Assembly (NCBI GenBank): GCA_028712565.1
Contig: JAQTPW010000002.1
Coordinates: 35,601-99,600 of the forward strand
DNA length: 64,000 bases
Source of the DNA: Minisyncoccota bacterium
Lineage (GTDB): Bacteria > Patescibacteriota > Minisyncoccia > Minisyncoccales > JAQTPW01
Direction of reading: 5' to 3'
Below, piece after piece: positions 1 through 64,000 of this stretch. Within the stretch, counting starts at the first letter, position 1; every line of letters begins with the position of its first letter. The position numbers were made by a program, and so were the translations under genes. The notes under the pieces were generated by a model that made no database searches, was not told the DNA's origin, and saw only the letters and a list, made by a program, of their open reading frames with translations.

Positions 1-515
1 ATTAGCAGTGCCGGAAGGAATAAAGCAATTCCAAAAAAAATAGAAGCTAATCTTTCAAGTAAGCAAACAAAACAAGCCCCCAAATTAGTTACGCCGCACC
101 CGGTGCAGGAAAAATCTACACTTGTAACTTCGCCATTACCAACTATCACATCTTCTCCATAAATTTTGCATATTGCACCGCCGGAGCCATCGCAACAATA
201 ATAATCCGGATGGTCGTCTATGGTATATTTTAAGGAGACGCCCTTTGCCACATTTAGGCATGCCGTTACACAATTGCCAGTACTCCATTCTCCAGAGCTT
301 TCGCTTTGTCTTGAAATGGATTTGCACTCCGGTGATTCCGGAGGCGGAGTCCCAGGGCAAGAATAACTATTCGCAGTCCCTCCCCATCCATCCTCACAGC
401 CGAGGGGTGGATCAAACTGTGCTTCTGCGATTCCGTTATTTGATAAAACAGGGAATACGAATACCCCTAAGATTATAAGCGAGAAAAATAAAAATTTTTT
501 GGAATTTTTAAGCAT
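1..515 (-). CDS. Cys-rich secreted protein with pilin-like hydrophobic C-terminal segment (3' end cut by window edge)
   Basis: Not in the supplied ORF track, because it has no stop inside the window. My translation from the ATG at 515-513 gives MLKNSKKFLFFSLIILGVFVFPVLSNNGIAEA (signal peptide), then a Cys-rich region (..GCEDGW..SYSCPG..ECKS..GNCVTAC..YYCCDGSGGAICK..FSCTGCG..), then LGACFVCLLERLASIFFGIALFLPALL. This is the same layout as the C-terminus of 17928-19685. The listed ORFs 136-360(-) and 173-478(+) are other frames of this region. Confidence 0.6.
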   Translation of the reverse strand, partial: MLKNSKKFLFFSLIILGVFVFPVLSNNGIAEAQFDPPLGCEDGWGGTANSYSCPGTPPPESPECKSISRQSESSGEWSTGNCVTACLNVAKGVSLKYTIDDHPDYYCCDGSGGAICKIYGEDVIVGNGEVTSVDFSCTGCGVTNLGACFVCLLERLASIFFGIALFLPALL

Positions 516-633
516 TAAATTACTATACCATAAATAATAGAAATTATTAAAAAAGATTGATTAAATTATTCTATTATAACATTTTTATTAAAAAATATCA
601 GAATCCTTTCAAATTAAAGAGGATAGCTTTTGG

Positions 634-1296
634 CTATCCTCGGGAATATAGTATGGTTTCGTCTCCAAATTCAGAGCTATTAATTCTGTGTTTGCTATAA
701 TAAAGATTTATTGTGCATTCTTTTATTTCATCTGAGTTTCCCATGCCGGTCTTATCCGATAAAATTTCCCCCGGTTCGATTGTAAATTGGGTAGGATAAA
801 TGGTTGTTCTTTCGCCGTTTGGATCTCGGTAGCAACGCGGGCACAAATCTATCCAGAGACATCCTCGCGCCTCGTTGTCTTTTTTAATCAGGGTGATCCG
901 CAAGGATATATGTTCTCTAATTCTGTCAGCTTCTGTGATGGCACTAGTCTTATAAAGTTCCGGCTGGTGAGGGGCTATTTGTTTTTTTGATATGTTTGTT
1001 ACCGTAGTGGCGATAAAATATTGTGTTTTTCCTTTAACTACTTCTGATTTAACATAGGGAGAAAATTCAACCTTAAGCATTGCTTCCAGCCATTCGAGAT
1101 CGGTAATTTTCTTGAATGAAACCGGGATATTGTAGTTAGAAGCGGGTGTGGTAGGGTCGGGCAGCTTGGTTGCTTCTGGAGTCACAAACGACCCCTTTGC
1201 TTCAGAAGCTGCGGGTGCGCTGGTGCATCCGAAACCTATGGTTATGAGAAGAAGTGAAAGGAAGACAATTATTATTGCCGTTATTTTCCGTTTCAT
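634..1296 (-). CDS. putative lipoprotein, unknown function
   Basis: N-terminal signal peptide with a lipobox-like LLITIGFG-C. No recognisable catalytic motifs. Confidence 0.55.
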   Translation of the reverse strand: MKRKITAIIIVFLSLLLITIGFGCTSAPAASEAKGSFVTPEATKLPDPTTPASNYNIPVSFKKITDLEWLEAMLKVEFSPYVKSEVVKGKTQYFIATTVTNISKKQIAPHQPELYKTSAITEADRIREHISLRITLIKKDNEARGCLWIDLCPRCYRDPNGERTTIYPTQFTIEPGEILSDKTGMGNSDEIKECTINLYYSKHRINSSEFGDETILYSRG

Positions 1297-1432
1297 CTGT
1301 TAACCTCCTTTTTGATATTCTGTCTATTTGATATTCTGTTTATTGTTTCTATATTAACTTTGGAAAAAGCTTATATATTAAAATATAGCTGATTTTATCT
1401 TAAACAAAACAAAACGATTTGTCAAGCCCTTA

Positions 1433-2731
1433 TTAATAAATTATTAATGATTGTTTTATCGGCAGTTCAATGTAAAATGCGCTGCCGTTGTCTTTTCCTT
1501 CTGACTCTGCCCAGATTTTTCCTTGGTGAAGGTCAACGAATTTTTTTGCGATATAAAGCCCGATGCCAATTCCTTCAGTATGGAATCTTGACCCGGCAGA
1601 TCCCCGGGAAAAACTTTGGAAAAGCTTGTCTTTTTCCTCTTTTATAAGCCCGACTCCCGTGTCTGATATTTCAACCAAAACAGAATTGTTTGTTTTTTTA
1701 GTTTTTATTGTCACTCCCCCTGTTTCGGTGTATTTTACTGCATTATCAAGAACATTAATCAGCACCTGCCTTATTTTATCTTCGTCAATCATAATGTCTG
1801 GCGTGGGATTTTTTTCCCATTTTAAATAAATTTTTTTCTTTTTCGCTTCTTGGATCAATACGTCATAGGCCTCGGAGATTATATGGTCCAAATTTATTTT
1901 TTGAAGGTTTAATTCCATTTTCCCCGTTTCAATTCTGGAGACGCTTAATAAATTATTTATTAATTTAATCAATCTTTCATTGCTCTGGTAAACATTTTTC
2001 AATTTTGCGCTGATTTTATTGGAAACTTCTCCGTAGTTTCCGTCTAAAATCATTGATACGTATCCTTTAATTGCCGTCAAAGGAGTTCGCAATTGATGGG
2101 AAGTAATGGAAATAAATTCCGACTTCGCCTGATCAAGTTTTTGCAATTCTTCATACGCCACCCGTAATTCTTTTGCAGTTTTTTGTTCTTTTATGACACT
2201 ATTCATAAAAGAATAACTATAGTATCCTATCAAGCTTATTGTGACAATTCGGAAAAAAACGAAGAATAAAGATGCAATATTTAAGGCCGAATGCGTTATA
2301 TATATCTGGAAACCATAATCTCCAATTGTGCTGAGAATACCCATCGCAATTACAATTAAAACTGCGGGTAAGCTGAAAGTAAATGCGGCTTCCATTACTG
2401 CCAAAAAGAAAAAGAAGAAAAAGGGCCCATTCATGCCGCCAAATATAAAAATAAGCCAAATTATAAAAACAGCATCGGCTACCGATTCGAAGTATGTAAT
2501 AATTCTAATTGGTTTATCTTTAATTCGTGCCCGAACGGTGATAATAAGAATAATGAGACTATAGAACAATGAAGCACTAACGCCAACTCTTAAACCATTC
2601 AATTGGGAAAATCCATGAAGCCAAATTATTTTCGATGAAAATACAATAAAAACATTAAAAACAATAAACTCTATGCCAGTTCGTACTAACATTACTATAT
2701 CGTGCGCGTCTTGAGGAAATTTTTTCTTCAT
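1433..2731 (-). CDS. membrane sensor histidine kinase (HisKA + HATPase_c)
   Basis: Multi-TM N-terminus. H-box SHQLRTPLTAIKGY, N-box NAVKYT and G-boxes DTGVG / GIGIGL. Confidence 0.85.
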   Translation of the reverse strand: MKKKFPQDAHDIVMLVRTGIEFIVFNVFIVFSSKIIWLHGFSQLNGLRVGVSASLFYSLIILIITVRARIKDKPIRIITYFESVADAVFIIWLIFIFGGMNGPFFFFFFLAVMEAAFTFSLPAVLIVIAMGILSTIGDYGFQIYITHSALNIASLFFVFFRIVTISLIGYYSYSFMNSVIKEQKTAKELRVAYEELQKLDQAKSEFISITSHQLRTPLTAIKGYVSMILDGNYGEVSNKISAKLKNVYQSNERLIKLINNLLSVSRIETGKMELNLQKINLDHIISEAYDVLIQEAKKKKIYLKWEKNPTPDIMIDEDKIRQVLINVLDNAVKYTETGGVTIKTKKTNNSVLVEISDTGVGLIKEEKDKLFQSFSRGSAGSRFHTEGIGIGLYIAKKFVDLHQGKIWAESEGKDNGSAFYIELPIKQSLIIY

Positions 2732-2815
2732 AAGATTTTCAGCATTATTTATATTATCAGTTTTAGCACATAAATCAAAAAGGAGAGTGGATACCCGCTC
2801 TCCTATGTATGATAT

Positions 2816-3919
2816 TTAAGATTTTACAGAAACTAATTGCTTCTTAGAGACAATAAGTTTCTTAATTTTGCGTTGTTTTGGTAATGGAATGGCATTTCTT
2901 TCAGTTTTACTGTAAACCCTGAGATAAAAACCGAGATTACTGTCCATTTTTAATTCCCAACCAGTGTTATTATTTGATAATAGTTCATGTTTCGATGGAT
3001 CTCTCAGATAGCTTAGAATCGCCCCATTTAACGTGAGAGGCCACCGCCATGTTATAATGCTGGGAAAAATAAAAACAGGAATAATGCAGAGATCATCGAA
3101 CTCGATCACTTTCGAAGATAGGTAAGTAGTAATTTTTTCTAGCACACCTCTTTTCTCCGGCATTACATGATGTTTTAGCCGTGAATGGTAAACTAGATCA
3201 AAATAATTCTCCGGTAATGTCTCTAAATTGAAAATATTTGTTGTTAGAAACACTACTGAAAACTTTTGCGTTCCCTGATAAGAAACCAGATTTTTCATAA
3301 TTGCCAAGAAGGCGTCTTTTCTGAAATTTGGGACATCACTGAATTCCGTTAAGCTTGAGGATGGCAAAGAAGAGAGGTTTTTAAATGCCACATCACTCAT
3401 TCCGGACGTGCAGTCAACGCCTGCAAAAATTACCGGATGAGTAAAATTTTGTTTAACAAGCTCTTCGATTATTTGCCGTTCCAATTCCATACTGCCGCAA
3501 CCAATATCCAGTAAAATAATCGGTTTTTTCCTTCCTTGCATCGACATGATTTCACTGATAACCCGTTTTTTTATTGGCTGGATAATTTTTGGGAAAAAGA
3601 GTCTTTCAAGTTTAAGAAAACGTTCGTGTGTTTTCTTTTGCCATTCTGGTAACGGCAGATCCGCAAGCTCAAGAATTTTTCCTCGATTCTTTCTGATTTT
3701 TGGCGCTCGGAAAATCAACCATCTTATATAGAGAAATGGATAACGAATGGCTTTGAAAAATTCAATGTTTAATTCTGCTGCTTCCTTATATTCGGGATTT
3801 AGCTTTAGTTTTTCAAGATCAGAAATAATTTCATTAATCTCCGCATTTCTTTTGATAGAAATCAGATGAATAGTTGCGGTTACGACAACCAAAATTATGA
3901 ATATGACCAATATAGGCAT
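2816..3919 (-). CDS. membrane-anchored class I SAM-dependent methyltransferase-like protein
   Basis: N-terminal TM helix. Motif I-like ILLDIGCGSMELE followed by acidic and aromatic motifs. Confidence 0.45.
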   Translation of the reverse strand: MPILVIFIILVVVTATIHLISIKRNAEINEIISDLEKLKLNPEYKEAAELNIEFFKAIRYPFLYIRWLIFRAPKIRKNRGKILELADLPLPEWQKKTHERFLKLERLFFPKIIQPIKKRVISEIMSMQGRKKPIILLDIGCGSMELERQIIEELVKQNFTHPVIFAGVDCTSGMSDVAFKNLSSLPSSSLTEFSDVPNFRKDAFLAIMKNLVSYQGTQKFSVVFLTTNIFNLETLPENYFDLVYHSRLKHHVMPEKRGVLEKITTYLSSKVIEFDDLCIIPVFIFPSIITWRWPLTLNGAILSYLRDPSKHELLSNNNTGWELKMDSNLGFYLRVYSKTERNAIPLPKQRKIKKLIVSKKQLVSVKS

Positions 3920-4068
3920 TCTAATCTCCTTTCTTGTGATTTTCTATTTAATATATTTTAAATACAACTCGATGTAGTTGTTAAATTAGTTAAGGCATAG
4001 AACCCACTAATTGCTGATTAAAAAATAACACAAAAAAATAATTTTGGCAAAAATCTAAGCAGCGAAAA

Positions 4069-6246
4069 TTATTCCATCGGCAGTTCGACGAAGAAAGTGG
4101 CGCCCTTGCCTTTTCCCTTTGATTCTGCCCAGATTTTGCCTTGGTGGAGCTCCAAAAATTTTTTAGCAACATAAAGCCCGAGGCCTGTTCCTTCAATAAA
4201 CAGGTCAATGCCGGCAGAGCCCCGGGAAAATCCCTGGAAAATATTTTCCAGCTCTTCTTTGGTTAGCCCTTCTCCGGTATCTTTTATTGAAAATAAAATA
4301 GATGATTTTTTCTTTTTCGCTTTAATTAATATTTCTCCTTGGGTTGTGTATCTGATGGCGTTGTCAATTAAATTCAAAAATACTTGCCTGATTTTTAAAG
4401 CGTCTACTTCAATTTTTGGCAAAGCAATTTTTGGCTTTTCAAACGTCAGTTTTAAATTCTTCTTTTCCACTTCGTGCTCCAATTCTTCAATACAGGAGCC
4501 AACCAAATCCAGAACCTGCATCTTTGATTTCTCGGTTTCCATTTTTCCCAAATCAATTTTTGAAATATCCAGTAAGTCATTTACCATTTTAATCAATCTT
4601 TCATTTGATTGGGTGACATTTGTCAGCTTTTCTTTTGCCTTGTCTGAAATCGGCCCAAAGCTTCCTTCGATAAGCATAGACACATATCCCTTAATTGCAG
4701 CCAGCGGGGTTCTCAACTGATGGGATGCCATTGAAATAAATTCCGATTTTGCTTTGTCTAGCGTTTTTAATTCTTCATACGCCACCCGTAATTCTTTTGT
4801 CTGTTCGTCCACTTTCCTTTGCAGGTTTTTTGATAAGTCCTGCACTTGTCCGTATAGTTTTGCATTCTGTAAAGCAATTGATGCCTGGTTTGAGAGATTA
4901 GTTAATAACTGGACATCCTGTTCAGAATAAGGATCTCCGGAAATCTTATTTCCCAAAACAATCATCCCGATTATCTTGTCTTCCATAAACAAGGGTATGC
5001 AAAGAGACGCTTCAATTTTTTTCATATTCTCTCGCAAATATTCCAGCTTTTCTTTTTCGGAAGCTTCCCGGGCATCCCGGATGATTAATAATAACTCTTC
5101 ATATACCAGCGATTTTTGGGTTCTTTCGAGATAAGTGGTAAGAAAATTATCTTTAACCAAGGAAATGCCGTTTTCTTCCTTAAATCCTACATTCTTTTGG
5201 ATTTTATATTCCCCGCTTCCTGTTTCTCGCAAGAGAATTACTGTCCTGTCCAGCTTCATAGTATTTACCAAAGTATTGGCTATTAAAGACGTTAATTTAT
5301 CCAGCTCCAAAAATTGGGTTAATCTTCTGCCCAAGTCGGCAAATACGGTTTGGTAAGAATAAAAAGTGTAATAAAAATATTTTGCGGCAAGGTTTTCAAA
5401 AAACCGGAAGATGGGCTGGAAAACAATGATGCCGATTATTAAGATTGAAATAGAAACAACATTTAGCGGCATTGCCGGCCATAGCCGCGCGTGGCCGAAT
5501 AGCAGCAAAACCGCCAGAAGGATAACCGAAATAAAAGAAAAAAGGTATATCGCGCTTCTGCCCAAGACAAAACGCAGATCCATTAAGCGGTATTTAACGA
5601 TTGCATATCCAATAATTCCCAAGAAAATAAGAATAGGTATAAAGCCGAATGGATAGAATTCGTGTCCGTAGTTAATCAAAAAATCAGAAGAAGCAAATGC
5701 GTAAAAAATTATGGCTGTTAAAATATATTTTGTCTGCGATTTTTTTAAAAAAAATCCAGGCCCCTTTTTTATTTCAACAAAAAATAAATAGATTACTCGT
5801 ACCAATAATACACCGATAAATAAAAGGAAAAACGGGTGTAAAAAATTTGCTTTTGGATAAAATCCCCAAAAGAATTTATAATAGCCATTTATAAAATAAT
5901 TAGTGGAGAATAAAATAATTTCAAATGCGAGCGCGACAAAATAAGACAAATAAAGTGTTATTTTGTTAAATTTATCCTTTTTTTCTAAAAAAGTTATAGA
6001 AAAACGCAAGAAAGTTACTGGTAAAAATATTATTCCAATATAGCCAATTTTTACTAGTATTTCAGCTAACCCAACATCTCGCGTATTAAATAAAAAAAAC
6101 CAGCTTAACTGCCACCAAGAAGTAGTAATGCAAATTAATAGAAAAGTAAAATTAATACCCGATTTCCGGTTCTTAAAAAAAACAAAACCCCCCAAAAATA
6201 AGAACAAAATTGAACTTAAAATTGGGGGGATTGAAAGCGGGTTCAT
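4069..6246 (-). CDS. multi-TM GAF-domain sensor histidine kinase
   Basis: About 300 aa of TM helices, a GAF-like middle region, H-box SHQLRTPLAAIKGY, and the HATPase motifs DNAIRYT, DTGEG, GTGLGL. The kinase core is paralogous to 1433-2731. Confidence 0.85.
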   Translation of the reverse strand: MNPLSIPPILSSILFLFLGGFVFFKNRKSGINFTFLLICITTSWWQLSWFFLFNTRDVGLAEILVKIGYIGIIFLPVTFLRFSITFLEKKDKFNKITLYLSYFVALAFEIILFSTNYFINGYYKFFWGFYPKANFLHPFFLLFIGVLLVRVIYLFFVEIKKGPGFFLKKSQTKYILTAIIFYAFASSDFLINYGHEFYPFGFIPILIFLGIIGYAIVKYRLMDLRFVLGRSAIYLFSFISVILLAVLLLFGHARLWPAMPLNVVSISILIIGIIVFQPIFRFFENLAAKYFYYTFYSYQTVFADLGRRLTQFLELDKLTSLIANTLVNTMKLDRTVILLRETGSGEYKIQKNVGFKEENGISLVKDNFLTTYLERTQKSLVYEELLLIIRDAREASEKEKLEYLRENMKKIEASLCIPLFMEDKIIGMIVLGNKISGDPYSEQDVQLLTNLSNQASIALQNAKLYGQVQDLSKNLQRKVDEQTKELRVAYEELKTLDKAKSEFISMASHQLRTPLAAIKGYVSMLIEGSFGPISDKAKEKLTNVTQSNERLIKMVNDLLDISKIDLGKMETEKSKMQVLDLVGSCIEELEHEVEKKNLKLTFEKPKIALPKIEVDALKIRQVFLNLIDNAIRYTTQGEILIKAKKKKSSILFSIKDTGEGLTKEELENIFQGFSRGSAGIDLFIEGTGLGLYVAKKFLELHQGKIWAESKGKGKGATFFVELPME

Positions 6247-6267
6247 ATATTATCTTAATTTATATTA

Positions 6268-6759
6268 TTAAACAACATATTGCAACACCGCTTCTTTGAG
6301 TTCTGCAGGAATTGGCGCAGGTCTCCCTTCATTATTTGTGAATACTAAAACTTGCCAACCTTCAGCTATTTTTTTACCGGTTTCTTTCATTATAAAATCA
6401 ACGGATATTTTTGCACTAGTTTTTTTGACTTCGCCCACGACAATCTCAATGATTATTTCATCTCCGAAATACGCCGAAGAAATATGTTTGATATAGGTTT
6501 CGTGGGTAACAATTTGTGCTCCAGATGAGGCTAATTCGCGGAACTTAGGGAATATAGATGCAAAGAAAATTTCTCGTGCCTTCCCGAGCATATCAGAATA
6601 ATTAGCCCAATAAACAGTTTGTTCATTACAAGTATCCCCGATGCTGACGAAAACAGAATATCTAAACTTATTTTTGGTTTTCCCTATAGTCATTTTCTTG
6701 TTTTTGTTTGGCGGAGCTATTTTTGCGATTCTCGGCGCTGATTTTATCTGTTCAACCAT
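6268..6759 (-). CDS. hotdog-fold (4HBT/YbgC-like) acyl-CoA thioesterase
   Basis: Length and pattern (VFVSIGDTCNEQTVYWANY...THETYIKHISSAYFGDEIIIE) fit 4HBT-type thioesterases. The true start may be the internal Met at 6693. Confidence 0.5.
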   Translation of the reverse strand: MVEQIKSAPRIAKIAPPNKNKKMTIGKTKNKFRYSVFVSIGDTCNEQTVYWANYSDMLGKAREIFFASIFPKFRELASSGAQIVTHETYIKHISSAYFGDEIIIEIVVGEVKKTSAKISVDFIMKETGKKIAEGWQVLVFTNNEGRPAPIPAELKEAVLQYVV

Positions 6760-7162
6760 TATTTTTTTTCTCCTATTCTTAAATTTTATCCTGCTAGAAT
6801 ATATCTTAAAGCCTTAAAAGCTGAAACAATTTTAAAACAACTGAAAATATAATAACAGGAATAATCGTTTTTGTCAAAAAGTAATTTTGTGGAGATTGAC
6901 AACGCATTCTGACTTGTTAAGGTTGAATTAGATACGAAATCCTATGGGACAAAGAAAAATAGGCGACACTGTATATATGAAAACAGAAGATAATTTTTAT
7001 CATTACGCGCTTTCAGGCTCTGAAAATTAAAAATAATGCAACTTAGCACATTACCAATTAAAACCAATGATACATGCGGTTTTTGCAAGTATTTTGGGCA
7101 GAATGCTAATTTGATCAATCACTTTGGAAGAGTTATTATAAAATTACGGAGTAAACAAAATT

Positions 7163-7474
7163 ATGAAAGAAGTATTTTATAAAGTGTTACAAGTCAATAA
7201 AGAACTACTAAAAGACTATCATGATAGCTTGGGATGGTTTTTAACCTGTCAGTTAGATGAGGGGAAATTACCCGATTACGTCATTTATATCGGTACCAGA
7301 AAGATGGAAAAAGAACTGGAAGGCATTTACCACGAAAAAATGACAAACAAAGAGGCGATAGAGAAATACCTTAACGAACAAGGAATCAAAGTGGAAGAGA
7401 TGGAGCCGCCGAAAGGTATAATCGAAAGGACTTTTGCTAAATTAGGGTTTCGGCGCGGCGGAAAGGTCGGATAA
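7163..7474 (+). CDS. hypothetical protein
   Basis: 103-aa ORF with no motif recognised. Confidence 0.35.
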   Translation: MKEVFYKVLQVNKELLKDYHDSLGWFLTCQLDEGKLPDYVIYIGTRKMEKELEGIYHEKMTNKEAIEKYLNEQGIKVEEMEPPKGIIERTFAKLGFRRGGKVG

Positions 7475-7482
7475 ACTCAAAA

Positions 7483-8757
7483 TTATTTTTTATTGTTATT
7501 TTTTTCTTGATTAAATAAAACGATATCTCGATACGGCTCATTAATAATATTCGTTTCTTTTAGGCCAAGCCTTGAAAGAAGATTCATATTTTTATCTAAT
7601 GCCATTTCCCTATCGCTTTTTTTGATATTAATGCCTTCTATTTCTACAAACCATCCGGCATTTTCCACGTTATCAATAGTTATCTTTTGATTTCCCAAAT
7701 CGTACGTTTCTCTTTCCTTTATTACTTCGGCAACTTTTATAAAATTGAGCGCTTGAAGCAGCGATTCCGCTTCTTCTTTTGAAGATTTTAATAAAATGTT
7801 AAATTCTGGCTTCCAAAATTGTTTTTTATTATCCATATCCTTTGTGGTTGGCCCTTTGTAAGTTAATTCTAAAGCATCGTCTTTTTGCCTGATTCGCAGG
7901 CATATTTTTGATTTAATAAAATCTTCGTAGGCAGAAGTAAAGTATGCATCTTTTTCTTTCTTTTTTTCTTTTAAAATAGCTCCCAACATAAGCAGTTTTT
8001 TTCTTATAGAGTCGGCTTCTGATCGGTTTATTTTTACCTTAATTTCTATTTCTTCACCCTGATTTGAATCCATTAAAGAAGCATAAAAGTATTTCCCTTC
8101 TGCCCCACTTTTTTTGATAATTTCATTGGCTTTCATTTCCGTTAATTCTTGCCAAGATGTTCCCGGAAAATTATTTCTGAAAGATTCAACAATGTAGACA
8201 CCTAGTTTATAACCAATCCATTTTGGCAGGATTCCCTTGCCATAAAACCACTCCGCATGATTATAACTGCCGCCTTTTCCCTCGTCTCTTTTTCGGATAA
8301 TTTTTAGAAAATCAGAAATCTCTTTTTCGTTAAACTTGGCCCACGGCGCGACAAATGCTTTCCATTGCTCTTTTTCAAAGACCGAAGCTATTCCTTCGCT
8401 GACAATCGTCTCTAAAAGAGTGTTGCCGTATCCAATAGATCTCCAGCGGGCGATATGGTTCATTTCGTGGTAAATATTTGCCGGCAAATATTTTTCAATT
8501 ATATTTTTTAAGCCGCATTTTTTATTTTTTGGATCGATGTAAATCTGAATCCAGTCCCCGGACGGCGTATAGCCCCCTTCTCCGGTTTCCGGCATCGCCC
8601 AAGAAGGCTTAGGATAAACCGTTATCGTAACATAAGGTATATTCAAAAGCCGGCCCGCCGCCAAAGCGTGCTTTTTTATTGTTTTATTCAACAAATCCTT
8701 TTCTTCTTTAGGAATATCAAACCCGCTTTTTACATAATTTATAAATAGTTTGGTCAT
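7483..8757 (-). CDS. fusion protein: DUF2268-like putative Zn-metalloprotease domain + CYTH (CyaB/ThTPase-like) domain
   Basis: N-terminal half has YHEMNHIARW (HExxH) followed by ETIVSEGIASVFE. C-terminal half starts with the CYTH signature EIEIKVKI (ExExK) and has the pattern ...LRIRQ...LTYKG...FVEIEG. Confidence 0.6.
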   Translation of the reverse strand: MTKLFINYVKSGFDIPKEEKDLLNKTIKKHALAAGRLLNIPYVTITVYPKPSWAMPETGEGGYTPSGDWIQIYIDPKNKKCGLKNIIEKYLPANIYHEMNHIARWRSIGYGNTLLETIVSEGIASVFEKEQWKAFVAPWAKFNEKEISDFLKIIRKRDEGKGGSYNHAEWFYGKGILPKWIGYKLGVYIVESFRNNFPGTSWQELTEMKANEIIKKSGAEGKYFYASLMDSNQGEEIEIKVKINRSEADSIRKKLLMLGAILKEKKKEKDAYFTSAYEDFIKSKICLRIRQKDDALELTYKGPTTKDMDNKKQFWKPEFNILLKSSKEEAESLLQALNFIKVAEVIKERETYDLGNQKITIDNVENAGWFVEIEGINIKKSDREMALDKNMNLLSRLGLKETNIINEPYRDIVLFNQEKNNNKK

Positions 8758-8764
8758 AATAATT

Positions 8765-9613
8765 TTAAACTGATTTTGCTAAGTTTTCCCATTCAGAGAG
8801 AGTTAAGGTTTCGGCGCGGCGAGAATGGTCTATATTGTTTTTTTGGAGCCAAGATTTGGCTTTTTCTTTATCAATGTCTAGACCTTTTGATAAATTATTG
8901 ACTAGCTGCTTTCTCGGCTGGGAAAAGCCGGCTTTTACAACTTTGAAAAACGAATCTGTGTCAATTTGCGGCAAATTAGCGCCTATTCGTGGTAAATTCG
9001 TGCAAATTCGCGATATCCGAATAATCGCGCTGTCCACTTTTGGCTGCGGCCAAAATGATTTTTTGGAAATGTAGCTTATAATTTCCGGCTTTGCGTAAAA
9101 TTGGACGGAAACAGCCAGAAGGTTCATATCGGGAACTTTTGCGCAGATTCTCTGGGCAACTTCTTTTTGGATTATAAAAACCATCTCATCTGGCGGATTT
9201 TCAACTTCCAGAAACTTTCTTATAATCGGCGCTGTTAAATAAAAGGGAAGATTTGCTAGAACTTTATAGGATTTAGAATTTGGGATATAGGATTTAAGAT
9301 TTATCTTTCTGGCATCTTCTTGCACGACTTCAACATTGCCAAAATCCGCAAGGGTTTCTTTCAAAATCTCTATCATTTTTTCATCTTTTTCTATGGCAAG
9401 GACCTTTCCTACTCTTTTGGCTAATTCTTGGGTTAGATTTCCAATTCCCGGGCCAATTTCCAAGACAAGGTCGTCTTTTGAAAGGTTTGCCGCGCAAATT
9501 AGCTTCTCAATTGCGCCTTTATTTATCAAAAAATTCTGGCCGAACTTCTTTTCCGGCCGGGTTTTATGATTTTCAAGCAAGTTTTTGACGGATTCTTTAG
9601 AGGCAATATCCAT
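8765..9613 (-). CDS. rsmA: 16S rRNA (adenine1518/1519-N6)-dimethyltransferase
   Basis: FGQNFL motif, SAM motif LEIGPGIGNLT, NLPFY motif, typical length. Confidence 0.9.
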   Translation of the reverse strand: MDIASKESVKNLLENHKTRPEKKFGQNFLINKGAIEKLICAANLSKDDLVLEIGPGIGNLTQELAKRVGKVLAIEKDEKMIEILKETLADFGNVEVVQEDARKINLKSYIPNSKSYKVLANLPFYLTAPIIRKFLEVENPPDEMVFIIQKEVAQRICAKVPDMNLLAVSVQFYAKPEIISYISKKSFWPQPKVDSAIIRISRICTNLPRIGANLPQIDTDSFFKVVKAGFSQPRKQLVNNLSKGLDIDKEKAKSWLQKNNIDHSRRAETLTLSEWENLAKSV

Positions 9614-9691
9614 AAGTTTATCTTACTATAAAACAGGGGCTGTGGAAAAAGCCCTTGACTTGTGCGCTAGATGAGTTAAGTATAGAGAAGA

Positions 9692-10771
9692 GTGCATTTT
9701 ATGCGATTTTTTAATGAATTTTTAATAAATCCGCTTAAAAAACATAAGGGTTTCTCAAAAGACCCCTTTTTCTATTTAGCAATATCTGCCTTTGTTTTGC
9801 TGGTTTTTGTCTCTTTTTGCCCTAGATTTAGGGATAGAAACGCCATTCCTCTTAGCTCGGGCTCAAGCCGAGTTGCGGGAAGTTCTTCAGATTCCAGCAG
9901 TTTATTTTTAGGGCAGGCAAGTTCCCAGACAGAATCTCCGGATTTTTATTTAGTTCAAAAAAATAGTTTAATGGGGATTGCTCCGCCAGTTATGGTTACT
10001 CCCCAGGTTCTGGGAGCTATTTTGGGAGAAAATGATTTAAACGTTAGAAAAGAGGTAACAGAATATGAAGTGAAAGAAGGAGATACTTTGTCAACTATTG
10101 CTGAAAATTTCGGGATTTCATTAAAAACTCTGCTTTGGGCAAACAATTTGAGCTCTACTTCGAAAATTAAAGCTGGCCAGACGCTGGTTATCTTGCCGGT
10201 TTCAGGAGTAATCCATCATGTAATTTCTGGAGATACGGTATCGGCAATTGCTTTAAAATATAAAGCCAAAGCTTCTGATATAGTCAGCTTTAACGAATTG
10301 GCTTCAGAAGACGATATTTTTATTGGAGATATTTTGATTATTCCCGATGGAGTTATGCCGGTTGTAAAATCCAGCTATATTGCCCAAATCCCAATCGCAT
10401 CCAGCTATTTTATCTGTCCTATCGCCTCCCCCTGCCGGATTACCCAAAAACTGCATTGGTATAACGGAGTGGACTTTAGCCACAGCAAATGCGGGGATTC
10501 AATTTATGCGGCTGCCGGCGGAACGGTCCAGAAAGTAAAATTTGGCTGGAATGGCGGCGGAGGAAATACTATTACGATTTTGCATCCAAACGGAGTCATA
10601 ACAAGCTATGGCCATATTCAGACAGCTTTGGTAAAGGCAGGAGATCAGGTTTATCAAGGCCAAATTATTGCTTTGATGGGAGGCCTTCCCGGAACTTCAG
10701 GGGCTGGAATATCAACTGGCTGCCATTTGCATTTTGCTGTTATCGGCGGCAGAAACCCGTTTGGGTACTAG
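9692..10771 (+). CDS. LysM-domain M23 family peptidoglycan endopeptidase
   Basis: Two LysM repeats (YEVKEGDTLSTIAENFG.., HHVISGDTVSAIALKY..). M23 motifs HNGVDF and CHLHFAV. The ATG at 9701 is an alternative start. Confidence 0.85.
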   Translation: MHFMRFFNEFLINPLKKHKGFSKDPFFYLAISAFVLLVFVSFCPRFRDRNAIPLSSGSSRVAGSSSDSSSLFLGQASSQTESPDFYLVQKNSLMGIAPPVMVTPQVLGAILGENDLNVRKEVTEYEVKEGDTLSTIAENFGISLKTLLWANNLSSTSKIKAGQTLVILPVSGVIHHVISGDTVSAIALKYKAKASDIVSFNELASEDDIFIGDILIIPDGVMPVVKSSYIAQIPIASSYFICPIASPCRITQKLHWYNGVDFSHSKCGDSIYAAAGGTVQKVKFGWNGGGGNTITILHPNGVITSYGHIQTALVKAGDQVYQGQIIALMGGLPGTSGAGISTGCHLHFAVIGGRNPFGY

Positions 10772-10808
10772 AAAATAGATTTAAGATTAAAGATTTAAGA
10801 TTTAAGAA

Positions 10809-10830
10809 AAAACAGAGATTACTCTGTTTT
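10809..10830. terminator. bidirectional hairpin between convergent genes
   Basis: aaaacagag-atta-ctctgtttt, with A/T runs on both sides. Confidence 0.5.
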
Positions 10831-12352
10831 AATTTTCTTTGACTCTGTACATTAAAGCTTCGGCTAAGTGGTCAAAAGAAATATTTTCACAAGACGATAA
10901 ATCAGCTATAGTTCTGGCTACTTTTAAAACTCTATGATATCCTCTGGCTGAAATTTTCCCAGAATCAACGTATTTTCTCATTAAGTCTTCAGATTTTAAA
11001 TCAATTTTGCAGTATTTTTTAATTTGGGGAATTCCCATTTCAGAATTTGTCAAAATTTTTTCATTTTTAAATCTTTCCATTTGAGCCCTTCTTGCCGATT
11101 CTACTCTTTCTTTTATTTTCTGGCTGGAATTTTCTTCGTCGGGAGAAGTTAACTTTTCGTATTTTAAGGGAGGCACATCGATAAATAAATCCATTCTGTC
11201 CATTAAGGGCCCGGAAAGCTTTCTTCTATACATATATATTTGAGAAGGCGTGCAAGTGCATCTTTTTACCGGGTCGTTTAAATACCCGCAAGGGCAGGGA
11301 TTGGTGGCGGCAATTAACATAAAACGGGCAGGTAAGGTCAAAGAAGTTTTGGCTCTTAAGACCGTAACTTCTCCATCTTCCAAAGGCTGTCTTAAGGATT
11401 CTAAGGCATCTCTATGGAATTCCGGAAATTCGTCCAAAAATAAAACTCCTCTGTGCGCCAAAGTAATTTCTCCGGGCCTTGGCGGATTTCCTCCGCCGAT
11501 TAAAGCAACTTCAGAAGAGGTATGATGGGGCGAGCGGAATGGCCGCAAATTAATCAAGGGCTTGCCTTTTGGCAAGAATCCGGAAACGCTATAAATTTTT
11601 GTAACCTCCAAAGATTCTTCAAAGGACAAAGATGGCAAAATAGAAATTGCAGATTTTGCCAAAAGGGATTTGCCTGTGCCCGGAGGCCCGGTAAATAATA
11701 AATTATGCGAGCCGGCCGCTGAAACTTCCAAAGCCCTTTTTGCATATTCCTGGCCTTTTACATAACTCAAATCAATTTGGTATTCGGGTTTTTCCAAAAA
11801 ATCTTCAGTTTTTGTTTCAAAAGGCGCAATATTTAATTTTCCCTCCAAATAAAAAACAGTTTCTTTTAAATTTCCAACAGGAATTACTTTTATTCCTTTA
11901 ATTAAAGCGGCTTCTGGGGCATTTTCTTTTGGCAAAATAATTTCTTCAAAATTTTTTTCTTTGGCGGACAAAGCAAAAGAGAGCGCGCCTTTTACGGGCC
12001 TCAAGTTTCCGTCCAAGGCAAGTTCTCCCAGAAACATTCTTTTTTCAAAGCCAAATTTTGTCTGTTTTGAAGCTGCCAAATACGCCAAAGCAATGGGCAA
12101 ATCATATAACGCCCCTTCTTTTTTAAGGTCAGCAGGAGCTAAAGAAACCAAAACTCTGACTGGCGTGCTGTGCGGAGATTTAAATCCAGAGCTTTTAATT
12201 GCAGAACTTACTCTTTCTCTGGCTTCCTGGACAGCTTTGTCCGGGAGGCCGACAATGGCAAAAACCGGCAGGCCGTAAGAAACATCGGTTTCCACTTCAA
12301 TTATTTGAGCGTCAAGGCCGACAACAGCTGCAGAGAAAACTTTTGAAGGCAT
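10829..12352 (-). CDS. comM: YifB/ComM family Mg-chelatase-like ATPase
   Basis: Lon-like N-terminal domain. Walker A GPPGTGKS, then LFLDEFPEF and a C-terminal ChlI-like region. Full-length at 507 aa. Confidence 0.9.
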   Translation of the reverse strand: MPSKVFSAAVVGLDAQIIEVETDVSYGLPVFAIVGLPDKAVQEARERVSSAIKSSGFKSPHSTPVRVLVSLAPADLKKEGALYDLPIALAYLAASKQTKFGFEKRMFLGELALDGNLRPVKGALSFALSAKEKNFEEIILPKENAPEAALIKGIKVIPVGNLKETVFYLEGKLNIAPFETKTEDFLEKPEYQIDLSYVKGQEYAKRALEVSAAGSHNLLFTGPPGTGKSLLAKSAISILPSLSFEESLEVTKIYSVSGFLPKGKPLINLRPFRSPHHTSSEVALIGGGNPPRPGEITLAHRGVLFLDEFPEFHRDALESLRQPLEDGEVTVLRAKTSLTLPARFMLIAATNPCPCGYLNDPVKRCTCTPSQIYMYRRKLSGPLMDRMDLFIDVPPLKYEKLTSPDEENSSQKIKERVESARRAQMERFKNEKILTNSEMGIPQIKKYCKIDLKSEDLMRKYVDSGKISARGYHRVLKVARTIADLSSCENISFDHLAEALMYRVKEN

Positions 12353-12388
12353 TCTTTAATTTTACCAAATTAAAGAGTGATTTCAAAC

Positions 12389-12426
12389 AAAATCCCGTCC
12401 TTCGACAAAGCTCAGGACGGGATTTT
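12389..12426 (-). terminator. hairpin terminator with conserved loop ttcgacaaagctca
   Basis: 12-bp stem aaaatcccgtcc / ggacgggatttt with A and T runs flanking. It lies between the stop at 12447 and the start at 12352 on the minus strand. Confidence 0.6.
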
Positions 12427-12446
12427 GTTTAGAGATAAAAGCAGTT

Positions 12447-12818
12447 TTATTTGCCGCATTTTATGCAAAAGCGGGATTCAGGAGAAACTTTCAAACGGTC
12501 TGAAGGAATTTCCTTTTTGCATTTTTCGCAAATTCCGTAATTTCCTTTTTTGATTTTTTCCAAAGCCAAATTTACATTTTTTAACCTGATTTCCAAACTG
12601 TGTTCTACCGGCAAAAGCGAGCCGTATTGCTCGACTTCGTCAGCGGCAATCTCCAAACTTCCGCTTCCTGATTCGTTTCCGTCCAGCCGCGGATATTTTG
12701 TGTCCCAGTCGCCGGACAATTTTTCATCTTTTGTGGCGAATTTTTTCAGTTGCTCTTCCAAGCCGGCTTTTTCTTTTTCTAATTTTTTCTGCAAATCCAA
12801 TACGATTTTTTTGTCCAT
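12447..12818 (-). CDS. DksA/TraR-family C4 zinc-finger protein
   Basis: Coiled-coil N-terminus and the C-terminal motif CEKCKKEI...RFCIKC. Confidence 0.75.
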   Translation of the reverse strand: MDKKIVLDLQKKLEKEKAGLEEQLKKFATKDEKLSGDWDTKYPRLDGNESGSGSLEIAADEVEQYGSLLPVEHSLEIRLKNVNLALEKIKKGNYGICEKCKKEIPSDRLKVSPESRFCIKCGK

Positions 12819-12832
12819 TTTTTTAATTTAAT

Positions 12833-13165
12833 TTACTTAATAAAAAGAAATCTAATATAGCCGAATAAAACGCTAAAAATTATCAAAGATATCAAAAAGA
12901 TTATAATTAAAGTGAAAAAACGGGCGACAATTTTTCCAGCCAGAGTTTGCTTTCTGCCGCGGGGTTTTATGATTTCGGCGGGCTTTTCGAGCGGCTTTTG
13001 GGGCGGAAGTTTTTCCCTTTCTTCTTTTGCCCAGATTCTTTCCAGGAATTTTTTCCGGCTCAGCTCTTCGGATTCCTGCGTCTTTTCCAGCTCGTTTTTT
13101 ATTTTTTCTGCCCGGTTTTCTTTTTGTTCCGCATTTTCAGTTTTTATTTCTTTTAAATTCGCCAT
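12833..13165 (-). CDS. hypothetical tail-anchored charged protein
   Basis: E/K-rich N-terminus and a single C-terminal TM helix. Confidence 0.4.
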   Translation of the reverse strand: MANLKEIKTENAEQKENRAEKIKNELEKTQESEELSRKKFLERIWAKEEREKLPPQKPLEKPAEIIKPRGRKQTLAGKIVARFFTLIIIFLISLIIFSVLFGYIRFLFIK

Positions 13166-13167
13166 TT

Positions 13168-14535
13168 TTAAGCTATATTTTTTAAATTTTCTTCAGTTTC
13201 TTTTATTTTCGCCAGCGTTTCCTGAAAAGCCGCATCCAGTTTTTTTAATTGGAAGTTCAAATTATTTTTTTCTGTTTCTTTTTGCCATCTTTGCCGCTCT
13301 AATTCCCGCCTTTGCTTTTCTATTTCCCATCTTTCTTTTTCAATTTCCCTTTTTTCTTTCGGCAAAGCGGATTCTTTTTCTCTTTCCTCAATTTTAATTA
13401 TTTTTTCTTCAATCACTTTTTCCCTTTCGGAAATATCCTGCAGGTCGTATATTGCCCGGTCTTTTTTAGCTAAAATCTTTTCTCTTTCCAGTTCCGAATA
13501 CTTTTTTTGGCTGTTTAAATCCAAAAGGGCTTCTTTCAATTTGGCCTCCTTTTCTATTTTTAAAGCATTCTCTTTTTTAGCCAAAAAAACTTTTTCCTGC
13601 TCGGAAATCTTTTTATATTCGGGCTCTATTCTCCCCAGCTCTTTTCCGATTTTTTCAATCCGGTCTTCTGCCTGCCATCTTTCTTTTTCAATTTTTTCCC
13701 TTTCTTTTTCGGTTTTCTCCCTTTCTTTTTCAATTTTTCTTCTGGCGCGGGTTAAAACAGTTTTTCTTTCCATTTCGTCAATTTCTTTTTTCTTTATTTC
13801 CGCTCCCTCCTCTTTTTTCAAAATTTCTGCGAGAGCGACCTTCAGCTGTTCCAATTCTTTATTGAGATTGCCAATTTTTTCCTGCAGGGGAGATTTTTTT
13901 GTTATTATTTCTGCCAATTTCCTTTCAATTCTTTCGCTTTCCGGCAAATTCTTTTCTTCTTCAGCCAATCTTGCCTCTTCTTCTTTTTTCATTTCTGCAA
14001 TTCGCTTTGCCTCTTCCTTTTCTTTATTTTTCTTAATCTCTTCATCTTGCTTGATCTCTCCGCTTTTCTTAATTTCCGTAATTTCCTTAGTTTCCGCAAC
14101 TTCCTCGGTTTCTTTAATTTCCGGGTTTTTCTTAATCTCTTCCAAGCGTTTTGCTTCCTCAATTTTTTTTGCCTCTTCAATGCGCATTACTTCTTCTTTT
14201 CTTCTTTCCTGCCTTCTTCTTTCAATTTCTTCAGCAATTCTTTCGTCCTCCTGCTTGTCTCTTACTCTTTTTAACGCGTCATCTATTTTTTCCTGCCCTG
14301 AAGTTTTAATTGTTTCCTCGATTGTCGGAGCGCCTGATGTTTTTTCTTGAGATATTTTTTTTGGAACATTTTCTTTCGGCGCTTCGGGCGGTTTTGCGGC
14401 CACTGTTTTTTTCTTTTGCTCTCCTTTCAGTTTTGAAATTTCTTTTTGCATAGTTTTTATTTCTTCTCTACGCAAAAAGCCATTTCCAGATGTTATTGGT
14501 TTTTGAGGAGATGTATTTGGTTCTTTTTCGGGCAT
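13168..14535 (-). CDS. E/K-rich coiled-coil protein, unknown function
   Basis: 455 aa dominated by E, K and R heptad-like runs (EKEREKIEKERW...). The long antisense ORFs are mirror artefacts. Confidence 0.5.
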   Translation of the reverse strand: MPEKEPNTSPQKPITSGNGFLRREEIKTMQKEISKLKGEQKKKTVAAKPPEAPKENVPKKISQEKTSGAPTIEETIKTSGQEKIDDALKRVRDKQEDERIAEEIERRRQERRKEEVMRIEEAKKIEEAKRLEEIKKNPEIKETEEVAETKEITEIKKSGEIKQDEEIKKNKEKEEAKRIAEMKKEEEARLAEEEKNLPESERIERKLAEIITKKSPLQEKIGNLNKELEQLKVALAEILKKEEGAEIKKKEIDEMERKTVLTRARRKIEKEREKTEKEREKIEKERWQAEDRIEKIGKELGRIEPEYKKISEQEKVFLAKKENALKIEKEAKLKEALLDLNSQKKYSELEREKILAKKDRAIYDLQDISEREKVIEEKIIKIEEREKESALPKEKREIEKERWEIEKQRRELERQRWQKETEKNNLNFQLKKLDAAFQETLAKIKETEENLKNIA

Positions 14536-14539
14536 ATTT

Positions 14540-16651
14540 TTAAGATTTTTTGTTATCTTGTGATAGTGCCTCTTTCAAAGAAAGATTTATTCTGCCCTGT
14601 TCGTCAATTGAAATAACTTTTACGGGAATTATCTGGCCTATTTTTACAATATCTTCAACTTTGTTTACCCGGTAATCGGCTAATTGGGAAATATGGACCA
14701 ATCCTTCTTGGCCGGGCAAAATTTCAACAAAAGCTCCAAAAGCCAAAATTCTTTTTACTTTTCCCTGAAAGGTTTCTCCAACCTTCACTTCTCTGGTAAT
14801 ATTTTCTATCCAAGACAGGGCTTTTTTTGTCGCGTCTTCGCTTTCTCCGGTGATGAAAATTTTTCCCGAATCTTCAATGTCAATCGCCACTCCGCACTCG
14901 TCAATAATTTCATTGATGACTTTTCCGCCGGGGCCTATCACTTCTCTTATTTTATCAGGATTTATCTGAATTGTTATAATTCTCGGCGCATATTGGGAAA
15001 GATTTTCTCTGGGTTTTAAAATCACCTTTTCCATTTTATCCAAAATTTCAAGACGGGCTTTCTTTCCCCGTTCCAATGTTTCTTTTATAATTTTTTCATC
15101 AATGCCTTTTATTTTTACGTCCATTTGTATTGCAGTAATCCCTTCTTTGGTTCCGGCTATTTTAAAATCCATGCCGCCGTGATGGTCTTCCGGGCCTTGG
15201 ATGTCAGTTAAAATTTTGTAATTTCCTTTTTCGTCAGTTACTATTCCCATTGCAATTCCAGCCGCAGGTCTTTTTATCGGGACTCCGGCATCCATTAAAG
15301 CCAAAGACGAAGCGGAAATTGAAGCCATAGAAGTTGACCCATTTGAAGAAAGAATTTCTGTGACTACTCTTATGGTATAAGGAAAATCTTCCACGGAAGG
15401 TATCTGGGGCAATAGCGCTTTTTCAGCCAGCATGCCATGGCCAATTTCTCTTCTTCCGGGGCCTCTCATTGGTTTTATTTCTCCTGCAGAGTAGGGCGGA
15501 AAATTATAATGGTGCATAAATCTTTTTTTGCCGACAATTTCCATCCCTTCTAAAATCTGCTGGTCTCCGGGAGCTCCCAAGGTCAAAATTGAAAGGGCTT
15601 TTGTCTGGCCTCGGCAAAACAAGCCCGAGCCGTGAGTTCTAGGCAATAACCCAACTTCGCAGGAAATTTCTCTTATCTCGTCAATTTTTCTGTCATCCGG
15701 GCGCCTCTCATTTTTTAAAATATTTTCCTGAAGCAGTTTTTCAATGGATTTTTCAAAAAACTTTTGCGCGTATTTTACTTTTTCCGGATATTTTTCGCTG
15801 ACAAAAAGAATAAGGTCTTTTTCCAATAAATCAGTAGATTTTTGCCTTTTTGATTTATCTGCCTGAAAAAAAGCAGCTTCTAGCTTTTCCCCCAAAAATT
15901 CTGACATTTCTTTTTCCAATTCCAAATCTTTCTGCGCGGTTATTTTTATTTTTTCCTTGCCGGCCTCTTTTATTATCTGCTTTTGGAAATCCAAAATATT
16001 TTTTAAATCTCCCTTTGCAAATTCTATGCCTTCCAAAATTGATTTTTCATCCGCTTCTTCAAAACCGCCTTCCATCATATTGATTAATATTTTCTCGCCT
16101 TCTGAAACTGCGGAAATAATAAAATCAACAGGAGAATTTCCCCGTTCTTCATAAGAAGGGTTTAAAATAAATTTATTTTCTGCCTTTCCGATTCTGGCCG
16201 CAGCCAGAGGCCCCTGCCAAGGGATGTCAGAAAGCGAGAGCGCCAAAGATGCAGAAATTAATCCCACCAAATCCGGATCGTTTTGCGCATCCCAGGAAAG
16301 AACAGTGATGATTAACTGGACTTCCCGCGGCAAATCTTGGGGAAACAAGGGCCTTATTGCCCGGTCAATCAACCTGGCATTTAAAATCGCCTCATCTGAT
16401 GGGCGAGATTCTCTTTTTATGTATTTTGGCCCCCTAATTTTTCCTGCGGCATAATATCTTTCTTCGTAATCTACGGTTAAAGGGAAAAAATCTCCAAGGC
16501 CCCGGTCTTCTTTTGACATAACGCAGGTTGCCAAAACCTCAGTGTCGCCATAGCTGACCAAAACATCGGCATTCGCCTGTTCAGCCAAATGCCGGATTTG
16601 CACTTCTAAATTTTTTCCGCCGATTTCTAAATTATATTTTTTGCTTTCCAT
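14540..16651 (-). CDS. pnp: polyribonucleotide nucleotidyltransferase (PNPase)
   Basis: Two RNase PH domains plus KH and S1 (GQEGLVHISQL). 703 aa. Confidence 0.95.
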   Translation of the reverse strand: MESKKYNLEIGGKNLEVQIRHLAEQANADVLVSYGDTEVLATCVMSKEDRGLGDFFPLTVDYEERYYAAGKIRGPKYIKRESRPSDEAILNARLIDRAIRPLFPQDLPREVQLIITVLSWDAQNDPDLVGLISASLALSLSDIPWQGPLAAARIGKAENKFILNPSYEERGNSPVDFIISAVSEGEKILINMMEGGFEEADEKSILEGIEFAKGDLKNILDFQKQIIKEAGKEKIKITAQKDLELEKEMSEFLGEKLEAAFFQADKSKRQKSTDLLEKDLILFVSEKYPEKVKYAQKFFEKSIEKLLQENILKNERRPDDRKIDEIREISCEVGLLPRTHGSGLFCRGQTKALSILTLGAPGDQQILEGMEIVGKKRFMHHYNFPPYSAGEIKPMRGPGRREIGHGMLAEKALLPQIPSVEDFPYTIRVVTEILSSNGSTSMASISASSLALMDAGVPIKRPAAGIAMGIVTDEKGNYKILTDIQGPEDHHGGMDFKIAGTKEGITAIQMDVKIKGIDEKIIKETLERGKKARLEILDKMEKVILKPRENLSQYAPRIITIQINPDKIREVIGPGGKVINEIIDECGVAIDIEDSGKIFITGESEDATKKALSWIENITREVKVGETFQGKVKRILAFGAFVEILPGQEGLVHISQLADYRVNKVEDIVKIGQIIPVKVISIDEQGRINLSLKEALSQDNKKS

Positions 16652-16657
16652 TTATTT

Positions 16658-17164
16658 TTATTTTTTTAATAAGAATTTTTCCGGGGATTCTTCAAGGTCA
16701 ATGAATTCATCGGCCACCTCCCTTAACTTTGAAGACGCGGATCTTCCAAAAGCCATAACCTCTACTCTTTTACCCTGGTTTTTCAAATAATCTATTAACT
16801 GAATAAAATCTCCGTCTCCCGAAACAAGGACAATGGTGTCAACGCTGGGATTGATTCTGACAGCGTCAATTGAAAGGCCGACGTCCCAGTCAGCTTTTTT
16901 CAGGCCGCCGTAATATTCCTGCAAATCTCTGACTCTGGTTTCAAATCCTAATTTTGTCAGCGCCTCAAAAAACGGCTTTTCTTCGCCGGTTTTTGTCCTG
17001 ACGACATAGGCAAAAGCGCGGATTAATTTTCTTCCCGAAACCGCGTCTTTTAGGATTTCAGAAAAATTAACCCTTGCCTGATAGAGGTTTTTTGCCGAAT
17101 GGTACATATTCTGGACATCAATCAGGACGGCCAATCTTTGTTCTTTGTGTTTAGGGAGTGGCAT
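16658..17164 (-). CDS. NYN/LabA-like domain protein
   Basis: LAVLIDVQNMYH ... LVSGDGDF pattern typical of NYN (DUF88). Confidence 0.8.
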   Translation of the reverse strand: MPLPKHKEQRLAVLIDVQNMYHSAKNLYQARVNFSEILKDAVSGRKLIRAFAYVVRTKTGEEKPFFEALTKLGFETRVRDLQEYYGGLKKADWDVGLSIDAVRINPSVDTIVLVSGDGDFIQLIDYLKNQGKRVEVMAFGRSASSKLREVADEFIDLEESPEKFLLKK

Positions 17165-17430
17165 TATTTCTTTAGTCCTATTTTTTTGACAATAGAATTA
17201 TATTTTCTGACGCTGTCTGTTTTCAAAGCCGCCAAAAACTTTCTTCTTTTTGCAACCATTTTCAACAGCCCCTTTTTTGAGCTGAAGTCCTTCGGATGGG
17301 TTTTTAAGTGCGAAATTAACTTTTTAATTTCTTCGGTTAATAAAGCAATCTGAACCTCAACAGAGCCCGTGTCAGTATCGTGCTCTTTAAACTCTTTTAT
17401 AATTTTTTCTTTCTCTTTGGTTTTTAACAT
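17164..17430 (-). CDS. rpsO: 30S ribosomal protein S15
   Basis: 88 aa. DTGSVEVQIALLTEEI..L..HL..H.KD..S..GLLKMV..R motif. Lies upstream of pnp as in the classical rpsO-pnp arrangement, here with the NYN gene between them. Confidence 0.95.
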   Translation of the reverse strand: MLKTKEKEKIIKEFKEHDTDTGSVEVQIALLTEEIKKLISHLKTHPKDFSSKKGLLKMVAKRRKFLAALKTDSVRKYNSIVKKIGLKK

Positions 17431-17580
17431 ATATTTATAAAGAAAAAGTTACAGGGACCCGCGCAGACGGGAAATATAATTTTTTCTTTCTCTTTGGTTT
17501 TTAACATATATTTATAAAGAAAAAGTTACAGGGACCCGCGCAGACGGGAAATATAATTTTTTCTTTCTCTTTGGTTTTAA
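17401..17580. repeat. 77/76-bp tandem direct repeat (about 2.4 copies) covering the rpsO start codon and 5' leader
   Basis: Unit aattttttctttctctttggtttttaacatatatttataaagaaaaagttacagggacccgcgcagacgggaaatat starts at 17401. A second copy starts at 17478 (one A shorter). A partial, degenerate third copy starts at 17554. Confidence 0.9.
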
Positions 17581-17843
17581 TTATGTATTAATATAAGGTT
17601 AAAATAAAATTACCTCTAGGGGGAAAATTCTTAATTAATCATATCTAAAAAAAACAAAAAAGGCAAGATGCCCTAAGGTAAAAATCCCAATTATCAATTA
17701 CCAATTACCAAATCGAATGTAATTTGTACGAGTAATTTGTAATTGGGGAGCAAATTTTTATTCACATTTCGCAGTCGTACCGCCCTAATTACTAAATACT
17801 AACTACTAACTACTGCAATATTTTGCAATGGCAAAATTTGCTG

Positions 17844-17916
17844 TGCCCCGCGCAGGGCTCGGACCTGCAACCTTGTCCTTAAGAGGGACCTGCTCTACCA
17901 ATTGAGCTAGCAGGGC
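17844..17916 (-). tRNA. tRNA-Lys(CTT)
   Basis: Hand fold: acceptor GCCCTGC/GCGGGGC, anticodon loop CT-CTT-AA, T arm GCAGG-TCCGAGC-CCTGC. CCA is not encoded. Confidence 0.8.
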
Positions 17917-17927
17917 ATAGTATACAA

Positions 17928-19685
17928 TTAATTGAGCTTGCAGTCAATCTGAAACCAGTTTTCGGGACGCCAACCGCCAAAATTCGGATTCATAAGCCCA
18001 GGAATTGTGAGAACCGTATTAACGATTATCCAAGCCGCATAAATTATTATCAAACCCACTGCCACGGAAGTTAATATTGATTTTCCTTGCGCTACTAATT
18101 TCGGATTTACTCCCCCAAAAATAAGCATAGCTCCTCCTGATACTACTAATAATACTGCAGCCAAGGGAACAATTCTAAATAAAATAAAATCTAATATCCT
18201 TTTGAACATTACAAAAAAATGGCAGAATTGGCAAGGGCAATCAGGCGTTCCGCAGGGAACCAGCCCTTCTTTGGGGCAATCACTGTAAGTGGGATTGTTA
18301 GGTTCGCCGCCGCCCGATGGCTTGCAGGTTCCTGGGATTCCTACTGCCAAATTCTCGCATTTTGCACTTTTGCATTCCGCGTTGTCATAACATGCCCCGC
18401 CGTTTAATGAATTAGTTGTGTCAAAACAAGCATTGGAAACTGCGCTGCATTCTAAATCTGCGTCTTCACAGCATTTATTATTTGTTGAGTCGCAGGCTTC
18501 TCCTCTGTTTTTGCAAGTCGTGCTGAATTTTTCACACGTCCCCGGATTATTCGGAGTTGGCGAACCGTTGCATTTTTTGCTTTTGCATTCTGCATTATCA
18601 TAACAGTCTTCTCCCGTATCTTTGGCAGCGCTGGGATTATAACAAGCTCCAGATTGGGCGCTGCAATAAGTGCTGTCGCAATCAATGGGCAGGGCGCAGC
18701 TTTCTCCTCTGTCTTTGGTTGTGCAATTCGCTTTGCAGGATTTCTGGCCAGTTGTAGAATTTACACAACAGAAAGTATTATCTGTTTCGCAGCAGGGCTT
18801 TGTGTCGGAACAAGTTTCATTTGTTTTTGCGCAGGAAGTTGTGCAATTTTTTTTGCAGGTTTTTGCGCCGGTGGTTGTATTAAGGCAGCATACAGTGCCA
18901 TCTTCTTCACAGCAGTGTAAATCATCAGAGCAGGTATCATTGGTTTTTGCGCAATCTGGCCCGCATTTGCACACGCCATTTTTACATTTTCCTCCTTCGG
19001 TGCCGCAGGATTTATTGCAGCAGTTATTATCGCAAGAAGTGCCTAATTTAAGAAGACAGCAAAAATCTTCCCCGGCAATGCATTCAGGAGAATCTTCGCA
19101 GCTATATTCCCATCTTCGGCTGCCGGAGCAGCTGTCGATATCTGGGCAGCCAATTAAAGGGTTGCGGCAATCGTCAGAAGTGCAGACACAACTACCGGCG
19201 ACGCAAGAACCGCCTGCACTGCCGCAAGAAGCGGCGCAACAAGAATTGTCGCAGCCAGCTTTTTCAAGAGAACAGCAGGTTTGGTTTGGATAGCCAGCGC
19301 ATTTTGTTGCGCTTGTTATGCATTGGTAGGACCATTTATCCGAACCGCTACAACTTGTAACAGTTGGGCATTCATGGCCCGGGTCGTTGCAATCTGGTTC
19401 TGGATTGCAAACGCAGTTGCCGCCTATACAAGAGCCTCCCGGCCCGCCGCATGTTTGAGAGCAGCAGCCGCTGTCGCAGCCGTCATTAATAGTGGTGACG
19501 CAGCAAGTCGGATCATAAGAACCGCAAGCTTCAGGGTCTAATATACAGGATGATTGCCAGCTGGACTCTCCGGCGCAGCCGGAATCAGGGCAGCCATCGC
19601 AAGATGCAAAAACAGAATTTATTATAAAAAAACTGAAAAATAAAATTAGGGACGAGGTTAAAAAAATAGGTAAATATTTTTTCAT
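17928..19685 (-). CDS. very Cys-rich secreted modular protein with C-terminal CPR-type pilin-like (TrbC/VirB2-like) two-TM domain
   Basis: Signal peptide followed by about 82 Cys by my hand count, arranged in three kinds of internal repeats. The C-terminus reads GLVPCGTPDCPCQFCHFFVMFKRILDFILFRIVPLAAVLLVVSGGAMLIFGG..KSILTSVAVGLIIIYAAWIIVNTVL. The local GC is visibly higher than in neighbouring genes. Confidence 0.8.
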   Translation of the reverse strand: MKKYLPIFLTSSLILFFSFFIINSVFASCDGCPDSGCAGESSWQSSCILDPEACGSYDPTCCVTTINDGCDSGCCSQTCGGPGGSCIGGNCVCNPEPDCNDPGHECPTVTSCSGSDKWSYQCITSATKCAGYPNQTCCSLEKAGCDNSCCAASCGSAGGSCVAGSCVCTSDDCRNPLIGCPDIDSCSGSRRWEYSCEDSPECIAGEDFCCLLKLGTSCDNNCCNKSCGTEGGKCKNGVCKCGPDCAKTNDTCSDDLHCCEEDGTVCCLNTTTGAKTCKKNCTTSCAKTNETCSDTKPCCETDNTFCCVNSTTGQKSCKANCTTKDRGESCALPIDCDSTYCSAQSGACYNPSAAKDTGEDCYDNAECKSKKCNGSPTPNNPGTCEKFSTTCKNRGEACDSTNNKCCEDADLECSAVSNACFDTTNSLNGGACYDNAECKSAKCENLAVGIPGTCKPSGGGEPNNPTYSDCPKEGLVPCGTPDCPCQFCHFFVMFKRILDFILFRIVPLAAVLLVVSGGAMLIFGGVNPKLVAQGKSILTSVAVGLIIIYAAWIIVNTVLTIPGLMNPNFGGWRPENWFQIDCKLN

Positions 19686-19708
19686 TTATTTTTTAAAAAT
19701 TTACTAGT

Positions 19709-19748
19709 GGGACGTAAATAAATTTTTTGTGAAAAATTTACACGTCCC
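19709..19748. repeat. 40-nt hairpin element, copy 1 (copy 2 at 63574-63613)
   Basis: gggacgt-aaat-aaattttt-tgtg-aaaaattt-ac-acgtccc. The two copies differ by compensatory base-pair changes. Confidence 0.6.
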
Positions 19749-19785
19749 TACCACGTGAAAATTTTGCCAAAGCAAACTTTTTACG

Positions 19786-19860
19786 TGGTGCCCCTGCCAG
19801 GATTTGAACCTGGACTTCAGCGTCCGAAGCGCTACGCGATATCCATTTCACTACAGGGGC
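19786..19860 (-). tRNA. tRNA-Arg(TCG)
   Basis: Acceptor GCCCCTG/CAGGGGC, anticodon loop CT-TCG-GA, T arm CCAGG-TTCAAAT-CCTGG. CCA is encoded. Confidence 0.8.
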
Positions 19861-20001
19861 GCAGGGGATGATTTATTTAATTTTATCAAACAGATCGCCC
19901 TTCGACAAGCTCAGGCACCCCGAATCGTATATCGAAGGATGGAAAAAACAATGCTTTTGAGATAGTATTAAATATAATACTGATCTACGAATCGAATCCG
20001 A

Positions 20002-20394
20002 ATGCTGCGAATAGATAAAAAATTGTTATATCCCGATCTGTCATACAAAATTTGCGGTTTATGTTTTGATATTCATAACAAACTAGGCAGGTATCGTAAT
20101 GAAAAGCAATATAGCGATGCTTTGGGAATTTTATTAAAAGAGAACAAAATAAAGTATTCAAAAGAAATGCCTCTTCCCGTATCTTTTGAGGGTGAAAAAG
20201 AGAGAAGGAATATACCTGATTTTATAATAGACGAAAAAATAGTTTTAGATTTAAAAGCAAAACCATTTACGACCAGAGAAGATTATTTCCAAATGCAGAG
20301 ATACTTAAAAGAAAGCGGCAAGGAGTTGGGATTAATAGTTAATTTTCGGCAAAAATATCTGTATCCCAAAAGGATATTAAAAACAAAAAGTTAA
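20002..20394 (+). CDS. GxxExxY family protein (PD-(D/E)xK-like minigene)
   Basis: LSYKICGLCFDIHNKLGRYRNEKQYSDAL...DFIIDEKIVLDLKA...GLIVNF matches my recollection of the GxxExxY family pattern. Confidence 0.8.
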   Translation: MLRIDKKLLYPDLSYKICGLCFDIHNKLGRYRNEKQYSDALGILLKENKIKYSKEMPLPVSFEGEKERRNIPDFIIDEKIVLDLKAKPFTTREDYFQMQRYLKESGKELGLIVNFRQKYLYPKRILKTKS

Positions 20395-20439
20395 ATTTGA
20401 ATCATTCGGATTTTATTTGAATCATTCGGATTATATTTT

Positions 20440-21921
20440 ATGGAGATACCCAAAGAGGTTAAATTTATCATTGAAAAGCTTGAAAAAGCCGGCTTTGAGG
20501 CATATATTGTCGGCGGGTGCGTCAGGGATTTTTTGCGGGGAGTAGAGCCTGAAGATTGGGACGTGGCGACCTCGGCAAAGCCCGAAGAAATACAAAAAGT
20601 TTTTCCAAAAAGCTTTTATGAAAATAAATTTTTAACCGTTACTGCCCAAATTGAAAGCAAAAATCCAAAATTAAAAGAAATTGAAATCACCACTTTCAGG
20701 TCGGAAGCAAAATATACTGACAAGAGGCATCCCGACGAAATTAAATTTGCAAAAACCTTGGAGGAAGATTTAAAAAGGCGGGATTTTACAGTAAATGCTT
20801 TAGCGATTAAATTACAAATTACAAATCACAAATTACAAACGGCTGGAGGATATGACCTGATTGATTTGTTTGACGGCCAAAAAGATTTGAAAAATAAAAT
20901 AATTCGGGCGGTTGGAGAACCAAAAGACAGATTTTCAGAAGATGCCCTGAGAATGATGCGGGCAGTAAGATTTTCCGCAACTTTGGGATTTAAAATCGAA
21001 GAAAAAACCGAAAAAGCAATCGAAGAAAATGCAGCCGGATTAAAATTTATTTCACAAGAAAGAATTAGAGAAGAGTTTTTGAAAATAATTATGTCCAAAA
21101 ATGCGGCCGAAGGAATTGATCTTTTGAGAAAGCTCGGGCTTTTAAAATATATAATTCCCGAACTCTTGGAGGGTTATGGAGTCGGGCAGAACAAACACCA
21201 TATATATGAATGCTATGAACACAGCTTGCGGTCTTTGGCTTTTGCCGCAAAAGAAAAGTTTAATATATATGTAAGGGTGGCTTCTTTGCTTCATGATATT
21301 GGAAAACCTCGGGCAAAAAGAGGAGAGGGCAAGGACTCCACTTTTTATAACCACGAAATTATAGGGGCCAGGATGGCGAGCCAGATTTTAAGCAGGTTAA
21401 AATTTCCCAAAAAGGATGCTGAAAAAATCACAAGATTGGTGAGGTACCACCTTTTTTATTATAATGTCGACGAAGTTTCCGACAGCTCGGTAAGAAGATT
21501 GGTCAGGGAGGCGGGGCCTGAAAATATGGAGGAATTGCTTCAAGTAAGAATGGCAGACAGAATAGGATCTGGAGTTCCAAAAGCAGAACCCTATAAATTA
21601 AGGCATTTAAAATATGTTATTGATAAGGTGGCGCAAGATCCGATTTCTGCAAAAATGCTGAAAGCTTCGGGGAATGACGTGATGTCAATTTTAAAAATAG
21701 AGCCGGGGCCGAAAGTCGGACAAATTTTGGACGTTTTATTAGGCGAAGTTTTGGAAGATCCCAAAAAAAATAAAAAAAATATTTTGGAAAAAGAGATTAA
21801 AAGGTTGGGAGAGATGGGAGAAAAAGACTTGATTTCTCTGGCTGAAAAAGCTAAAAAAGAGCGAGAAAAGGTGGAAACAAAAAGAGACGAAATGACGAAA
21901 CAAAAGTATTGGGTGACGTAG
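20440..21921 (+). CDS. cca: CCA-adding tRNA nucleotidyltransferase with HD domain
   Basis: GGCVRDFLRG..EDWDVAT, RDFTVNALA, and the HD motif LLHDIGKP. Contains an in-frame insert KLQITNHKLQT encoded by an aattacaaattac word repeat. Confidence 0.85.
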   Translation: MEIPKEVKFIIEKLEKAGFEAYIVGGCVRDFLRGVEPEDWDVATSAKPEEIQKVFPKSFYENKFLTVTAQIESKNPKLKEIEITTFRSEAKYTDKRHPDEIKFAKTLEEDLKRRDFTVNALAIKLQITNHKLQTAGGYDLIDLFDGQKDLKNKIIRAVGEPKDRFSEDALRMMRAVRFSATLGFKIEEKTEKAIEENAAGLKFISQERIREEFLKIIMSKNAAEGIDLLRKLGLLKYIIPELLEGYGVGQNKHHIYECYEHSLRSLAFAAKEKFNIYVRVASLLHDIGKPRAKRGEGKDSTFYNHEIIGARMASQILSRLKFPKKDAEKITRLVRYHLFYYNVDEVSDSSVRRLVREAGPENMEELLQVRMADRIGSGVPKAEPYKLRHLKYVIDKVAQDPISAKMLKASGNDVMSILKIEPGPKVGQILDVLLGEVLEDPKKNKKNILEKEIKRLGEMGEKDLISLAEKAKKEREKVETKRDEMTKQKYWVT

Positions 21922-21970
21922 CGGACTAGCCACTAGCCAATAGGGACTAGGGATTAGGGAAATAATAAAT

Positions 21971-22327
21971 ATGTTAAATTCTTACAAAGACCTAATAGTT
22001 TGGCAAAAATCATTTGAATTAGCAAAAGAGATTTTTCAGCTTACGGGGCAATTTCCGCGTTCTGAACTTTACGGATTAACAGACCAAATCAAAAGAGCCG
22101 CAGTATCTATTCCATCAAATATTGCTGAAGGATTTGCGAGAAGGTCAAGAAAAGAATACTCCCAATTTATTGCTATAGCATTTGGTTCAGGCGCAGAATT
22201 AGAAACGCAAATTTTATTGGCAAAAGATTTAAAATTAGTTAATGAAGAAAAATTCGAAAAGTCTTTAAGATTATTAGATGAAATAATGAGGATGTTAAAT
22301 GTTTTAATAAGGAGATTAAAAGAGTAG
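21971..22327 (+). CDS. four-helix-bundle protein (23S rRNA intervening-sequence protein family)
   Basis: YKDLIVWQKSFELAKEI...FPRSELYGLTDQIKRAAVSIPSNIAEG. Confidence 0.85.
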   Translation: MLNSYKDLIVWQKSFELAKEIFQLTGQFPRSELYGLTDQIKRAAVSIPSNIAEGFARRSRKEYSQFIAIAFGSGAELETQILLAKDLKLVNEEKFEKSLRLLDEIMRMLNVLIRRLKE

Positions 22328-22475
22328 TCCACTAGCGGCTAATCACTAGTGGCTAGTCGCTAATCACTAGTGGCTAAATAATGTAACGGGGGCTGGTGTA
22401 ACGGTAACCCCAGTAGCAGAAAGCTGTGCTTTCGCTACGGGGCAAAGCATGTACGTTTACCTCATCCAAATTTAC

Positions 22476-22548
22476 CGGGGAGTAGCGCAACGGTTAACGC
22501 GCACGGTTCGGGACCGTGAGATTATGGGTTCAATTCCCATCTCCCCGA
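22476..22548 (+). tRNA. tRNA-Pro(CGG)
   Basis: Acceptor CGGGGAG/CTCCCCG, anticodon stem CACGG/CCGTG, loop TT-CGG-GA. Confidence 0.8.
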
Positions 22549-22551
22549 CTC

Positions 22552-22622
22552 GGGCCTATGGTCCAGCGGTAAGACGCCGCATTCGCATTGCGGAAACGGC
22601 AGTTCAAATCTGCCTGGGTCCA
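22552..22622 (+). tRNA. tRNA-Ala(CGC)
   Basis: Acceptor GGGCCTA/TGGGTCC with the G3:U70 identity pair. Anticodon loop TT-CGC-AT. Confidence 0.75.
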
Positions 22623-22629
22623 TCAAAGT

Positions 22630-23037
22630 ATGAGTTCAAGAGAAACCGGAAATATCGGCGAAAAAATCGCGGAAAATTTTCTCAAAGAAAAAGGTTATAA
22701 AATTTTGGATAAAAATTATTCTTTTAGAATTTTTGGCCCGCAAAAAGGAGAGATTGATATTATTGCCAAAAAAGACGGAGTGATTTCTTTCGTCGAAGTA
22801 AAAACTTTAGCTTACAGAGGACAGTCATCTGTAAGCTCTGTTTCGGGGGAGCTTTCGAATCCGGAAATTAAAGTTGATTTTATAAAAATGCAAAAGATTA
22901 TAAAAACCGGGCAGAGTTGGTTAATGAAAAACAAAATTCCCTTAGATTCGCCTTGGCGAGTTGATGTGGTGGCAGTAGTAATTGACGAAAAAACCCAAAA
23001 AGCAAAAGTCCGGCATTTGGAAAATGCAATATATTAA
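22630..23037 (+). CDS. YraN family (UPF0102) endonuclease-like protein
   Basis: GNIGEKIAENFLKEKGYKIL..NY....GEIDIIAKK.....FVEVKT. I trimmed the start to the ATG at 22630 because the upstream part of the listed ORF overlaps tRNA-Ala. Confidence 0.8.
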   Translation: MSSRETGNIGEKIAENFLKEKGYKILDKNYSFRIFGPQKGEIDIIAKKDGVISFVEVKTLAYRGQSSVSSVSGELSNPEIKVDFIKMQKIIKTGQSWLMKNKIPLDSPWRVDVVAVVIDEKTQKAKVRHLENAIY

Positions 23038-23150
23038 TTATCAATTTTCAATTCCCAATTATCAATTAAAACCCAATCCTCAATTCTCAAAAGAAAATTT
23101 ATTGGGATTTGGTCATTGAAAATTTGGACTTTTAGCCCTAATATAACTTA

Positions 23151-25754
23151 ATGCCTTTTACTTGGATAATTATAAGCTATCTTTTGGGTTCCATCCCCTT
23201 TGGTTTTTTGATTTCCAAATTTTCCGGAAAAAATATTTTAGAAATCGGCTGGAAGAAAACTTCCGGCTCCAATGTTTATAAAAACGTCGGGAAACTCCAA
23301 GGGATTTTAACTGGAATTTTAGATATTGCAAAAGGATATTTGGCAGTTTGGTTAGTGCAAAGATTGGGGTTTTCCCCTGAAATTCAGATTTTTTCCGGAG
23401 TCGCAGCAATTTTAGGCCATAACTGGTCATTATTTTTAAAATTTTCCGGGGGCAGAGGAATCGGAACTTTTGCCGGCGCTTTTTTGGCTTTGGCTCCGAA
23501 AGTTTTTGGCTTTTCTTTGATTCCTTTTGTCGCGCTCGCTTTGGTTTGGGATGCTGCAATAGGCACCCTGGCCTTTTTTGTTGCGGCTATTTTTCTTTCC
23601 GCACATTTCAATGAATTTAGGTTATCCGGCGTTTTTACGCTTTTGTCTTTAGGGCCTATTTTGATTAAAAGATTAAGCCCTGTTTCAGAAATTAAAAATT
23701 CAAAAGACAAATTTTCCTTGATCAGGAACCGGCTGATTTTTGACAATGACCAATTTTTAAGAAGTTTTAGGATAAATAGGATTTTTCAGCAGAAAAAAAC
23801 GGGCAAAATTTCTTTAGCTTTTAAAATTATAACTGCCCCGTTTCTTTTGCCGCCAAAATATGGCTGGAGGATTGCAAAATTCGGGGTGAATGCTGCAAAA
23901 AAGCCTCTGGAAAAACTAATTTCCCAAAACAGAGAAAATGTCGTTACTGAACTTACTGTTGAGGATTTTAAAAAAATGATAGTGGCTTCTTCCCAGAAAA
24001 TTGTTTTGCACCAGGAAGAAATAAATAAAATTAATGTTTTTCCCGTTGCCGATAAAGATACAGGTTATAATATGGCTGCCACTTTATTGGGGATTGAAGG
24101 AGTGATCTCCCAAAAAAAATACTCAACCCTTCGCGAACTAACCGACGATATCAAAGAAGCTGCAATGATAAATGCCAGAGGAAATGCTGGAATGATTCTT
24201 ACTGGATACTTAATTGAAATTTTAGACAGAATAAAGCATTTAGAATCTATTGATGCGTTTCACTTGGCTTTGGCAATGAAAAGAGGAATTAAGGCCGCCC
24301 GATTTTCTATAACCTCGCCGGTGGAAGGCACTATTTTAGATGTAATAAAAGCGGCAGGAAACAAAGCTTTTGAAATAGCAAAATTAAAAAATTCAGAAGA
24401 AAAAAAATCAGAAAAAAATATAATCAAGGTTTTGGAAGCCGCCTATTCTGCGGGAGAAATCGCGTTAAAAGAAACTAAAGAAAAATTAGAAGTTTTAAAG
24501 CAAAACGACGTAGTGGACGCAGGAGGTCTTGGGTTTTTGAAGATTTTAGAGGCTTGGGTTGAGAGTTTAAAAGGGATTGCTCCTGCTCCAAGAGTTGAGG
24601 TCACTTCTCCTGTTTCTACACCCGAGGTATTAAGGGAAGGATTAAAATTTAAATATGAAGTTGTTTTAAGCTTTAAAAACGAAAAAGGCATTGGAAAAGA
24701 AGAATTAAGAAAAGAGCTTTCTTTCTTTGGGGATAGTTTGGAAATTTTGGAATTGGAAGGAAAAATAAAATTTCACATTCATACTAACCAGCCAGATTAT
24801 ATTGTTGAGAAATTTAAAGGTTCTCTAGATTTAGAATACAGGGTAGAAGACATGGAAGAAGAATTAAGCAAAATTAAGAAAAGACCTTTGGGTTTGGTGG
24901 TTGATGAAGTTGCAGATTTGCCCAGAGAATTTCTGGAAAAAAATAAGATTGAAGAAGTCCCTTTTACGACAAGGTTTCCCGATGGAGAGATGGCAATTTC
25001 CAAAGAAGAAATTTATACAAAAATGAAGGAAGCATTGATAAAAGGCAGCCCCTTGCCTACTACTTCGGCTCCCACTTTCCAAGAATTTCTTGATGTCTAT
25101 CAAAGGGCTTTCAAAAAATTTGAGAAAATTTTAGTAATTACCGTTTCTTCAAAACTATCAGGAACCTACAGTTCGGCAAGAATTGCCAGGTCTGTTTTCA
25201 AAAAACCGGAAAAGTTAAATATATATGTTTTCGATTGTTTTACAGCCGAGGTTGGAGAGGGGTTAATTGCCCTTCGAGCGCAGGAATTAATTTCTGCAGG
25301 GAAAAAATTGGAAGAAGTTGTCGAAGAATTAAAAAAGTTTTGCCCAAAAATTACTTTAATCGGATGTTTAGATGATTTTAGATATGTTGTCCACGGAGGA
25401 AGAGTCCGTCTGCCAAAAATATTTGTTGGCCCGATCTTTCTTCTGCAAAAAATAGGAATCAGAGTGCTAGTCGGGCTAAAAAACGGCAAGGTGGGTTTTT
25501 TTGGCATAAATTTGGGAAAAGATGTAGCTAAAATTTTGGCAGAAGAAATTTCAAAACAAAGCAAAGGAAAAGAAATAGCAGTGGCTATTGCCCATGCAGA
25601 CAATTTGAAAGCCGCCGAGGATTTAAAAGTGGAATTAGAAAAGGAGCCAAAAGTAAAAGTTTTATTTATTTCTTCAGTGTCCCCTGTTGTGGCGACTCAT
25701 ACGGGTCCCGGCGCCTTGCTCGCCGCTTTTTATTCAAAAAACATTGACAAGTGA
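23151..25754 (+). CDS. triple-domain fusion: PlsY-like acyl-phosphate:glycerol-3-phosphate acyltransferase + Dak2 (FakA/YloV-type kinase) + DegV (FakB-type fatty-acid binding)
   Basis: Residues about 1-195: YLLGSIPFGFLISK..LDIAKGYLAV..LGHNWSLFLKFSGGRGIGT (PlsY pattern, with a diverged GSGN motif). Residues about 270-475: NVFPVADKDTGYNM...NARGNAGMILTG...PVEGTILDV...VVDAGGLGF (Dak2). Residues about 500-570: GDSLEIL..KIKFHIHTNQP (FakA middle region). Residues about 575-867: VVDEVADLP..TTSAPT..VSSKLSGTYSSA..HGGRV..ATHTGPGALL (DegV). Confidence 0.8.
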   Translation: MPFTWIIISYLLGSIPFGFLISKFSGKNILEIGWKKTSGSNVYKNVGKLQGILTGILDIAKGYLAVWLVQRLGFSPEIQIFSGVAAILGHNWSLFLKFSGGRGIGTFAGAFLALAPKVFGFSLIPFVALALVWDAAIGTLAFFVAAIFLSAHFNEFRLSGVFTLLSLGPILIKRLSPVSEIKNSKDKFSLIRNRLIFDNDQFLRSFRINRIFQQKKTGKISLAFKIITAPFLLPPKYGWRIAKFGVNAAKKPLEKLISQNRENVVTELTVEDFKKMIVASSQKIVLHQEEINKINVFPVADKDTGYNMAATLLGIEGVISQKKYSTLRELTDDIKEAAMINARGNAGMILTGYLIEILDRIKHLESIDAFHLALAMKRGIKAARFSITSPVEGTILDVIKAAGNKAFEIAKLKNSEEKKSEKNIIKVLEAAYSAGEIALKETKEKLEVLKQNDVVDAGGLGFLKILEAWVESLKGIAPAPRVEVTSPVSTPEVLREGLKFKYEVVLSFKNEKGIGKEELRKELSFFGDSLEILELEGKIKFHIHTNQPDYIVEKFKGSLDLEYRVEDMEEELSKIKKRPLGLVVDEVADLPREFLEKNKIEEVPFTTRFPDGEMAISKEEIYTKMKEALIKGSPLPTTSAPTFQEFLDVYQRAFKKFEKILVITVSSKLSGTYSSARIARSVFKKPEKLNIYVFDCFTAEVGEGLIALRAQELISAGKKLEEVVEELKKFCPKITLIGCLDDFRYVVHGGRVRLPKIFVGPIFLLQKIGIRVLVGLKNGKVGFFGINLGKDVAKILAEEISKQSKGKEIAVAIAHADNLKAAEDLKVELEKEPKVKVLFISSVSPVVATHTGPGALLAAFYSKNIDK

Positions 25755-25902
25755 AGATTTTTTTACTAAACTTACTTTAGTCCGTCCAAAAACGGATTCG
25801 TTTTTTAAAATAACATAATACTAATCTACGAATATTATTCGAATGATTCTAATACGTATTGGGAGCATTCGGATATAATTAGCAGATTCGGATTATATTA
25901 CT

Positions 25903-27216
25903 ATGTTTGATCTCAAAAATTTTACGTCAGCCATCTCGCAAATCGCAGAAGAAAAAGGAATATCTTATGAAAAAGTAGTTGAAAGCATAGAATCTGCAAT
26001 AGCTGCGGCTTATAAAAAAGATTACGGAGAAAAAGGCCAGATAATAAAAGCGAAACTCGATCCCCAATCGGGCGAAGTTAAGTTTTGGCAGGTAAAATTA
26101 GCAGTTAATAAAGACATGATTTATTCTGAAAAGGAATTGGAGGAATTAAAAGAAAAAAGCTTACAGGCAGAAAATGAAAAACAAGAGGGAGAAAAAGAAG
26201 GAGAGAAAAAAGTCCGTTTTAATCCCGAAAGGCATATTATGCTAGAAGACGCCAAAAAAATAGATCCAAAGATAAAAACCGGCGAAGAGTTGGAAACCCT
26301 GCTCGAAACCAAAGCCGACTACGGGAGAATTGCAGCCCAAACAGCAAAACAAGTGATTTTACAAAAGATCAGGGAGGCAGAAAGAGAAACGATTTTAAGC
26401 GAATATAAATCAAAAGAAGGAGAATTAATTTCAGGCATTGTCCAGAGGATTGAAGGAAGAAATATATTTTTTGATATTGGGAAAACTTTGGGAGTTTTAA
26501 CAAGAGAAGAGCAAATTCCCGGGGAATTTTACAGGCCGGGCCAGAGATTAAAGGTTTATATTTTAAAAGTTGAAGAAAGCCCAAAGGGGCCGTTGGTGTT
26601 TTTGTCGCGCGCTTATCCAAAATTAATTTCAAAACTTTTTGAATTGGAGGTTCCGGAAGTATCTTCCGGCTCTGTGGTCATTAAATCAATTGCCAGAGAA
26701 GCAGGTTCAAGGTCAAAAATTGCCGTTGCCTCAACTGTTGAAGGAGTAGATCCTATTGGTTCTATGGTTGGGCAAAGAGGAACAAGGGTTATGGCAGTAA
26801 TTAACGAGTTGGGCGGAGAAAAAATTGATATTATTGAATGGTCGGATGATCCGCAAAGATTTATTGCCAATTCCTTGTCCCCTGCAAAAGCAGTAGAAGT
26901 AAAAATTCTTCCCAAAAACAAGGCCTTAGTTATCATACCTGATGACCAGCTGTCTTTGGCTATTGGCAAAGAAGGGCAGAATGTGAGATTGGCGGCAAAA
27001 CTTACCGGCTGGAAAATTGATGTCAGAAGCCCGGGGCAGGTTGAAAGCGAAGCAGCAGAAGCGAATGAAGTTGATAAAGCGAGTAAAGCGGATGAAGAAA
27101 AAGAAGAGATTAAAGAGGCCAAAGACGATAAAGAGATTAAAAAAGAGGAAAAAACGAAAGAAAAGCCGGCTTCAAAAAAGAAAAACTCAAAAACAAAGTT
27201 AAAAAATAAAAAATAA
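25903..27216 (+). CDS. nusA: transcription termination/antitermination factor NusA
   Basis: N-terminal domain, S1 domain and two KH domains (GQRGTRV.., GKEGQNVRLAAKLTGWKIDV), followed by a K/E-rich tail. Confidence 0.9.
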   Translation: MFDLKNFTSAISQIAEEKGISYEKVVESIESAIAAAYKKDYGEKGQIIKAKLDPQSGEVKFWQVKLAVNKDMIYSEKELEELKEKSLQAENEKQEGEKEGEKKVRFNPERHIMLEDAKKIDPKIKTGEELETLLETKADYGRIAAQTAKQVILQKIREAERETILSEYKSKEGELISGIVQRIEGRNIFFDIGKTLGVLTREEQIPGEFYRPGQRLKVYILKVEESPKGPLVFLSRAYPKLISKLFELEVPEVSSGSVVIKSIAREAGSRSKIAVASTVEGVDPIGSMVGQRGTRVMAVINELGGEKIDIIEWSDDPQRFIANSLSPAKAVEVKILPKNKALVIIPDDQLSLAIGKEGQNVRLAAKLTGWKIDVRSPGQVESEAAEANEVDKASKADEEKEEIKEAKDDKEIKKEEKTKEKPASKKKNSKTKLKNKK

Positions 27217-27231
27217 GCTAATTAAAAACCT

Positions 27232-29238
27232 ATGTCATACTTTCCAATTATCGTTTCGGTTTTTTCGCTTTTATTCACTTATTTTTTAATCAGAGAAATC
27301 CAGAGAAAGCCATCGGGCGAAGGAAAACAAATAGGGATTTCTGCAGCCATTAAAGAAGGAGCTAAATCTTATTTAGCGAGACAATATAAAACAATTGCTT
27401 TAGTCGGGACGGTTTTATTTATAATTCTTTGGGCGATACCAAATTCCAAACCAGATTCCAATTTCGGATTCAAAACAGCTGTGGGATTTTTGGTCGGAGC
27501 TTTGGCTTCCGGGCTTTCCGGATATATCGGCATGATGGTTTCAACTTCAGTTAATGTAAAAGTTACTGAAGCCGCAAAAAAAGGGCTAAAAGAGGCATTT
27601 TCTTTATCTTTTAAGGGAGGTTCAGTCACGGGATTTTTGGTAGTGGGGTTGGCGCTTTTGGCAGTTTCTGGATTTTATTATTTAACTAAAGATTTAAAAT
27701 ATCTGGTGGCTCTTGGCTTTGGGGGATCTTTAATCTCGGTTTTTGCAAGATTGGGCGGAGGCATTTACACAAAAGCTGCAGATGTGGGAGCGGATTTGGT
27801 AGGAAAAGTAGAAAAAGGAATTCCAGAAGACGACCCAAGAAATCCAGCAGTAATTGCCGACCAAGTTGGAGACAATGTCGGGGATTGCGCAGGCATGGCA
27901 GCAGATTTATTTGAAACTTATGCAGTGACCGCAATTGCCGCAATGATTTTGGGGAATTTATTATTTCCTAATTCCCAGTTAGCTTTGCTTCCTTTAATTT
28001 TGGGAGCTATTTCAATTTTAAGTTCTATTATCGGAACCTTCTTTGTGCGGCTTGGCAAATCTCAAAATATAATGGGTGCCCTTTACAAAGGATTAATAGT
28101 TTCAGCAATTTTGGCAGCAGTGGGTTTTTATTTTGCCATAAATCAAATTACGATCCCTGATGCAAGTTTCACAAAAATTAACCTTTATTTTGCAGCAATA
28201 ATTGGATTGTTAATTACTGCCGGCATGGTTTTGATAACAGAATATTTTACTTCAAGGAAATATCAGCCGGTAAAATCAATTGCTCAAGCTTCTGAATCAG
28301 GCCACGCCACAAATATAATTACGGGTTTGGCAGTAGGGATGAAGTCAACTGCTCTCCCGGCAATTTTAATTTCTCTCGGCATTTTAGTAAGTTATAATTT
28401 GGCCGGCCTTTATGGAATAGCAATTTCTACAATGAGCATGCTTTCTTTGGCGGGAATTATTGTGGCAATAGATGCTTACGGCCCCATCACCGACAATGCC
28501 GGCGGCATTGCTGAAATGTCAGGTTTGCCAGATGAAGTCAGAGAAGTTACAGATGCCTTGGACGCAGTCGGAAACACAACAAAAGCTGTTACCAAGGGTT
28601 ATGCCATAGCTTCTGCAGGATTGGCGGCCTTGGTGCTTTTTTCTTCATATACTCAGGATTTATTGAAATCGGAAAGAAATTTTGATTTTGGGCTAAATAA
28701 TCCAAAAATAATAGCCGGTCTGTTAATTGGCGGGCTTTTGCCTTATCTATTTGGATCCTATGCAATGTCCGCAGTTGGAAGGGCGGCGTCAAAAGTCGTT
28801 GATGAAGTCAGAAGGCAGTTTAAGGAAATTAAGGGCTTGATGGAAGGGGAAGCAAAGCCAGAGTACGGGAAAAGCGTAGACATTGTTGCAAAAGCCGCAA
28901 TAAAAGAAATGTTATTGCCTACTTTACTTCCTATTTTGACTGTAATTTTAGTGGGGTTTGTTTTAGGGCCCGAAGCTTTGGGAGGAGTTTTAATTGGTTC
29001 AATTATTACCGGCCTTTTTGTAGCAATTTCTATGACTTCAGGCGGGGCTGCTTGGGATAATGCGAAAAAATATATTGAGGCGGGGAATTTAGGAGGCAAA
29101 GGGTCTTTTGCCCATCAGGCGGCAGTAACAGGAGATACAGTCGGAGATCCTTACAAAGATACAGCAGGGCCTGCTATTAATCCCATGATTAAAGTATTAA
29201 ATATTGTAGCTTTGTTAATTGTTAGTTTTTTGATTTAA
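27232..29238 (+). CDS. hppA: membrane-bound ion-translocating pyrophosphatase
   Basis: 668 aa, multi-TM. Motifs [33 protein letters not shown] and [15 protein letters not shown]. Confidence 0.95.
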
Positions 29239-29242
29239 AAAA

Positions 29243-29266
29243 GCACCGAGTAATTTTACTCGGTGC
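29243..29266. terminator. bidirectional hairpin between convergent hppA and the 29256-29942 gene
   Basis: gcaccgagta-attt-tactcggtgc. It overlaps the last codons of the minus-strand ORF. Confidence 0.55.
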
Positions 29267-29942
29267 AAACGTTTAATCCGAAATTCTTAGCTCTTTTTAT
29301 AAAACTTTCTTTGTCTTCGTCGGGCCACGGAAGATACTTTATATAGTCCGGACTTTTGAACGCGTAGAGCAATAAATCAATTATTTGTTTTGATGAATTG
29401 CTAAGGCGTACCACCGTTTCTTTTTTTGCCGCGAAAATCTGGCCGGTTATTATTGTTGGTATATTTGGATAATAAACATTAACTAAGTTCACCTGATGGT
29501 TATTTTCGCCGCTTATCATTATTTTTTCTTCAGATATAATCCAGCCATACGAGATGCAAGTCGGGGAATACAGGAAAAGGCAGGGTGTGAGATGTGATAA
29601 TCTTTCGAAAGTCATTATCTGGCCTTCTCCGAAAAAAAGTCCGAGTACGGGAATTTTAGAAAAGAATTTATTTATGGGAGTTTTCCGGAGTAAGTATCCG
29701 GTTGACAAAAAAATTAGCAGCAAAATCAAGCTTGCGACGCCAGGATAAATTATTTTCCCCGGGAAAAAAAGATGGCCGATTTCCCCGCCTATTGCCTCGA
29801 GATTAGCGAAAGCATACCACACAATAATAATAAAAATAGCGATTGGCAACCAGAAAATAAAACCATATAAAAGATAACCAGCCTGGTTTTTAAAGAACTT
29901 TTTCATCGGTTTGCCCTCCTCATCTGCTAAATAGTTAAACAT
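29256..29942 (-). CDS. DUF502-like membrane protein
   Basis: Two N-terminal TM helices. The C-terminal pattern VYYPNIPTIITGQIF...V..L..S....IDLLL resembles DUF502 as I recall it. Confidence 0.45.
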   Translation of the reverse strand: MFNYLADEEGKPMKKFFKNQAGYLLYGFIFWLPIAIFIIIVWYAFANLEAIGGEIGHLFFPGKIIYPGVASLILLLIFLSTGYLLRKTPINKFFSKIPVLGLFFGEGQIMTFERLSHLTPCLFLYSPTCISYGWIISEEKIMISGENNHQVNLVNVYYPNIPTIITGQIFAAKKETVVRLSNSSKQIIDLLLYAFKSPDYIKYLPWPDEDKESFIKRAKNFGLNVCTE

Positions 29943-29972
29943 ATTATAAGTTAATAATCAATATTATAAATA

Positions 29973-31247
29973 ATGAAATTCACAATAAAAAAATTACCGA
30001 AATCAAAAATTGAATTGACGATCGAAGTTTCTACAAAAGAGCTAGAGAGTTTTGAGAAAACAGCAATTCTTAATTTAGGAAAAGAAATAAAATTAGAAGG
30101 ATTCAGGCCGGGCCATATTCCCGAAGATATTATTGAAAAAACAATCGGCAAGGAGAAAATTTTAGCAGAGGCCGCTGAATTAGCTATTAAAGAAAATTAC
30201 AGGAAAGCAATTTTAGAAAATAAAATAGAACCTTTAGGTCAGGCAGAAATCGAAATTTTAAAATTAGCTACGGGGAATCCCTTGGAATTCAAAGCGACCG
30301 TTTCTGTTCTTCCAGAAATAGGCCTGCCAGATTACAAAAAAATTGCAGCTTCGGTCAAAAAAAAGCCAGTAGAGATAGCCGAAAAAGAAATTGATGATTC
30401 TTTGCTTTGGCTTCAGAAATCCCGGGCAAAATTTTCTTTGAAACAAGAACCCAGCCAAAAAGGCGATTTTTTAGGAATAGAATACAATTCTCCTCAATTG
30501 GAAAATGGAAAAGCCTTCAAAGATAATTTCATTTTAGGAGAGGGCCATTTTTTGCCTGACTTTGAAAAAGAATTGGAGAATTTGCAAAATGGAGCCGAGA
30601 AAAATTTTTCTGTTAAGTTCCCAAAAAATCATTCTCAAAAAGATCTGGCCGGGAAAGATGTTGATTTTAAGGTAAAAGTTAATTCTGTCCAAAAAATGGA
30701 GCTGCCGGAAATCAACGATGAGTTTGCAAAAAATCTGGGAAATTTCGAAAACACAGAAGCTTTGAAGAAGAGCATTAGAGAGGGATTGGATGTTGAGAAA
30801 GAAAATGAGGAAAAGCAAAGGGTTCGCCAAGAAATTTTGGACAAAATTTCCCAAAATTCCAATTTTGAAATTCCGGATATTTTGATTGAATCAGAAAAAC
30901 ATCATGTTTTGGAGGATTTAAAAGCGCGAGTTTCCCAGGGTTTGCAGATTTCTTTTGAAGATTATCTTTCAAAAATTGGCAAATCCGAAAAAGAATTATT
31001 GGATTCATTCGCTTCTCAAGCTGAAAAAAGGGTGCGGGACTCTTTGGTTTTAAGAGAAATCGGAAAGAAGGAAAATATTTCAGTTTCGGAAAAAGAGTCT
31101 GCGGAAGAAATTAATAAAATTTTAATGCGTTATCCTGATATAAAGAAGGCAGAAGCGGAAATTGACTTGGCAAATTTAAAGGCTTATACTGAAGAAGTAA
31201 TTCGTAATGAAAAAACTTTCCAGCTTCTGGAAAGTTTTATAAGATAA
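29973..31247 (+). CDS. tig: trigger factor
   Basis: N-terminal ribosome-binding domain with the GFRPGH motif, typical length, and synteny with clpP. Confidence 0.9.
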
Positions 31248-31248
31248 T

Positions 31249-31851
31249 ATGAATCCAAAAAACATAAACTTAATCCCGACAGTAATTGAAAAATCCCAAT
31301 ACGGCGAGCGGGCTTACGACATTTACTCCCGGCTTTTAAAAGAAAGGATTATTTTTCTGGGCAGTCCAATAGTTGACGATGTGGCAAACTCCATTATTGC
31401 CCAAATGCTTTTTTTGGCCTCTCAAGACCCAAAAAAAGAAATCCAGTTTTATATTAATTCTCCGGGCGGAGTTTTGACTGCGGCTTTGGCAATTTATGAC
31501 ACTATGCAGTATGTAAAATGCCCGATTTCGACTGTTTGTATAGGCTCTGCCGCTTCCGCGGCAGCGGTATTATTAGCTGCCGGGGCAAAAGGAAAAAGAT
31601 TTTCTTTGCCAAATTCCCAGATTCTTTTGCATCAGGTGGCAGTAAGCGGAATTTCCGGCCAGGCGGTGGAAGTTGAAATCGCGGCAAAACAGATTCTCAA
31701 ATTAAAAGAAAAAGTAAATAAAATTCTAGCAAAACATACGGGTCAACCCTTAGATAAGATGGAAAGAGATACTGATCGGGACTTTTATTTGACGGCTGAC
31801 GAGGCAAAAGATTACGGAGTTATTGATGAAGTTATAAAGACAAAAGAGTAA
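31249..31851 (+). CDS. clpP: ATP-dependent Clp protease proteolytic subunit
   Basis: [22 protein letters not shown], and a catalytic Ser/His context ([13 protein letters not shown]). Confidence 0.95.
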
Positions 31852-31869
31852 ATAAGCTTCTTTTGAATC

Positions 31870-31899
31870 AAAAAATCCTTGTTCTTGCAAGGATTTTTT
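31870..31899 (+). terminator. rho-independent terminator after clpP
   Basis: aaaaaatccttg-ttct-tgcaaggatttttt. Confidence 0.6.
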
Positions 31900-31928
31900 G
31901 ATTTTCTTATTTGTGTTATCATAAAGTA

Positions 31929-32441
31929 ATGCTAAACAAATTTTTCCCCAAAAAAACTTTTTATATTCTGATTTTAATAATTTTATTTGCAGTTTTTTCC
32001 CTTCTCGCTTATTTTTTAGGGTACAATAAGGCAAAAAGAATTTACCAGTCCGTCGAAGGGTCAAGGGCAAATCCTGCGGATTTTGGCGCAGGTTCCGAAG
32101 GAGAAATAACGGTAAAAGATGAAAAAACAGGCAAAGAATCTTATTTAATATCTCCTACTATGCCGTCAATAATAACCAGCACCTCGGGAAAAATTTCTGA
32201 AGTTAACCAAGACAGGATTGTTTTAAGAAGCGACGGCTATAGTTTTGCCGACGGCCTTCCCAGAAATATTACTGCTGTCTTTACGGCAGATACGATAACT
32301 TTCAACAAAAATCAGAGCGTCCACTGGACAGGAAATTCTGGGCTTAAACAGTTAAAGCCCGGAATGAATATTTTAGTCGAGGGAAGCGGAAATATACGGG
32401 GGAAAATCGAATTTGAAGCAAAAACAATTAATATGTTTTAA
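31929..32441 (+). CDS. hypothetical N-terminally anchored protein
   Basis: TM helix after MLNKFFPKK. Start chosen at the second Met of the listed ORF. Confidence 0.4.
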   Translation: MLNKFFPKKTFYILILIILFAVFSLLAYFLGYNKAKRIYQSVEGSRANPADFGAGSEGEITVKDEKTGKESYLISPTMPSIITSTSGKISEVNQDRIVLRSDGYSFADGLPRNITAVFTADTITFNKNQSVHWTGNSGLKQLKPGMNILVEGSGNIRGKIEFEAKTINMF

Positions 32442-32445
32442 AAAA

Positions 32446-33240
32446 ATGAACAAAAATATTTCTTCAAAAAAATCTGCTTTAATAATTGGTATTTTTCTGA
32501 TGTGTTTTGCCGTAACATTTTATATTTTTGCCTGGACAGAACCAACTGCTCCGCCGCCCGGCGATAATGTTTCTGCCCCCATTAATGTCGGCACATCTCC
32601 TCAGGCAAAAGCTGGCAGAATATCTGCTACGGAGTTTTACGACTATAACGATGCAAATTATTATTTAAATCCCAACAGTCAGTCTGCTTTGAAAACAATT
32701 TGTTTGAGTGGCACTTGCCGCGATACTTGGCCCGCAGCCGACTGGACAATTTTTGACTACGAGGCAAATTTCCAATTATATGCTACGGCCCAAACCTATA
32801 GCGGAAATCTTGGAGGCTTGACTGGTGCAGATGTAAAATGCGCCGCGGCCGCAAATAAACCCGCAGGTTTTACCACTTATAAGGCAATTCGGAGCACCGA
32901 TGTTCCTCCGACAGGCAAATGCTATTATAACAGCACCAGCCCTTCTTCTTGCCCCTCGAGTCTGTCTAGTTGGTCTTTCGCTAACAGGTTCAATCAAGTG
33001 GATAATAATCGTGAGGAAGTGGGCATTGCTTGGAAAAACGTAGTTGGCTGGTCAACTTGGAAAACAGGAGCTTGCACTTGTACCGGTTGGACCACTTCCA
33101 GTCCCGCCGATGGCGCTTGCTGGAGCACAATGGCAGAAAATTATCTCGGAGGCGGATTCATGACTTTGTCTGCCTTTTCAGAGTACGTTTCGTCTTACTG
33201 TAGCGAGTATAATCCGATTATTTGTATTGCCAAAAAATAA
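32446..33240 (+). CDS. secreted Cys-containing protein, DUF1554-like
   Basis: N-terminal anchor, then TEPTAPPPGDN. TYSGNLGGLTGADVKCA resembles the DUF1554 motif as I recall it. Confidence 0.5.
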   Translation: MNKNISSKKSALIIGIFLMCFAVTFYIFAWTEPTAPPPGDNVSAPINVGTSPQAKAGRISATEFYDYNDANYYLNPNSQSALKTICLSGTCRDTWPAADWTIFDYEANFQLYATAQTYSGNLGGLTGADVKCAAAANKPAGFTTYKAIRSTDVPPTGKCYYNSTSPSSCPSSLSSWSFANRFNQVDNNREEVGIAWKNVVGWSTWKTGACTCTGWTTSSPADGACWSTMAENYLGGGFMTLSAFSEYVSSYCSEYNPIICIAKK

Positions 33241-33261
33241 GTCAAAAATTTTCCCGCTTTG

Positions 33262-35691
33262 ATGAAAAAGCAAAAATATAACCCCTCTTTTATTTTAATA
33301 TTTTTTTCAGTTTTTTTTACACTGGCAGTTTTTTTTGTTTTTAGTAATTTTGCCAATGCTCAGGAATTGATCTGGGAACAGGTAGAAAATATTGTTGGGG
33401 GCAAACAAAATGATGAGGCGCCTTATGGCGCAGTTGTAGACAATACTTATCTTTATTTAGTTGGCTCTGATTTCAACACGCCCTATACTTACGACTCCCA
33501 ATGGCGAGTTGAAAAAAGGGACAAGTCAAATGGCAGCTTGGTTTCTTTCAAGGTTATAAACTTTTTAGATAGCGGGCTGACAGATCTTGCAGCCGGAGTT
33601 GCCGCAGACGATAATTATCTTTATATAATTGGCACAAGATATTTCGGCAGCTTTAATTGGCGCATTGAAAAAAGGCGGAAATCTGATTTGATTGTTGAAA
33701 GTTATAAACATGCAAATACGGGCGAAGGCAGGGCAATTTTCCTTAGCGGAGATTACCTATATTTGATTGGGACAGATGCAGCTTCTGGAGAGGACAGATG
33801 GAGAATTGAAAAGCGAGATAAGGCGCTGAATTTGATTTGGGGGTTAACCGTAGCTGATGACAGGGTTGAATGGAATGATATGGTAACGCCCTCCTCAATT
33901 TATGTTGATGAAAATTATTTGTATGCGGCAGGTTCTATTGGGACTACGCCGAATTCGTGCTGGAGAATTGAGAAACGGCAAAAAACAGATGGAAGTTTAG
34001 TTGGAGGTTCAACTGGCAAATGCGGCGAATTTGTTTATGTCGCGAGTATTTCAGCTGACCAAAATTACTTATATCTGGCAGGCAGAGACCAGTCGGGCGC
34101 GTCGAATGATTCAATCTGGCGGATTGAAAAAAGAAGAAAATCGGATTTGGGAATTGAATGGTTTGTAACTTCAAACGATCCGGTTGCGTATTGGCAAGAA
34201 AAAGCAACTGCTATTTTTGCCGACAGTAATTATTTGTACATATCTGGGAATTCCGGTTTGGAAGGCGAGGGTTGGCGGCTGGAAATAAGATTAAAGTCGA
34301 ATGGAAATTTAATTTTTAGCGAAACTAGCGCCGAACATTCTGAATTCCAGCAGGGAATAAAAAATTCTATTGCCCAAGATGGAGATCACATTTATATTGC
34401 GGGCCCCGATTATAGTCCATCATCGGACAGCAGATGGAGAATTGAGAAAAGGACAAAATTAAAAACTAATGTCTCTGGTTTTGCCTGGTCTGAAAACATC
34501 GGCTGGATCAGTTTCGGGAACATTTCAGGAGGAACAGTAAGTTACGGTGTAGATATAAACGAAGCAGGAGAATTTTCCGGCCAAGCTTGGTCTGAAAACA
34601 TCGGCTGGATCAGTTTTGACAAAGCCGAAACCGGAACCCCGCCCGTCGAACCTTATAATGGTTCCGAAACCTATGTCGCAAAAGTTGATTTAGAAACAAG
34701 GAAAGTTACTGGTTGGGCAAGAGCATTGTCTTATGGCTCAGACTGGGATGGTTGGATAAAACTAAGCGGCCCTGATTATGGGATTTGGATTGATGATTCT
34801 GTGGAGCCGGCAGAATTTATGAATTATACCTGGAGCGCAACTGACACATACCCCGCCGTGATAGGTTGGATAAGCTTTAATTGCAGAAATAATGACTGGT
34901 GCGTGGCTTCCGATTATAAAGTAATTACAACTTTTAATTTTAACAGCCCGCCTGAAAAACCCGGCGTCCCCGCAGAATATCCTGAAGGCGAAACTTGGAA
35001 TAATTGCCAAACCGAAGGGCTTTCTGTGCCAACTTTTTACTGGACTTACTCTGACCCGGAAAGCGATCCTCAGACAGGTTATGAAATCAGAATAGACAAT
35101 GATTCTGATTTCGCAACCCAGGACCCCGAAGAATTAACATACTCAGGAGGAGTGTCAACTTCGTATATTCCGATTCCTAGCGTTTGGGCAGATTGGATGA
35201 ATTGGGACACAAATTATTGGTGGGTAGTCAGAGTAAAAGACGACCATGAAAATTGGTCTGAATGGTCAGATGCAAATCCTTTTAAATCTCCTTTGCACGC
35301 ATCGCCTTTTGTAGATTTTACCCATTTGCCCCAAAGCCCGATAGCCGGCACGCCAGTTGATTTTTTCGACAGCTCGATATGCTATTCTTATCCCGGAAAT
35401 GCGCCATATAATTGCAAAGATAATTGCACGGGCCTTGTTTATTTGTGGGATTTTGGAGACGGCAATTTTAGTTCAGATTGCGACACTACCTCCCATGCTT
35501 TTTTGCAGGCAGGGCCTTATGACGTGAAATTATCGATTACCGACAATACTTTTCCTTCTCCGGAAATCTGCATAAAGAACGGGGACAGCCCGGTTGGAGT
35601 GCTTCCGCCCCTTCCCAAATGGAAAGAAATAACTCCCCTAATGTTTTTAAAAAAGTTTTTTGCGTCAATTTCAAATAGATTCAAATTTTAA
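33262..35691 (+). CDS. large secreted repeat protein (7x WRIEKR-type repeats, 3x GWISF motifs, C-terminal PKD-like domain)
   Basis: Signal peptide followed by repeats of the form D.NYLY..G....WR[IV]EKR.K..G.L. Then SENIGWISF (x2) and VIGWISF, and YLWDFGDG...HAF...GPYDVKLSITD (PKD). Confidence 0.7.
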   Translation: MKKQKYNPSFILIFFSVFFTLAVFFVFSNFANAQELIWEQVENIVGGKQNDEAPYGAVVDNTYLYLVGSDFNTPYTYDSQWRVEKRDKSNGSLVSFKVINFLDSGLTDLAAGVAADDNYLYIIGTRYFGSFNWRIEKRRKSDLIVESYKHANTGEGRAIFLSGDYLYLIGTDAASGEDRWRIEKRDKALNLIWGLTVADDRVEWNDMVTPSSIYVDENYLYAAGSIGTTPNSCWRIEKRQKTDGSLVGGSTGKCGEFVYVASISADQNYLYLAGRDQSGASNDSIWRIEKRRKSDLGIEWFVTSNDPVAYWQEKATAIFADSNYLYISGNSGLEGEGWRLEIRLKSNGNLIFSETSAEHSEFQQGIKNSIAQDGDHIYIAGPDYSPSSDSRWRIEKRTKLKTNVSGFAWSENIGWISFGNISGGTVSYGVDINEAGEFSGQAWSENIGWISFDKAETGTPPVEPYNGSETYVAKVDLETRKVTGWARALSYGSDWDGWIKLSGPDYGIWIDDSVEPAEFMNYTWSATDTYPAVIGWISFNCRNNDWCVASDYKVITTFNFNSPPEKPGVPAEYPEGETWNNCQTEGLSVPTFYWTYSDPESDPQTGYEIRIDNDSDFATQDPEELTYSGGVSTSYIPIPSVWADWMNWDTNYWWVVRVKDDHENWSEWSDANPFKSPLHASPFVDFTHLPQSPIAGTPVDFFDSSICYSYPGNAPYNCKDNCTGLVYLWDFGDGNFSSDCDTTSHAFLQAGPYDVKLSITDNTFPSPEICIKNGDSPVGVLPPLPKWKEITPLMFLKKFFASISNRFKF

Positions 35692-35712
35692 ATAGAAAAT
35701 ATTATACAAAAT

Positions 35713-35738
35713 AACCCCGCCCTTCGAAGGGCGGGGTT
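35713..35738 (+). terminator. rho-independent terminator
   Basis: aaccccgccc-ttcg-aagggcggggtt, followed by a T-rich tract. Confidence 0.65.
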
Positions 35739-35886
35739 TACAATTTTTACAAAATTTGCTAAGATTTATTTGTAAAATTAACCTTGGATTTTGCCCGAAA
35801 ATCAGGGCACCGGAAAATTTCCGGCTGGATTTATCAAGCATTAATTTAAAAACAAGTGTTAGATAGCCCAATTTCCATATTAAAAT

Positions 35887-37416
35887 ATGAATTCATTACT
35901 TCTATTAATTGTAGGCGTTTTAGCCTTAGGAATAGGATCAACTTTAGGGTATCTTGCCCGCCAATCAATCGCGAGAAGGAATTACCGGACCATAGAAGCC
36001 CGGCTCCAAAAGAAAATTGATCAGGCAAGGCAGGACGCTGATTTAATATTATCTCAGGCAAAAGAAAAATCATCTCTAATCCTTGAATCTGCAAAAAAGA
36101 ATGAAGATGAGAGGAGGGCAGACCTTTTGCAAACAGAAAGGCTTCTTTTAAGGCGTGAAGATGTTTTGGATGAAAAAATTTCCAATCTGGAAAAAAGGGA
36201 AAATGAGTTTAATGATAGGGTGGAAAAATTAAAAGAGATAAAAGAAAATCTGGAAGGTTTGCACAAATCCGCCCTTGAAAATTTGGAGAGAATTTCCGGG
36301 CTTTCCAGAGAAGAGGCAAAAAAAGAATTTTTGGGAAATTTGGAAAGGGAATATCAAAAAGAATTTATGGAAAGAACCAGAAAGTTGGAATCAGAGGGAA
36401 TAGAACAATTTGAAAAAAAAGCAAAAGAAATTTTAGCATTAGCCATTCAAAAACTGGCAATTAACCAATCTCAAGAAATTACAACAACTACTGTCAGCCT
36501 TCCCTCTGAAGAAATAAAAGGCAGGATTATCGGAAAAGAAGGGAGAAATATAAGGACTTTGGAAAGGTTGACCGGAGTGGAAATTGTAGTTGACGAAACC
36601 CCAGAGGCAGTTGTAATTTCCGCCTTTGATCCTATAAGAAGGCAAATTGCAAAAGTAGCTTTGGAAAAACTGATGCAGGATGGCAGAATCCAGCCGGCCA
36701 GAATTGAAGACACGGTTATCAAAGCAAAAGAGGAAATAGCAAAACAAATAAAAGACGCAGGAGAGCAGGCAGTTTATGATGTTGGGCTTTTGGGTTTGGA
36801 CCAAAAATTAGTCCAGCTATTGGGAAGGCTGCGCTTTAGAACAAGTTACGGCCAGAATGTTTTATTGCATTCAATTGAGGTGGCGCATTTGGCCGCGGGA
36901 TTGGCCGCTGAAATAGGAGCCAATGCAAAGACGGCTTTGAAAGCCGGATTGTTGCACGATATCGGTAAGGCCGTTGACCAGCAAGTGGAGGGTTCTCATA
37001 CAGATATTGGGGTTAAAATTTTGGAAAAATTCGCAGTAGAAAAAGAAGTGGTAGATGCCATGAAATCCCATCATGAAGAATATCCTTATTCCAGCTTGGA
37101 AGCTATAATAGTCCAGACAGCCGATGCCATATCCGGGTCAAGGCCGGGAGCCAGAAAAGATACTTTGGAAAATTATTTGAAAAGATTGGGAGATTTGGAA
37201 AATATTGCCACATCTTTTGCCGGCGTAGAAAAAGCTTGGGCATTGCAAGCTGGAAGAGAAATCAGAGTTTTTGTAAAGCCGGAAGAAATAGATGACTTTG
37301 GAGCAAAAAAACTGGCAAAAGAAATCGCCAATAAAATTCAGGAAGAATTAAAATACCCCGGAGAAATAAAAGTGAATGTGATCAGGGAAAGCAGAGTCGT
37401 GGAATACGCAAAGTAA
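35887..37416 (+). CDS. rny: ribonuclease Y
   Basis: N-terminal TM helix, coiled coil, KH domain (GRIIGKEGRNIR) and HD domain (LLHDIGKA). Confidence 0.9.
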   Translation: MNSLLLLIVGVLALGIGSTLGYLARQSIARRNYRTIEARLQKKIDQARQDADLILSQAKEKSSLILESAKKNEDERRADLLQTERLLLRREDVLDEKISNLEKRENEFNDRVEKLKEIKENLEGLHKSALENLERISGLSREEAKKEFLGNLEREYQKEFMERTRKLESEGIEQFEKKAKEILALAIQKLAINQSQEITTTTVSLPSEEIKGRIIGKEGRNIRTLERLTGVEIVVDETPEAVVISAFDPIRRQIAKVALEKLMQDGRIQPARIEDTVIKAKEEIAKQIKDAGEQAVYDVGLLGLDQKLVQLLGRLRFRTSYGQNVLLHSIEVAHLAAGLAAEIGANAKTALKAGLLHDIGKAVDQQVEGSHTDIGVKILEKFAVEKEVVDAMKSHHEEYPYSSLEAIIVQTADAISGSRPGARKDTLENYLKRLGDLENIATSFAGVEKAWALQAGREIRVFVKPEEIDDFGAKKLAKEIANKIQEELKYPGEIKVNVIRESRVVEYAK

Positions 37417-37439
37417 AAAAATTATAAATCATCAAAAAA

Positions 37440-37460
37440 GCGCCCGCGGGCGCTTTTTTT
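37440..37460 (+). terminator. rny terminator
   Basis: gcgcccgcgggcgc palindrome followed by ttttttt. Confidence 0.65.
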
Positions 37461-37534
37461 GGGTGACTCGGGGAGCGGGCCGCCCCGTCCAGTCAAGCTG
37501 GGCGGGCGATCCTCGCACTTTTCTTTTTAAAAAT

Positions 37535-37709
37535 GAGTATATTTACGACTTCGCTCGAACTCATTTTATCAGAAATTCCTGAAAAATCCAGTGCTCGCCG
37601 CCCGACTGGCGGCGAGCAGGAAACACCCTCGGCTCGCGGGCGAAAAATCCTTCCCCCAGCCCCTTTTCATTTTTCGCCCGCTCGCCGGAAAAATTTTTGA
37701 GGGAAAAAA
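37535..37709 (+). repeat. inverted repeat X, left copy
   Basis: 37535-37641 is the exact reverse complement of 40743-40849 (107 bp by hand alignment). The inner part is diverged but ends in a shared 27-mer. It contains the GC-rich hairpin ctcgccgcc-cgact-ggcggcgag. Confidence 0.85.
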
Positions 37710-39125
37710 TTATTTAGAAATTGTAATGTAGGTATTACTTTGACTCAAGAGTAAATTTTTAACCTCAATACCCCAACTTGATAAAATATTTACATCTCCT
37801 ATTTGAATTTTGTATTTAGCCGGTCCAATTTTAAATCTCTGAAAAAGTCCAACTGGTATGTTCCAATCAAACACTTTCTGGGAAACCAAAACATCTTTTG
37901 CGATAAGATATCTCGGCGTTAAATCGCTAGTTGGATAATATTGATAATCAATTTTTGGCTCAATATCTTTTCCGTCTTGCTGATAAGCGTACAAATAAAT
38001 ATTAACTTTTTTATTTTCTAATCCTAATTGATCCCATTTAATAGAGTATATGCCGCCTTCTCTTAATTGGTTTTCTGGTTGCAAAGCCTCTAATTTTGTT
38101 GGCTCAATAAATTTAAAAGTAGACACTGTTTGATTAAGGGTTTCTTCCATTTTTTTAGAATCTGACCCGACGGTAATTCCAATCATAAACAAATAATTTC
38201 CTTTTGCTACAAAATTATCAATAGCTTTGCCACCATTTACGCAGACAGCATTTATCCCATCAATTTCGCCTATTTTTACTTCCTTGGTTGCGCATTGCTT
38301 AGTAAAAAACGACGGCATATATTTATTTAACCATTCTTTGGTAGGAAAATTTTCCGAATTATCGTAAACTGCGATGTTTATTCCGTCCGGCAGAATCCGC
38401 ACTAGCTTGAGACAAGTGTACTCCTCCGTTCCTTGACACCACCAATAAGGCTGGCTTTCGATTTTTACCTCACTATTTTGCGGATATTTTATTTCAAAGC
38501 CATATTCCCCATTCTTGTAGGTCTGCCAAGTAACAGTTTCCCCGTCTGAAACAACCTTAAAGTAATTGGGTGATTCTTTTGTATCTTCAATCCGCCCCTT
38601 TTTATCATGGCCGGTAATAATAACTTTAAAATTATCCCCCGATTGCCAAACTGGATATGCGTTAAAAAGATCACTAGGAATGGACCAATTATAGACCCCG
38701 TCTTTGGCAGAAAAATTATCAATGATCTGGCCGTAGCAAACCTCTGTTTTAGCCATTTCAGAAGGTAAAAAGATATTTTCCATGCTGGTTGTAGAATATC
38801 TATTAAGACAATCATAATTAACTATCTGAATTCCTATTTTATCTATGCCGGTTGATTGCCATTGAATTGGATACGTGTTTCCAACTTTTAATTCGTTTTC
38901 AACTGAAGAAACCGCCAATGCGGGTTGCTTCCAGTTTTTATCGTGAAAATAAGCTATACCACTGAGTATAGAAATAACCACAATAACAATGATTATAGCG
39001 GGAAGCCAGTAACGAACGGGGATTTGGGCGTGCGTTACGCCCTCTCCTTTTCTTCTAGAAATCATCCATATTATAAAACCCCCGAGTAAAAATACTACTA
39101 AAAGAGTGATTGTTGAAGATTCCAT
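37710..39125 (-). CDS. N-terminally anchored surface protein with repeated beta-rich modules
   Basis: TM helix at the N-terminus. Two similar modules (VGNTYPIQWQSTG..DGVYNWSIPSDLF..GDNFKVIITG and EGGIYSIKWDQLG..VFDWNIPVGLF..AKYKIQIGD). Confidence 0.55.
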   Translation of the reverse strand: MESSTITLLVVFLLGGFIIWMISRRKGEGVTHAQIPVRYWLPAIIIVIVVISILSGIAYFHDKNWKQPALAVSSVENELKVGNTYPIQWQSTGIDKIGIQIVNYDCLNRYSTTSMENIFLPSEMAKTEVCYGQIIDNFSAKDGVYNWSIPSDLFNAYPVWQSGDNFKVIITGHDKKGRIEDTKESPNYFKVVSDGETVTWQTYKNGEYGFEIKYPQNSEVKIESQPYWWCQGTEEYTCLKLVRILPDGINIAVYDNSENFPTKEWLNKYMPSFFTKQCATKEVKIGEIDGINAVCVNGGKAIDNFVAKGNYLFMIGITVGSDSKKMEETLNQTVSTFKFIEPTKLEALQPENQLREGGIYSIKWDQLGLENKKVNIYLYAYQQDGKDIEPKIDYQYYPTSDLTPRYLIAKDVLVSQKVFDWNIPVGLFQRFKIGPAKYKIQIGDVNILSSWGIEVKNLLLSQSNTYITISK

Positions 39126-39140
39126 AATTATTATATTATT

Positions 39141-40196
39141 TTAGAAATTACTCTGAAAAATTACAGGGACAATTAATGGTGAAGGTGGAGATACGTGAGT
39201 AGCCGGCCAGTCGCCAAAAATCTCAATAGTCCCTTTTTTAGATAACGGGGAAGAAAAAGAAACAGTTTTACTAAAGGGACAAAATAGTCTTGCATAATCA
39301 CAATTTTCGCAATCGCAATTTTCAATTTGAGTAGTTGTAAAGGTAGAAACCAACTCTTTGCCAGTTTCGTCCTTTATTTTAATATAAACCGTACCTTCAA
39401 AGGTGCTTGCCTTGCCTTCAATCTCAACCGGATTGAAAACTACCGAATTTGGTTGAGGTTGATCAACTACAATAAATTTTTGAAATGTTTCTTCTCCACT
39501 ACCGATTGTTTGTTCTTCATTTTCGCCCGTTTCTTCCGACACGCCAAAATACTGCAAAGCCAAAATTCCTAATCCTCCAAATACTAAAATGGCAATAATT
39601 ACAATAATTAAAGTCTTCTTTATCGGTCGAGTTTTCTCTGCGTATTGAATTTCAGGCGATGCTTTTGATAATTTTATAAGAAAATGATGCACCGAAAAGA
39701 AGCTAATAAATGACAATACTACTAGCAGTATAATCAAAAGTATAAATAATATTATTATCCAAGCAATAGGTATGCCCGTAAACTTCCCTGTTAAAAAATC
39801 TAAAAGAATAAGGAAAATATTGATTGAAATTATCCAAATTATAGTAGTCTTAGCTATTTTTTCAATTTGTTGAAAATCAATTTGAAAACGTTTTGCCACG
39901 GATTTAGCACCATATATGCTGCCAAGGAAACTTCCGATAGCTACGGCTAAAATCAAATAAAGAAGACTTATAATATTTGTATTGCCTGGCTCAATGTTAA
40001 ATATAAAAACAAGAACAAACGCAAAGGCAAGCCAAGTTAAAAAAGCAGTGAGTAAAATCTGCTGAGCAATAAAAAAACTGATTTTATTAACGGAAGCAGG
40101 GACTGCCATAACTTTTTTCCTATCTATTATATATTTCACAGGTAAAATAATTACCGCAAGGATAATTATAATGAAAAAGATTGCAAAAAGAGGCAT
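39141..40196 (-). CDS. polytopic membrane protein with C-terminal Gmad2-like Ig-fold domain
   Basis: About 6 TM helices. The C-terminus is VVDQPQPNSVVFNPVEIEGKASTFEGTVYIKIKDETGKEL...GTIEIF. Confidence 0.55.
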   Translation of the reverse strand: MPLFAIFFIIIILAVIILPVKYIIDRKKVMAVPASVNKISFFIAQQILLTAFLTWLAFAFVLVFIFNIEPGNTNIISLLYLILAVAIGSFLGSIYGAKSVAKRFQIDFQQIEKIAKTTIIWIISINIFLILLDFLTGKFTGIPIAWIIILFILLIILLVVLSFISFFSVHHFLIKLSKASPEIQYAEKTRPIKKTLIIVIIAILVFGGLGILALQYFGVSEETGENEEQTIGSGEETFQKFIVVDQPQPNSVVFNPVEIEGKASTFEGTVYIKIKDETGKELVSTFTTTQIENCDCENCDYARLFCPFSKTVSFSSPLSKKGTIEIFGDWPATHVSPPSPLIVPVIFQSNF

Positions 40197-40223
40197 GATT
40201 GTTTATTGTTTTAATATTACCAT

Positions 40224-40252
40224 ACTATACCTCAAAAATAGCCTTTAGACAA
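40224..40252 (-). promoter_or_regulatory. sigma70-like promoter for 39141-40196
   Basis: Minus strand TTGTCT, 17-nt spacer, TATAGT, about 25 nt upstream of the ATG. Confidence 0.45.
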
Positions 40253-40253
40253 G

Positions 40254-40285
40254 TATAAAAAAGCCCCTCGATGCTATCTCGGGGC
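40254..40285 (-). terminator. terminator after 40308-40613
   Basis: Minus strand gcccc...ggggc stem followed by tttttt. Confidence 0.45.
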
Positions 40286-40307
40286 TTTTCAGCACTCCAG
40301 AAAAGGA

Positions 40308-40613
40308 CTACTTTAGCAAGTTTTTAGGCAATTTTACTACTTCTCTGAAATATATCTTGGATCCTTTGACTTCGTTATCGCTTATACGAATTAAGTGTTT
40401 CCCGCAATCACAGAGAAAGAGGCCGTTCTTTTCCGGAAATTCGCCACAACAAGCGGGTGGCTTCCGACCAATGCTGTTCTTAGCAGTCTTAATGCCATCG
40501 TCCCACCTCTCAAATCCCTGGAAGACAATCTTGGCGTAAAATGTGGTCTTTAATCTAAGATTTCCAACCCTTACATCTTCCTGAAGAACAACTGTATTCC
40601 TTATTCTTTTCAT
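40308..40613 (-). CDS. small 4-Cys (zinc-ribbon-like) protein, unknown function
   Basis: 101 aa containing ACCGEF...CDCGKH. A strong RBS (aaaggagg) and promoter lie upstream. Confidence 0.5.
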   Translation of the reverse strand: MKRIRNTVVLQEDVRVGNLRLKTTFYAKIVFQGFERWDDGIKTAKNSIGRKPPACCGEFPEKNGLFLCDCGKHLIRISDNEVKGSKIYFREVVKLPKNLLK

Positions 40614-40637
40614 TTTTTCCTCCTTTTATGATTTAAA

Positions 40638-40666
40638 ATTGTACCTTATTTATTCAAAATTGTAAA
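40638..40666 (-). promoter_or_regulatory. sigma70-like promoter for 40308-40613
   Basis: Minus strand TTTACA, 17-nt spacer, TACAAT. Confidence 0.45.
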
Positions 40667-40673
40667 GGTTTCA

Positions 40674-40849
40674 TTTTTTTCCTCAAAAATTTTTCCGGCG
40701 AGCGGGCAAAAAATGGAAGGGTTTTAGGGGAGGAAATTTTTTGCCCGCGAGCCGAGGGTGTTTCCTGCTCGCCGCCAGTCGGGCGGCGAGCACTGGATTT
40801 TTCAGGAATTTCTGATAAAATGAGTTCGAGCGAAGTCGTAAATATACTC
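40674..40849 (-). repeat. inverted repeat X, right copy
   Basis: Reverse complement of 37535-37709. Confidence 0.85.
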
Positions 40850-40983
40850 CACGATAAAACTTTTCGGCTTTTTGGAAGCCATTTCACGGGCGGCGCAAAG
40901 CGCCGCCCAGTGCGTTTTAAGAGGGAAATCCGTTCCGCTCGGCGCGCTCTGGCGCGCCTCGCGGTTTAGTAAAATGAGGTTCG
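40847..40983 (-). repeat. inverted repeat Y, left copy
   Basis: Exact reverse complement of 42538-42674 (137/137 by hand alignment). It overlaps the X copy by 3 nt. Confidence 0.9.
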
Positions 40984-41007
40984 TTGAGCGATTTTTAAAA
41001 AGAATTT

Positions 41008-41034
41008 TTGCTTTTTATTTTGGCGTGGTATAAT
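41008..41034 (+). promoter_or_regulatory. extended -10 promoter for the recombinase
   Basis: TGgTATAAT at 41026-41034 with a weak -35 (ttgctt). Confidence 0.4.
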
Positions 41035-41150
41035 GAAGTTGCGACAAACAGACCAACGAATTTTTTAATGGCCGTCTTCGGAACAATCCAATTCGTTGGG
41101 TTTGTCGCACCGAGGGCGGCCATTTAAGTTTTAATAACTAATCAAAATAT

Positions 41151-42701
41151 ATGCAAAAATTCTTTTTATACGCCCGCAAGTCCACCGATGTGGAAGACAA
41201 ACAAGTTAGGTCTATTGAAGACCAAATATCAGAATTGCGCGCCTTTGCTCAAAAAGAAAATTTAGAAATTACTGATATTTTTATCGAAAAACAATCCGCC
41301 AAAGTTCCGGGCAGGCCAATTTTTAACAAAATGATAAAACGAATTGAAGGGGGCGAGGCAGACGGAATTTTGGCGTGGCACCCCGATAGATTGGCGCGCA
41401 ATTCGGTGGACGGTGGAAAAATTATCTATCTCATTGATTGCGGGCGTATTTCTACCCTGAAATTCCCGACTTTTTGGTTTGAACCAACGCCGCAAGGAAA
41501 ATTCATGTTGAATATTGCTTTTGGGCAAAGCAAATACTATGTTGATAATTTGAGCGAGAATACAAAAAGAGGTTTGCGCCAAAAAGTTAGACGAGGCGAA
41601 TATCCGGGTTTCGCGCCGATTGGATATTTAAACGATTCAAGAATAAAAAGCGTGGTTATGGACAAAAAGAAATCTCAAATTATCAAAAAGGCATTTGAAC
41701 TCTACGCCGAAAACAATTATCGGCTTGAAGATGTTTCTAACTTTTTGGCGCAACAAGGAATTACTTCGCGAGGCGGAAAAAACCTAAAACGAGACAGAAT
41801 TTCTTTTATCCTTTCCAATCCGTTTTATGTCGGGTTATTCAGATATTCTGGCGAAATACACGAAGGCAAGCATCAGCCAATTATATCAAAGAAAATTTTT
41901 GATAAAGCGCAGGAAATCTTAAAGCAAAGAGGAAGACCGCACCACAAACCTAAAAATGAACCTCAACCATTTTGCGGGGTTTTGAAGTGCGGGAATTGCG
42001 GAATGTCCATCACTGGCGAATACAAGGTTAAAAGACAAAAGAACGGCAACGAGCATTACTACACCTATTACCACTGCACCCACAAATCCAAAACAATCAA
42101 ATGCAAAGAGCCTTGTATTCGCCAAGAGAAATTAGATAAACAAATTTCCTCTTTGCTTCAAAAATTTTCTTTGAAAAAAGCTTGGGCAGAAGAATTAAAT
42201 AAAATGTTGGAAAAAGATAAAACGAAAACCGCCCAATCTTTTACCGCTTTTGTTCAAGGAGCGCAAAACAAAGTTAAAGAAATTTCCATCAAACTTCAGC
42301 GTCTTTTGGACGGCTATTTAGAACAAGATATTGAAAGAGAAATTTATAGAGTAGAAAAAGCAAAACTGCTTTCCGAAAAGAAGTCGCTGGAAGAAAAAAT
42401 AACCTCTCTTGAACAAAAGCGGATTGGCTGGATCGAACCGATGAAAGAATGGATAAAAGAAGCAGAAAACCTTCCTAAAATCGCTCAAAACGACAACCTT
42501 TTTGCTAAAAAGGTCGCCTGCCGAAATATTTTCGGCTCGAACCTCATTTTACTAAACCGCGAGGCGCGCCAGAGCGCGCCGAGCGGAACGGATTTCCCTC
42601 TTAAAACGCACTGGGCGGCGCTTTGCGCCGCCCGTGAAATGGCTTCCAAAAAGCCGAAAAGTTTTATCGTGGAGCGGGTAATGGGAATCGAACCCACATA
42701 A
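41151..42701 (+). CDS. large serine recombinase (resolvase domain + recombinase domain + zinc ribbon + coiled coil)
   Basis: YARKSTDVEDKQVRSIEDQ (catalytic Ser motif), HPDRLARN, PFYVGLFRY, and CGVLKCGNCG...YYTYYHCTH. The last codons (..MGIEPT*) read through the T-arm of tRNA-Gly, so the native C-terminus is uncertain. Confidence 0.85.
   Translation: MQKFFLYARKSTDVEDKQVRSIEDQISELRAFAQKENLEITDIFIEKQSAKVPGRPIFNKMIKRIEGGEADGILAWHPDRLARNSVDGGKIIYLIDCGRISTLKFPTFWFEPTPQGKFMLNIAFGQSKYYVDNLSENTKRGLRQKVRRGEYPGFAPIGYLNDSRIKSVVMDKKKSQIIKKAFELYAENNYRLEDVSNFLAQQGITSRGGKNLKRDRISFILSNPFYVGLFRYSGEIHEGKHQPIISKKIFDKAQEILKQRGRPHHKPKNEPQPFCGVLKCGNCGMSITGEYKVKRQKNGNEHYYTYYHCTHKSKTIKCKEPCIRQEKLDKQISSLLQKFSLKKAWAEELNKMLEKDKTKTAQSFTAFVQGAQNKVKEISIKLQRLLDGYLEQDIEREIYRVEKAKLLSEKKSLEEKITSLEQKRIGWIEPMKEWIKEAENLPKIAQNDNLFAKKVACRNIFGSNLILLNREARQSAPSGTDFPLKTHWAALCAAREMASKKPKSFIVERVMGIEPT
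42538..42674 (+). repeat. inverted repeat Y, right copy (inside the recombinase 3' coding region)
   Basis: Identical to the reverse complement of 40847-40983. Contains the GC palindromes ggcgcgc-caga-gcgcgcc and gggcggcgc-ttt-gcgccgccc. Confidence 0.9.
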
Positions 42702-42743
42702 ATAGCTTGGAAAGCTATCACACTACCATTGTGTTATACCCGC
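42670..42743 (-). tRNA. tRNA-Gly(TCC)
   Basis: Acceptor GCGGGTA/TACCCGC, discriminator U, CCA encoded. Anticodon stem ATAGC/GCTAT with loop TT-TCC-AA. T arm GTGGG-TTCGATT-CCCAT. Confidence 0.8.
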
Positions 42744-42804
42744 CTTCGCCAGCCGTAGCTGGCTTCGGCGGGAAATGACCGCCAAGGCTAGCGAAGGCTG
42801 GATG

Positions 42805-42876
42805 TCGGGGGAGAGGGAGTTGAACCCTCAATCTTACGCACCCAAAGCGCACATGTTGCCATTACACCATCCCCCG
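42805..42876 (-). tRNA. tRNA-Pro(TGG)
   Basis: Acceptor CGGGGGA/TCCCCCG, anticodon loop TT-TGG-GT, T arm GAGGG-TTCAACT-CCCTC. Confidence 0.75.
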
Positions 42877-42964
42877 CTGGATAATAACATTCTAATATAT
42901 TTTTCCCCCAAGTCAATTTAACTTTTTTCTTCTTGGGTCCCTTTAAATATGTTATAATATTTTA

Positions 42965-43912
42965 ATGGATAAACCAAAATTTATTGAAAGTGCTAATATT
43001 TACTCCCAGTGCAAAAAATACGGGCTTCCTCTTTGGCAGTGCCCCCAATTTTTATTTTTGATAATGGGAGCAGTTATTGTTACGGCAATTTTAACAACTT
43101 ATATTGTCGGCACCCATTATGTCAACAACCCCCCGCTTATTACTTTAATTATTTTGATATTAGTTGTAATTTTATTTGTCATATCCTTTGTCATAATAAA
43201 GAGCTTTGAAAGGTTGGCAGAAGCAAACCGGATGAAATCTGAATTTGTTAATATTGTTTCTCATCAGTTGAGATCCCCCCTTACAAATTTGAACTGGACG
43301 ATTGAATTATTGATGTCGGGAGAGGTCGGAAAAATCGGAGAAAAACAGGTGGATTATTTCAGAATTTTGAAAGAAAACAGCGGCAGAATGGCTGATCTTA
43401 TTTCCGACCTTTTGATAGCTTCAAAAATTGAAACTGCAACTTTGCCAGCAAAAAAAGAGGAAGTTTCTTTAAGGAAAATATTAGATGAATTAATAAAAGA
43501 ATTCGCCCTTTTTGCAAAAGCTTCAAATGTGGAAATGAAATTTGATTTTCAAGAAAATCTGCCTTTAATTTTAGCAGATTCTTTCCAGATTAAACTCGCA
43601 ATTGAAAACCTTTTGGATAATGCAATCCGCTACGTAAAGACAAACGGCGAAGTTTCAATAAAGCTGGAAAAGCAGGGGAAAAATATTTATTTGGAAATAA
43701 AAGATAACGGAGTCGGCATTCCAAAAGATGATCAGAAATACATTTTCCAAAGATTTTTCCGTTCCGAAAATGCGCTTCGCCACCAGACGCAGGGAACAGG
43801 CTTGGGCCTGTATATAACAAAGGCAATAATAGAAAAATCGGGCGGAAAAATAAGTTTTAAATCAATAGAAAATAAAGGGACAACTTTTTCCCTTATATTC
43901 CCGGCCAAATAA
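42965..43912 (+). CDS. sensor histidine kinase
   Basis: Two TM helices. H-box SHQLRSPLTNL and the HATPase motifs DNAIRY, DNGVGI, GTGLGL. Confidence 0.85.
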   Translation: MDKPKFIESANIYSQCKKYGLPLWQCPQFLFLIMGAVIVTAILTTYIVGTHYVNNPPLITLIILILVVILFVISFVIIKSFERLAEANRMKSEFVNIVSHQLRSPLTNLNWTIELLMSGEVGKIGEKQVDYFRILKENSGRMADLISDLLIASKIETATLPAKKEEVSLRKILDELIKEFALFAKASNVEMKFDFQENLPLILADSFQIKLAIENLLDNAIRYVKTNGEVSIKLEKQGKNIYLEIKDNGVGIPKDDQKYIFQRFFRSENALRHQTQGTGLGLYITKAIIEKSGGKISFKSIENKGTTFSLIFPAK

Positions 43913-43948
43913 AATTTAAAAATTATTATTAATTATTAAATTTAAAAC

Positions 43949-44320
43949 ATGAAAAAAATTCTTTTCATTGAAGACGAATCAGCTCTTCAAAAAACCTTTA
44001 GCGACCTTTTATCAGCCGCGGGATTTGAAATGATTTCTGCCCTAGACGGGGAAATCGGGCTGGAGTTGGCCCAAAGAAAAAATCCAGATTTGGTTCTATT
44101 GGACCTTGTTTTGCCAAAAATGCATGGCTTGGAAGTTTTAAAAAAGCTGAAAGAAGACCCAAAAACGAAAGAAGTACCGATTATTATTTTAACTAATTTG
44201 GAAGGAATGGCAGAAGTTGAAAAAGCGTTAGAACTGGGAGCTACAACTTATTTGGTAAAATCCCAATACGATTTAAAAGAAGTAGCAGAAAAAATAAAAC
44301 AAATTTTAAACAATAAATAA
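43949..44320 (+). CDS. single-domain response regulator (CheY/PilH-like receiver)
   Basis: DE...DLVLLDLVLP..G.....K pattern. 123 aa with no output domain. Confidence 0.85.
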   Translation: MKKILFIEDESALQKTFSDLLSAAGFEMISALDGEIGLELAQRKNPDLVLLDLVLPKMHGLEVLKKLKEDPKTKEVPIIILTNLEGMAEVEKALELGATTYLVKSQYDLKEVAEKIKQILNNK

Positions 44321-46068
44321 TGAAAGTAGAACCGGGACAGCTGAAAGCTTTTTTACTGGACGCTTCCTTGATTACCGAAGAGCAATTTGGCGAGGCGCAA
44401 AAAAAAGCCAAAGGCTGCGATAAAAAAATCGAGGATGTTTTAATTTCTGACGGATTAATCAGCCAAGAAGAATTAATAAAACTTGAGGCCTATATTTTGG
44501 GCATTCCTTTTGTCAATTTGGAAAAAGAAATAATATTGCCGGAAATTTTAAAAATAATACCAGAGCCCATCGCCAGGTCAAATAATATAATTGCTTTTAG
44601 AAAAAGCGGCCAGAATCTGGAAGTGGCTATGCTAGACCCCGAAGATTTAAGAACAATAGAATTTATTAAAAAAACATCTGATTACAAGATATTGCCGCGC
44701 CTTACCACTCCGGAGGGAATAAAAAATGTTTTGCGCCAATACCAGCAGACCTTGGAAGTCGAATTCGGCGAGATTATTAAAAAAGATGCGGGAATTATCC
44801 AGCCGATAAAAGAAACAGAAGAAGTTGAAGAAAAGGAAGAATTGAGAAAAGCGGCTGAAGAATTGCCGGTAATCAGAATTGTAGACACTTTATTAAAGCA
44901 TGCTATTTTGCAAAGAGCTTCCGATATTCATATTGAGCCGACAGAAAAAGAAGTGATAGTCAGATATAGGATAGACGGGATTTTGCACGACGCCATGGTA
45001 TTGCCCAGGCAGGCAAGCTCAGGAATTGTTGCCAGAATCAAAGTGCTATCAAATTTAAAATTAGACGAACACCGCCTTCCGCAAGACGGCAGGTTCAAAG
45101 TTGAAACCGAAGATTATAAATATTCTATCAGGGTTTCAATTTTGCCTGTTTTTGACGGGGAAAAAATCGTAATGAGGCTGCTTCCTGAAACTTCAAGGGC
45201 TTATACTTTGGAGGGCTTGGGCCTGAGAGGCGAAGCTTTGGAAAAAATACAAGACAATCTTAGAAAACCAGTAGGGATGATTTTGGTGACAGGCCCCACC
45301 GGGTCTGGTAAGACAACAACTTTATATGCCATGATGGAAATTTTGAATACGCCTTCAGTAAACATATCCACGGTTGAAGATCCGGTTGAGTACAGGATGC
45401 CAAGAGTGAACCAAACCCAGGTAAATCCAAAAATCGGCTTCACTTTTTCCAGCGGGCTTAGGTCTTTGGTCAGGCAAGATCCGGATGTTTTAATGGTCGG
45501 GGAAATCAGGGATAATGAAACTGTGAGTTTGGCAATAAATGCGGCCCTGACCGGCCACTTGGTTTTATCTACTTTGCATACAAATTCCGCTGCGGGCTCT
45601 ATTCCAAGATTAATAGATATGAAAGCCGAACCCTTTTTGATTTCTTCTACTTTAAACTGCATTTTAGCCCAGAGATTGGTCAGAAAGCTTTGCGACGAAA
45701 AGGAAAAATACAATTTGAAGGAAGCTGAACTGAAAAATATAGAAAAATATTGCGATTTAAACAGAATTTTAAAAATTTTAAAAGAGGAAAAAATAGTATC
45801 TCAAAAAGCAACTTGGAAAAACGTTGATTTTTACCGGGCGAAGCCCACAAAAGAAAACCCCGAAGGGTATAAAGGCAGGGTTGGGATTTACGAAGTCCTG
45901 TCGGTGACAGAAACAATAAAAGAAATGATTATAAAACAGGCGTCTTCAGACCAAATTCAAGAGCAAGCCCAAAAAGAAGGAATGAGGACAATGCTTGAAG
46001 ACGGGTTTGTTAAAGCTGCCCAGGGGCTGACAAGCATAGAAGAAATTTTGAGGGTTATTATTGAATAA
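44320..46068 (+). CDS. pilB: type IV pilus assembly ATPase (GspE/PilB family)
   Basis: N-terminal MshEN-like domain, Walker A GPTGSGKTTT, Asp/His boxes, 582 aa. Confidence 0.9.
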   Translation: MKVEPGQLKAFLLDASLITEEQFGEAQKKAKGCDKKIEDVLISDGLISQEELIKLEAYILGIPFVNLEKEIILPEILKIIPEPIARSNNIIAFRKSGQNLEVAMLDPEDLRTIEFIKKTSDYKILPRLTTPEGIKNVLRQYQQTLEVEFGEIIKKDAGIIQPIKETEEVEEKEELRKAAEELPVIRIVDTLLKHAILQRASDIHIEPTEKEVIVRYRIDGILHDAMVLPRQASSGIVARIKVLSNLKLDEHRLPQDGRFKVETEDYKYSIRVSILPVFDGEKIVMRLLPETSRAYTLEGLGLRGEALEKIQDNLRKPVGMILVTGPTGSGKTTTLYAMMEILNTPSVNISTVEDPVEYRMPRVNQTQVNPKIGFTFSSGLRSLVRQDPDVLMVGEIRDNETVSLAINAALTGHLVLSTLHTNSAAGSIPRLIDMKAEPFLISSTLNCILAQRLVRKLCDEKEKYNLKEAELKNIEKYCDLNRILKILKEEKIVSQKATWKNVDFYRAKPTKENPEGYKGRVGIYEVLSVTETIKEMIIKQASSDQIQEQAQKEGMRTMLEDGFVKAAQGLTSIEEILRVIIE

Positions 46069-46075
46069 AATTAAA

Positions 46076-47296
46076 ATGGCAAAATATTTTTATACGGCAA
46101 AATCCATAAGAGGGGAGGAAAAAACCGGCGAGGCCGAGGCAAAAGACGAACATCAATTAGCCCGAGCCCTCCGCCAGGAAGGGTTTATTTTAATTTCCGC
46201 AGAAATGAAAGAGGGCGCCGAAAAAAGGAAATTTAGCATGCACTTTTCAATTTTTGATAAGGTTGGGCTTAAAGAAAAAATATTCTTTGTAAGAAATTTA
46301 AGAATAATGATAGCGGCCGGTATTTCTCTGCCGAGGTCTCTGAATTCTTTAGCTGAGCTTACGAAGAATAAAAAATTCAAAAAAACGATTCTTGAAATTG
46401 TAGAAGAAGTTAATAAAGGAAAAAACTTTGCTGACTCCTTATCCAAACACCCCGATGTTTTTTCTGAACTTTTCTGCAGTTTGGTGGCAGTAGGGGAAGA
46501 ATCGGGAACCCTGGAAGAAGTTTTGCAAAACTTGACCGTGCAAATGGAAAAGCAGAATGAACTTTCTTCAAAATTAAAGGGAGCCATGATTTATCCCGTT
46601 GTCATCATTTGTGCAATGATTGGCATTGGAATTTTAATGCTCATTATGGTGGTTCCCCCATTGTCTGCAACATTTGCAGATTTGGGAGTAGAGCTTCCGC
46701 CAATGACCAGAGCCGTTATCTTTCTCGGAAAAATTATGTCTGAAAAATGGTACTTTTTATTGATACTGCTAATTATTTTCGTTTTTTCAATAAGATCGGC
46801 TATTAATACAAAATCCGGGAAAAGAAGAATTGATAAAATTTTATTAAAAATTCCTATAATTTCCCAGCTTATTAAAAAAAGCAATTCCGCCTCTGCGGTA
46901 AGAACAGTTGGATCCCTGGTTGGTTCTGGAGTAACAATGATAAGGGCTTTGGAAATTACTGCCGGAGTTTTAGGGAATGTTTATTTTAAAGAATCAATGC
47001 TAGATGCGGTTGAGAAAGTGAGAAAGGGCAAAAAATTATCCGAGGCCTTGAGGCCTTATGAGAATTTATATTCTTTGATTGTAGTCCAAATGCTGGAAGT
47101 CGGGGAAGAAACCGGGGAAACTTCCGATATTTTGCAAAAACTCGCTGATTTTTTTGATGAAGAAGTGGCAATTGCCACTAAAAATTTCGCAACTATAATT
47201 GAGCCGGCTTTAATGCTTGTAGTCGGAGGAGCAATCGGTTTTTTTGCAGTTTCAATGATCCAGCCGCTATATAGCATGCTAGGGTCAATAAAATAA
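46076..47296 (+). CDS. pilC: type IV pilus platform protein (GspF/PilC family)
   Basis: MAKYFYTAKS..G start typical of PilC. Two GspF repeats with 3 TM helices. Confidence 0.9.
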   Translation: MAKYFYTAKSIRGEEKTGEAEAKDEHQLARALRQEGFILISAEMKEGAEKRKFSMHFSIFDKVGLKEKIFFVRNLRIMIAAGISLPRSLNSLAELTKNKKFKKTILEIVEEVNKGKNFADSLSKHPDVFSELFCSLVAVGEESGTLEEVLQNLTVQMEKQNELSSKLKGAMIYPVVIICAMIGIGILMLIMVVPPLSATFADLGVELPPMTRAVIFLGKIMSEKWYFLLILLIIFVFSIRSAINTKSGKRRIDKILLKIPIISQLIKKSNSASAVRTVGSLVGSGVTMIRALEITAGVLGNVYFKESMLDAVEKVRKGKKLSEALRPYENLYSLIVVQMLEVGEETGETSDILQKLADFFDEEVAIATKNFATIIEPALMLVVGGAIGFFAVSMIQPLYSMLGSIK

Positions 47297-47300
47297 ACAG

Positions 47301-48179
47301 ATGTTGTTACAAAAAACCTTAAAAAGTTTCACTTTAATAGAAATTCTTATAGTTCTGGGAGTTTTTATGATTCTTGTCGCGATTTCTATGCCCAGTTTAA
47401 TCAATATCCGAAGGCAGGCAGAATTGGACAACGCCGCAGAAGAAATTATTAATACCTTGCGCCTTGCGCAAAGCAAAGCCTTGTCAGCTGTTGGCGCCAG
47501 CGAATGGGGAGTTTATTTTGACAATTCAACAACCCCTCATCAATTTGTCTTATTTAAGGGAAATAACTATGCAACGAGAATTGTTTCATTTGACCAAATC
47601 CATAAAATTCCAAAAACTGCAGAATTTTCCCAGATCAATTTGTCGGGCGGAAAGGAAACTTCTTTTGAAAGAATTTCTGGCTTTGCTTTGCAGGACGGAA
47701 GCGTTTCCTTGCGGCAAAAAAACGATCATTCAAAAACCAGCGCAGTTTATGTTGAGAATTCAGGAAGGATAGGAAAAGGTTCTCCGCCTTCTCCTTCTGA
47801 CGCCGAAAGAATAAAAGATTCCCGCCATGTCCATTTCCATTACAGCCGGCTGATTAACACAGGCTCCGAGATTATAACTTTAAAATTTGATGACACTGTT
47901 GCTAAAGATATTCCTATCGCAGATAATATGAGAGATGACCAAATTTATTGGTCGGGCGAAGTTGCAGTTTCGGGGCAAACCCAAAAAATAACAATTCACA
48001 CCCATTCTTTGAATATGCTTGGCACAAATTTTTGCGTTCACCGGGAAGGAGGAGAAAATACAAAGAGCTTGGAAATAAATATTAGCGAAGACGGTTCGGG
48101 ATATTTATTGAAATTTTCAGCTGATGGCAAAACCGTAGACAGGACTTCAATTTATACAATAGACATACAATGGCAATAA
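47301..48179 (+). CDS. prepilin-type N-terminal domain protein (pilin/pseudopilin)
   Basis: KSFTLIEILIVLGVFMILVAI, an N-terminal methylation-type motif lacking the usual Gly at -1. Confidence 0.6.
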   Translation: MLLQKTLKSFTLIEILIVLGVFMILVAISMPSLINIRRQAELDNAAEEIINTLRLAQSKALSAVGASEWGVYFDNSTTPHQFVLFKGNNYATRIVSFDQIHKIPKTAEFSQINLSGGKETSFERISGFALQDGSVSLRQKNDHSKTSAVYVENSGRIGKGSPPSPSDAERIKDSRHVHFHYSRLINTGSEIITLKFDDTVAKDIPIADNMRDDQIYWSGEVAVSGQTQKITIHTHSLNMLGTNFCVHREGGENTKSLEINISEDGSGYLLKFSADGKTVDRTSIYTIDIQWQ

Positions 48180-48658
48180 AAATCTGCAAAAAAATTAATA
48201 AAGGCTTCAGTCTCATCGAAGTTTTAATAGCAATTTTCATTGTTTCTGCTGGGCTGGTCGCTATTTTGAGCCTGACCAATTCTTCTCTGAAAAATCTGTT
48301 TTTAATAAAAGAAAATAATTCGGCCTTAAATCTTGCCAAAGAAACTGCTGAAGCAGTAAGAAGCTTTAGGGACGAGACAACCTGGAGCTCAGATGGCTTG
48401 GGTTTGATAATAAATAACGTAAGCTATTATCCAAAAAAAACCGGATCTCCCCAAAAATGGAATTTGCTCCAAGGCACAGAAACATTGGGCCGCTTTACCA
48501 GAAAAGTAATTTTTAGCGAAGTTTTCAGAGATGCAAACACTAGTAATATAGTTTCAGTTGGCGGGACAAGCGATCCGAATACAAAAAAAGCGACAATTAC
48601 TGTTTCCTGGAGGGATAAAAAGGTGGAAATTATCACTTACTTTACAAATTGGAGATGA
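48170..48658 (+). CDS. pseudopilin (prepilin-type cleavage/methylation N-terminus)
   Basis: KG-FSLIEVLIAIFIV. Confidence 0.7.
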   Translation: MAIKICKKINKGFSLIEVLIAIFIVSAGLVAILSLTNSSLKNLFLIKENNSALNLAKETAEAVRSFRDETTWSSDGLGLIINNVSYYPKKTGSPQKWNLLQGTETLGRFTRKVIFSEVFRDANTSNIVSVGGTSDPNTKKATITVSWRDKKVEIITYFTNWR

Positions 48659-49170
48659 TAAAAAACAAAAAAGGTTTTACATTAATTGAGCTTTTGGTCT
48701 ATATCGGGATTTTTTCTATTTTGGCAGCTGGTATTTTTTCTTTTGTTATTTGGGTAGTGCAGTCAAATCATAAGACGATGGTAAGCCGGGAAGTTTTGGA
48801 CAATGCAAGAAGGGCAATGGAAATCATTACGTATCAAATAAGAGAGTCAGAAAACGTTTATTCTTCAACCAGCGTATTTGAAATCAGTCCGGGCCAGCTT
48901 TCTTTGAAAACAAAAAAATATTTGCCTTCTGGAGAAGAGGAAAGCTATATTGATTTTTATATTTGTGAAAACAAATTGTGCTTAAAAGAAGAAGAGCAGG
49001 CTCCCATTCCTTTTACTTCAGACAGGGTAAAAATAGATAAATTAATTTTCAATAAAGTGGGAGAAAATTCTATTCAAATTTATTTAAAAGTTGACTATTT
49101 GGCTCCCAATAACAAGTCAGAATACCAGGGGTCGGCAGATGCGACCTCAACAGTTAACATAAGATATTAA
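48649..49170 (+). CDS. pseudopilin (prepilin-type cleavage/methylation N-terminus)
   Basis: KKG-FTLIELLVYIGIF. Confidence 0.7.
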   Translation: MEMIKNKKGFTLIELLVYIGIFSILAAGIFSFVIWVVQSNHKTMVSREVLDNARRAMEIITYQIRESENVYSSTSVFEISPGQLSLKTKKYLPSGEEESYIDFYICENKLCLKEEEQAPIPFTSDRVKIDKLIFNKVGENSIQIYLKVDYLAPNNKSEYQGSADATSTVNIRY

Positions 49171-49174
49171 ATAT

Positions 49175-50461
49175 ATGGATTTTTGTTTTAAAAACAGTGA
49201 AAAAGGTTTTGTCGCTATTTTAATGGCAATTTTGGTTTTATTTGTGATGGTGGGAGTGGGTTTGTACATTGGGATTTTGGCTGTGGGAGAGCAAAAAATT
49301 TCCAGCGAATCGGTTTTGGGAACTCAAGCATATTACGCCTCCGAAGCCGGGATTGAAGACGCGCTTTTAAGGATAAATAAAAAATTGCATTGGATAAGCC
49401 CTTATAAAATAACCGTCGGAGGCGCTTCAGCTACTACAACAATATCGGGCGCTCTCGGCGGCTCAAGGACAATTACTTCGGAAGGGGAAATTGCAAAAAG
49501 GGCAAAAAAAATAGAAGTCATTTGCGAGGTTTCTACTGATAAAATTTCTTTTTACTACGGAGCTCAAGTCGGTGATGGAGGTTTGGTAATAGGAAATAAT
49601 GCAACGATAGTGGGAAACGTTTTTTCCAATGGAACCATAATTTCTGGCAATGGCGGTAGTGCTACTGGCAGCGTTGTTGTAGCGCGTAATGGCAATAAAA
49701 TTAAAAACTTAATAGTTGGAGGAGATGCAATTGTTCATACCTGCGAAGGCTCAACAATAGCGGGAACCTTAACATATGTTTCTGGAGGAAGCGTCGGAGA
49801 TTGCACTGCCGGAACAGAGATAAAAAGCAGGCCGAATGAAGTAAGCCCCCAGGATCTTCCCATTTCTCAAAGCCAGATTGATAAATGGAAACAGGAAGCC
49901 GCGGCAAGAGGAATTATAAGCAACGATGTTTTTTTAACAGACGGCTCTATAAATTCTTTAGGCCCGATCCAAATCGGGACTCCTGAAAATCCTAAAAATT
50001 TAACCGTGACCAATAATGCAAGATTAAAAGTTCTTGGGACTATTTATGTAACAGGAAACATTAATTTTAGCAATAATTCAATAATAGAATTGGATAATAA
50101 CTCTTACGGTTCTTACAGCGGGACTATTGTGGCAGACGGAAAAATAAATATTTATAATAACTCTGTGGAAAGGGGTTCGGGCGCCGCCGGAAGCTATATC
50201 TTGATTCTTTCCACAAACAATTCAGTTGATCCGGTTTCCCCGGCAATAAACGTATCAAACAATGCTGACGGTGCGATCTTTTATACAAATTTAGGAATGA
50301 TTTCTCTTAGCAACAATATGCGAGCCAGAGAAATTACTGGATATATGGTAAATCTTAATAATAATGCTGTGGTCCAATATGAGAGAGGCTTGGAAAACTC
50401 TAATTTTTCTGGAGGGACAGGCGGGGCTTGGGAAGTGACGAGCTGGAAAGAAATAGAGTAA
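49175..50461 (+). CDS. PilX-like N-terminally anchored minor pilin candidate with beta-helix-like repeat region
   Basis: EKGFVAILMAILVLFVMV anchor followed by G/N/S-rich repeats (GNVFSNGTIISGNGGSATGSVVV...). Confidence 0.5.
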   Translation: MDFCFKNSEKGFVAILMAILVLFVMVGVGLYIGILAVGEQKISSESVLGTQAYYASEAGIEDALLRINKKLHWISPYKITVGGASATTTISGALGGSRTITSEGEIAKRAKKIEVICEVSTDKISFYYGAQVGDGGLVIGNNATIVGNVFSNGTIISGNGGSATGSVVVARNGNKIKNLIVGGDAIVHTCEGSTIAGTLTYVSGGSVGDCTAGTEIKSRPNEVSPQDLPISQSQIDKWKQEAAARGIISNDVFLTDGSINSLGPIQIGTPENPKNLTVTNNARLKVLGTIYVTGNINFSNNSIIELDNNSYGSYSGTIVADGKINIYNNSVERGSGAAGSYILILSTNNSVDPVSPAINVSNNADGAIFYTNLGMISLSNNMRAREITGYMVNLNNNAVVQYERGLENSNFSGGTGGAWEVTSWKEIE

Positions 50462-50496
50462 AGCGCAGAACATGAAACGCAAAGCAAAAATAAAAT

Positions 50497-51618
50497 ATGT
50501 TAGATATCCTTAATTTAAAACCGGAAGCATTTGGATTGGATATTTCTGACCTTTCCTTGAAAATTGTAAAACTTAAAAAGAAAGGGAAGTTTTTGAGTTT
50601 GGCTTCTTTTGGAGAAACAAAGATTTCTCCTGGAATATTGACGGAGGGCGAAGTAAAAGATGAAAAAAAACTGGCGCAGATTATAAAAGAATCAGTGAAA
50701 AACATTACGGGAGAAAAATTAAAAACAAAATACGTGGTTTCCTCGCTGCCAGAAGAAAAAACCTTTTTACAGGTAATCCAGATGCCGAAAATGAAGGAGG
50801 AAGAATTAAAAAAAGCCGTTCTTTTTGAGGCGGAAAATTATATTCCTCTGCCTATTGACCAAGTTTATTTGGATTCCCAAATCGTTCCCCAATTATACGA
50901 TCATTTAGACCATTCAGATGTTTTAATTTTAGCTCTGCCAAAAAAAATTGTAGATCCTTACCTTTTTTCTATAAAGTCAGCGGGATTGCAGCCCTTGGCT
51001 TTTGAAATTGAATCTCAGGCTATTGCTCGCGCCTTGATTAAAAACGAATTGTCAGAATCTCCTGCTTTATTGATAGACCTCGGGGCAGGCCGGACAAGTT
51101 TTATTATTTTTTCCGGCTATTCTTTGAAATTTACAAGTTCAATTCCTATTTCTTCGCAGGGCTTTAACGAAGTTATCTCAAGGTCTTTGGGAGTCAACAA
51201 CGAAAAAGCGGAAGAATTAAAAAGGGAATACGGGCTTCAGGAAAATATAAAATTAAAAAAAGATGATGGAAAAACAAAAGACGGAGAAATTTTTGAAGCG
51301 TTAATTCCCAGTTTAACCGATCTGATAGAACAAATTAAAAAATATCTTAGCTATTATCAAACCCACGCCCTTCATGAGCATTCACTGCCGAATAATAAAG
51401 GCGTTAAAAAGATTTTGCTTTCCGGAGGCGGCGCGAACTTGAAGGGGCTGGACGATTTCTTGTCTTTGGAGCTTAAAATTCCGGTGGAGGTTGCCAACCC
51501 CTGGGTTAATATTTTGCCGTCTCAAATAAAAGAATTGCCGCAATTGCCTTTTGAAAAATCACTTTCATTTACGACAGCTTTAGGGTTAGCTTTAAGAGCC
51601 ATTAAAACTCATGATTAA
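50497..51618 (+). CDS. pilM: type IV pilus assembly protein PilM (actin-like ATPase fold)
   Basis: GLDISDLSLKIV.., ...LIDLGAGRTS.., LSGGGANLKGL. Confidence 0.85.
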   Translation: MLDILNLKPEAFGLDISDLSLKIVKLKKKGKFLSLASFGETKISPGILTEGEVKDEKKLAQIIKESVKNITGEKLKTKYVVSSLPEEKTFLQVIQMPKMKEEELKKAVLFEAENYIPLPIDQVYLDSQIVPQLYDHLDHSDVLILALPKKIVDPYLFSIKSAGLQPLAFEIESQAIARALIKNELSESPALLIDLGAGRTSFIIFSGYSLKFTSSIPISSQGFNEVISRSLGVNNEKAEELKREYGLQENIKLKKDDGKTKDGEIFEALIPSLTDLIEQIKKYLSYYQTHALHEHSLPNNKGVKKILLSGGGANLKGLDDFLSLELKIPVEVANPWVNILPSQIKELPQLPFEKSLSFTTALGLALRAIKTHD

Positions 51619-52168
51619 CCTTCTTCCGACCGAAGAAAAACAAAATTTATTAGAGGAAGAAAAACTGAAATTAGTTTTAATTTTAGGACTAATTGTTTTA
51701 TTTTTCTTTATGTCATTGAGCCTGGTTTTTCTTTCAATCAGAATTTTAATTTCCAGCCAAGTTGAGGCAGAAAAATTAAATTTAGAGTCCAAAAAAGCGG
51801 AATTTAACAAGGAGGAAATCCAAAAATTCCGGGAGGATATAATTAAAAATAACAAAATAATTCTGGAATTAAGCGACTTTTACAAGCAGAAAACCGACCT
51901 AACCGCATTTTTGGCAAAAATTTCTGATTTAGTTCCTTCTGATATTTCTCTGAGTGAAATTTCCGTAAGATTTACCGAGAGCGGAAATTGCCAGGTTTCT
52001 CTTTTGGGTTTTTCTCCTGTGGCAGAAAATTTAAGCCAGCTTATAGATAATTTGGAAAAAGAAAAAGAAGATTTCAGCCAGATATATTTGCCGCCTTCAA
52101 CTTGGGGAAAAACAAAAGATATTGATTTTAACTTAAGTTTTTACGCAAAAATTAAAAATGAGCACTAA
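51611..52168 (+). CDS. pilN: PilN-like pilus assembly protein
   Basis: MINLLP start and a single TM helix. Translationally coupled to pilM. Confidence 0.7.
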   Translation: MINLLPTEEKQNLLEEEKLKLVLILGLIVLFFFMSLSLVFLSIRILISSQVEAEKLNLESKKAEFNKEEIQKFREDIIKNNKIILELSDFYKQKTDLTAFLAKISDLVPSDISLSEISVRFTESGNCQVSLLGFSPVAENLSQLIDNLEKEKEDFSQIYLPPSTWGKTKDIDFNLSFYAKIKNEH

Positions 52169-52727
52169 AAGAAAAATTTTTATTGCCTTGGGAACTTTTG
52201 GAGCGCTAGCCCTTGTTATTGTTTTTCTGATAATATTGCCACTTTTCAGAGATATTAAAAATAATTCTAAAAATTATATTTTAGTAAAACAGGAAGCTTT
52301 TTCTATTGAGGAGGAGGCTAAAAATTTAGCTGAAATTAAAGAAAAATACTCCGAATACGGGCCGGATCTAAACAAAATTGACTCGCTTTTTGTCAATGCT
52401 AAAATTCCCTTTGCTTTTACCAGATTTTTGGAAGATCTTGCCAAAGATTCGGATGTTTCATTGGAAGCGTCTCTTTCTCCCTCTTTGGAAGAAAATAAAA
52501 ATCAGGTTTGGCCGGCTATTTATTACCAGCTGGCAATCACAGGGCCATTTCCTAATTTTTCAAAATTTCTTGAAAAACTGGAAAATTCGCCCTATTTAAT
52601 TAAAATTCAGAATTTGACTGTTAAAAAATTAACAAAAGGAGATTTATCCAAGAAAGAATTTGAGAATTATTCTTTTACAGACGTAAAATCAAATCTTCAA
52701 ATATCAGTTTTTACTTCGGAAAAATGA
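52158..52727 (+). CDS. pilO: PilO-like pilus assembly protein
   Basis: Single TM helix plus coiled coil. Position after pilN, with overlapping stop and start. Confidence 0.55.
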   Translation: MSTKRKIFIALGTFGALALVIVFLIILPLFRDIKNNSKNYILVKQEAFSIEEEAKNLAEIKEKYSEYGPDLNKIDSLFVNAKIPFAFTRFLEDLAKDSDVSLEASLSPSLEENKNQVWPAIYYQLAITGPFPNFSKFLEKLENSPYLIKIQNLTVKKLTKGDLSKKEFENYSFTDVKSNLQISVFTSEK

Positions 52728-53032
52728 AACTAAATTTTAACAAAATTAAAAATTTTTTCAGAAAATTGCCGCGGTTTTTGGCTAAAAAATCATTTTTTAC
52801 TTCAATTGCCTTAATCTTTTTAGCTTTGCTTGTAGGAGGAGCTGTTTTTTACCAATATAATTTTTTGCCCCAAAAAATTACTCCTGTTTTGAATGATATT
52901 GTTTCCAAGTTTCAGGAAAAAAAATACCAAGAAGTGTTATCTGTTTGGCAGGAAATGGAAAGCAGGTTTAACGAAGCTGGTTTAAAACAGTATCCAAATA
53001 TTTTTGCAGCCCCTGCAGCAGAAATTGACTAA
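52724..53032 (+). CDS. hypothetical anchored protein, last gene of the pilus cluster
   Basis: N-terminal TM helix. Overlapping start with pilO. Confidence 0.4.
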   Translation: MKLNFNKIKNFFRKLPRFLAKKSFFTSIALIFLALLVGGAVFYQYNFLPQKITPVLNDIVSKFQEKKYQEVLSVWQEMESRFNEAGLKQYPNIFAAPAAEID

Positions 53033-53084
53033 GAGCTAATTTTAGCTATAATTAAACTCGTTCTCTTGCCCCTGGCCCCTGTAG

Positions 53085-53149
53085 CCCCTCACCTAGAAAT
53101 CTTCAATTTCATTAATTGTCGTTGCCTACTAAGGATTTCTGGGTGAGGG
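53085..53149 (+). repeat. 65-bp TIR hairpin insert in the tRNA-Arg(TCT) leader
   Basis: TIRs cccctcacctagaaatc / gatttctgggtgaggg. Flanked by the direct repeat gcccctgtag (53075-53084 and tRNA nt 1-10 at 53150-53159). Confidence 0.75.
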
Positions 53150-53221
53150 GCCCCTGTAGTTCAATGGATAGAACACGGGTTTTCTAAACCCGATATGGAA
53201 GTTCGATTCTTCCCAGGGGCA
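53150..53221 (+). tRNA. tRNA-Arg(TCT)
   Basis: Acceptor GCCCCTG/CAGGGGC, anticodon stem CGGGT/ACCCG, loop TT-TCT-AA, T arm GGAAG-TTCGATT-CTTCC. Confidence 0.8.
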
Positions 53222-53301
53222 TAGCAAATTTTGCTATCGCAAAATATTGCAGTAGTTAGTATTTAGTAATTAGTAATTAGGGACGTTTAAATCTAAAAAA
53301 T

Positions 53302-53379
53302 GGTGCCCGTAGCTCAATTGGTTAGAGCTTCGCGCTGTGGCCGCGAAGGTTGGCGGTTCGAGCCCGCTCGGGCACCCCA
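53302..53379 (+). tRNA. tRNA-His(GTG)
   Basis: Encoded G-1 opposite C73. Anticodon stem TCGCG/CGCGA with loop CT-GTG-GC. CCA is encoded. Confidence 0.8.
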
Positions 53380-53397
53380 AATTTTTAAAACTAACTG

Positions 53398-53425
53398 ATC
53401 GCCCTTCGGCAAAGCTCAGGGCGAT
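53398..53425 (+). terminator. hairpin terminator with conserved loop ttcggcaaagctca
   Basis: Stem atcgccc/gggcgat followed by ttttt. The loop is nearly identical to that of 12389-12426. Confidence 0.6.
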
Positions 53426-53506
53426 TTTTAAATTGTCCGATTCTACAGAAATGATAAAATAAAAATAATGGGTCGACAAAATAAATTACTAAAAAACAAA
53501 ACAATT

Positions 53507-54448
53507 ATGAAAAAACTATCTATTATCGCTGTTCTTTTTACGTTTATTTTTGTCGCTTTCGGCGCAGAAGCTGCACCTACTATTAAAGCACCCTCAATGC
53601 TTGTGGCAGCAGCGGTTTCTGACTCCCAAATCAATTTAAATTGGAAGGATAATTCCACGAATGAAGCCGGTTTCAAAATTGAAAGAAGCTTAAACAGAGT
53701 GAATTTTTCTGAAATTGCGCAAGTTGGGGCAAATGTGACAAATTATTCCAATCTTGGCCTTGACTCTGCCACTACTTATTATTACAGAGTTCGAGCTTAC
53801 ATGATTTCTGGGAGAAAAACTATATATTCTGGATATTCAAATATAGCTTTCGCGACAACGTTTGAACTATTCCCGGCAGCTCCAACTAATCTTTTTGCCC
53901 AAGTTTTTTCTGCCTCTTCAACTAGTTTTGTCGTATTAAACTGGCAAGATAATTCTACAAACGAAACTGGATTTAAGGTTGAAAAAAGCACGAATGGTGT
54001 AGATTTTGCCGAAATTTATTCACTTCCGGCTAATTCTACTAACTGCTACGATTATGATGTAGCGCCAGGAACAACTTACTATTATAGGGTTAAGACATAC
54101 AATGCTGCAGGTGATTCTGAATATTCAAACATAGCTTCTGCTACAATTTTGGAGCTAGTCCCGGCAGCTCCAACTAATCTTTTTGCCGATGTTTATTCGA
54201 TAGCAACCTCAACTTATTATGTGGTGTTGGGCTGGCAAGATAATTCTACAAACGAAACTGGATTTAAGGTTGAAAAAAGCACGAATGGTGTAGATTTTGC
54301 CGAAATTTATTCACTTCCGGCTAATTCTACTAACTGCTACGATTATGATGTAGTCTCGGGGGCAACTTATTATTATCGGGTAAAAGCCTATAATCCCGCA
54401 GGCGATTCTGATTATTCTAATGTGGTTTTTGTCGAAATACCGTTTTAA
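53507..54448 (+). CDS. secreted protein with three fibronectin type III-like repeats
   Basis: Signal peptide MKKLSIIAVLFTFIFVAFGAEA. Three repeats of the form L.W.DNSTNE.GF.[IV]E[KR]S....F.....L.AN.T.Y.D......TYYYRV.AY. Start trimmed to the Met at 53507. Confidence 0.75.
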   Translation: MKKLSIIAVLFTFIFVAFGAEAAPTIKAPSMLVAAAVSDSQINLNWKDNSTNEAGFKIERSLNRVNFSEIAQVGANVTNYSNLGLDSATTYYYRVRAYMISGRKTIYSGYSNIAFATTFELFPAAPTNLFAQVFSASSTSFVVLNWQDNSTNETGFKVEKSTNGVDFAEIYSLPANSTNCYDYDVAPGTTYYYRVKTYNAAGDSEYSNIASATILELVPAAPTNLFADVYSIATSTYYVVLGWQDNSTNETGFKVEKSTNGVDFAEIYSLPANSTNCYDYDVVSGATYYYRVKAYNPAGDSDYSNVVFVEIPF

Positions 54449-54538
54449 TCCCGGATTGTAAACCAAAAACAGGGCAAAGCCCTGTTTTTGGTTTACACGC
54501 TTTTCAGATTTTGAAGGAAGAGTTAAAATATATACAAT

Positions 54539-54991
54539 ATGGCGCAATATTTTACACAAGAGGGATTAGAAAAATTAAAAAAAGATCTAAAGCATTTAGA
54601 AACAGTAAAAAGAAGGGAAGTGGCAGAAAAACTCCGCCACGCCGTTTCCTTTGGCGATGTTTCGGAAAATGCGGCTTATGATGACGCAAAAGAAGCCCAG
54701 GGCGTCCTGGAGGGAAAAATTTCCAGATTAAAGGGAATTTTAGCCACTGCCAAAATAGCGGAAAAAAACGGCAAAAAAGAAATTCAGGTAGGGTCAGTTG
54801 TTGTAGTCTGTTCAAACAATAAAAAAGAAGAATATCAAATTGTCGGCCCCGAAGAAGCTGATGTTTTAAAAGGAAAGATCTCTTATCAGTCGCCTTTGGG
54901 GAAAAATCTTTTAGGAAAGGAAAGGGGAGATAGTATAACTCTTAAAACTCCGAGCAGTGCAATCGAATACGAAATTAAAGATGTAAAATAA
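54539..54991 (+). CDS. greA: transcription elongation factor GreA
   Basis: Coiled-coil N-terminal domain (..REVAEKL..A...GD.SENA.Y..AKE.Q), C-terminal globular domain, 150 aa. Confidence 0.9.
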   Translation: MAQYFTQEGLEKLKKDLKHLETVKRREVAEKLRHAVSFGDVSENAAYDDAKEAQGVLEGKISRLKGILATAKIAEKNGKKEIQVGSVVVVCSNNKKEEYQIVGPEEADVLKGKISYQSPLGKNLLGKERGDSITLKTPSSAIEYEIKDVK

Positions 54992-54993
54992 AT

Positions 54994-55015
54994 CCAGCCC
55001 CGAGGGGGGGGCTGG
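54994..55015. terminator. bidirectional hairpin between greA and htrA
   Basis: ccagcccc-gaggg-ggggctgg followed by tttt. Confidence 0.55.
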
Positions 55016-55027
55016 TTTTGTATTTGA

Positions 55028-56071
55028 TTATTTTTTCTCCTCCAGTTTTACTTTTGTTTTTATTTCTTTTTTCTCCCTTAAAATTTTCACAGGAATTTCT
55101 TCATCTATTTTGCATTTTTGCAAAATATCAGAAAGAGAATTTTCTTCAGTAATTTTTTCTCCATTTAATTCCAAAATAATGTCATATTCTTTCAGCCCGG
55201 ATTTTTCTACCGGAGATCCTTTAATTATTGCGGGCTCCCCCAAATGTTCTCTAACGATCAAGGCGCCATAATCGACTGGTAATTTATTCGGCTGGGAAAT
55301 TTCTTTATTCAAAATTACATATCTTACTCCCAAAAATGGCCTTCTCAGTTTTCCATATTGTTTTATTTCTTCCAAAACTTTTTTGGCATTATTAATAGGT
55401 ATGGCAAAGCCGATATTTTGCGCTCCCGCAACCACTGCAGTATTTATTCCAATTACCCTTCCTTCCAAGTCCACCAAAGGGCCTCCGGAATTTCCGGGAT
55501 TAATAGCGGCATCTGTTTGAATTAATCCCCGCAAGGAAGTCGTTTTTAAAGCCAATCCCCCGTGGGCGGTAATAGTCCTGCTTAAACCTGAGATAATTCC
55601 AGCCGAAAGAGTATCTTCAAATTCTCCCAAAGGATTTCCTATTGCTACAACTGACTCTCCCAACTCCATTTCTTCTGAATTGCCGAGTTCCAGATAGGGA
55701 AGGCTTTTTGCGTCAATTTTCAAAATCGCCACATCTACCAAAGGATCATTTGCTAAAATTTTTGCCGGATATTTTTTTGTAGGTTCAATAATTACCGTAT
55801 AATCCGCTTCCGGATCTCCAACTACATGATTGCAGGTCAGAACATAGCCGTCTTCGGAAATTATAAAGCCCGAACCTCCGCCTACTTTTGTCTTTTCCGT
55901 ATCGTTTTTCATTTTGGGAAAAATCATTTCCTGTCCGCCAAAAGGCATTAGGAAAAATCCCTCAATTTTTGGCAGATCTTTTGAAACGACAATGGTAATT
56001 ACTGCCGGGCAAACTTTTTTAGCGACCTCAACTATCTTAGATGGTTCTTTCATATTTTTTAATTTTAGCAT
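55028..56071 (-). CDS. htrA: HtrA/DegP family serine protease (trypsin-like + PDZ)
   Basis: GSGFII..DGYVLTCNHV, D.A.LKI and GNSGGPLV, plus a PDZ domain. Start trimmed (Met at 56071 or 56053), because the upstream part of the listed ORF runs into the tRNA-Arg leader. Confidence 0.85.
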   Translation of the reverse strand: MLKLKNMKEPSKIVEVAKKVCPAVITIVVSKDLPKIEGFFLMPFGGQEMIFPKMKNDTEKTKVGGGSGFIISEDGYVLTCNHVVGDPEADYTVIIEPTKKYPAKILANDPLVDVAILKIDAKSLPYLELGNSEEMELGESVVAIGNPLGEFEDTLSAGIISGLSRTITAHGGLALKTTSLRGLIQTDAAINPGNSGGPLVDLEGRVIGINTAVVAGAQNIGFAIPINNAKKVLEEIKQYGKLRRPFLGVRYVILNKEISQPNKLPVDYGALIVREHLGEPAIIKGSPVEKSGLKEYDIILELNGEKITEENSLSDILQKCKIDEEIPVKILREKKEIKTKVKLEEKK

Positions 56072-56150
56072 AAGGCGCCTTGAAAACAAGGGAAAAATTT
56101 GATAACATTTTAGATTAGATTTGTCTATAATGAGTATGTAGCCTCTGCAG

Positions 56151-56219
56151 CCCCTCACCCAGAAATCTTCAACTTTGTTAGGAATTTTCCGCTATTCGCT
56201 AAGGATTTCTGGGTGAGGG
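56151..56219 (+). repeat. 69-bp TIR hairpin insert in the tRNA-Arg(CCT) leader
   Basis: Perfect 17-bp stem cccctcacccagaaatc / gatttctgggtgagggg (the last g is tRNA nt 1). The upstream degenerate copy gcctctgcag matches the tRNA 5' end at 8/10. Confidence 0.75.
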
Positions 56220-56292
56220 GCCCCTGTAGTTCAACGGATAGAACAATCCCGTCCTAAGGGAGAAATTGGGGGTTCAATTCCTCCCAGGGGCA
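56220..56292 (+). tRNA. tRNA-Arg(CCT)
   Basis: Same acceptor and D arm as tRNA-Arg(TCT). Anticodon loop GT-CCT-AA. Confidence 0.75.
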
Positions 56293-56295
56293 CTC

Positions 56296-56366
56296 GGGCC
56301 CATAGTAAATCGGTATTACATGCCCATGGCATGGGCAAGGGTCGGGTTCGACTCCCGATGGGTCCA
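56296..56366 (+). tRNA. tRNA-Ala(GGC)
   Basis: Acceptor GGGCCCA/TGGGTCC with G3:U70. Anticodon stem TGCCC/GGGCA with loop AT-GGC-AT. Confidence 0.75.
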
Positions 56367-56534
56367 CCGAGTCAAGCTCGGTTTCAGCCGAGTACAAAAT
56401 GAAAGCAGGCAAGTTAGACTTGCCACAGATATTTTTCTCTGGCGAGGTATGGTGGGATGCCAGAGCGGTTGAACCCCGAAAAAATTTCCGTAAATTTAAA
56501 CGGGGCAAGTGGGCCGCTTTATCCCGTATAATGC

Positions 56535-56621
56535 GGAAGAGTGGCTGAGCGGTTGAAAGCGCGGCTCTCGAAAAGCCGTAGGGGCGAAAGCCCCTCGTGA
56601 GTTCAAATCTCACCTCTTCCG
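56535..56621 (+). tRNA. tRNA-Ser(CGA)
   Basis: Class II tRNA. Acceptor GGAAGAG/CTCTTCC, loop CT-CGA-AA, and a long variable arm GGGGCGAAAGCCCC. Confidence 0.8.
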
Positions 56622-56703
56622 TAATATAAAAATTATTTAGGCATCGCGATTTCAGAAGGAACACGCAGAAAATTAATGAGATATTATAATTAATCAAATC
56701 AAA

Positions 56704-57186
56704 ATGGAAAATCAAATCAAAAAAACAGGTTGTTGCGAGCCGTTTGATCCAGAACCGTGGCAGGAAAAAGAAATTATCTGGAAGGACAAAATTTTTATCA
56801 AAGATCGTGTTAAAAGTTTTTTCCACATCCCGCTTGATTTCGGAAAAAAAGTTGTAAAAAATATGGAATTGATTGAAAGGGCTGGAGCAAAATCTCCCTA
56901 TCAACTTATGTTAACTGATGAAAAATCGCTTTGGGCAGCAGATATTTACATTGATGTTGCAAAAGAAGTTCTGGGAGCAAAAATTGCAAAACTTTCTGGA
57001 ACATTTCTAACTAAGGTCTTTGAGGGGCCTTATCAAAATGCCGGCAAATGGGCAAAAGAAATGGAAGAATATGTAAAAAATAAAGGCAAGGAAATAAAAA
57101 AATTATATTTTTCCTACACGACATGCCCCAAGTGCGCAAAAGCTTATGGCAAAAATTATGTCGTTCTTTTTGCAGAAATTATTTAA
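56704..57186 (+). CDS. hypothetical Cys-motif protein
   Basis: 160 aa with N-terminal GCCEPFDPEPW and C-terminal CPKC. Family not recognised with certainty. Confidence 0.45.
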   Translation: MENQIKKTGCCEPFDPEPWQEKEIIWKDKIFIKDRVKSFFHIPLDFGKKVVKNMELIERAGAKSPYQLMLTDEKSLWAADIYIDVAKEVLGAKIAKLSGTFLTKVFEGPYQNAGKWAKEMEEYVKNKGKEIKKLYFSYTTCPKCAKAYGKNYVVLFAEII

Positions 57187-57191
57187 AAAAT

Positions 57192-57587
57192 ATGATAAAT
57201 ATTTTCAAAAAAAATAAAAAAGCTCCGGAAAATTTAAATGAAGTTTTATCGCAATTTGCGGCTTTGGAAGAAAATTTCAAAAAAGTTTCGGGGGAGCTGG
57301 AAAGTTTAAAAAAGGAGTCAAAATTTATGGCTCAAAAGTTTGGAGTAATAAGATTTAATCCTTTTAAAGAAGTGGGAGGAGACCAAAGTTTTTCAATCGC
57401 GCTTTTAGATGCCACTGATTCAGGCTTTATTATTACCAGTCACTACACAAGAGAAGGAAATCGGGTTTATGGAAAACCAATAAAAAACGGCAAATCCGAA
57501 TACCAATTATCTGAAGAAGAAATAAAGGCAATTGAAATGGCGAAAACATCAAAAGAACTCCCAATAGATCAAAATGCAAAACAATGA
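57192..57587 (+). CDS. DUF4446-like protein
   Basis: FGVIRFNPFKEVGGDQSFSIALLD..SGFIITSHY.R...RVYGKPI pattern as I recall for DUF4446. Start trimmed to the Met at 57192. Confidence 0.55.
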   Translation: MINIFKKNKKAPENLNEVLSQFAALEENFKKVSGELESLKKESKFMAQKFGVIRFNPFKEVGGDQSFSIALLDATDSGFIITSHYTREGNRVYGKPIKNGKSEYQLSEEEIKAIEMAKTSKELPIDQNAKQ

Positions 57588-59097
57588 AAATAAAAATTTA
57601 ATAAACAGGCCGCCCGTTGTTGTAATTTTAGGCCATGTTGATGCTGGCAAAACCAGCCTTTTGCTGGCGATTAGAAATCTCCAATTTACTGGAGCAAAAC
57701 CCGGAGGAGTTATTACTCAACATATTGGAGCTTATCAAGTAGGAGTTGGCAACCCTCCTTCGCCAAAGGCTGCGGACGGGCGAAGAAAAATTACTTTTAT
57801 AGATACTCCTGGGCACGAAGCCTTTTCAGCAATGAGGGCAAGGGGAGCTAAAGTCGCGGACGTGGCAATTTTAGTAGTGGATGGCGTATCTGGAGTCCAG
57901 CCGCAAACAAAAGAAGCGATTTCGCATATAAAAGATGCTAAAATTCCTTTTATTGTTGCGATAAATAAAACCGATAATCCTCAAGCAAATCCCGAAAAAA
58001 TAAAGCAGGTATTAATGAAAGAAGATGTTTTAGTGGAATCTCTTGGCGGTAAAATTCCTTCAGTCAATGTATCGGCAAAAACCGGGCAAGGAATAAATGA
58101 GCTTTTGGAATTGATACAATTGGTTGGAGAAATAACAAATTTAAAAGGAGACATTTCAAAGCCCGCCGAAGGAGTGGTGATTGAATCTTATTTGGATCCT
58201 CAGAGGGGGCCAGTTGCCACTGTCATTGTTTCTGATGGCACATTAAAAATAGGAGATATTTTAGGCACTTTTTCCACTTTTGGAAAAGTTAAGAATTTGG
58301 AAAACTTTCTAAGGTCCCCTATTGAGCAAGCTCTTCCTTCTGATCCGGTTGTTATTATCGGTTTGCCTGAAACTCCTAAAGTTGGAGAGATATTTAAAGT
58401 TTTTTCCGACACAGAACAGGCAAAGAGTTATTTGAAAACTCAAGAAAAAAAAGAAATTTGGAATCCAGAAATAAAAGAGGGACAAAAGGTTTTAAATTTA
58501 ATTTTAAAGTCCGACGTTGTTGGGTCCATTGAAGCCATTTACGAGGTTTTAAAAGAAATTCCGCAAGAAAAAGTGATTTTAAATATTATAAAATCTGAAG
58601 CGGGGGAAATAAATGAATCCGATGTAAAATTAGCCAGATCAACGAGGGCTGCAATTTTCGGCTTTAGGACAAAAGCAAATCCGGTTGCAAAACAAATGGC
58701 AGAAAGGGATAAAATAAAAATTTTAACTTTTGATGTTATTTATGATTTGGTTGAAGGAGTGAGGAAATCAATGGAAAGAATTTTATCTCCTGAGTCAGTA
58801 AGATTGGATTTGGGCAAGGTAAAAGTTTTAGCATTATTTTTAGATGAAAAAAACCGCCAGATTGTCGGCGGTAGAGTGGTTTTTGGTGAAGTAAAAAAGG
58901 GAGCCCAAATTGAAGTTTTAAGGAACGACGAAGCGGTTGGCAAGGGCAGGATTATAAGTTTGCAGAAAAATAAAAGAGATGCAGAAAGGGTTGCAAAAGG
59001 AGAAGAGTGCGGCATTTTATATGAAGGCGATATAAAAATTGAGACTGGAGATTTATTAGGAATTTATACCGAGGAAAAGCAAAAAGGGGAACTGTAA
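57574..59097 (+). CDS. infB: translation initiation factor IF-2 (short form)
   Basis: RPPVVVILGHVDAGKTSLL, DTPGHEAF, NKTD, and C-terminal beta-barrel domains. Confidence 0.9.
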   Translation: MQNNENKNLINRPPVVVILGHVDAGKTSLLLAIRNLQFTGAKPGGVITQHIGAYQVGVGNPPSPKAADGRRKITFIDTPGHEAFSAMRARGAKVADVAILVVDGVSGVQPQTKEAISHIKDAKIPFIVAINKTDNPQANPEKIKQVLMKEDVLVESLGGKIPSVNVSAKTGQGINELLELIQLVGEITNLKGDISKPAEGVVIESYLDPQRGPVATVIVSDGTLKIGDILGTFSTFGKVKNLENFLRSPIEQALPSDPVVIIGLPETPKVGEIFKVFSDTEQAKSYLKTQEKKEIWNPEIKEGQKVLNLILKSDVVGSIEAIYEVLKEIPQEKVILNIIKSEAGEINESDVKLARSTRAAIFGFRTKANPVAKQMAERDKIKILTFDVIYDLVEGVRKSMERILSPESVRLDLGKVKVLALFLDEKNRQIVGGRVVFGEVKKGAQIEVLRNDEAVGKGRIISLQKNKRDAERVAKGEECGILYEGDIKIETGDLLGIYTEEKQKGEL

Positions 59098-59114
59098 TTC
59101 ATGTTTTATGATCT

Positions 59115-59462
59115 ATGACCGTCAATCGCATTCAGCGCGTAAACCAATTAATAAAAGAGAAAATAGCCCAAATTATTTTAAAGGAAGCTGATTTTCCCGT
59201 CGGCGTTTTGGTGACCGTAACTCGAGTTAATACCTCGAGCGATTTGAGAGACAGCAACATTTTTGTCAGCGTTTTTCCCGAGCGAGAAAGAGTAAAAACC
59301 GTCGGGTTTTTAAATAAAAAAATTTATAACTTCCAGGGAAAAATAAACAAACTATTGAGAATGAGGCCGGTTCCAAGAATTAAATTTTTGGAGGAAAAAG
59401 AAACAGTTGAAGCCGCAAAAATTGAAGAAATTTTAGAGGAATTGAAAAAAGAAGAGAAATAG
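59115..59462 (+). CDS. rbfA: ribosome-binding factor A
   Basis: RVNQLIKEKIAQII....D.....VTVTRV..S.DL....IFVSV pattern. Follows infB. Confidence 0.85.
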   Translation: MTVNRIQRVNQLIKEKIAQIILKEADFPVGVLVTVTRVNTSSDLRDSNIFVSVFPERERVKTVGFLNKKIYNFQGKINKLLRMRPVPRIKFLEEKETVEAAKIEEILEELKKEEK

Positions 59463-59494
59463 GGTAATTTGATATTGGAAGCATTTTAAAATAA

Positions 59495-59567
59495 GGCCTG
59501 GTGGTGAAGCAGCCAACACGGCGGTCTGCAAAACCGCTACACGCGAGTGCAATTCTCGCCCAGGCCT
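59495..59567 (+). tRNA. tRNA-Cys(GCA)
   Basis: Acceptor GGCCTGG/CCAGGCC, discriminator U, anticodon stem GCGGT/ACCGC, loop CT-GCA-AA. Confidence 0.8.
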
Positions 59568-59581
59568 CAACGATAGAAATT

Positions 59582-59664
59582 GCCCGGGTGGTGAAATGGC
59601 ATACACGAGAGACTTAAAATCTCTTGAGAGCAATCTCGTGAGGGTTCGAGTCCCTCTCCGGGCA
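59582..59664 (+). tRNA. tRNA-Leu(TAA)
   Basis: Class II tRNA. Anticodon stem AGAGA/TCTCT, loop CT-TAA-AA, variable arm GAGAGCAATCTC. Confidence 0.8.
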
Positions 59665-59670
59665 CAAAAA

Positions 59671-59697
59671 AACAACCAGTCCAAAGGACTGGTTGTT
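59671..59697. terminator. bidirectional terminator
   Basis: aacaaccagtcc-aaa-ggactggttgtt, flanked by A and T runs. Confidence 0.7.
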
Positions 59698-59712
59698 TTT
59701 TTTAAATATGAT

Positions 59713-60231
59713 TTAATCCAAAACCTCAATGGAAGCTGTTTTTACTCCGAAATTTTCGGCTGACTGATGGCTCGGAAACCAGATATCAAAGCAGAAATAA
59801 CCAACTTTTGGATTCATCCTGTCCTCAACTACAAAAATTTTATCTCCATATAAGTTTGGTATTTTGATTTTAGTTCCCAAGGGTAAAAGATTATTAGCCA
59901 CAATCCCGTCTCTGACATGGGCTCCCGAAGCCGTATAAAATGGGCTTTCGTCAGTTTCTTCAGGCGTGGAAGAATAAGCAGTAATTAAAGCACTTATTGT
60001 CCTTATTACTTCCGGTTCAGGATTGATCGGGTTTGAAACAGCTGCCAAGCTATTTCCTTGCAATATTTCCAGTTCCGGCAAAACCAATATTGGATCTCCC
60101 AACTCAGCTTCAGCTTTTTGAAATCTGCTCCATAAAAACGGAAAACCGCCGATTAAAACGGAAACGCAGATAAAACTTATTAAAATTTTCCTGCCTTTTC
60201 CAAAAATAAGGCAATTTAAGCGTTTTTTCAT
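59713..60231 (-). CDS. 3D-domain (MltA/RlpA-like) cell-wall protein
   Basis: N-terminal anchor. ITAYSSTPEETDESP..TASG..V..G.VA.N.LP.GT...I......FVVEDR... Confidence 0.7.
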   Translation of the reverse strand: MKKRLNCLIFGKGRKILISFICVSVLIGGFPFLWSRFQKAEAELGDPILVLPELEILQGNSLAAVSNPINPEPEVIRTISALITAYSSTPEETDESPFYTASGAHVRDGIVANNLLPLGTKIKIPNLYGDKIFVVEDRMNPKVGYFCFDIWFPSHQSAENFGVKTASIEVLD

Positions 60232-60322
60232 TTTAAACCCCCTTTTTATGGGGGTGCATACAGTATAGCAAAAGTACCTGACTTGTCAAGACAGGTCGGG
60301 GGAAAAAGAGTGTAAAATTTAG

Positions 60323-61333
60323 TTAGTCTTTTTGGCTAGGAAAAGGAGAAATTACTTCTTTTAACTCTTGGATAATGGCATTTACAGCAATTTGCCCGCC
60401 AAAATAAGAGAGATGAATGCCGTCTGAAAGCCGGGCTGACATATATTTTCCATTTTGGTCTGGCAAAAACGCGGTATAGTCGCCGTTTTTGTCGGTAAAT
60501 AAGTACCAAAGCGGCACAAAGTGCGCATTCTTTACCTTTTTTGCCTCATTTTCGTATATAGAATTCAGCTTTTGCATCTTTTGAGAATAGGTTTTGTTCT
60601 CCATAATGGGAAATCCCACCCAAAAAGCCGTGATATTTTTATCTGCAAAGATATGTAAAAAGTCAGAAACTCGATGTTCGTATTCTCTAAACCATTCATC
60701 GGTTCCGTATTTGAAAATTATATTTTTTCCATCTGCGGCGGCAACCGAAAAGGATTGGGCGTCGTTAGAGCCCAGCATAATAATGACAATATTGGGGTTA
60801 AATTGTGAAATCAGGGTTTTAGCTTGTGAATTCCAGTCAAAGTAATCAGGTCTAGAAAGTCCGCTGGAAACCACCCCTTTTCTAAGAGCAGTTATATCAT
60901 TATAAGCCAGTAAGGTTCTTTCCAGAGTATCCCCGACGCCGCCGTAAACCGCAATGAAAGAATCGCCGATTATTAAGATTCGGTAAGGCGGTTTAAGTTT
61001 TTGTATGGGTTCGGGCAGTTCTTCTTTTGTGCTTGTGGCGGGAAGTTGAGAAAATACTATTGGTGACATTTTAATTTTTGACCAGAACAGATTTTCTTTT
61101 TGGAAAAAACTGGAAAGCCCCAAGTCCGCCTTTATTTTTTCAGAAGTTTTGGCAAAAGCTAAAGAAACATGGTTGAATGCGTCGTATTTTTGGCTTTGCG
61201 GCTTTTCCCAAAGAATGACCTTTTTCGATTCGTAAAAAGAAACAAATAAAAAAATAAGGGAAAAGAGAAGAATTGCTATTTTAGGATTAGATGACCTTTT
61301 TTGTAAAATATTTTCGTTTTCCATAATTATCAA
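60323..61333 (-). CDS. SGNH/GDSL-family hydrolase partner of the MBOAT acyltransferase
   Basis: ILIIGDSF, LGSNDAQ and DGIHLS blocks. The stop/start overlaps the upstream MBOAT gene. Confidence 0.7.
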   Translation of the reverse strand: MIIMENENILQKRSSNPKIAILLFSLIFLFVSFYESKKVILWEKPQSQKYDAFNHVSLAFAKTSEKIKADLGLSSFFQKENLFWSKIKMSPIVFSQLPATSTKEELPEPIQKLKPPYRILIIGDSFIAVYGGVGDTLERTLLAYNDITALRKGVVSSGLSRPDYFDWNSQAKTLISQFNPNIVIIMLGSNDAQSFSVAAADGKNIIFKYGTDEWFREYEHRVSDFLHIFADKNITAFWVGFPIMENKTYSQKMQKLNSIYENEAKKVKNAHFVPLWYLFTDKNGDYTAFLPDQNGKYMSARLSDGIHLSYFGGQIAVNAIIQELKEVISPFPSQKD

Positions 61334-62751
61334 AAGCTAAAATATATGAAAGAAGGCAAGATATCCGGACTTAATTCAAAAAGCAGGATAATTGCCAAGA
61401 TAACGAATGTAATCCAAGGGAACAGGGATAATTTTTGCTGGAAATCAGTTAATTTTTTAGTAATTTGCTTTTCAAACAGAAATAAAAGAAAACCCAAGGC
61501 CATTACGGCAATAATATAAATTTGAAACGGCTCCACTATTTTCCCAAAGTTAAATAAATTTTTTATTAAAATAATCCCGTTTCCGAATGTTTCTGAGCGA
61601 AAAAATATCCACGAAAAAGAAATAAAATTAAAAGTTAAGGACCAATTTAAAATATTTTTCCATTTTTTCTGGGGAAGGGTTTGAGAAACTTCTTTTTTCC
61701 TGTCCGAATAAATGTGGGTTACGGCCAAACCTATTCCTTGGAGAAATCCCCAAAAAATAAAGTGGGTAGCTGAACCATGCCAGAGGCCAACCAAAATCAT
61801 AGTTATCATCAAATTTAAATATTGCCTTATTTTCCCTTTTCTGCTTCCTCCCAGAGGAATATAAATATAGTCCCTGACCCAATTGGAAAGGGTAATATGC
61901 CATCTGCGCCAAAAATCTTGAATATTTTGAGACATATAAGGCATATTAAAGTTAATCGGAGACTTAAAGCCCATCAATCCCGCAAATCCGATAGCTAAAT
62001 CTGTGTAGCCGCTGAAATCAAAATAAATGACTAAAGAATAAGCAAAAATTGCTAAAAATATTGCCAAAGACGAATGGTTTTGGGGAACGGCAAAAACGTC
62101 ATCAGTAAGGTTTAAAGCTAAATAGCTGGAAATCACTAATTTTTTGAATAAGCCCAATAAAACTAAAGAAACATTTCCATATAAATTATCTATTTCTTTT
62201 GCTCCCCCATTTTCTAATTGGGGGAGGAATTCGTCAGCTCTGGATATTGGACCTGACAATAACTGCGGGAAAAAAGCAACATAAATTGAGAAATCGAGAA
62301 TTGATTTGCAGGGTTTTATTTTTTTTCTGTAAACATCAATAATGTAAGAAATCGTTCTGAAAATATAAAAAGATAAGCCTACTGGCAAAATGATTGCCAA
62401 AACCGGCAAACTAATGGCCAATCCCATTTTCCCTAAAAATGATTCAATTGAAACTCTGAAAAAATCATAATATTTAAAAAGTCCCAAAACCAATAGATTG
62501 GCAGCTATTGAATAGATGAATAAGATTTTTTTAAATTTAAAAGAGTCTTCACTAATAAATTTTCCTGCAAAAAAATTAAAGACCGAAACTCCAAAAATTA
62601 TTAGTAAAAATCTAACATCCAGGATTGAATAAAAATAATAACTTGAAGCAAATAAAAATAGCCGCCAGATAAGGGGCCAGCGTTTTAAATACCAGTTTAA
62701 AATCAAAACTACGGCAAAAAATAGAAAAAATTCAAAAGTCGTAAACGTCAT
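61330..62751 (-). CDS. MBOAT family O-acyltransferase (AlgI/PatA/DltB-like)
   Basis: Polytopic membrane protein. FWRRWHITLSNWVRDYIYIPLGGSR and a conserved His (GLWHG). Confidence 0.9.
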   Translation of the reverse strand: MTFTTFEFFLFFAVVLILNWYLKRWPLIWRLFLFASSYYFYSILDVRFLLIIFGVSVFNFFAGKFISEDSFKFKKILFIYSIAANLLVLGLFKYYDFFRVSIESFLGKMGLAISLPVLAIILPVGLSFYIFRTISYIIDVYRKKIKPCKSILDFSIYVAFFPQLLSGPISRADEFLPQLENGGAKEIDNLYGNVSLVLLGLFKKLVISSYLALNLTDDVFAVPQNHSSLAIFLAIFAYSLVIYFDFSGYTDLAIGFAGLMGFKSPINFNMPYMSQNIQDFWRRWHITLSNWVRDYIYIPLGGSRKGKIRQYLNLMITMILVGLWHGSATHFIFWGFLQGIGLAVTHIYSDRKKEVSQTLPQKKWKNILNWSLTFNFISFSWIFFRSETFGNGIILIKNLFNFGKIVEPFQIYIIAVMALGFLLFLFEKQITKKLTDFQQKLSLFPWITFVILAIILLFELSPDILPSFIYFSF

Positions 62752-62795
62752 ATAATTAAAAATAGCTCATTTCAAGCTATTTTTAAAGAGATATG

Positions 62796-62867
62796 AGCGG
62801 GTGAGCGGAATCGAACCGCCGTCACTACCTTGGCAAGGTAGTGTAATAGCCACTATACGACACCCGC
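62796..62867 (-). tRNA. tRNA-Gly(GCC)
   Basis: Acceptor GCGGGTG/CACCCGC, discriminator U, anticodon stem CTACC/GGTAG, loop TT-GCC-AA. The trailer is CATATC, with no CCA. Confidence 0.8.
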
Positions 62868-63573
62868 CTGCGCTTCGACTAAGTCGAAGCTACGGCGGGC
62901 ATGCCCGCAAATTATGCCTCGTGCGCCGTAGCCCTAGCGAAGTTTTGCCCCAGTCCAGAGTTGGTTATAACTTTAATGGACTGGCGATATATATCCATAC
63001 TAAAGGAAAAGGTCGCTAGAATCAAGAATTTTTATAGAACTAAGCTTTGAAGACGTTGAGTTGTTGACAAATCCTTTCAAAATGATAAAAGGATCTTGCG
63101 GAGGGAAATCCTCCGAGCCCTAATTCGGAACGAGCTAGGCCAGCTCACGCTTTTGCAGAAATACTGCAGATAAGTATGCAGAAGCTAAGTGCTCTGCAGG
63201 CGCACTCCGATTAGGGCTTTTTTCTTTGAAAACAAATTTTTAAATTTCAAAAGTTCTGTGCAACATGTTGGTACCGAATTGCCTTTGCATCAAAATTACT
63301 AGTCCGATAGCCCCGCACGGTGTCCAAGGATTTTCAATAAGATGATCTCTTGTTATCTTAAGAGATTGCATTTCTATTCTATTACCATGCAGTAAAGTGT
63401 AACCAAAACCAAAGGACTAAACCAAGAAAAATTACAACCTCAAAAACTTTAACCGGAATAGCCGTGTATTTAAGGAGTGACTTAAAGATATTCATATTAA
63501 TTTAATATCTTTTAATGGTAACGAATTTGATTCGTCAAGGAGGGACAATTTGCCTGCTCCGGCAATTAAGTGT

Positions 63574-63613
63574 GGAACGTAAATAAATTTTCTGCGGAAA
63601 ATTTACACGTTTC
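63574..63613. repeat. 40-nt hairpin element, copy 2
   Basis: ggaacgt-aaat-aaattttc-tgcg-gaaaattt-ac-acgtttc. Confidence 0.6.
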
Positions 63614-63743
63614 TACCCAGTAGAAAAAGAGAGCTTTTACAGAAACAGCGTCTAACGCTGTTTTGTATTTAAGATATAAACAAGTGGCAAGTCTGACTTG
63701 CCTACCTCGCAAACTCGTTTCTTATGAACCGAGTTTGACTCGG

Positions 63744-63815
63744 TGCCGTGGAATGGAATCGAACCATCGACCCTTGCTTTTTCAGAGCAATGCTCTACCA
63801 CTGAGCTACCACGGC
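63744..63815 (-). tRNA. tRNA-Phe(GAA)
   Basis: Acceptor GCCGTGG/CCACGGC, D arm GCTCAGTGGTAGAGC, anticodon stem TTGCT/AGCAA, loop CT-GAA-AA. Confidence 0.8.
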
Positions 63816-63979
63816 TCTCCTACGCTTCGATTTTCATCGAAGCTTCGGCGGAGCAAGTAGAATTATATAAATAAACTTGCCCTTCCGAAGCTCAAACGAA
63901 GTGCAGAGCGAAGGAGGGAGCTACCACGGCGTGCATATATTAAAATTTTAACCGATTATAACTTCGCAATCAATATGAG

Positions 63980-64000
63980 TGGACGACATAGGATTCGAAC
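63980..64000 (-). tRNA. tRNA 3' fragment (gene continues beyond the window)
   Basis: The reverse complement reads gttcgaatcc-tatgtcgtcca: a T-loop, T-stem and acceptor 3' strand. Identity cannot be determined. Confidence 0.5.

Follow-up and report, generated by a model that had tools for sequence, protein, structure and literature searches.

Two tRNA-Arg genes of a Patescibacteria bacterium are each preceded by a short palindromic hairpin that ends exactly at position -1 of the tRNA and directly abuts, at its other end, a second copy of tRNA nucleotides 1-10. The reading that we favor, and hold with about even confidence, is that both hairpins are MITE-like palindromic insertions at the 5' foot of the D-arm, accompanied by a tRNA-regenerating duplication of roughly 10 bp, co-transcribed with the gene and removed as leader. 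The window, by which we mean the whole 64-kb stretch of DNA that was analyzed, comes from a MAG of a small-genome bacterium of the Patescibacteria (CPR; "Pacebacteria"). It contains 15 tRNA genes according to ARAGORN and Rfam, and the neighborhood of both Arg loci encodes type IV pilus parts, GreA, the HtrA protease, a short IF-2 and RbfA. A first-pass annotation of this DNA had placed a 65-bp hairpin insert and a second one of similar length, each with a duplicate of nt 1-10, at these two genes, and all of its coordinates were verified. The features of the loci are collected in Table 1, where the displaced copy of the tRNA 5' end is called the orphan.

Table 1. Positions of the tRNA loci in the window, together with their inserts, orphan copies and predicted promoter elements.
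Feature	Position	Strand	Remarks
Promoter-like site TTGACT-16-TATAAT, tRNA-Arg(TCT) locus	53025..53052	+	11/12 matches; upstream of orphan copy
TATAAT box, TCT locus	53047-53052	+	
Extra partial copy of tRNA nt 1-7, GCCCCTG	53068..53074	+	directly 5' of orphan copy
Orphan copy of tRNA-Arg nt 1-10, GCCCCTGTAG	53075..53084	+	10/10
65-nt palindromic insert	53085..53149	+	5' arm 53085-53101, variable center, 3' arm 53134-53149
Intact tRNA-Arg(TCT)	53150..53221	+	Rfam tRNA, 72.9 bits
Promoter-like site ATAACA-18-TATAAT, tRNA-Arg(CCT) locus	56102..56131	+	10/12; region alignable with L204, L205
TATAAT box, CCT locus	56126-56131	+	
Degenerate orphan copy of tRNA nt 1-10, GCCTCTGCAG	56141..56150	+	8/10
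69-nt palindromic insert	56151..56219	+	5' arm 56151-56167, 3' arm 56204-56219
Intact tRNA-Arg(CCT)	56220..56293	+	ARAGORN, Rfam
tRNA-Arg(TCG)	19786..19860	-	nt 1-11 same, D-arm different, no insert; uninserted comparison site
Orphan copy of tRNA-Phe nt 1-13, GCCGTGGTAGCTC	63918..63930	-	13/13
102-nt rod-like imperfect palindrome	63816..63917	-	between orphan and tRNA-Phe
Intact tRNA-Phe(GAA)	63742..63815	-	ARAGORN, Rfam

The two inserts share their arms and little else. Their 17-nt arms read CCCCTCACC[T/C]AGAAATC and GATTTCTGGGTGAGGG, and CCCCTCACCYAGAAATC is likewise arm sequence. Complementarity between the arms is 16/17 in the TCT copy, where a U-G pair occurs, and 17/17 in the CCT copy; the lone T/C difference between the loci, already seen in the first-pass annotation, gives U-G versus C-G on the transcribed strand, so that pairing is kept. 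Once the flanking G and GC and an inner CUU/AAG are counted, the stems extend to 18-20 bp, and that of the TCT insert reaches outward to G53084 and to tRNA nt 1-2. The conserved arm blocks comprise 22 nt on the 5' side and 21 nt on the 3' side, with a single difference in 43 positions between the copies. Identity drops to about 48%, with indels, over the central 22-26 nt, so that the centers are essentially unrelated by sequence comparison. At the TCT locus the full order is [nt 1-7][nt 1-10][hairpin][tRNA]. A search with the arm 16-mer, allowing at most 3 mismatches, returned 4 sites in the window, all of which are the arms themselves, compared with a mean of 0.38 in shuffled sequence (0/100 shuffles reach 4). 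The hairpins fold with z-scores of -6.6 and -6.8, and by our own estimate a 10/10 match at the fixed abutting position would arise by chance with a probability of about 1e-6.

Both TATAAT boxes that had been noted at the outset turned out to be parts of longer promoter-like sites, which occur only upstream of the orphans and not within either hairpin. The site upstream of tRNA-Arg(TCT) is a promoter-like sequence predicted to drive its transcript. Because these sites lie upstream of the orphans and none lies inside a hairpin, the hairpins are predicted to be part of a transcribed leader of 80-90 nt.

HtrA divergently adjoins tRNA-Arg(CCT), and this synteny is conserved in relatives, which allowed filled and empty sites to be compared. 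Syntenic loci were taken from two sources, JGI metagenomes (L121-L200) and the closest relatives by protein (L201-L205); the sampled relatives span 85 to 46% HtrA identity, 85% being the closest. The TCT site lacks both hairpin and duplicate in L201 (85% HtrA identity), L122 and L123. Likewise, the CCT site lacks both in L202/L203 (85%), L204 (81%) and L121 (73%), and further in L122-125, L129, L143, L192 and L160. One relative, L205 (80% HtrA identity), carries a different 43-nt leader insert at the CCT site. The promoter region of the window aligns with those of L204 and L205, and in this alignment the window's degenerate CCT orphan occupies the place of the tRNA start; relative to L204, the window's CCT locus has about 79 extra nt. 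Because the sampled syntenic relatives are empty and the orphan sits where their tRNA starts, the comparison supports the hairpins being lineage-specific insertions into the former 5' end of the gene rather than a conserved leader. The orthologous loci thus look as an insertion predicts, with empty sites in relatives and no conservation of the hairpin across them, and the conserved-leader structure that the first-pass annotation had offered as its other option falls, as every syntenic relative examined has an empty site. The same polymorphism may also have arisen in the opposite direction, if the hairpin was lost by precise excision in the relatives instead of gained in this lineage.

The insertion could have proceeded as follows. 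The element would be a small non-coding palindrome with terminal inverted repeats of about 20 nt and a variable center, and it would have entered the 5'-terminal part of a tRNA gene after nt 9/10, where the D-arm has its 5' foot. What is recognized would be the D-arm palindrome, and the stagger of the cut would span about 10 bp immediately 5' of it. In every tRNA the D-stem begins with nt 10, so the target duplication of about 10 bp that would accompany insertion copies tRNA nt 1-10. A complete tRNA gene would thereby be rebuilt directly 3' of the element, and all that remains of the old 5' end would be a 10-nt orphan next to the ancestral promoter. With a shorter stagger the start of the tRNA would be lost, a lethal outcome; the repeat would begin at +1 because only duplications that reach back to +1 leave a working gene, and surviving events are those that do so. 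Having no promoter of its own, the element would be transcribed from the ancestral promoter within the 80-90-nt 5' leader, which RNase P would discard by its cut at +1, probably after RNase III cleavage of the 20-bp stem or after refolding. The mobilizing enzyme, the recognition of the D-arm and the processing route are the steps of this scheme that we infer.

The distribution of filled and empty sites within the window bears on what would be recognized. Both filled genes, TCT and CCT, have nt 1-26 in common, a stretch that takes in the D-arm. The tRNA-Arg(TCG) gene had been put forward as an uninserted gene with the same first 10 nt; it is indeed empty, and it shares only nt 1-11 with the other two. 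Because the genes with nt 1-26 in common are filled and the one with nt 1-11 in common is empty, this pattern is more easily reconciled with an element that recognizes the D-arm than with one that recognizes the 10-mer. Since the arms are common, the centers unrelated and the decay of the orphan modest, the two Arg copies are best read as two insertions from a small family, not as an in-place duplication or a single gene conversion. The direct repeats that flank the inserts match at 10/10 and 8/10 over 10 nt for the two Arg copies and extend over 13 nt at tRNA-Phe, which is described below. At Arg and Phe alike, the repeat can be parsed just as well as a 7-bp duplication (nt 3-9) around a palindrome that has GC termini.

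One detail of the centers is left unexplained by a simple model of terminal inverted repeats plus target duplication. The 6 nt that follow the 17-nt 5' arm, TTCAAT in the TCT copy and TTCAAC in the CCT copy, equal tRNA nt 11-16 of the respective gene; they are placed as though the orphan were nt 1-16, split by the arm. We considered whether the center might be a decayed tRNA 5' half, and its alignment scores are no higher than those of shuffled sequence, with the TTCAAY hexamer alone standing out. A tandem duplication of leader plus 5' end was rejected in turn, the sequence upstream of the orphan being unrelated to the insert, as was a fold-back or inverted duplication of tRNA sequence, the arms being tRNA-derived only in GCCCCT/AGGGGC.

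The drifted CCT orphan and the near-invariant arms fit an element whose termini are under constraint and whose interiors are unrelated. With two copies, arm conservation could equally reflect selection at the RNA level, and the main rival to a MITE-like insertion is an acquired functional leader, that is, a cis-acting RNA structure that controls the maturation or abundance of the two AGR-decoding tRNAs. We consider this fairly unlikely. In its variants, RNase P might depend on a prior RNase III cut, or the orphan might compete with the true 5' strand for the acceptor stem. Near-invariant arms beside a drifting center and orphan, with a sole arm change that keeps pairing, are what such a leader calls for, but two sequences amount to no real covariation test. 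The leader would have spread between the paralogues by gene conversion via their common first 26 nt, in keeping with a hairpin found only in the two genes that have nt 1-26 in common; gene conversion would, however, have carried the center too, yet the centers are unrelated. A position within the transcribed leader, ending at -1, also suits a functional role, and conserved structured leaders do exist in the clade, for example the 60-nt spacer of tRNA-Gly. On the other hand, none of the relatives examined has the hairpin, nothing analogous occurs at about 120 other tRNA-Arg loci, and neither a general enrichment of stems abutting +1 nor an Rfam match was found. Specifically, a general rule of stems ending at +1 was tried across 311 tRNAs and rejected, as ends at -1 to +2 are not enriched over other offsets. 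Searching the whole window against Rfam at the gathering threshold returned tRNAs and sub-threshold noise from generic (miRNA-like) hairpins only, and permissive E-value scans around the Arg and Phe loci gave no leader or intron family above noise.

Folding adds one point in favor of a functional leader. In constrained folds, pairing of the orphan with the 3' acceptor strand (conformer B) is favored by 4-5 kcal/mol over the true cloverleaf plus hairpin, mainly because the hairpin acquires the G10-C2 and C-G1 pairs; the orphan is thus predicted to compete effectively for the acceptor stem. Because of this difference in the constrained folds, the orphan copy would not be structurally innocent. 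In the unconstrained MFE fold of the TCT precursor, the acceptor strand is the further copy GCCCCTG at 53068-53074.

A comparable layout occurs at tRNA-Phe, on the other strand of the window, where an exact copy of nt 1-13 is separated from the intact gene by a longer palindrome. The sequence of this palindrome is unrelated to the Arg hairpin and its loop contains TATAAT. As in the Arg loci, the helix is closed by orphan G10 pairing with tRNA C2, and comparison with L204 indicates that the Phe orphan keeps the ancestral spacing to a conserved TATAAT. Toward its 3' end, the Phe insert resembles the tRNA-Arg(CCT) leader of L205 (30 nt at 90% by BLAST; about 43 nt by eye). Because of this homology, leader modules would appear to move between unrelated tRNA genes, always abutting +1. 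By eye, the 3' part of the Phe insert also resembles the leader of the window's tRNA-Gly(GCC).

Exact 5' duplicates of at least 9 nt, beginning at the annotated tRNA start, lie upstream of 8/317 tRNAs in the window and the fetched loci, and downstream of 0/317; the start is taken as +1, or as -1 where ARAGORN begins one base early. These eight are the window's Arg-TCT and Phe genes together with L009, L016, L104 Arg, L104 Val, L113 and L056 Phe. The six outside the window belong to Arg, Val and Phe genes, mostly of Patescibacteria. The duplicates end at nt 9-13, and repeat lengths in the other cases are not uniform, at 9-15 nt. Hence the initial idea of a small element aimed at tRNA-Arg 5' ends holds in part: insertion, terminal inverted repeats and direct repeat stand, and specificity for Arg does not, as Phe and Val genes have such duplicates too.

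Some of the fetched loci, from other Patescibacteria, are more elaborate. In L042, an intact tRNA-Arg(tct) sits on a stem of about 17 bp inside the D-loop of a second tRNA-Arg(tct), and the outer tRNA is canonical once the 109-nt insert is removed. Similar loci were found in L009, L063 and L113, and L118 and L104 hold a 5' fragment and one arm only. 5' fragments occur only upstream and 3' fragments only downstream. Two kinds of neighboring gene, recognized from translated ORF ends, were considered as element-borne and set aside because they look like conserved synteny: Xer-like recombinase genes, which precede L068 and L113, and RmuC, which precedes L009, L072 and L073. Our literature search returned nothing on 5'-regenerating tRNA duplications or on tRNA genes nested in tRNA genes.

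These nested loci suggest a second rival, in which the window's arrangement is a relic of gene replacement or site-specific recombination: the tRNA, or its 5' part, would be incoming, the orphan the remnant of the resident gene, and the hairpin what is left of the element's arms. Integrative elements that bring along part of the tRNA gene they target would be comparable. We rate this as improbable for the Arg hairpins. tRNA-end-anchored repeats are, reportedly since work by Williams in 2002, a hallmark of att duplications at tRNA genes, and at the two Arg loci and at Phe alike the repeat begins at +1 (or -1). The nested loci (L042, with the similar L009, L063 and L113) and the remnants in L118 and L104 would be arrangements of a similar kind, and the placement of 5' fragments upstream and 3' fragments downstream, with no other arrangement, agrees with replacement. 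In the window, by contrast, the two arms do not flank the tRNA but both precede it, no 3' remnant is present, and the tRNA 3' halves of both Arg genes are ordinary and locus-specific. Moreover, the 65 nt encode nothing, no integrase gene lies between or beside the repeats, and independent reduction of two loci to identical arms is implausible.

An intron-like arrangement, in which the tRNA begins at the upstream copy and 75-79 nt are removed, or tolerated as an extra arm at position 9/10, is very unlikely. The MFE folds of all three precursors do pair the upstream copy with the 3' acceptor strand and place the hairpin at the start of the D-arm, but no bacterial splicing system is known to act there, 65 nt is far below the size of a group I intron, and no Rfam intron matches. 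The two 3-nt bulges of the archaeal bulge-helix-bulge are missing from the junction, which forms one continuous helix, the CCT orphan carries C at position 8, where U8 is near-universal, and the downstream copy is already a perfect, complete tRNA.

Assembly artefact or chance is scarcely credible: the source is a MAG, the arms are a unitig-breaking repeat and the contig of a second assembly (L208) ends inside that repeat, but this second assembler recovers an identical TCT sequence, two loci with different centers are involved, and the shuffling statistics speak against chance. This contig, from the Logan assembly of run SRR22315508, reproduces the TCT orphan and hairpin base for base and terminates in the repeated GCCCCTGTA.

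Unfortunately, further copies of the element that a MITE-like insertion implies did not turn up. There is no third copy or solo arm in the 64-kb window (arm 16-mer, at most 3 mismatches), and the two-arm pattern has zero matches in IMG/VR and in JGI metagenomes. BLAST of the hairpins against phage and plasmid collections gave nothing meaningful, and no relatives appeared among the 205 fetched loci; copies of the inverted repeats elsewhere, which a mobile element had led the first reading to look for, are thus lacking from every one of these sources. The hairpin is likewise absent from all 120 loci returned by a genome-collection scan for the tRNA-Arg 5' half. No autonomous parent with the same terminal inverted repeats was found in the window, and no IS-type transposase gene was identified near either Arg locus by a protein-family scan that covers a minority of the window's ORFs. 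A large serine recombinase at 41151-42701 is the one recombinase identified in the window, and it would not produce duplications of this kind. No integrase gene lies between or beside the repeats, with only 65-102 non-coding nt between them. Because no further copy was found in the window or in the searched collections, the mobility of the Arg hairpins is inferred from their anatomy and from the insertion polymorphism, both read from sequence.

Anatomically the Arg inserts correspond to a bacterial MITE; that they belong to this class is not established, with two copies and neither a fixed duplication length nor a parent shown. The terminal inverted repeats lie at the exact ends of the unit, and filled and empty orthologous sites exist; instead of multiple dispersed copies, there are two in 64 kb and zero in the collections searched. 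Bacterial MITEs and palindromic insertion elements include the Correia elements of Neisseria and the Rickettsia palindromic elements. Like these, the Arg hairpins are short non-coding units with terminal inverted repeats, a flanking direct repeat and presence or absence at orthologous sites, and they form a long hairpin that is, here by prediction, co-transcribed with a neighboring gene and cleavable by RNase III. Unlike MITEs, they occur in two copies at one type of site, with no IS parent or transposase known, and their duplication equals tRNA nt 1-10, placing them inside the ancestral gene with the gene left intact.

Two other classes come close. Integrative elements that target tRNA genes use tyrosine integrases, and their att duplication restores the tRNA end. 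The Arg loci resemble them in a repeat anchored at the mature tRNA end and a displaced fragment beside an intact gene. Those elements, however, duplicate the 3' part, measure kilobases and carry an integrase, whereas here the 5' part is duplicated on either side of 65 nt with perfect terminal inverted repeats; the Arg insert is not an att scar with an integrase. REP sequences and REPINs, which RAYT transposases mobilize, are extragenic, number tens to hundreds of copies and are not known to generate duplications. The Arg hairpins share with a REPIN the long hairpin of two conserved inverted arms around a variable spacer, and a GTAG at the 5' foot, which here is tRNA nt 7-10. In contrast to REPINs, there are two copies only, no RAYT gene was identified, and the GTAG foot is the only match. 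The Arg insert is therefore not a REPIN, nor is it a curated leader RNA or an intron.

The casposon of Aciduliprofundum boonei (A. boonei) offers a precedent: 5 bp of its 15-bp target duplication overlap the 3' end of tRNA-Pro, and the T-psi-C palindrome is part of its target (PMC5137440). Both systems have an element with terminal inverted repeats, a duplication that abuts or overlaps a tRNA end, a target with a tRNA-encoded palindrome, and an intact tRNA (PMC5137440). Casposons are large, protein-coding and associated with the 3' end and T-arm, whereas the Arg inserts are 65 nt and associated with the 5' end and D-arm; only 5 bp of the casposon duplication is tRNA, whereas that of the Arg insert is wholly tRNA sequence (PMC5137440). 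Patescibacteria tRNA genes are also known to harbor group I introns, which are self-splicing, hundreds of nucleotides long and located in the anticodon loop (PMC13011429). Here too tRNA genes of Patescibacteria are interrupted in a way that standard annotation handles poorly, but what interrupts them is a hairpin of 65 nt, placed at nt 10 and accompanied by a duplication that regenerates the gene. Because the duplication regenerates the tRNA, the Arg insert needs no splicing.

A wider reading would join the hairpins to the nested loci. Tentatively, and with more doubt than we attach to the MITE-like insertion itself, Patescibacteria may harbor a new class of insertions that are guided by structure and land in tRNA genes, at the foot of the D-arm and of other arms. 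Function would be kept either by a duplication extending back to +1 or by the arrival of a complete replacement tRNA on a long stem; the window's hairpins would be its minimal members. Within such a class, the conserved arms and the competing orphan acceptor strand may have a role at the RNA level in gating the maturation of AGR tRNAs. If this is true, selfish or neutral DNA colonizes essential single-copy tRNA genes of extremely reduced genomes without inactivating them, and the geometry of insertion, a D-stem at nt 10 plus a duplication of about 10 bp, itself rebuilds the gene. It would also explain odd tRNA-flanking fragments in Patescibacteria genomes, and would mean that disrupted or nested genes can go unnoticed when tRNAs are annotated in this group. 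How RNase P and RNase III deal with structured leaders could be tested on natural pre-tRNAs that combine a decoy acceptor strand with a 20-bp hairpin at -1, and the nested tRNA-in-tRNA loci, should they prove general, would represent a gene architecture new to bacteria. While a single pair of hairpins is modest, recurrent function-preserving targeting of tRNA 5' ends together with nested loci would be surprising if both hold up.

Finally, other tRNA genes of the window have unusual 5' flanks. tRNA-Pro(CGG) and tRNA-Ser(CGA) are preceded by weaker tRNA-like 5' fragments, and the Ala-Ser spacer measures 165 nt in the window versus 9 nt in L204. Because of these fragments, the long spacer and the tRNA-Phe layout, the 5' flanks of tRNA genes in this genome are repeatedly remodeled. 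The 60-nt spacer that precedes tRNA-Gly is common to the window, L059 and L010, and by our reading its inner hairpin covaries, with CAGC/GCUG versus CCGC/GCGG.

Directly after the 17-nt 5' arm of each Arg hairpin, the palindromic inserts that end at position -1 of tRNA-Arg(TCT) and tRNA-Arg(CCT), lies a hexamer that reads TTCAAT at the TCT locus (53102-53107) and TTCAAC at the CCT locus (56168-56173). These are nt 11-16 of the adjacent tRNA-Arg in each case, including the locus-specific T/C difference. A simple model of terminal inverted repeats plus a target duplication leaves this identity unexplained. At the uninserted tRNA-Arg(TCG), CCCCTG (tRNA nt 2-7) occupies positions -7 to -2 (within 19861-19870, minus strand) and resembles an extra GCCCCTG at 53068-53074 of the TCT locus; this may be either a footprint or a chance match, whose probability we estimate at about 1.5%.

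Upstream of tRNA-Pro(CGG) and tRNA-Ser(CGA), tRNA-like 5' fragments are followed by hairpins. The tRNA-Pro(CGG) fragment matches nt 1-15 of tRNA-Pro(TGG) at 14 of 15 positions, and GAGCGGTTGAA occurs within the fragment at tRNA-Ser(CGA). The Ala-Ser spacer of the window measures 165 nt, versus 9 nt in L204, a syntenic relative.

In the comparison locus L042, the D-loop (21/22) of one tRNA-Arg(tct) houses a second, intact tRNA-Arg(tct). Arms on both sides of the inner gene form a stem of roughly 17 bp, and the outer gene is canonical by ARAGORN once the 109-nt insert is taken out. The arms, ACCTGCCCGCCA..., are common to L009 and L042 with one compensatory change in L009, where the nested locus has a further outer layer. 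A similar nested arrangement is present in L063 and L113, and no description of this tRNA-inside-tRNA architecture was found in the literature searched.

Small palindromic units were also observed in disrupted tRNA-Arg copies of other Patescibacteria (L113, L104, L072, L118, L073 and L050), where they sit at stem-loop junctions and carry no target duplication. One such unit, a 31-nt double hairpin (TCACCC..GGGTGA TCTACC..GGTATGA), occurs twice in L113, in the D-arm and the T-arm and each time after GTT, and has an analogue in L104. The ACCTGCCYGCC palindrome family occurs alone in L113 and L072 and on either side of a tRNA in L009 and L042.

The window tRNA-Phe and the tRNA-Arg(CCT) of L205, another syntenic relative, share a leader module of roughly 43 nt, ..CCGCCGAAGCTTCGA-loop-TCGAAGCG.AGGAGA, that abuts +1 in both genes (BLAST match of 30 nt at 90%); the sister locus L204 lacks the module. 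A motif judged similar by eye lies directly against +1 of the window tRNA-Gly(GCC). The module begins at approximately the expected start of a TATAAT-driven transcript. The window edge (63976-64000, minus strand) falls within the apparent 3' end of another tRNA, GTTCGAATCC..., which lies upstream of the tRNA-Phe promoter.

The 60-nt spacer preceding tRNA-Gly(TCC), a candidate for a conserved motif of pre-tRNA leaders, folds into a stem in which nt 1-2 of the tRNA take part. It is also conserved in L010 and, over 29 nt at 97%, upstream of tRNA-Gly(GCC) in a distant Parcubacteria MAG, and had no match in Rfam. By our reading of the sequences, its inner hairpin covaries (CAGC/GCUG versus CCGC/GCGG).

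The 3' end of tRNA-Gly(TCC) is overlapped by the end of a large serine recombinase ORF. This gene adjoins a segment of about 3 kb, with three minus-strand ORFs, that is flanked on both sides by an inverted repeat of about 176 bp (165 of 177 aligned positions identical). The region is a candidate for either an invertible segment or an integrated element. Across 12001-16000, AT skew (-0.31) and GC skew (-0.18) are strongly negative compared with the remaining window.

Coordinates of leader motifs, tRNA-like fragments and associated elements
Feature	Location	Strand	Remark
Outer tRNA-Arg(tct)	L042, 5' part from 3724, 3' part from 3854	+	locus oriented to tRNA strand
~43-nt leader module, tRNA-Phe	window 63816-63858	-	
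~43-nt leader module, tRNA-Arg(CCT)	L205 5857-5899		
Similar motif, tRNA-Gly(GCC)	window 62868-62910	-	by eye
~176-bp inverted repeat copies	window 37535-37710 and 40673-40849		
Large serine recombinase gene	window 41151-42701	+	Resolvase + Recombinase + Zn_ribbon_recom
60-nt tRNA-Gly spacer	window 42744-42805	-	
60-nt tRNA-Gly spacer	L059 4984-5045; L010 ~170-230		
tRNA-like 5' fragments and hairpins, tRNA-Pro(CGG)/tRNA-Ser(CGA)	window 22387-22475 and 56442-56533	+
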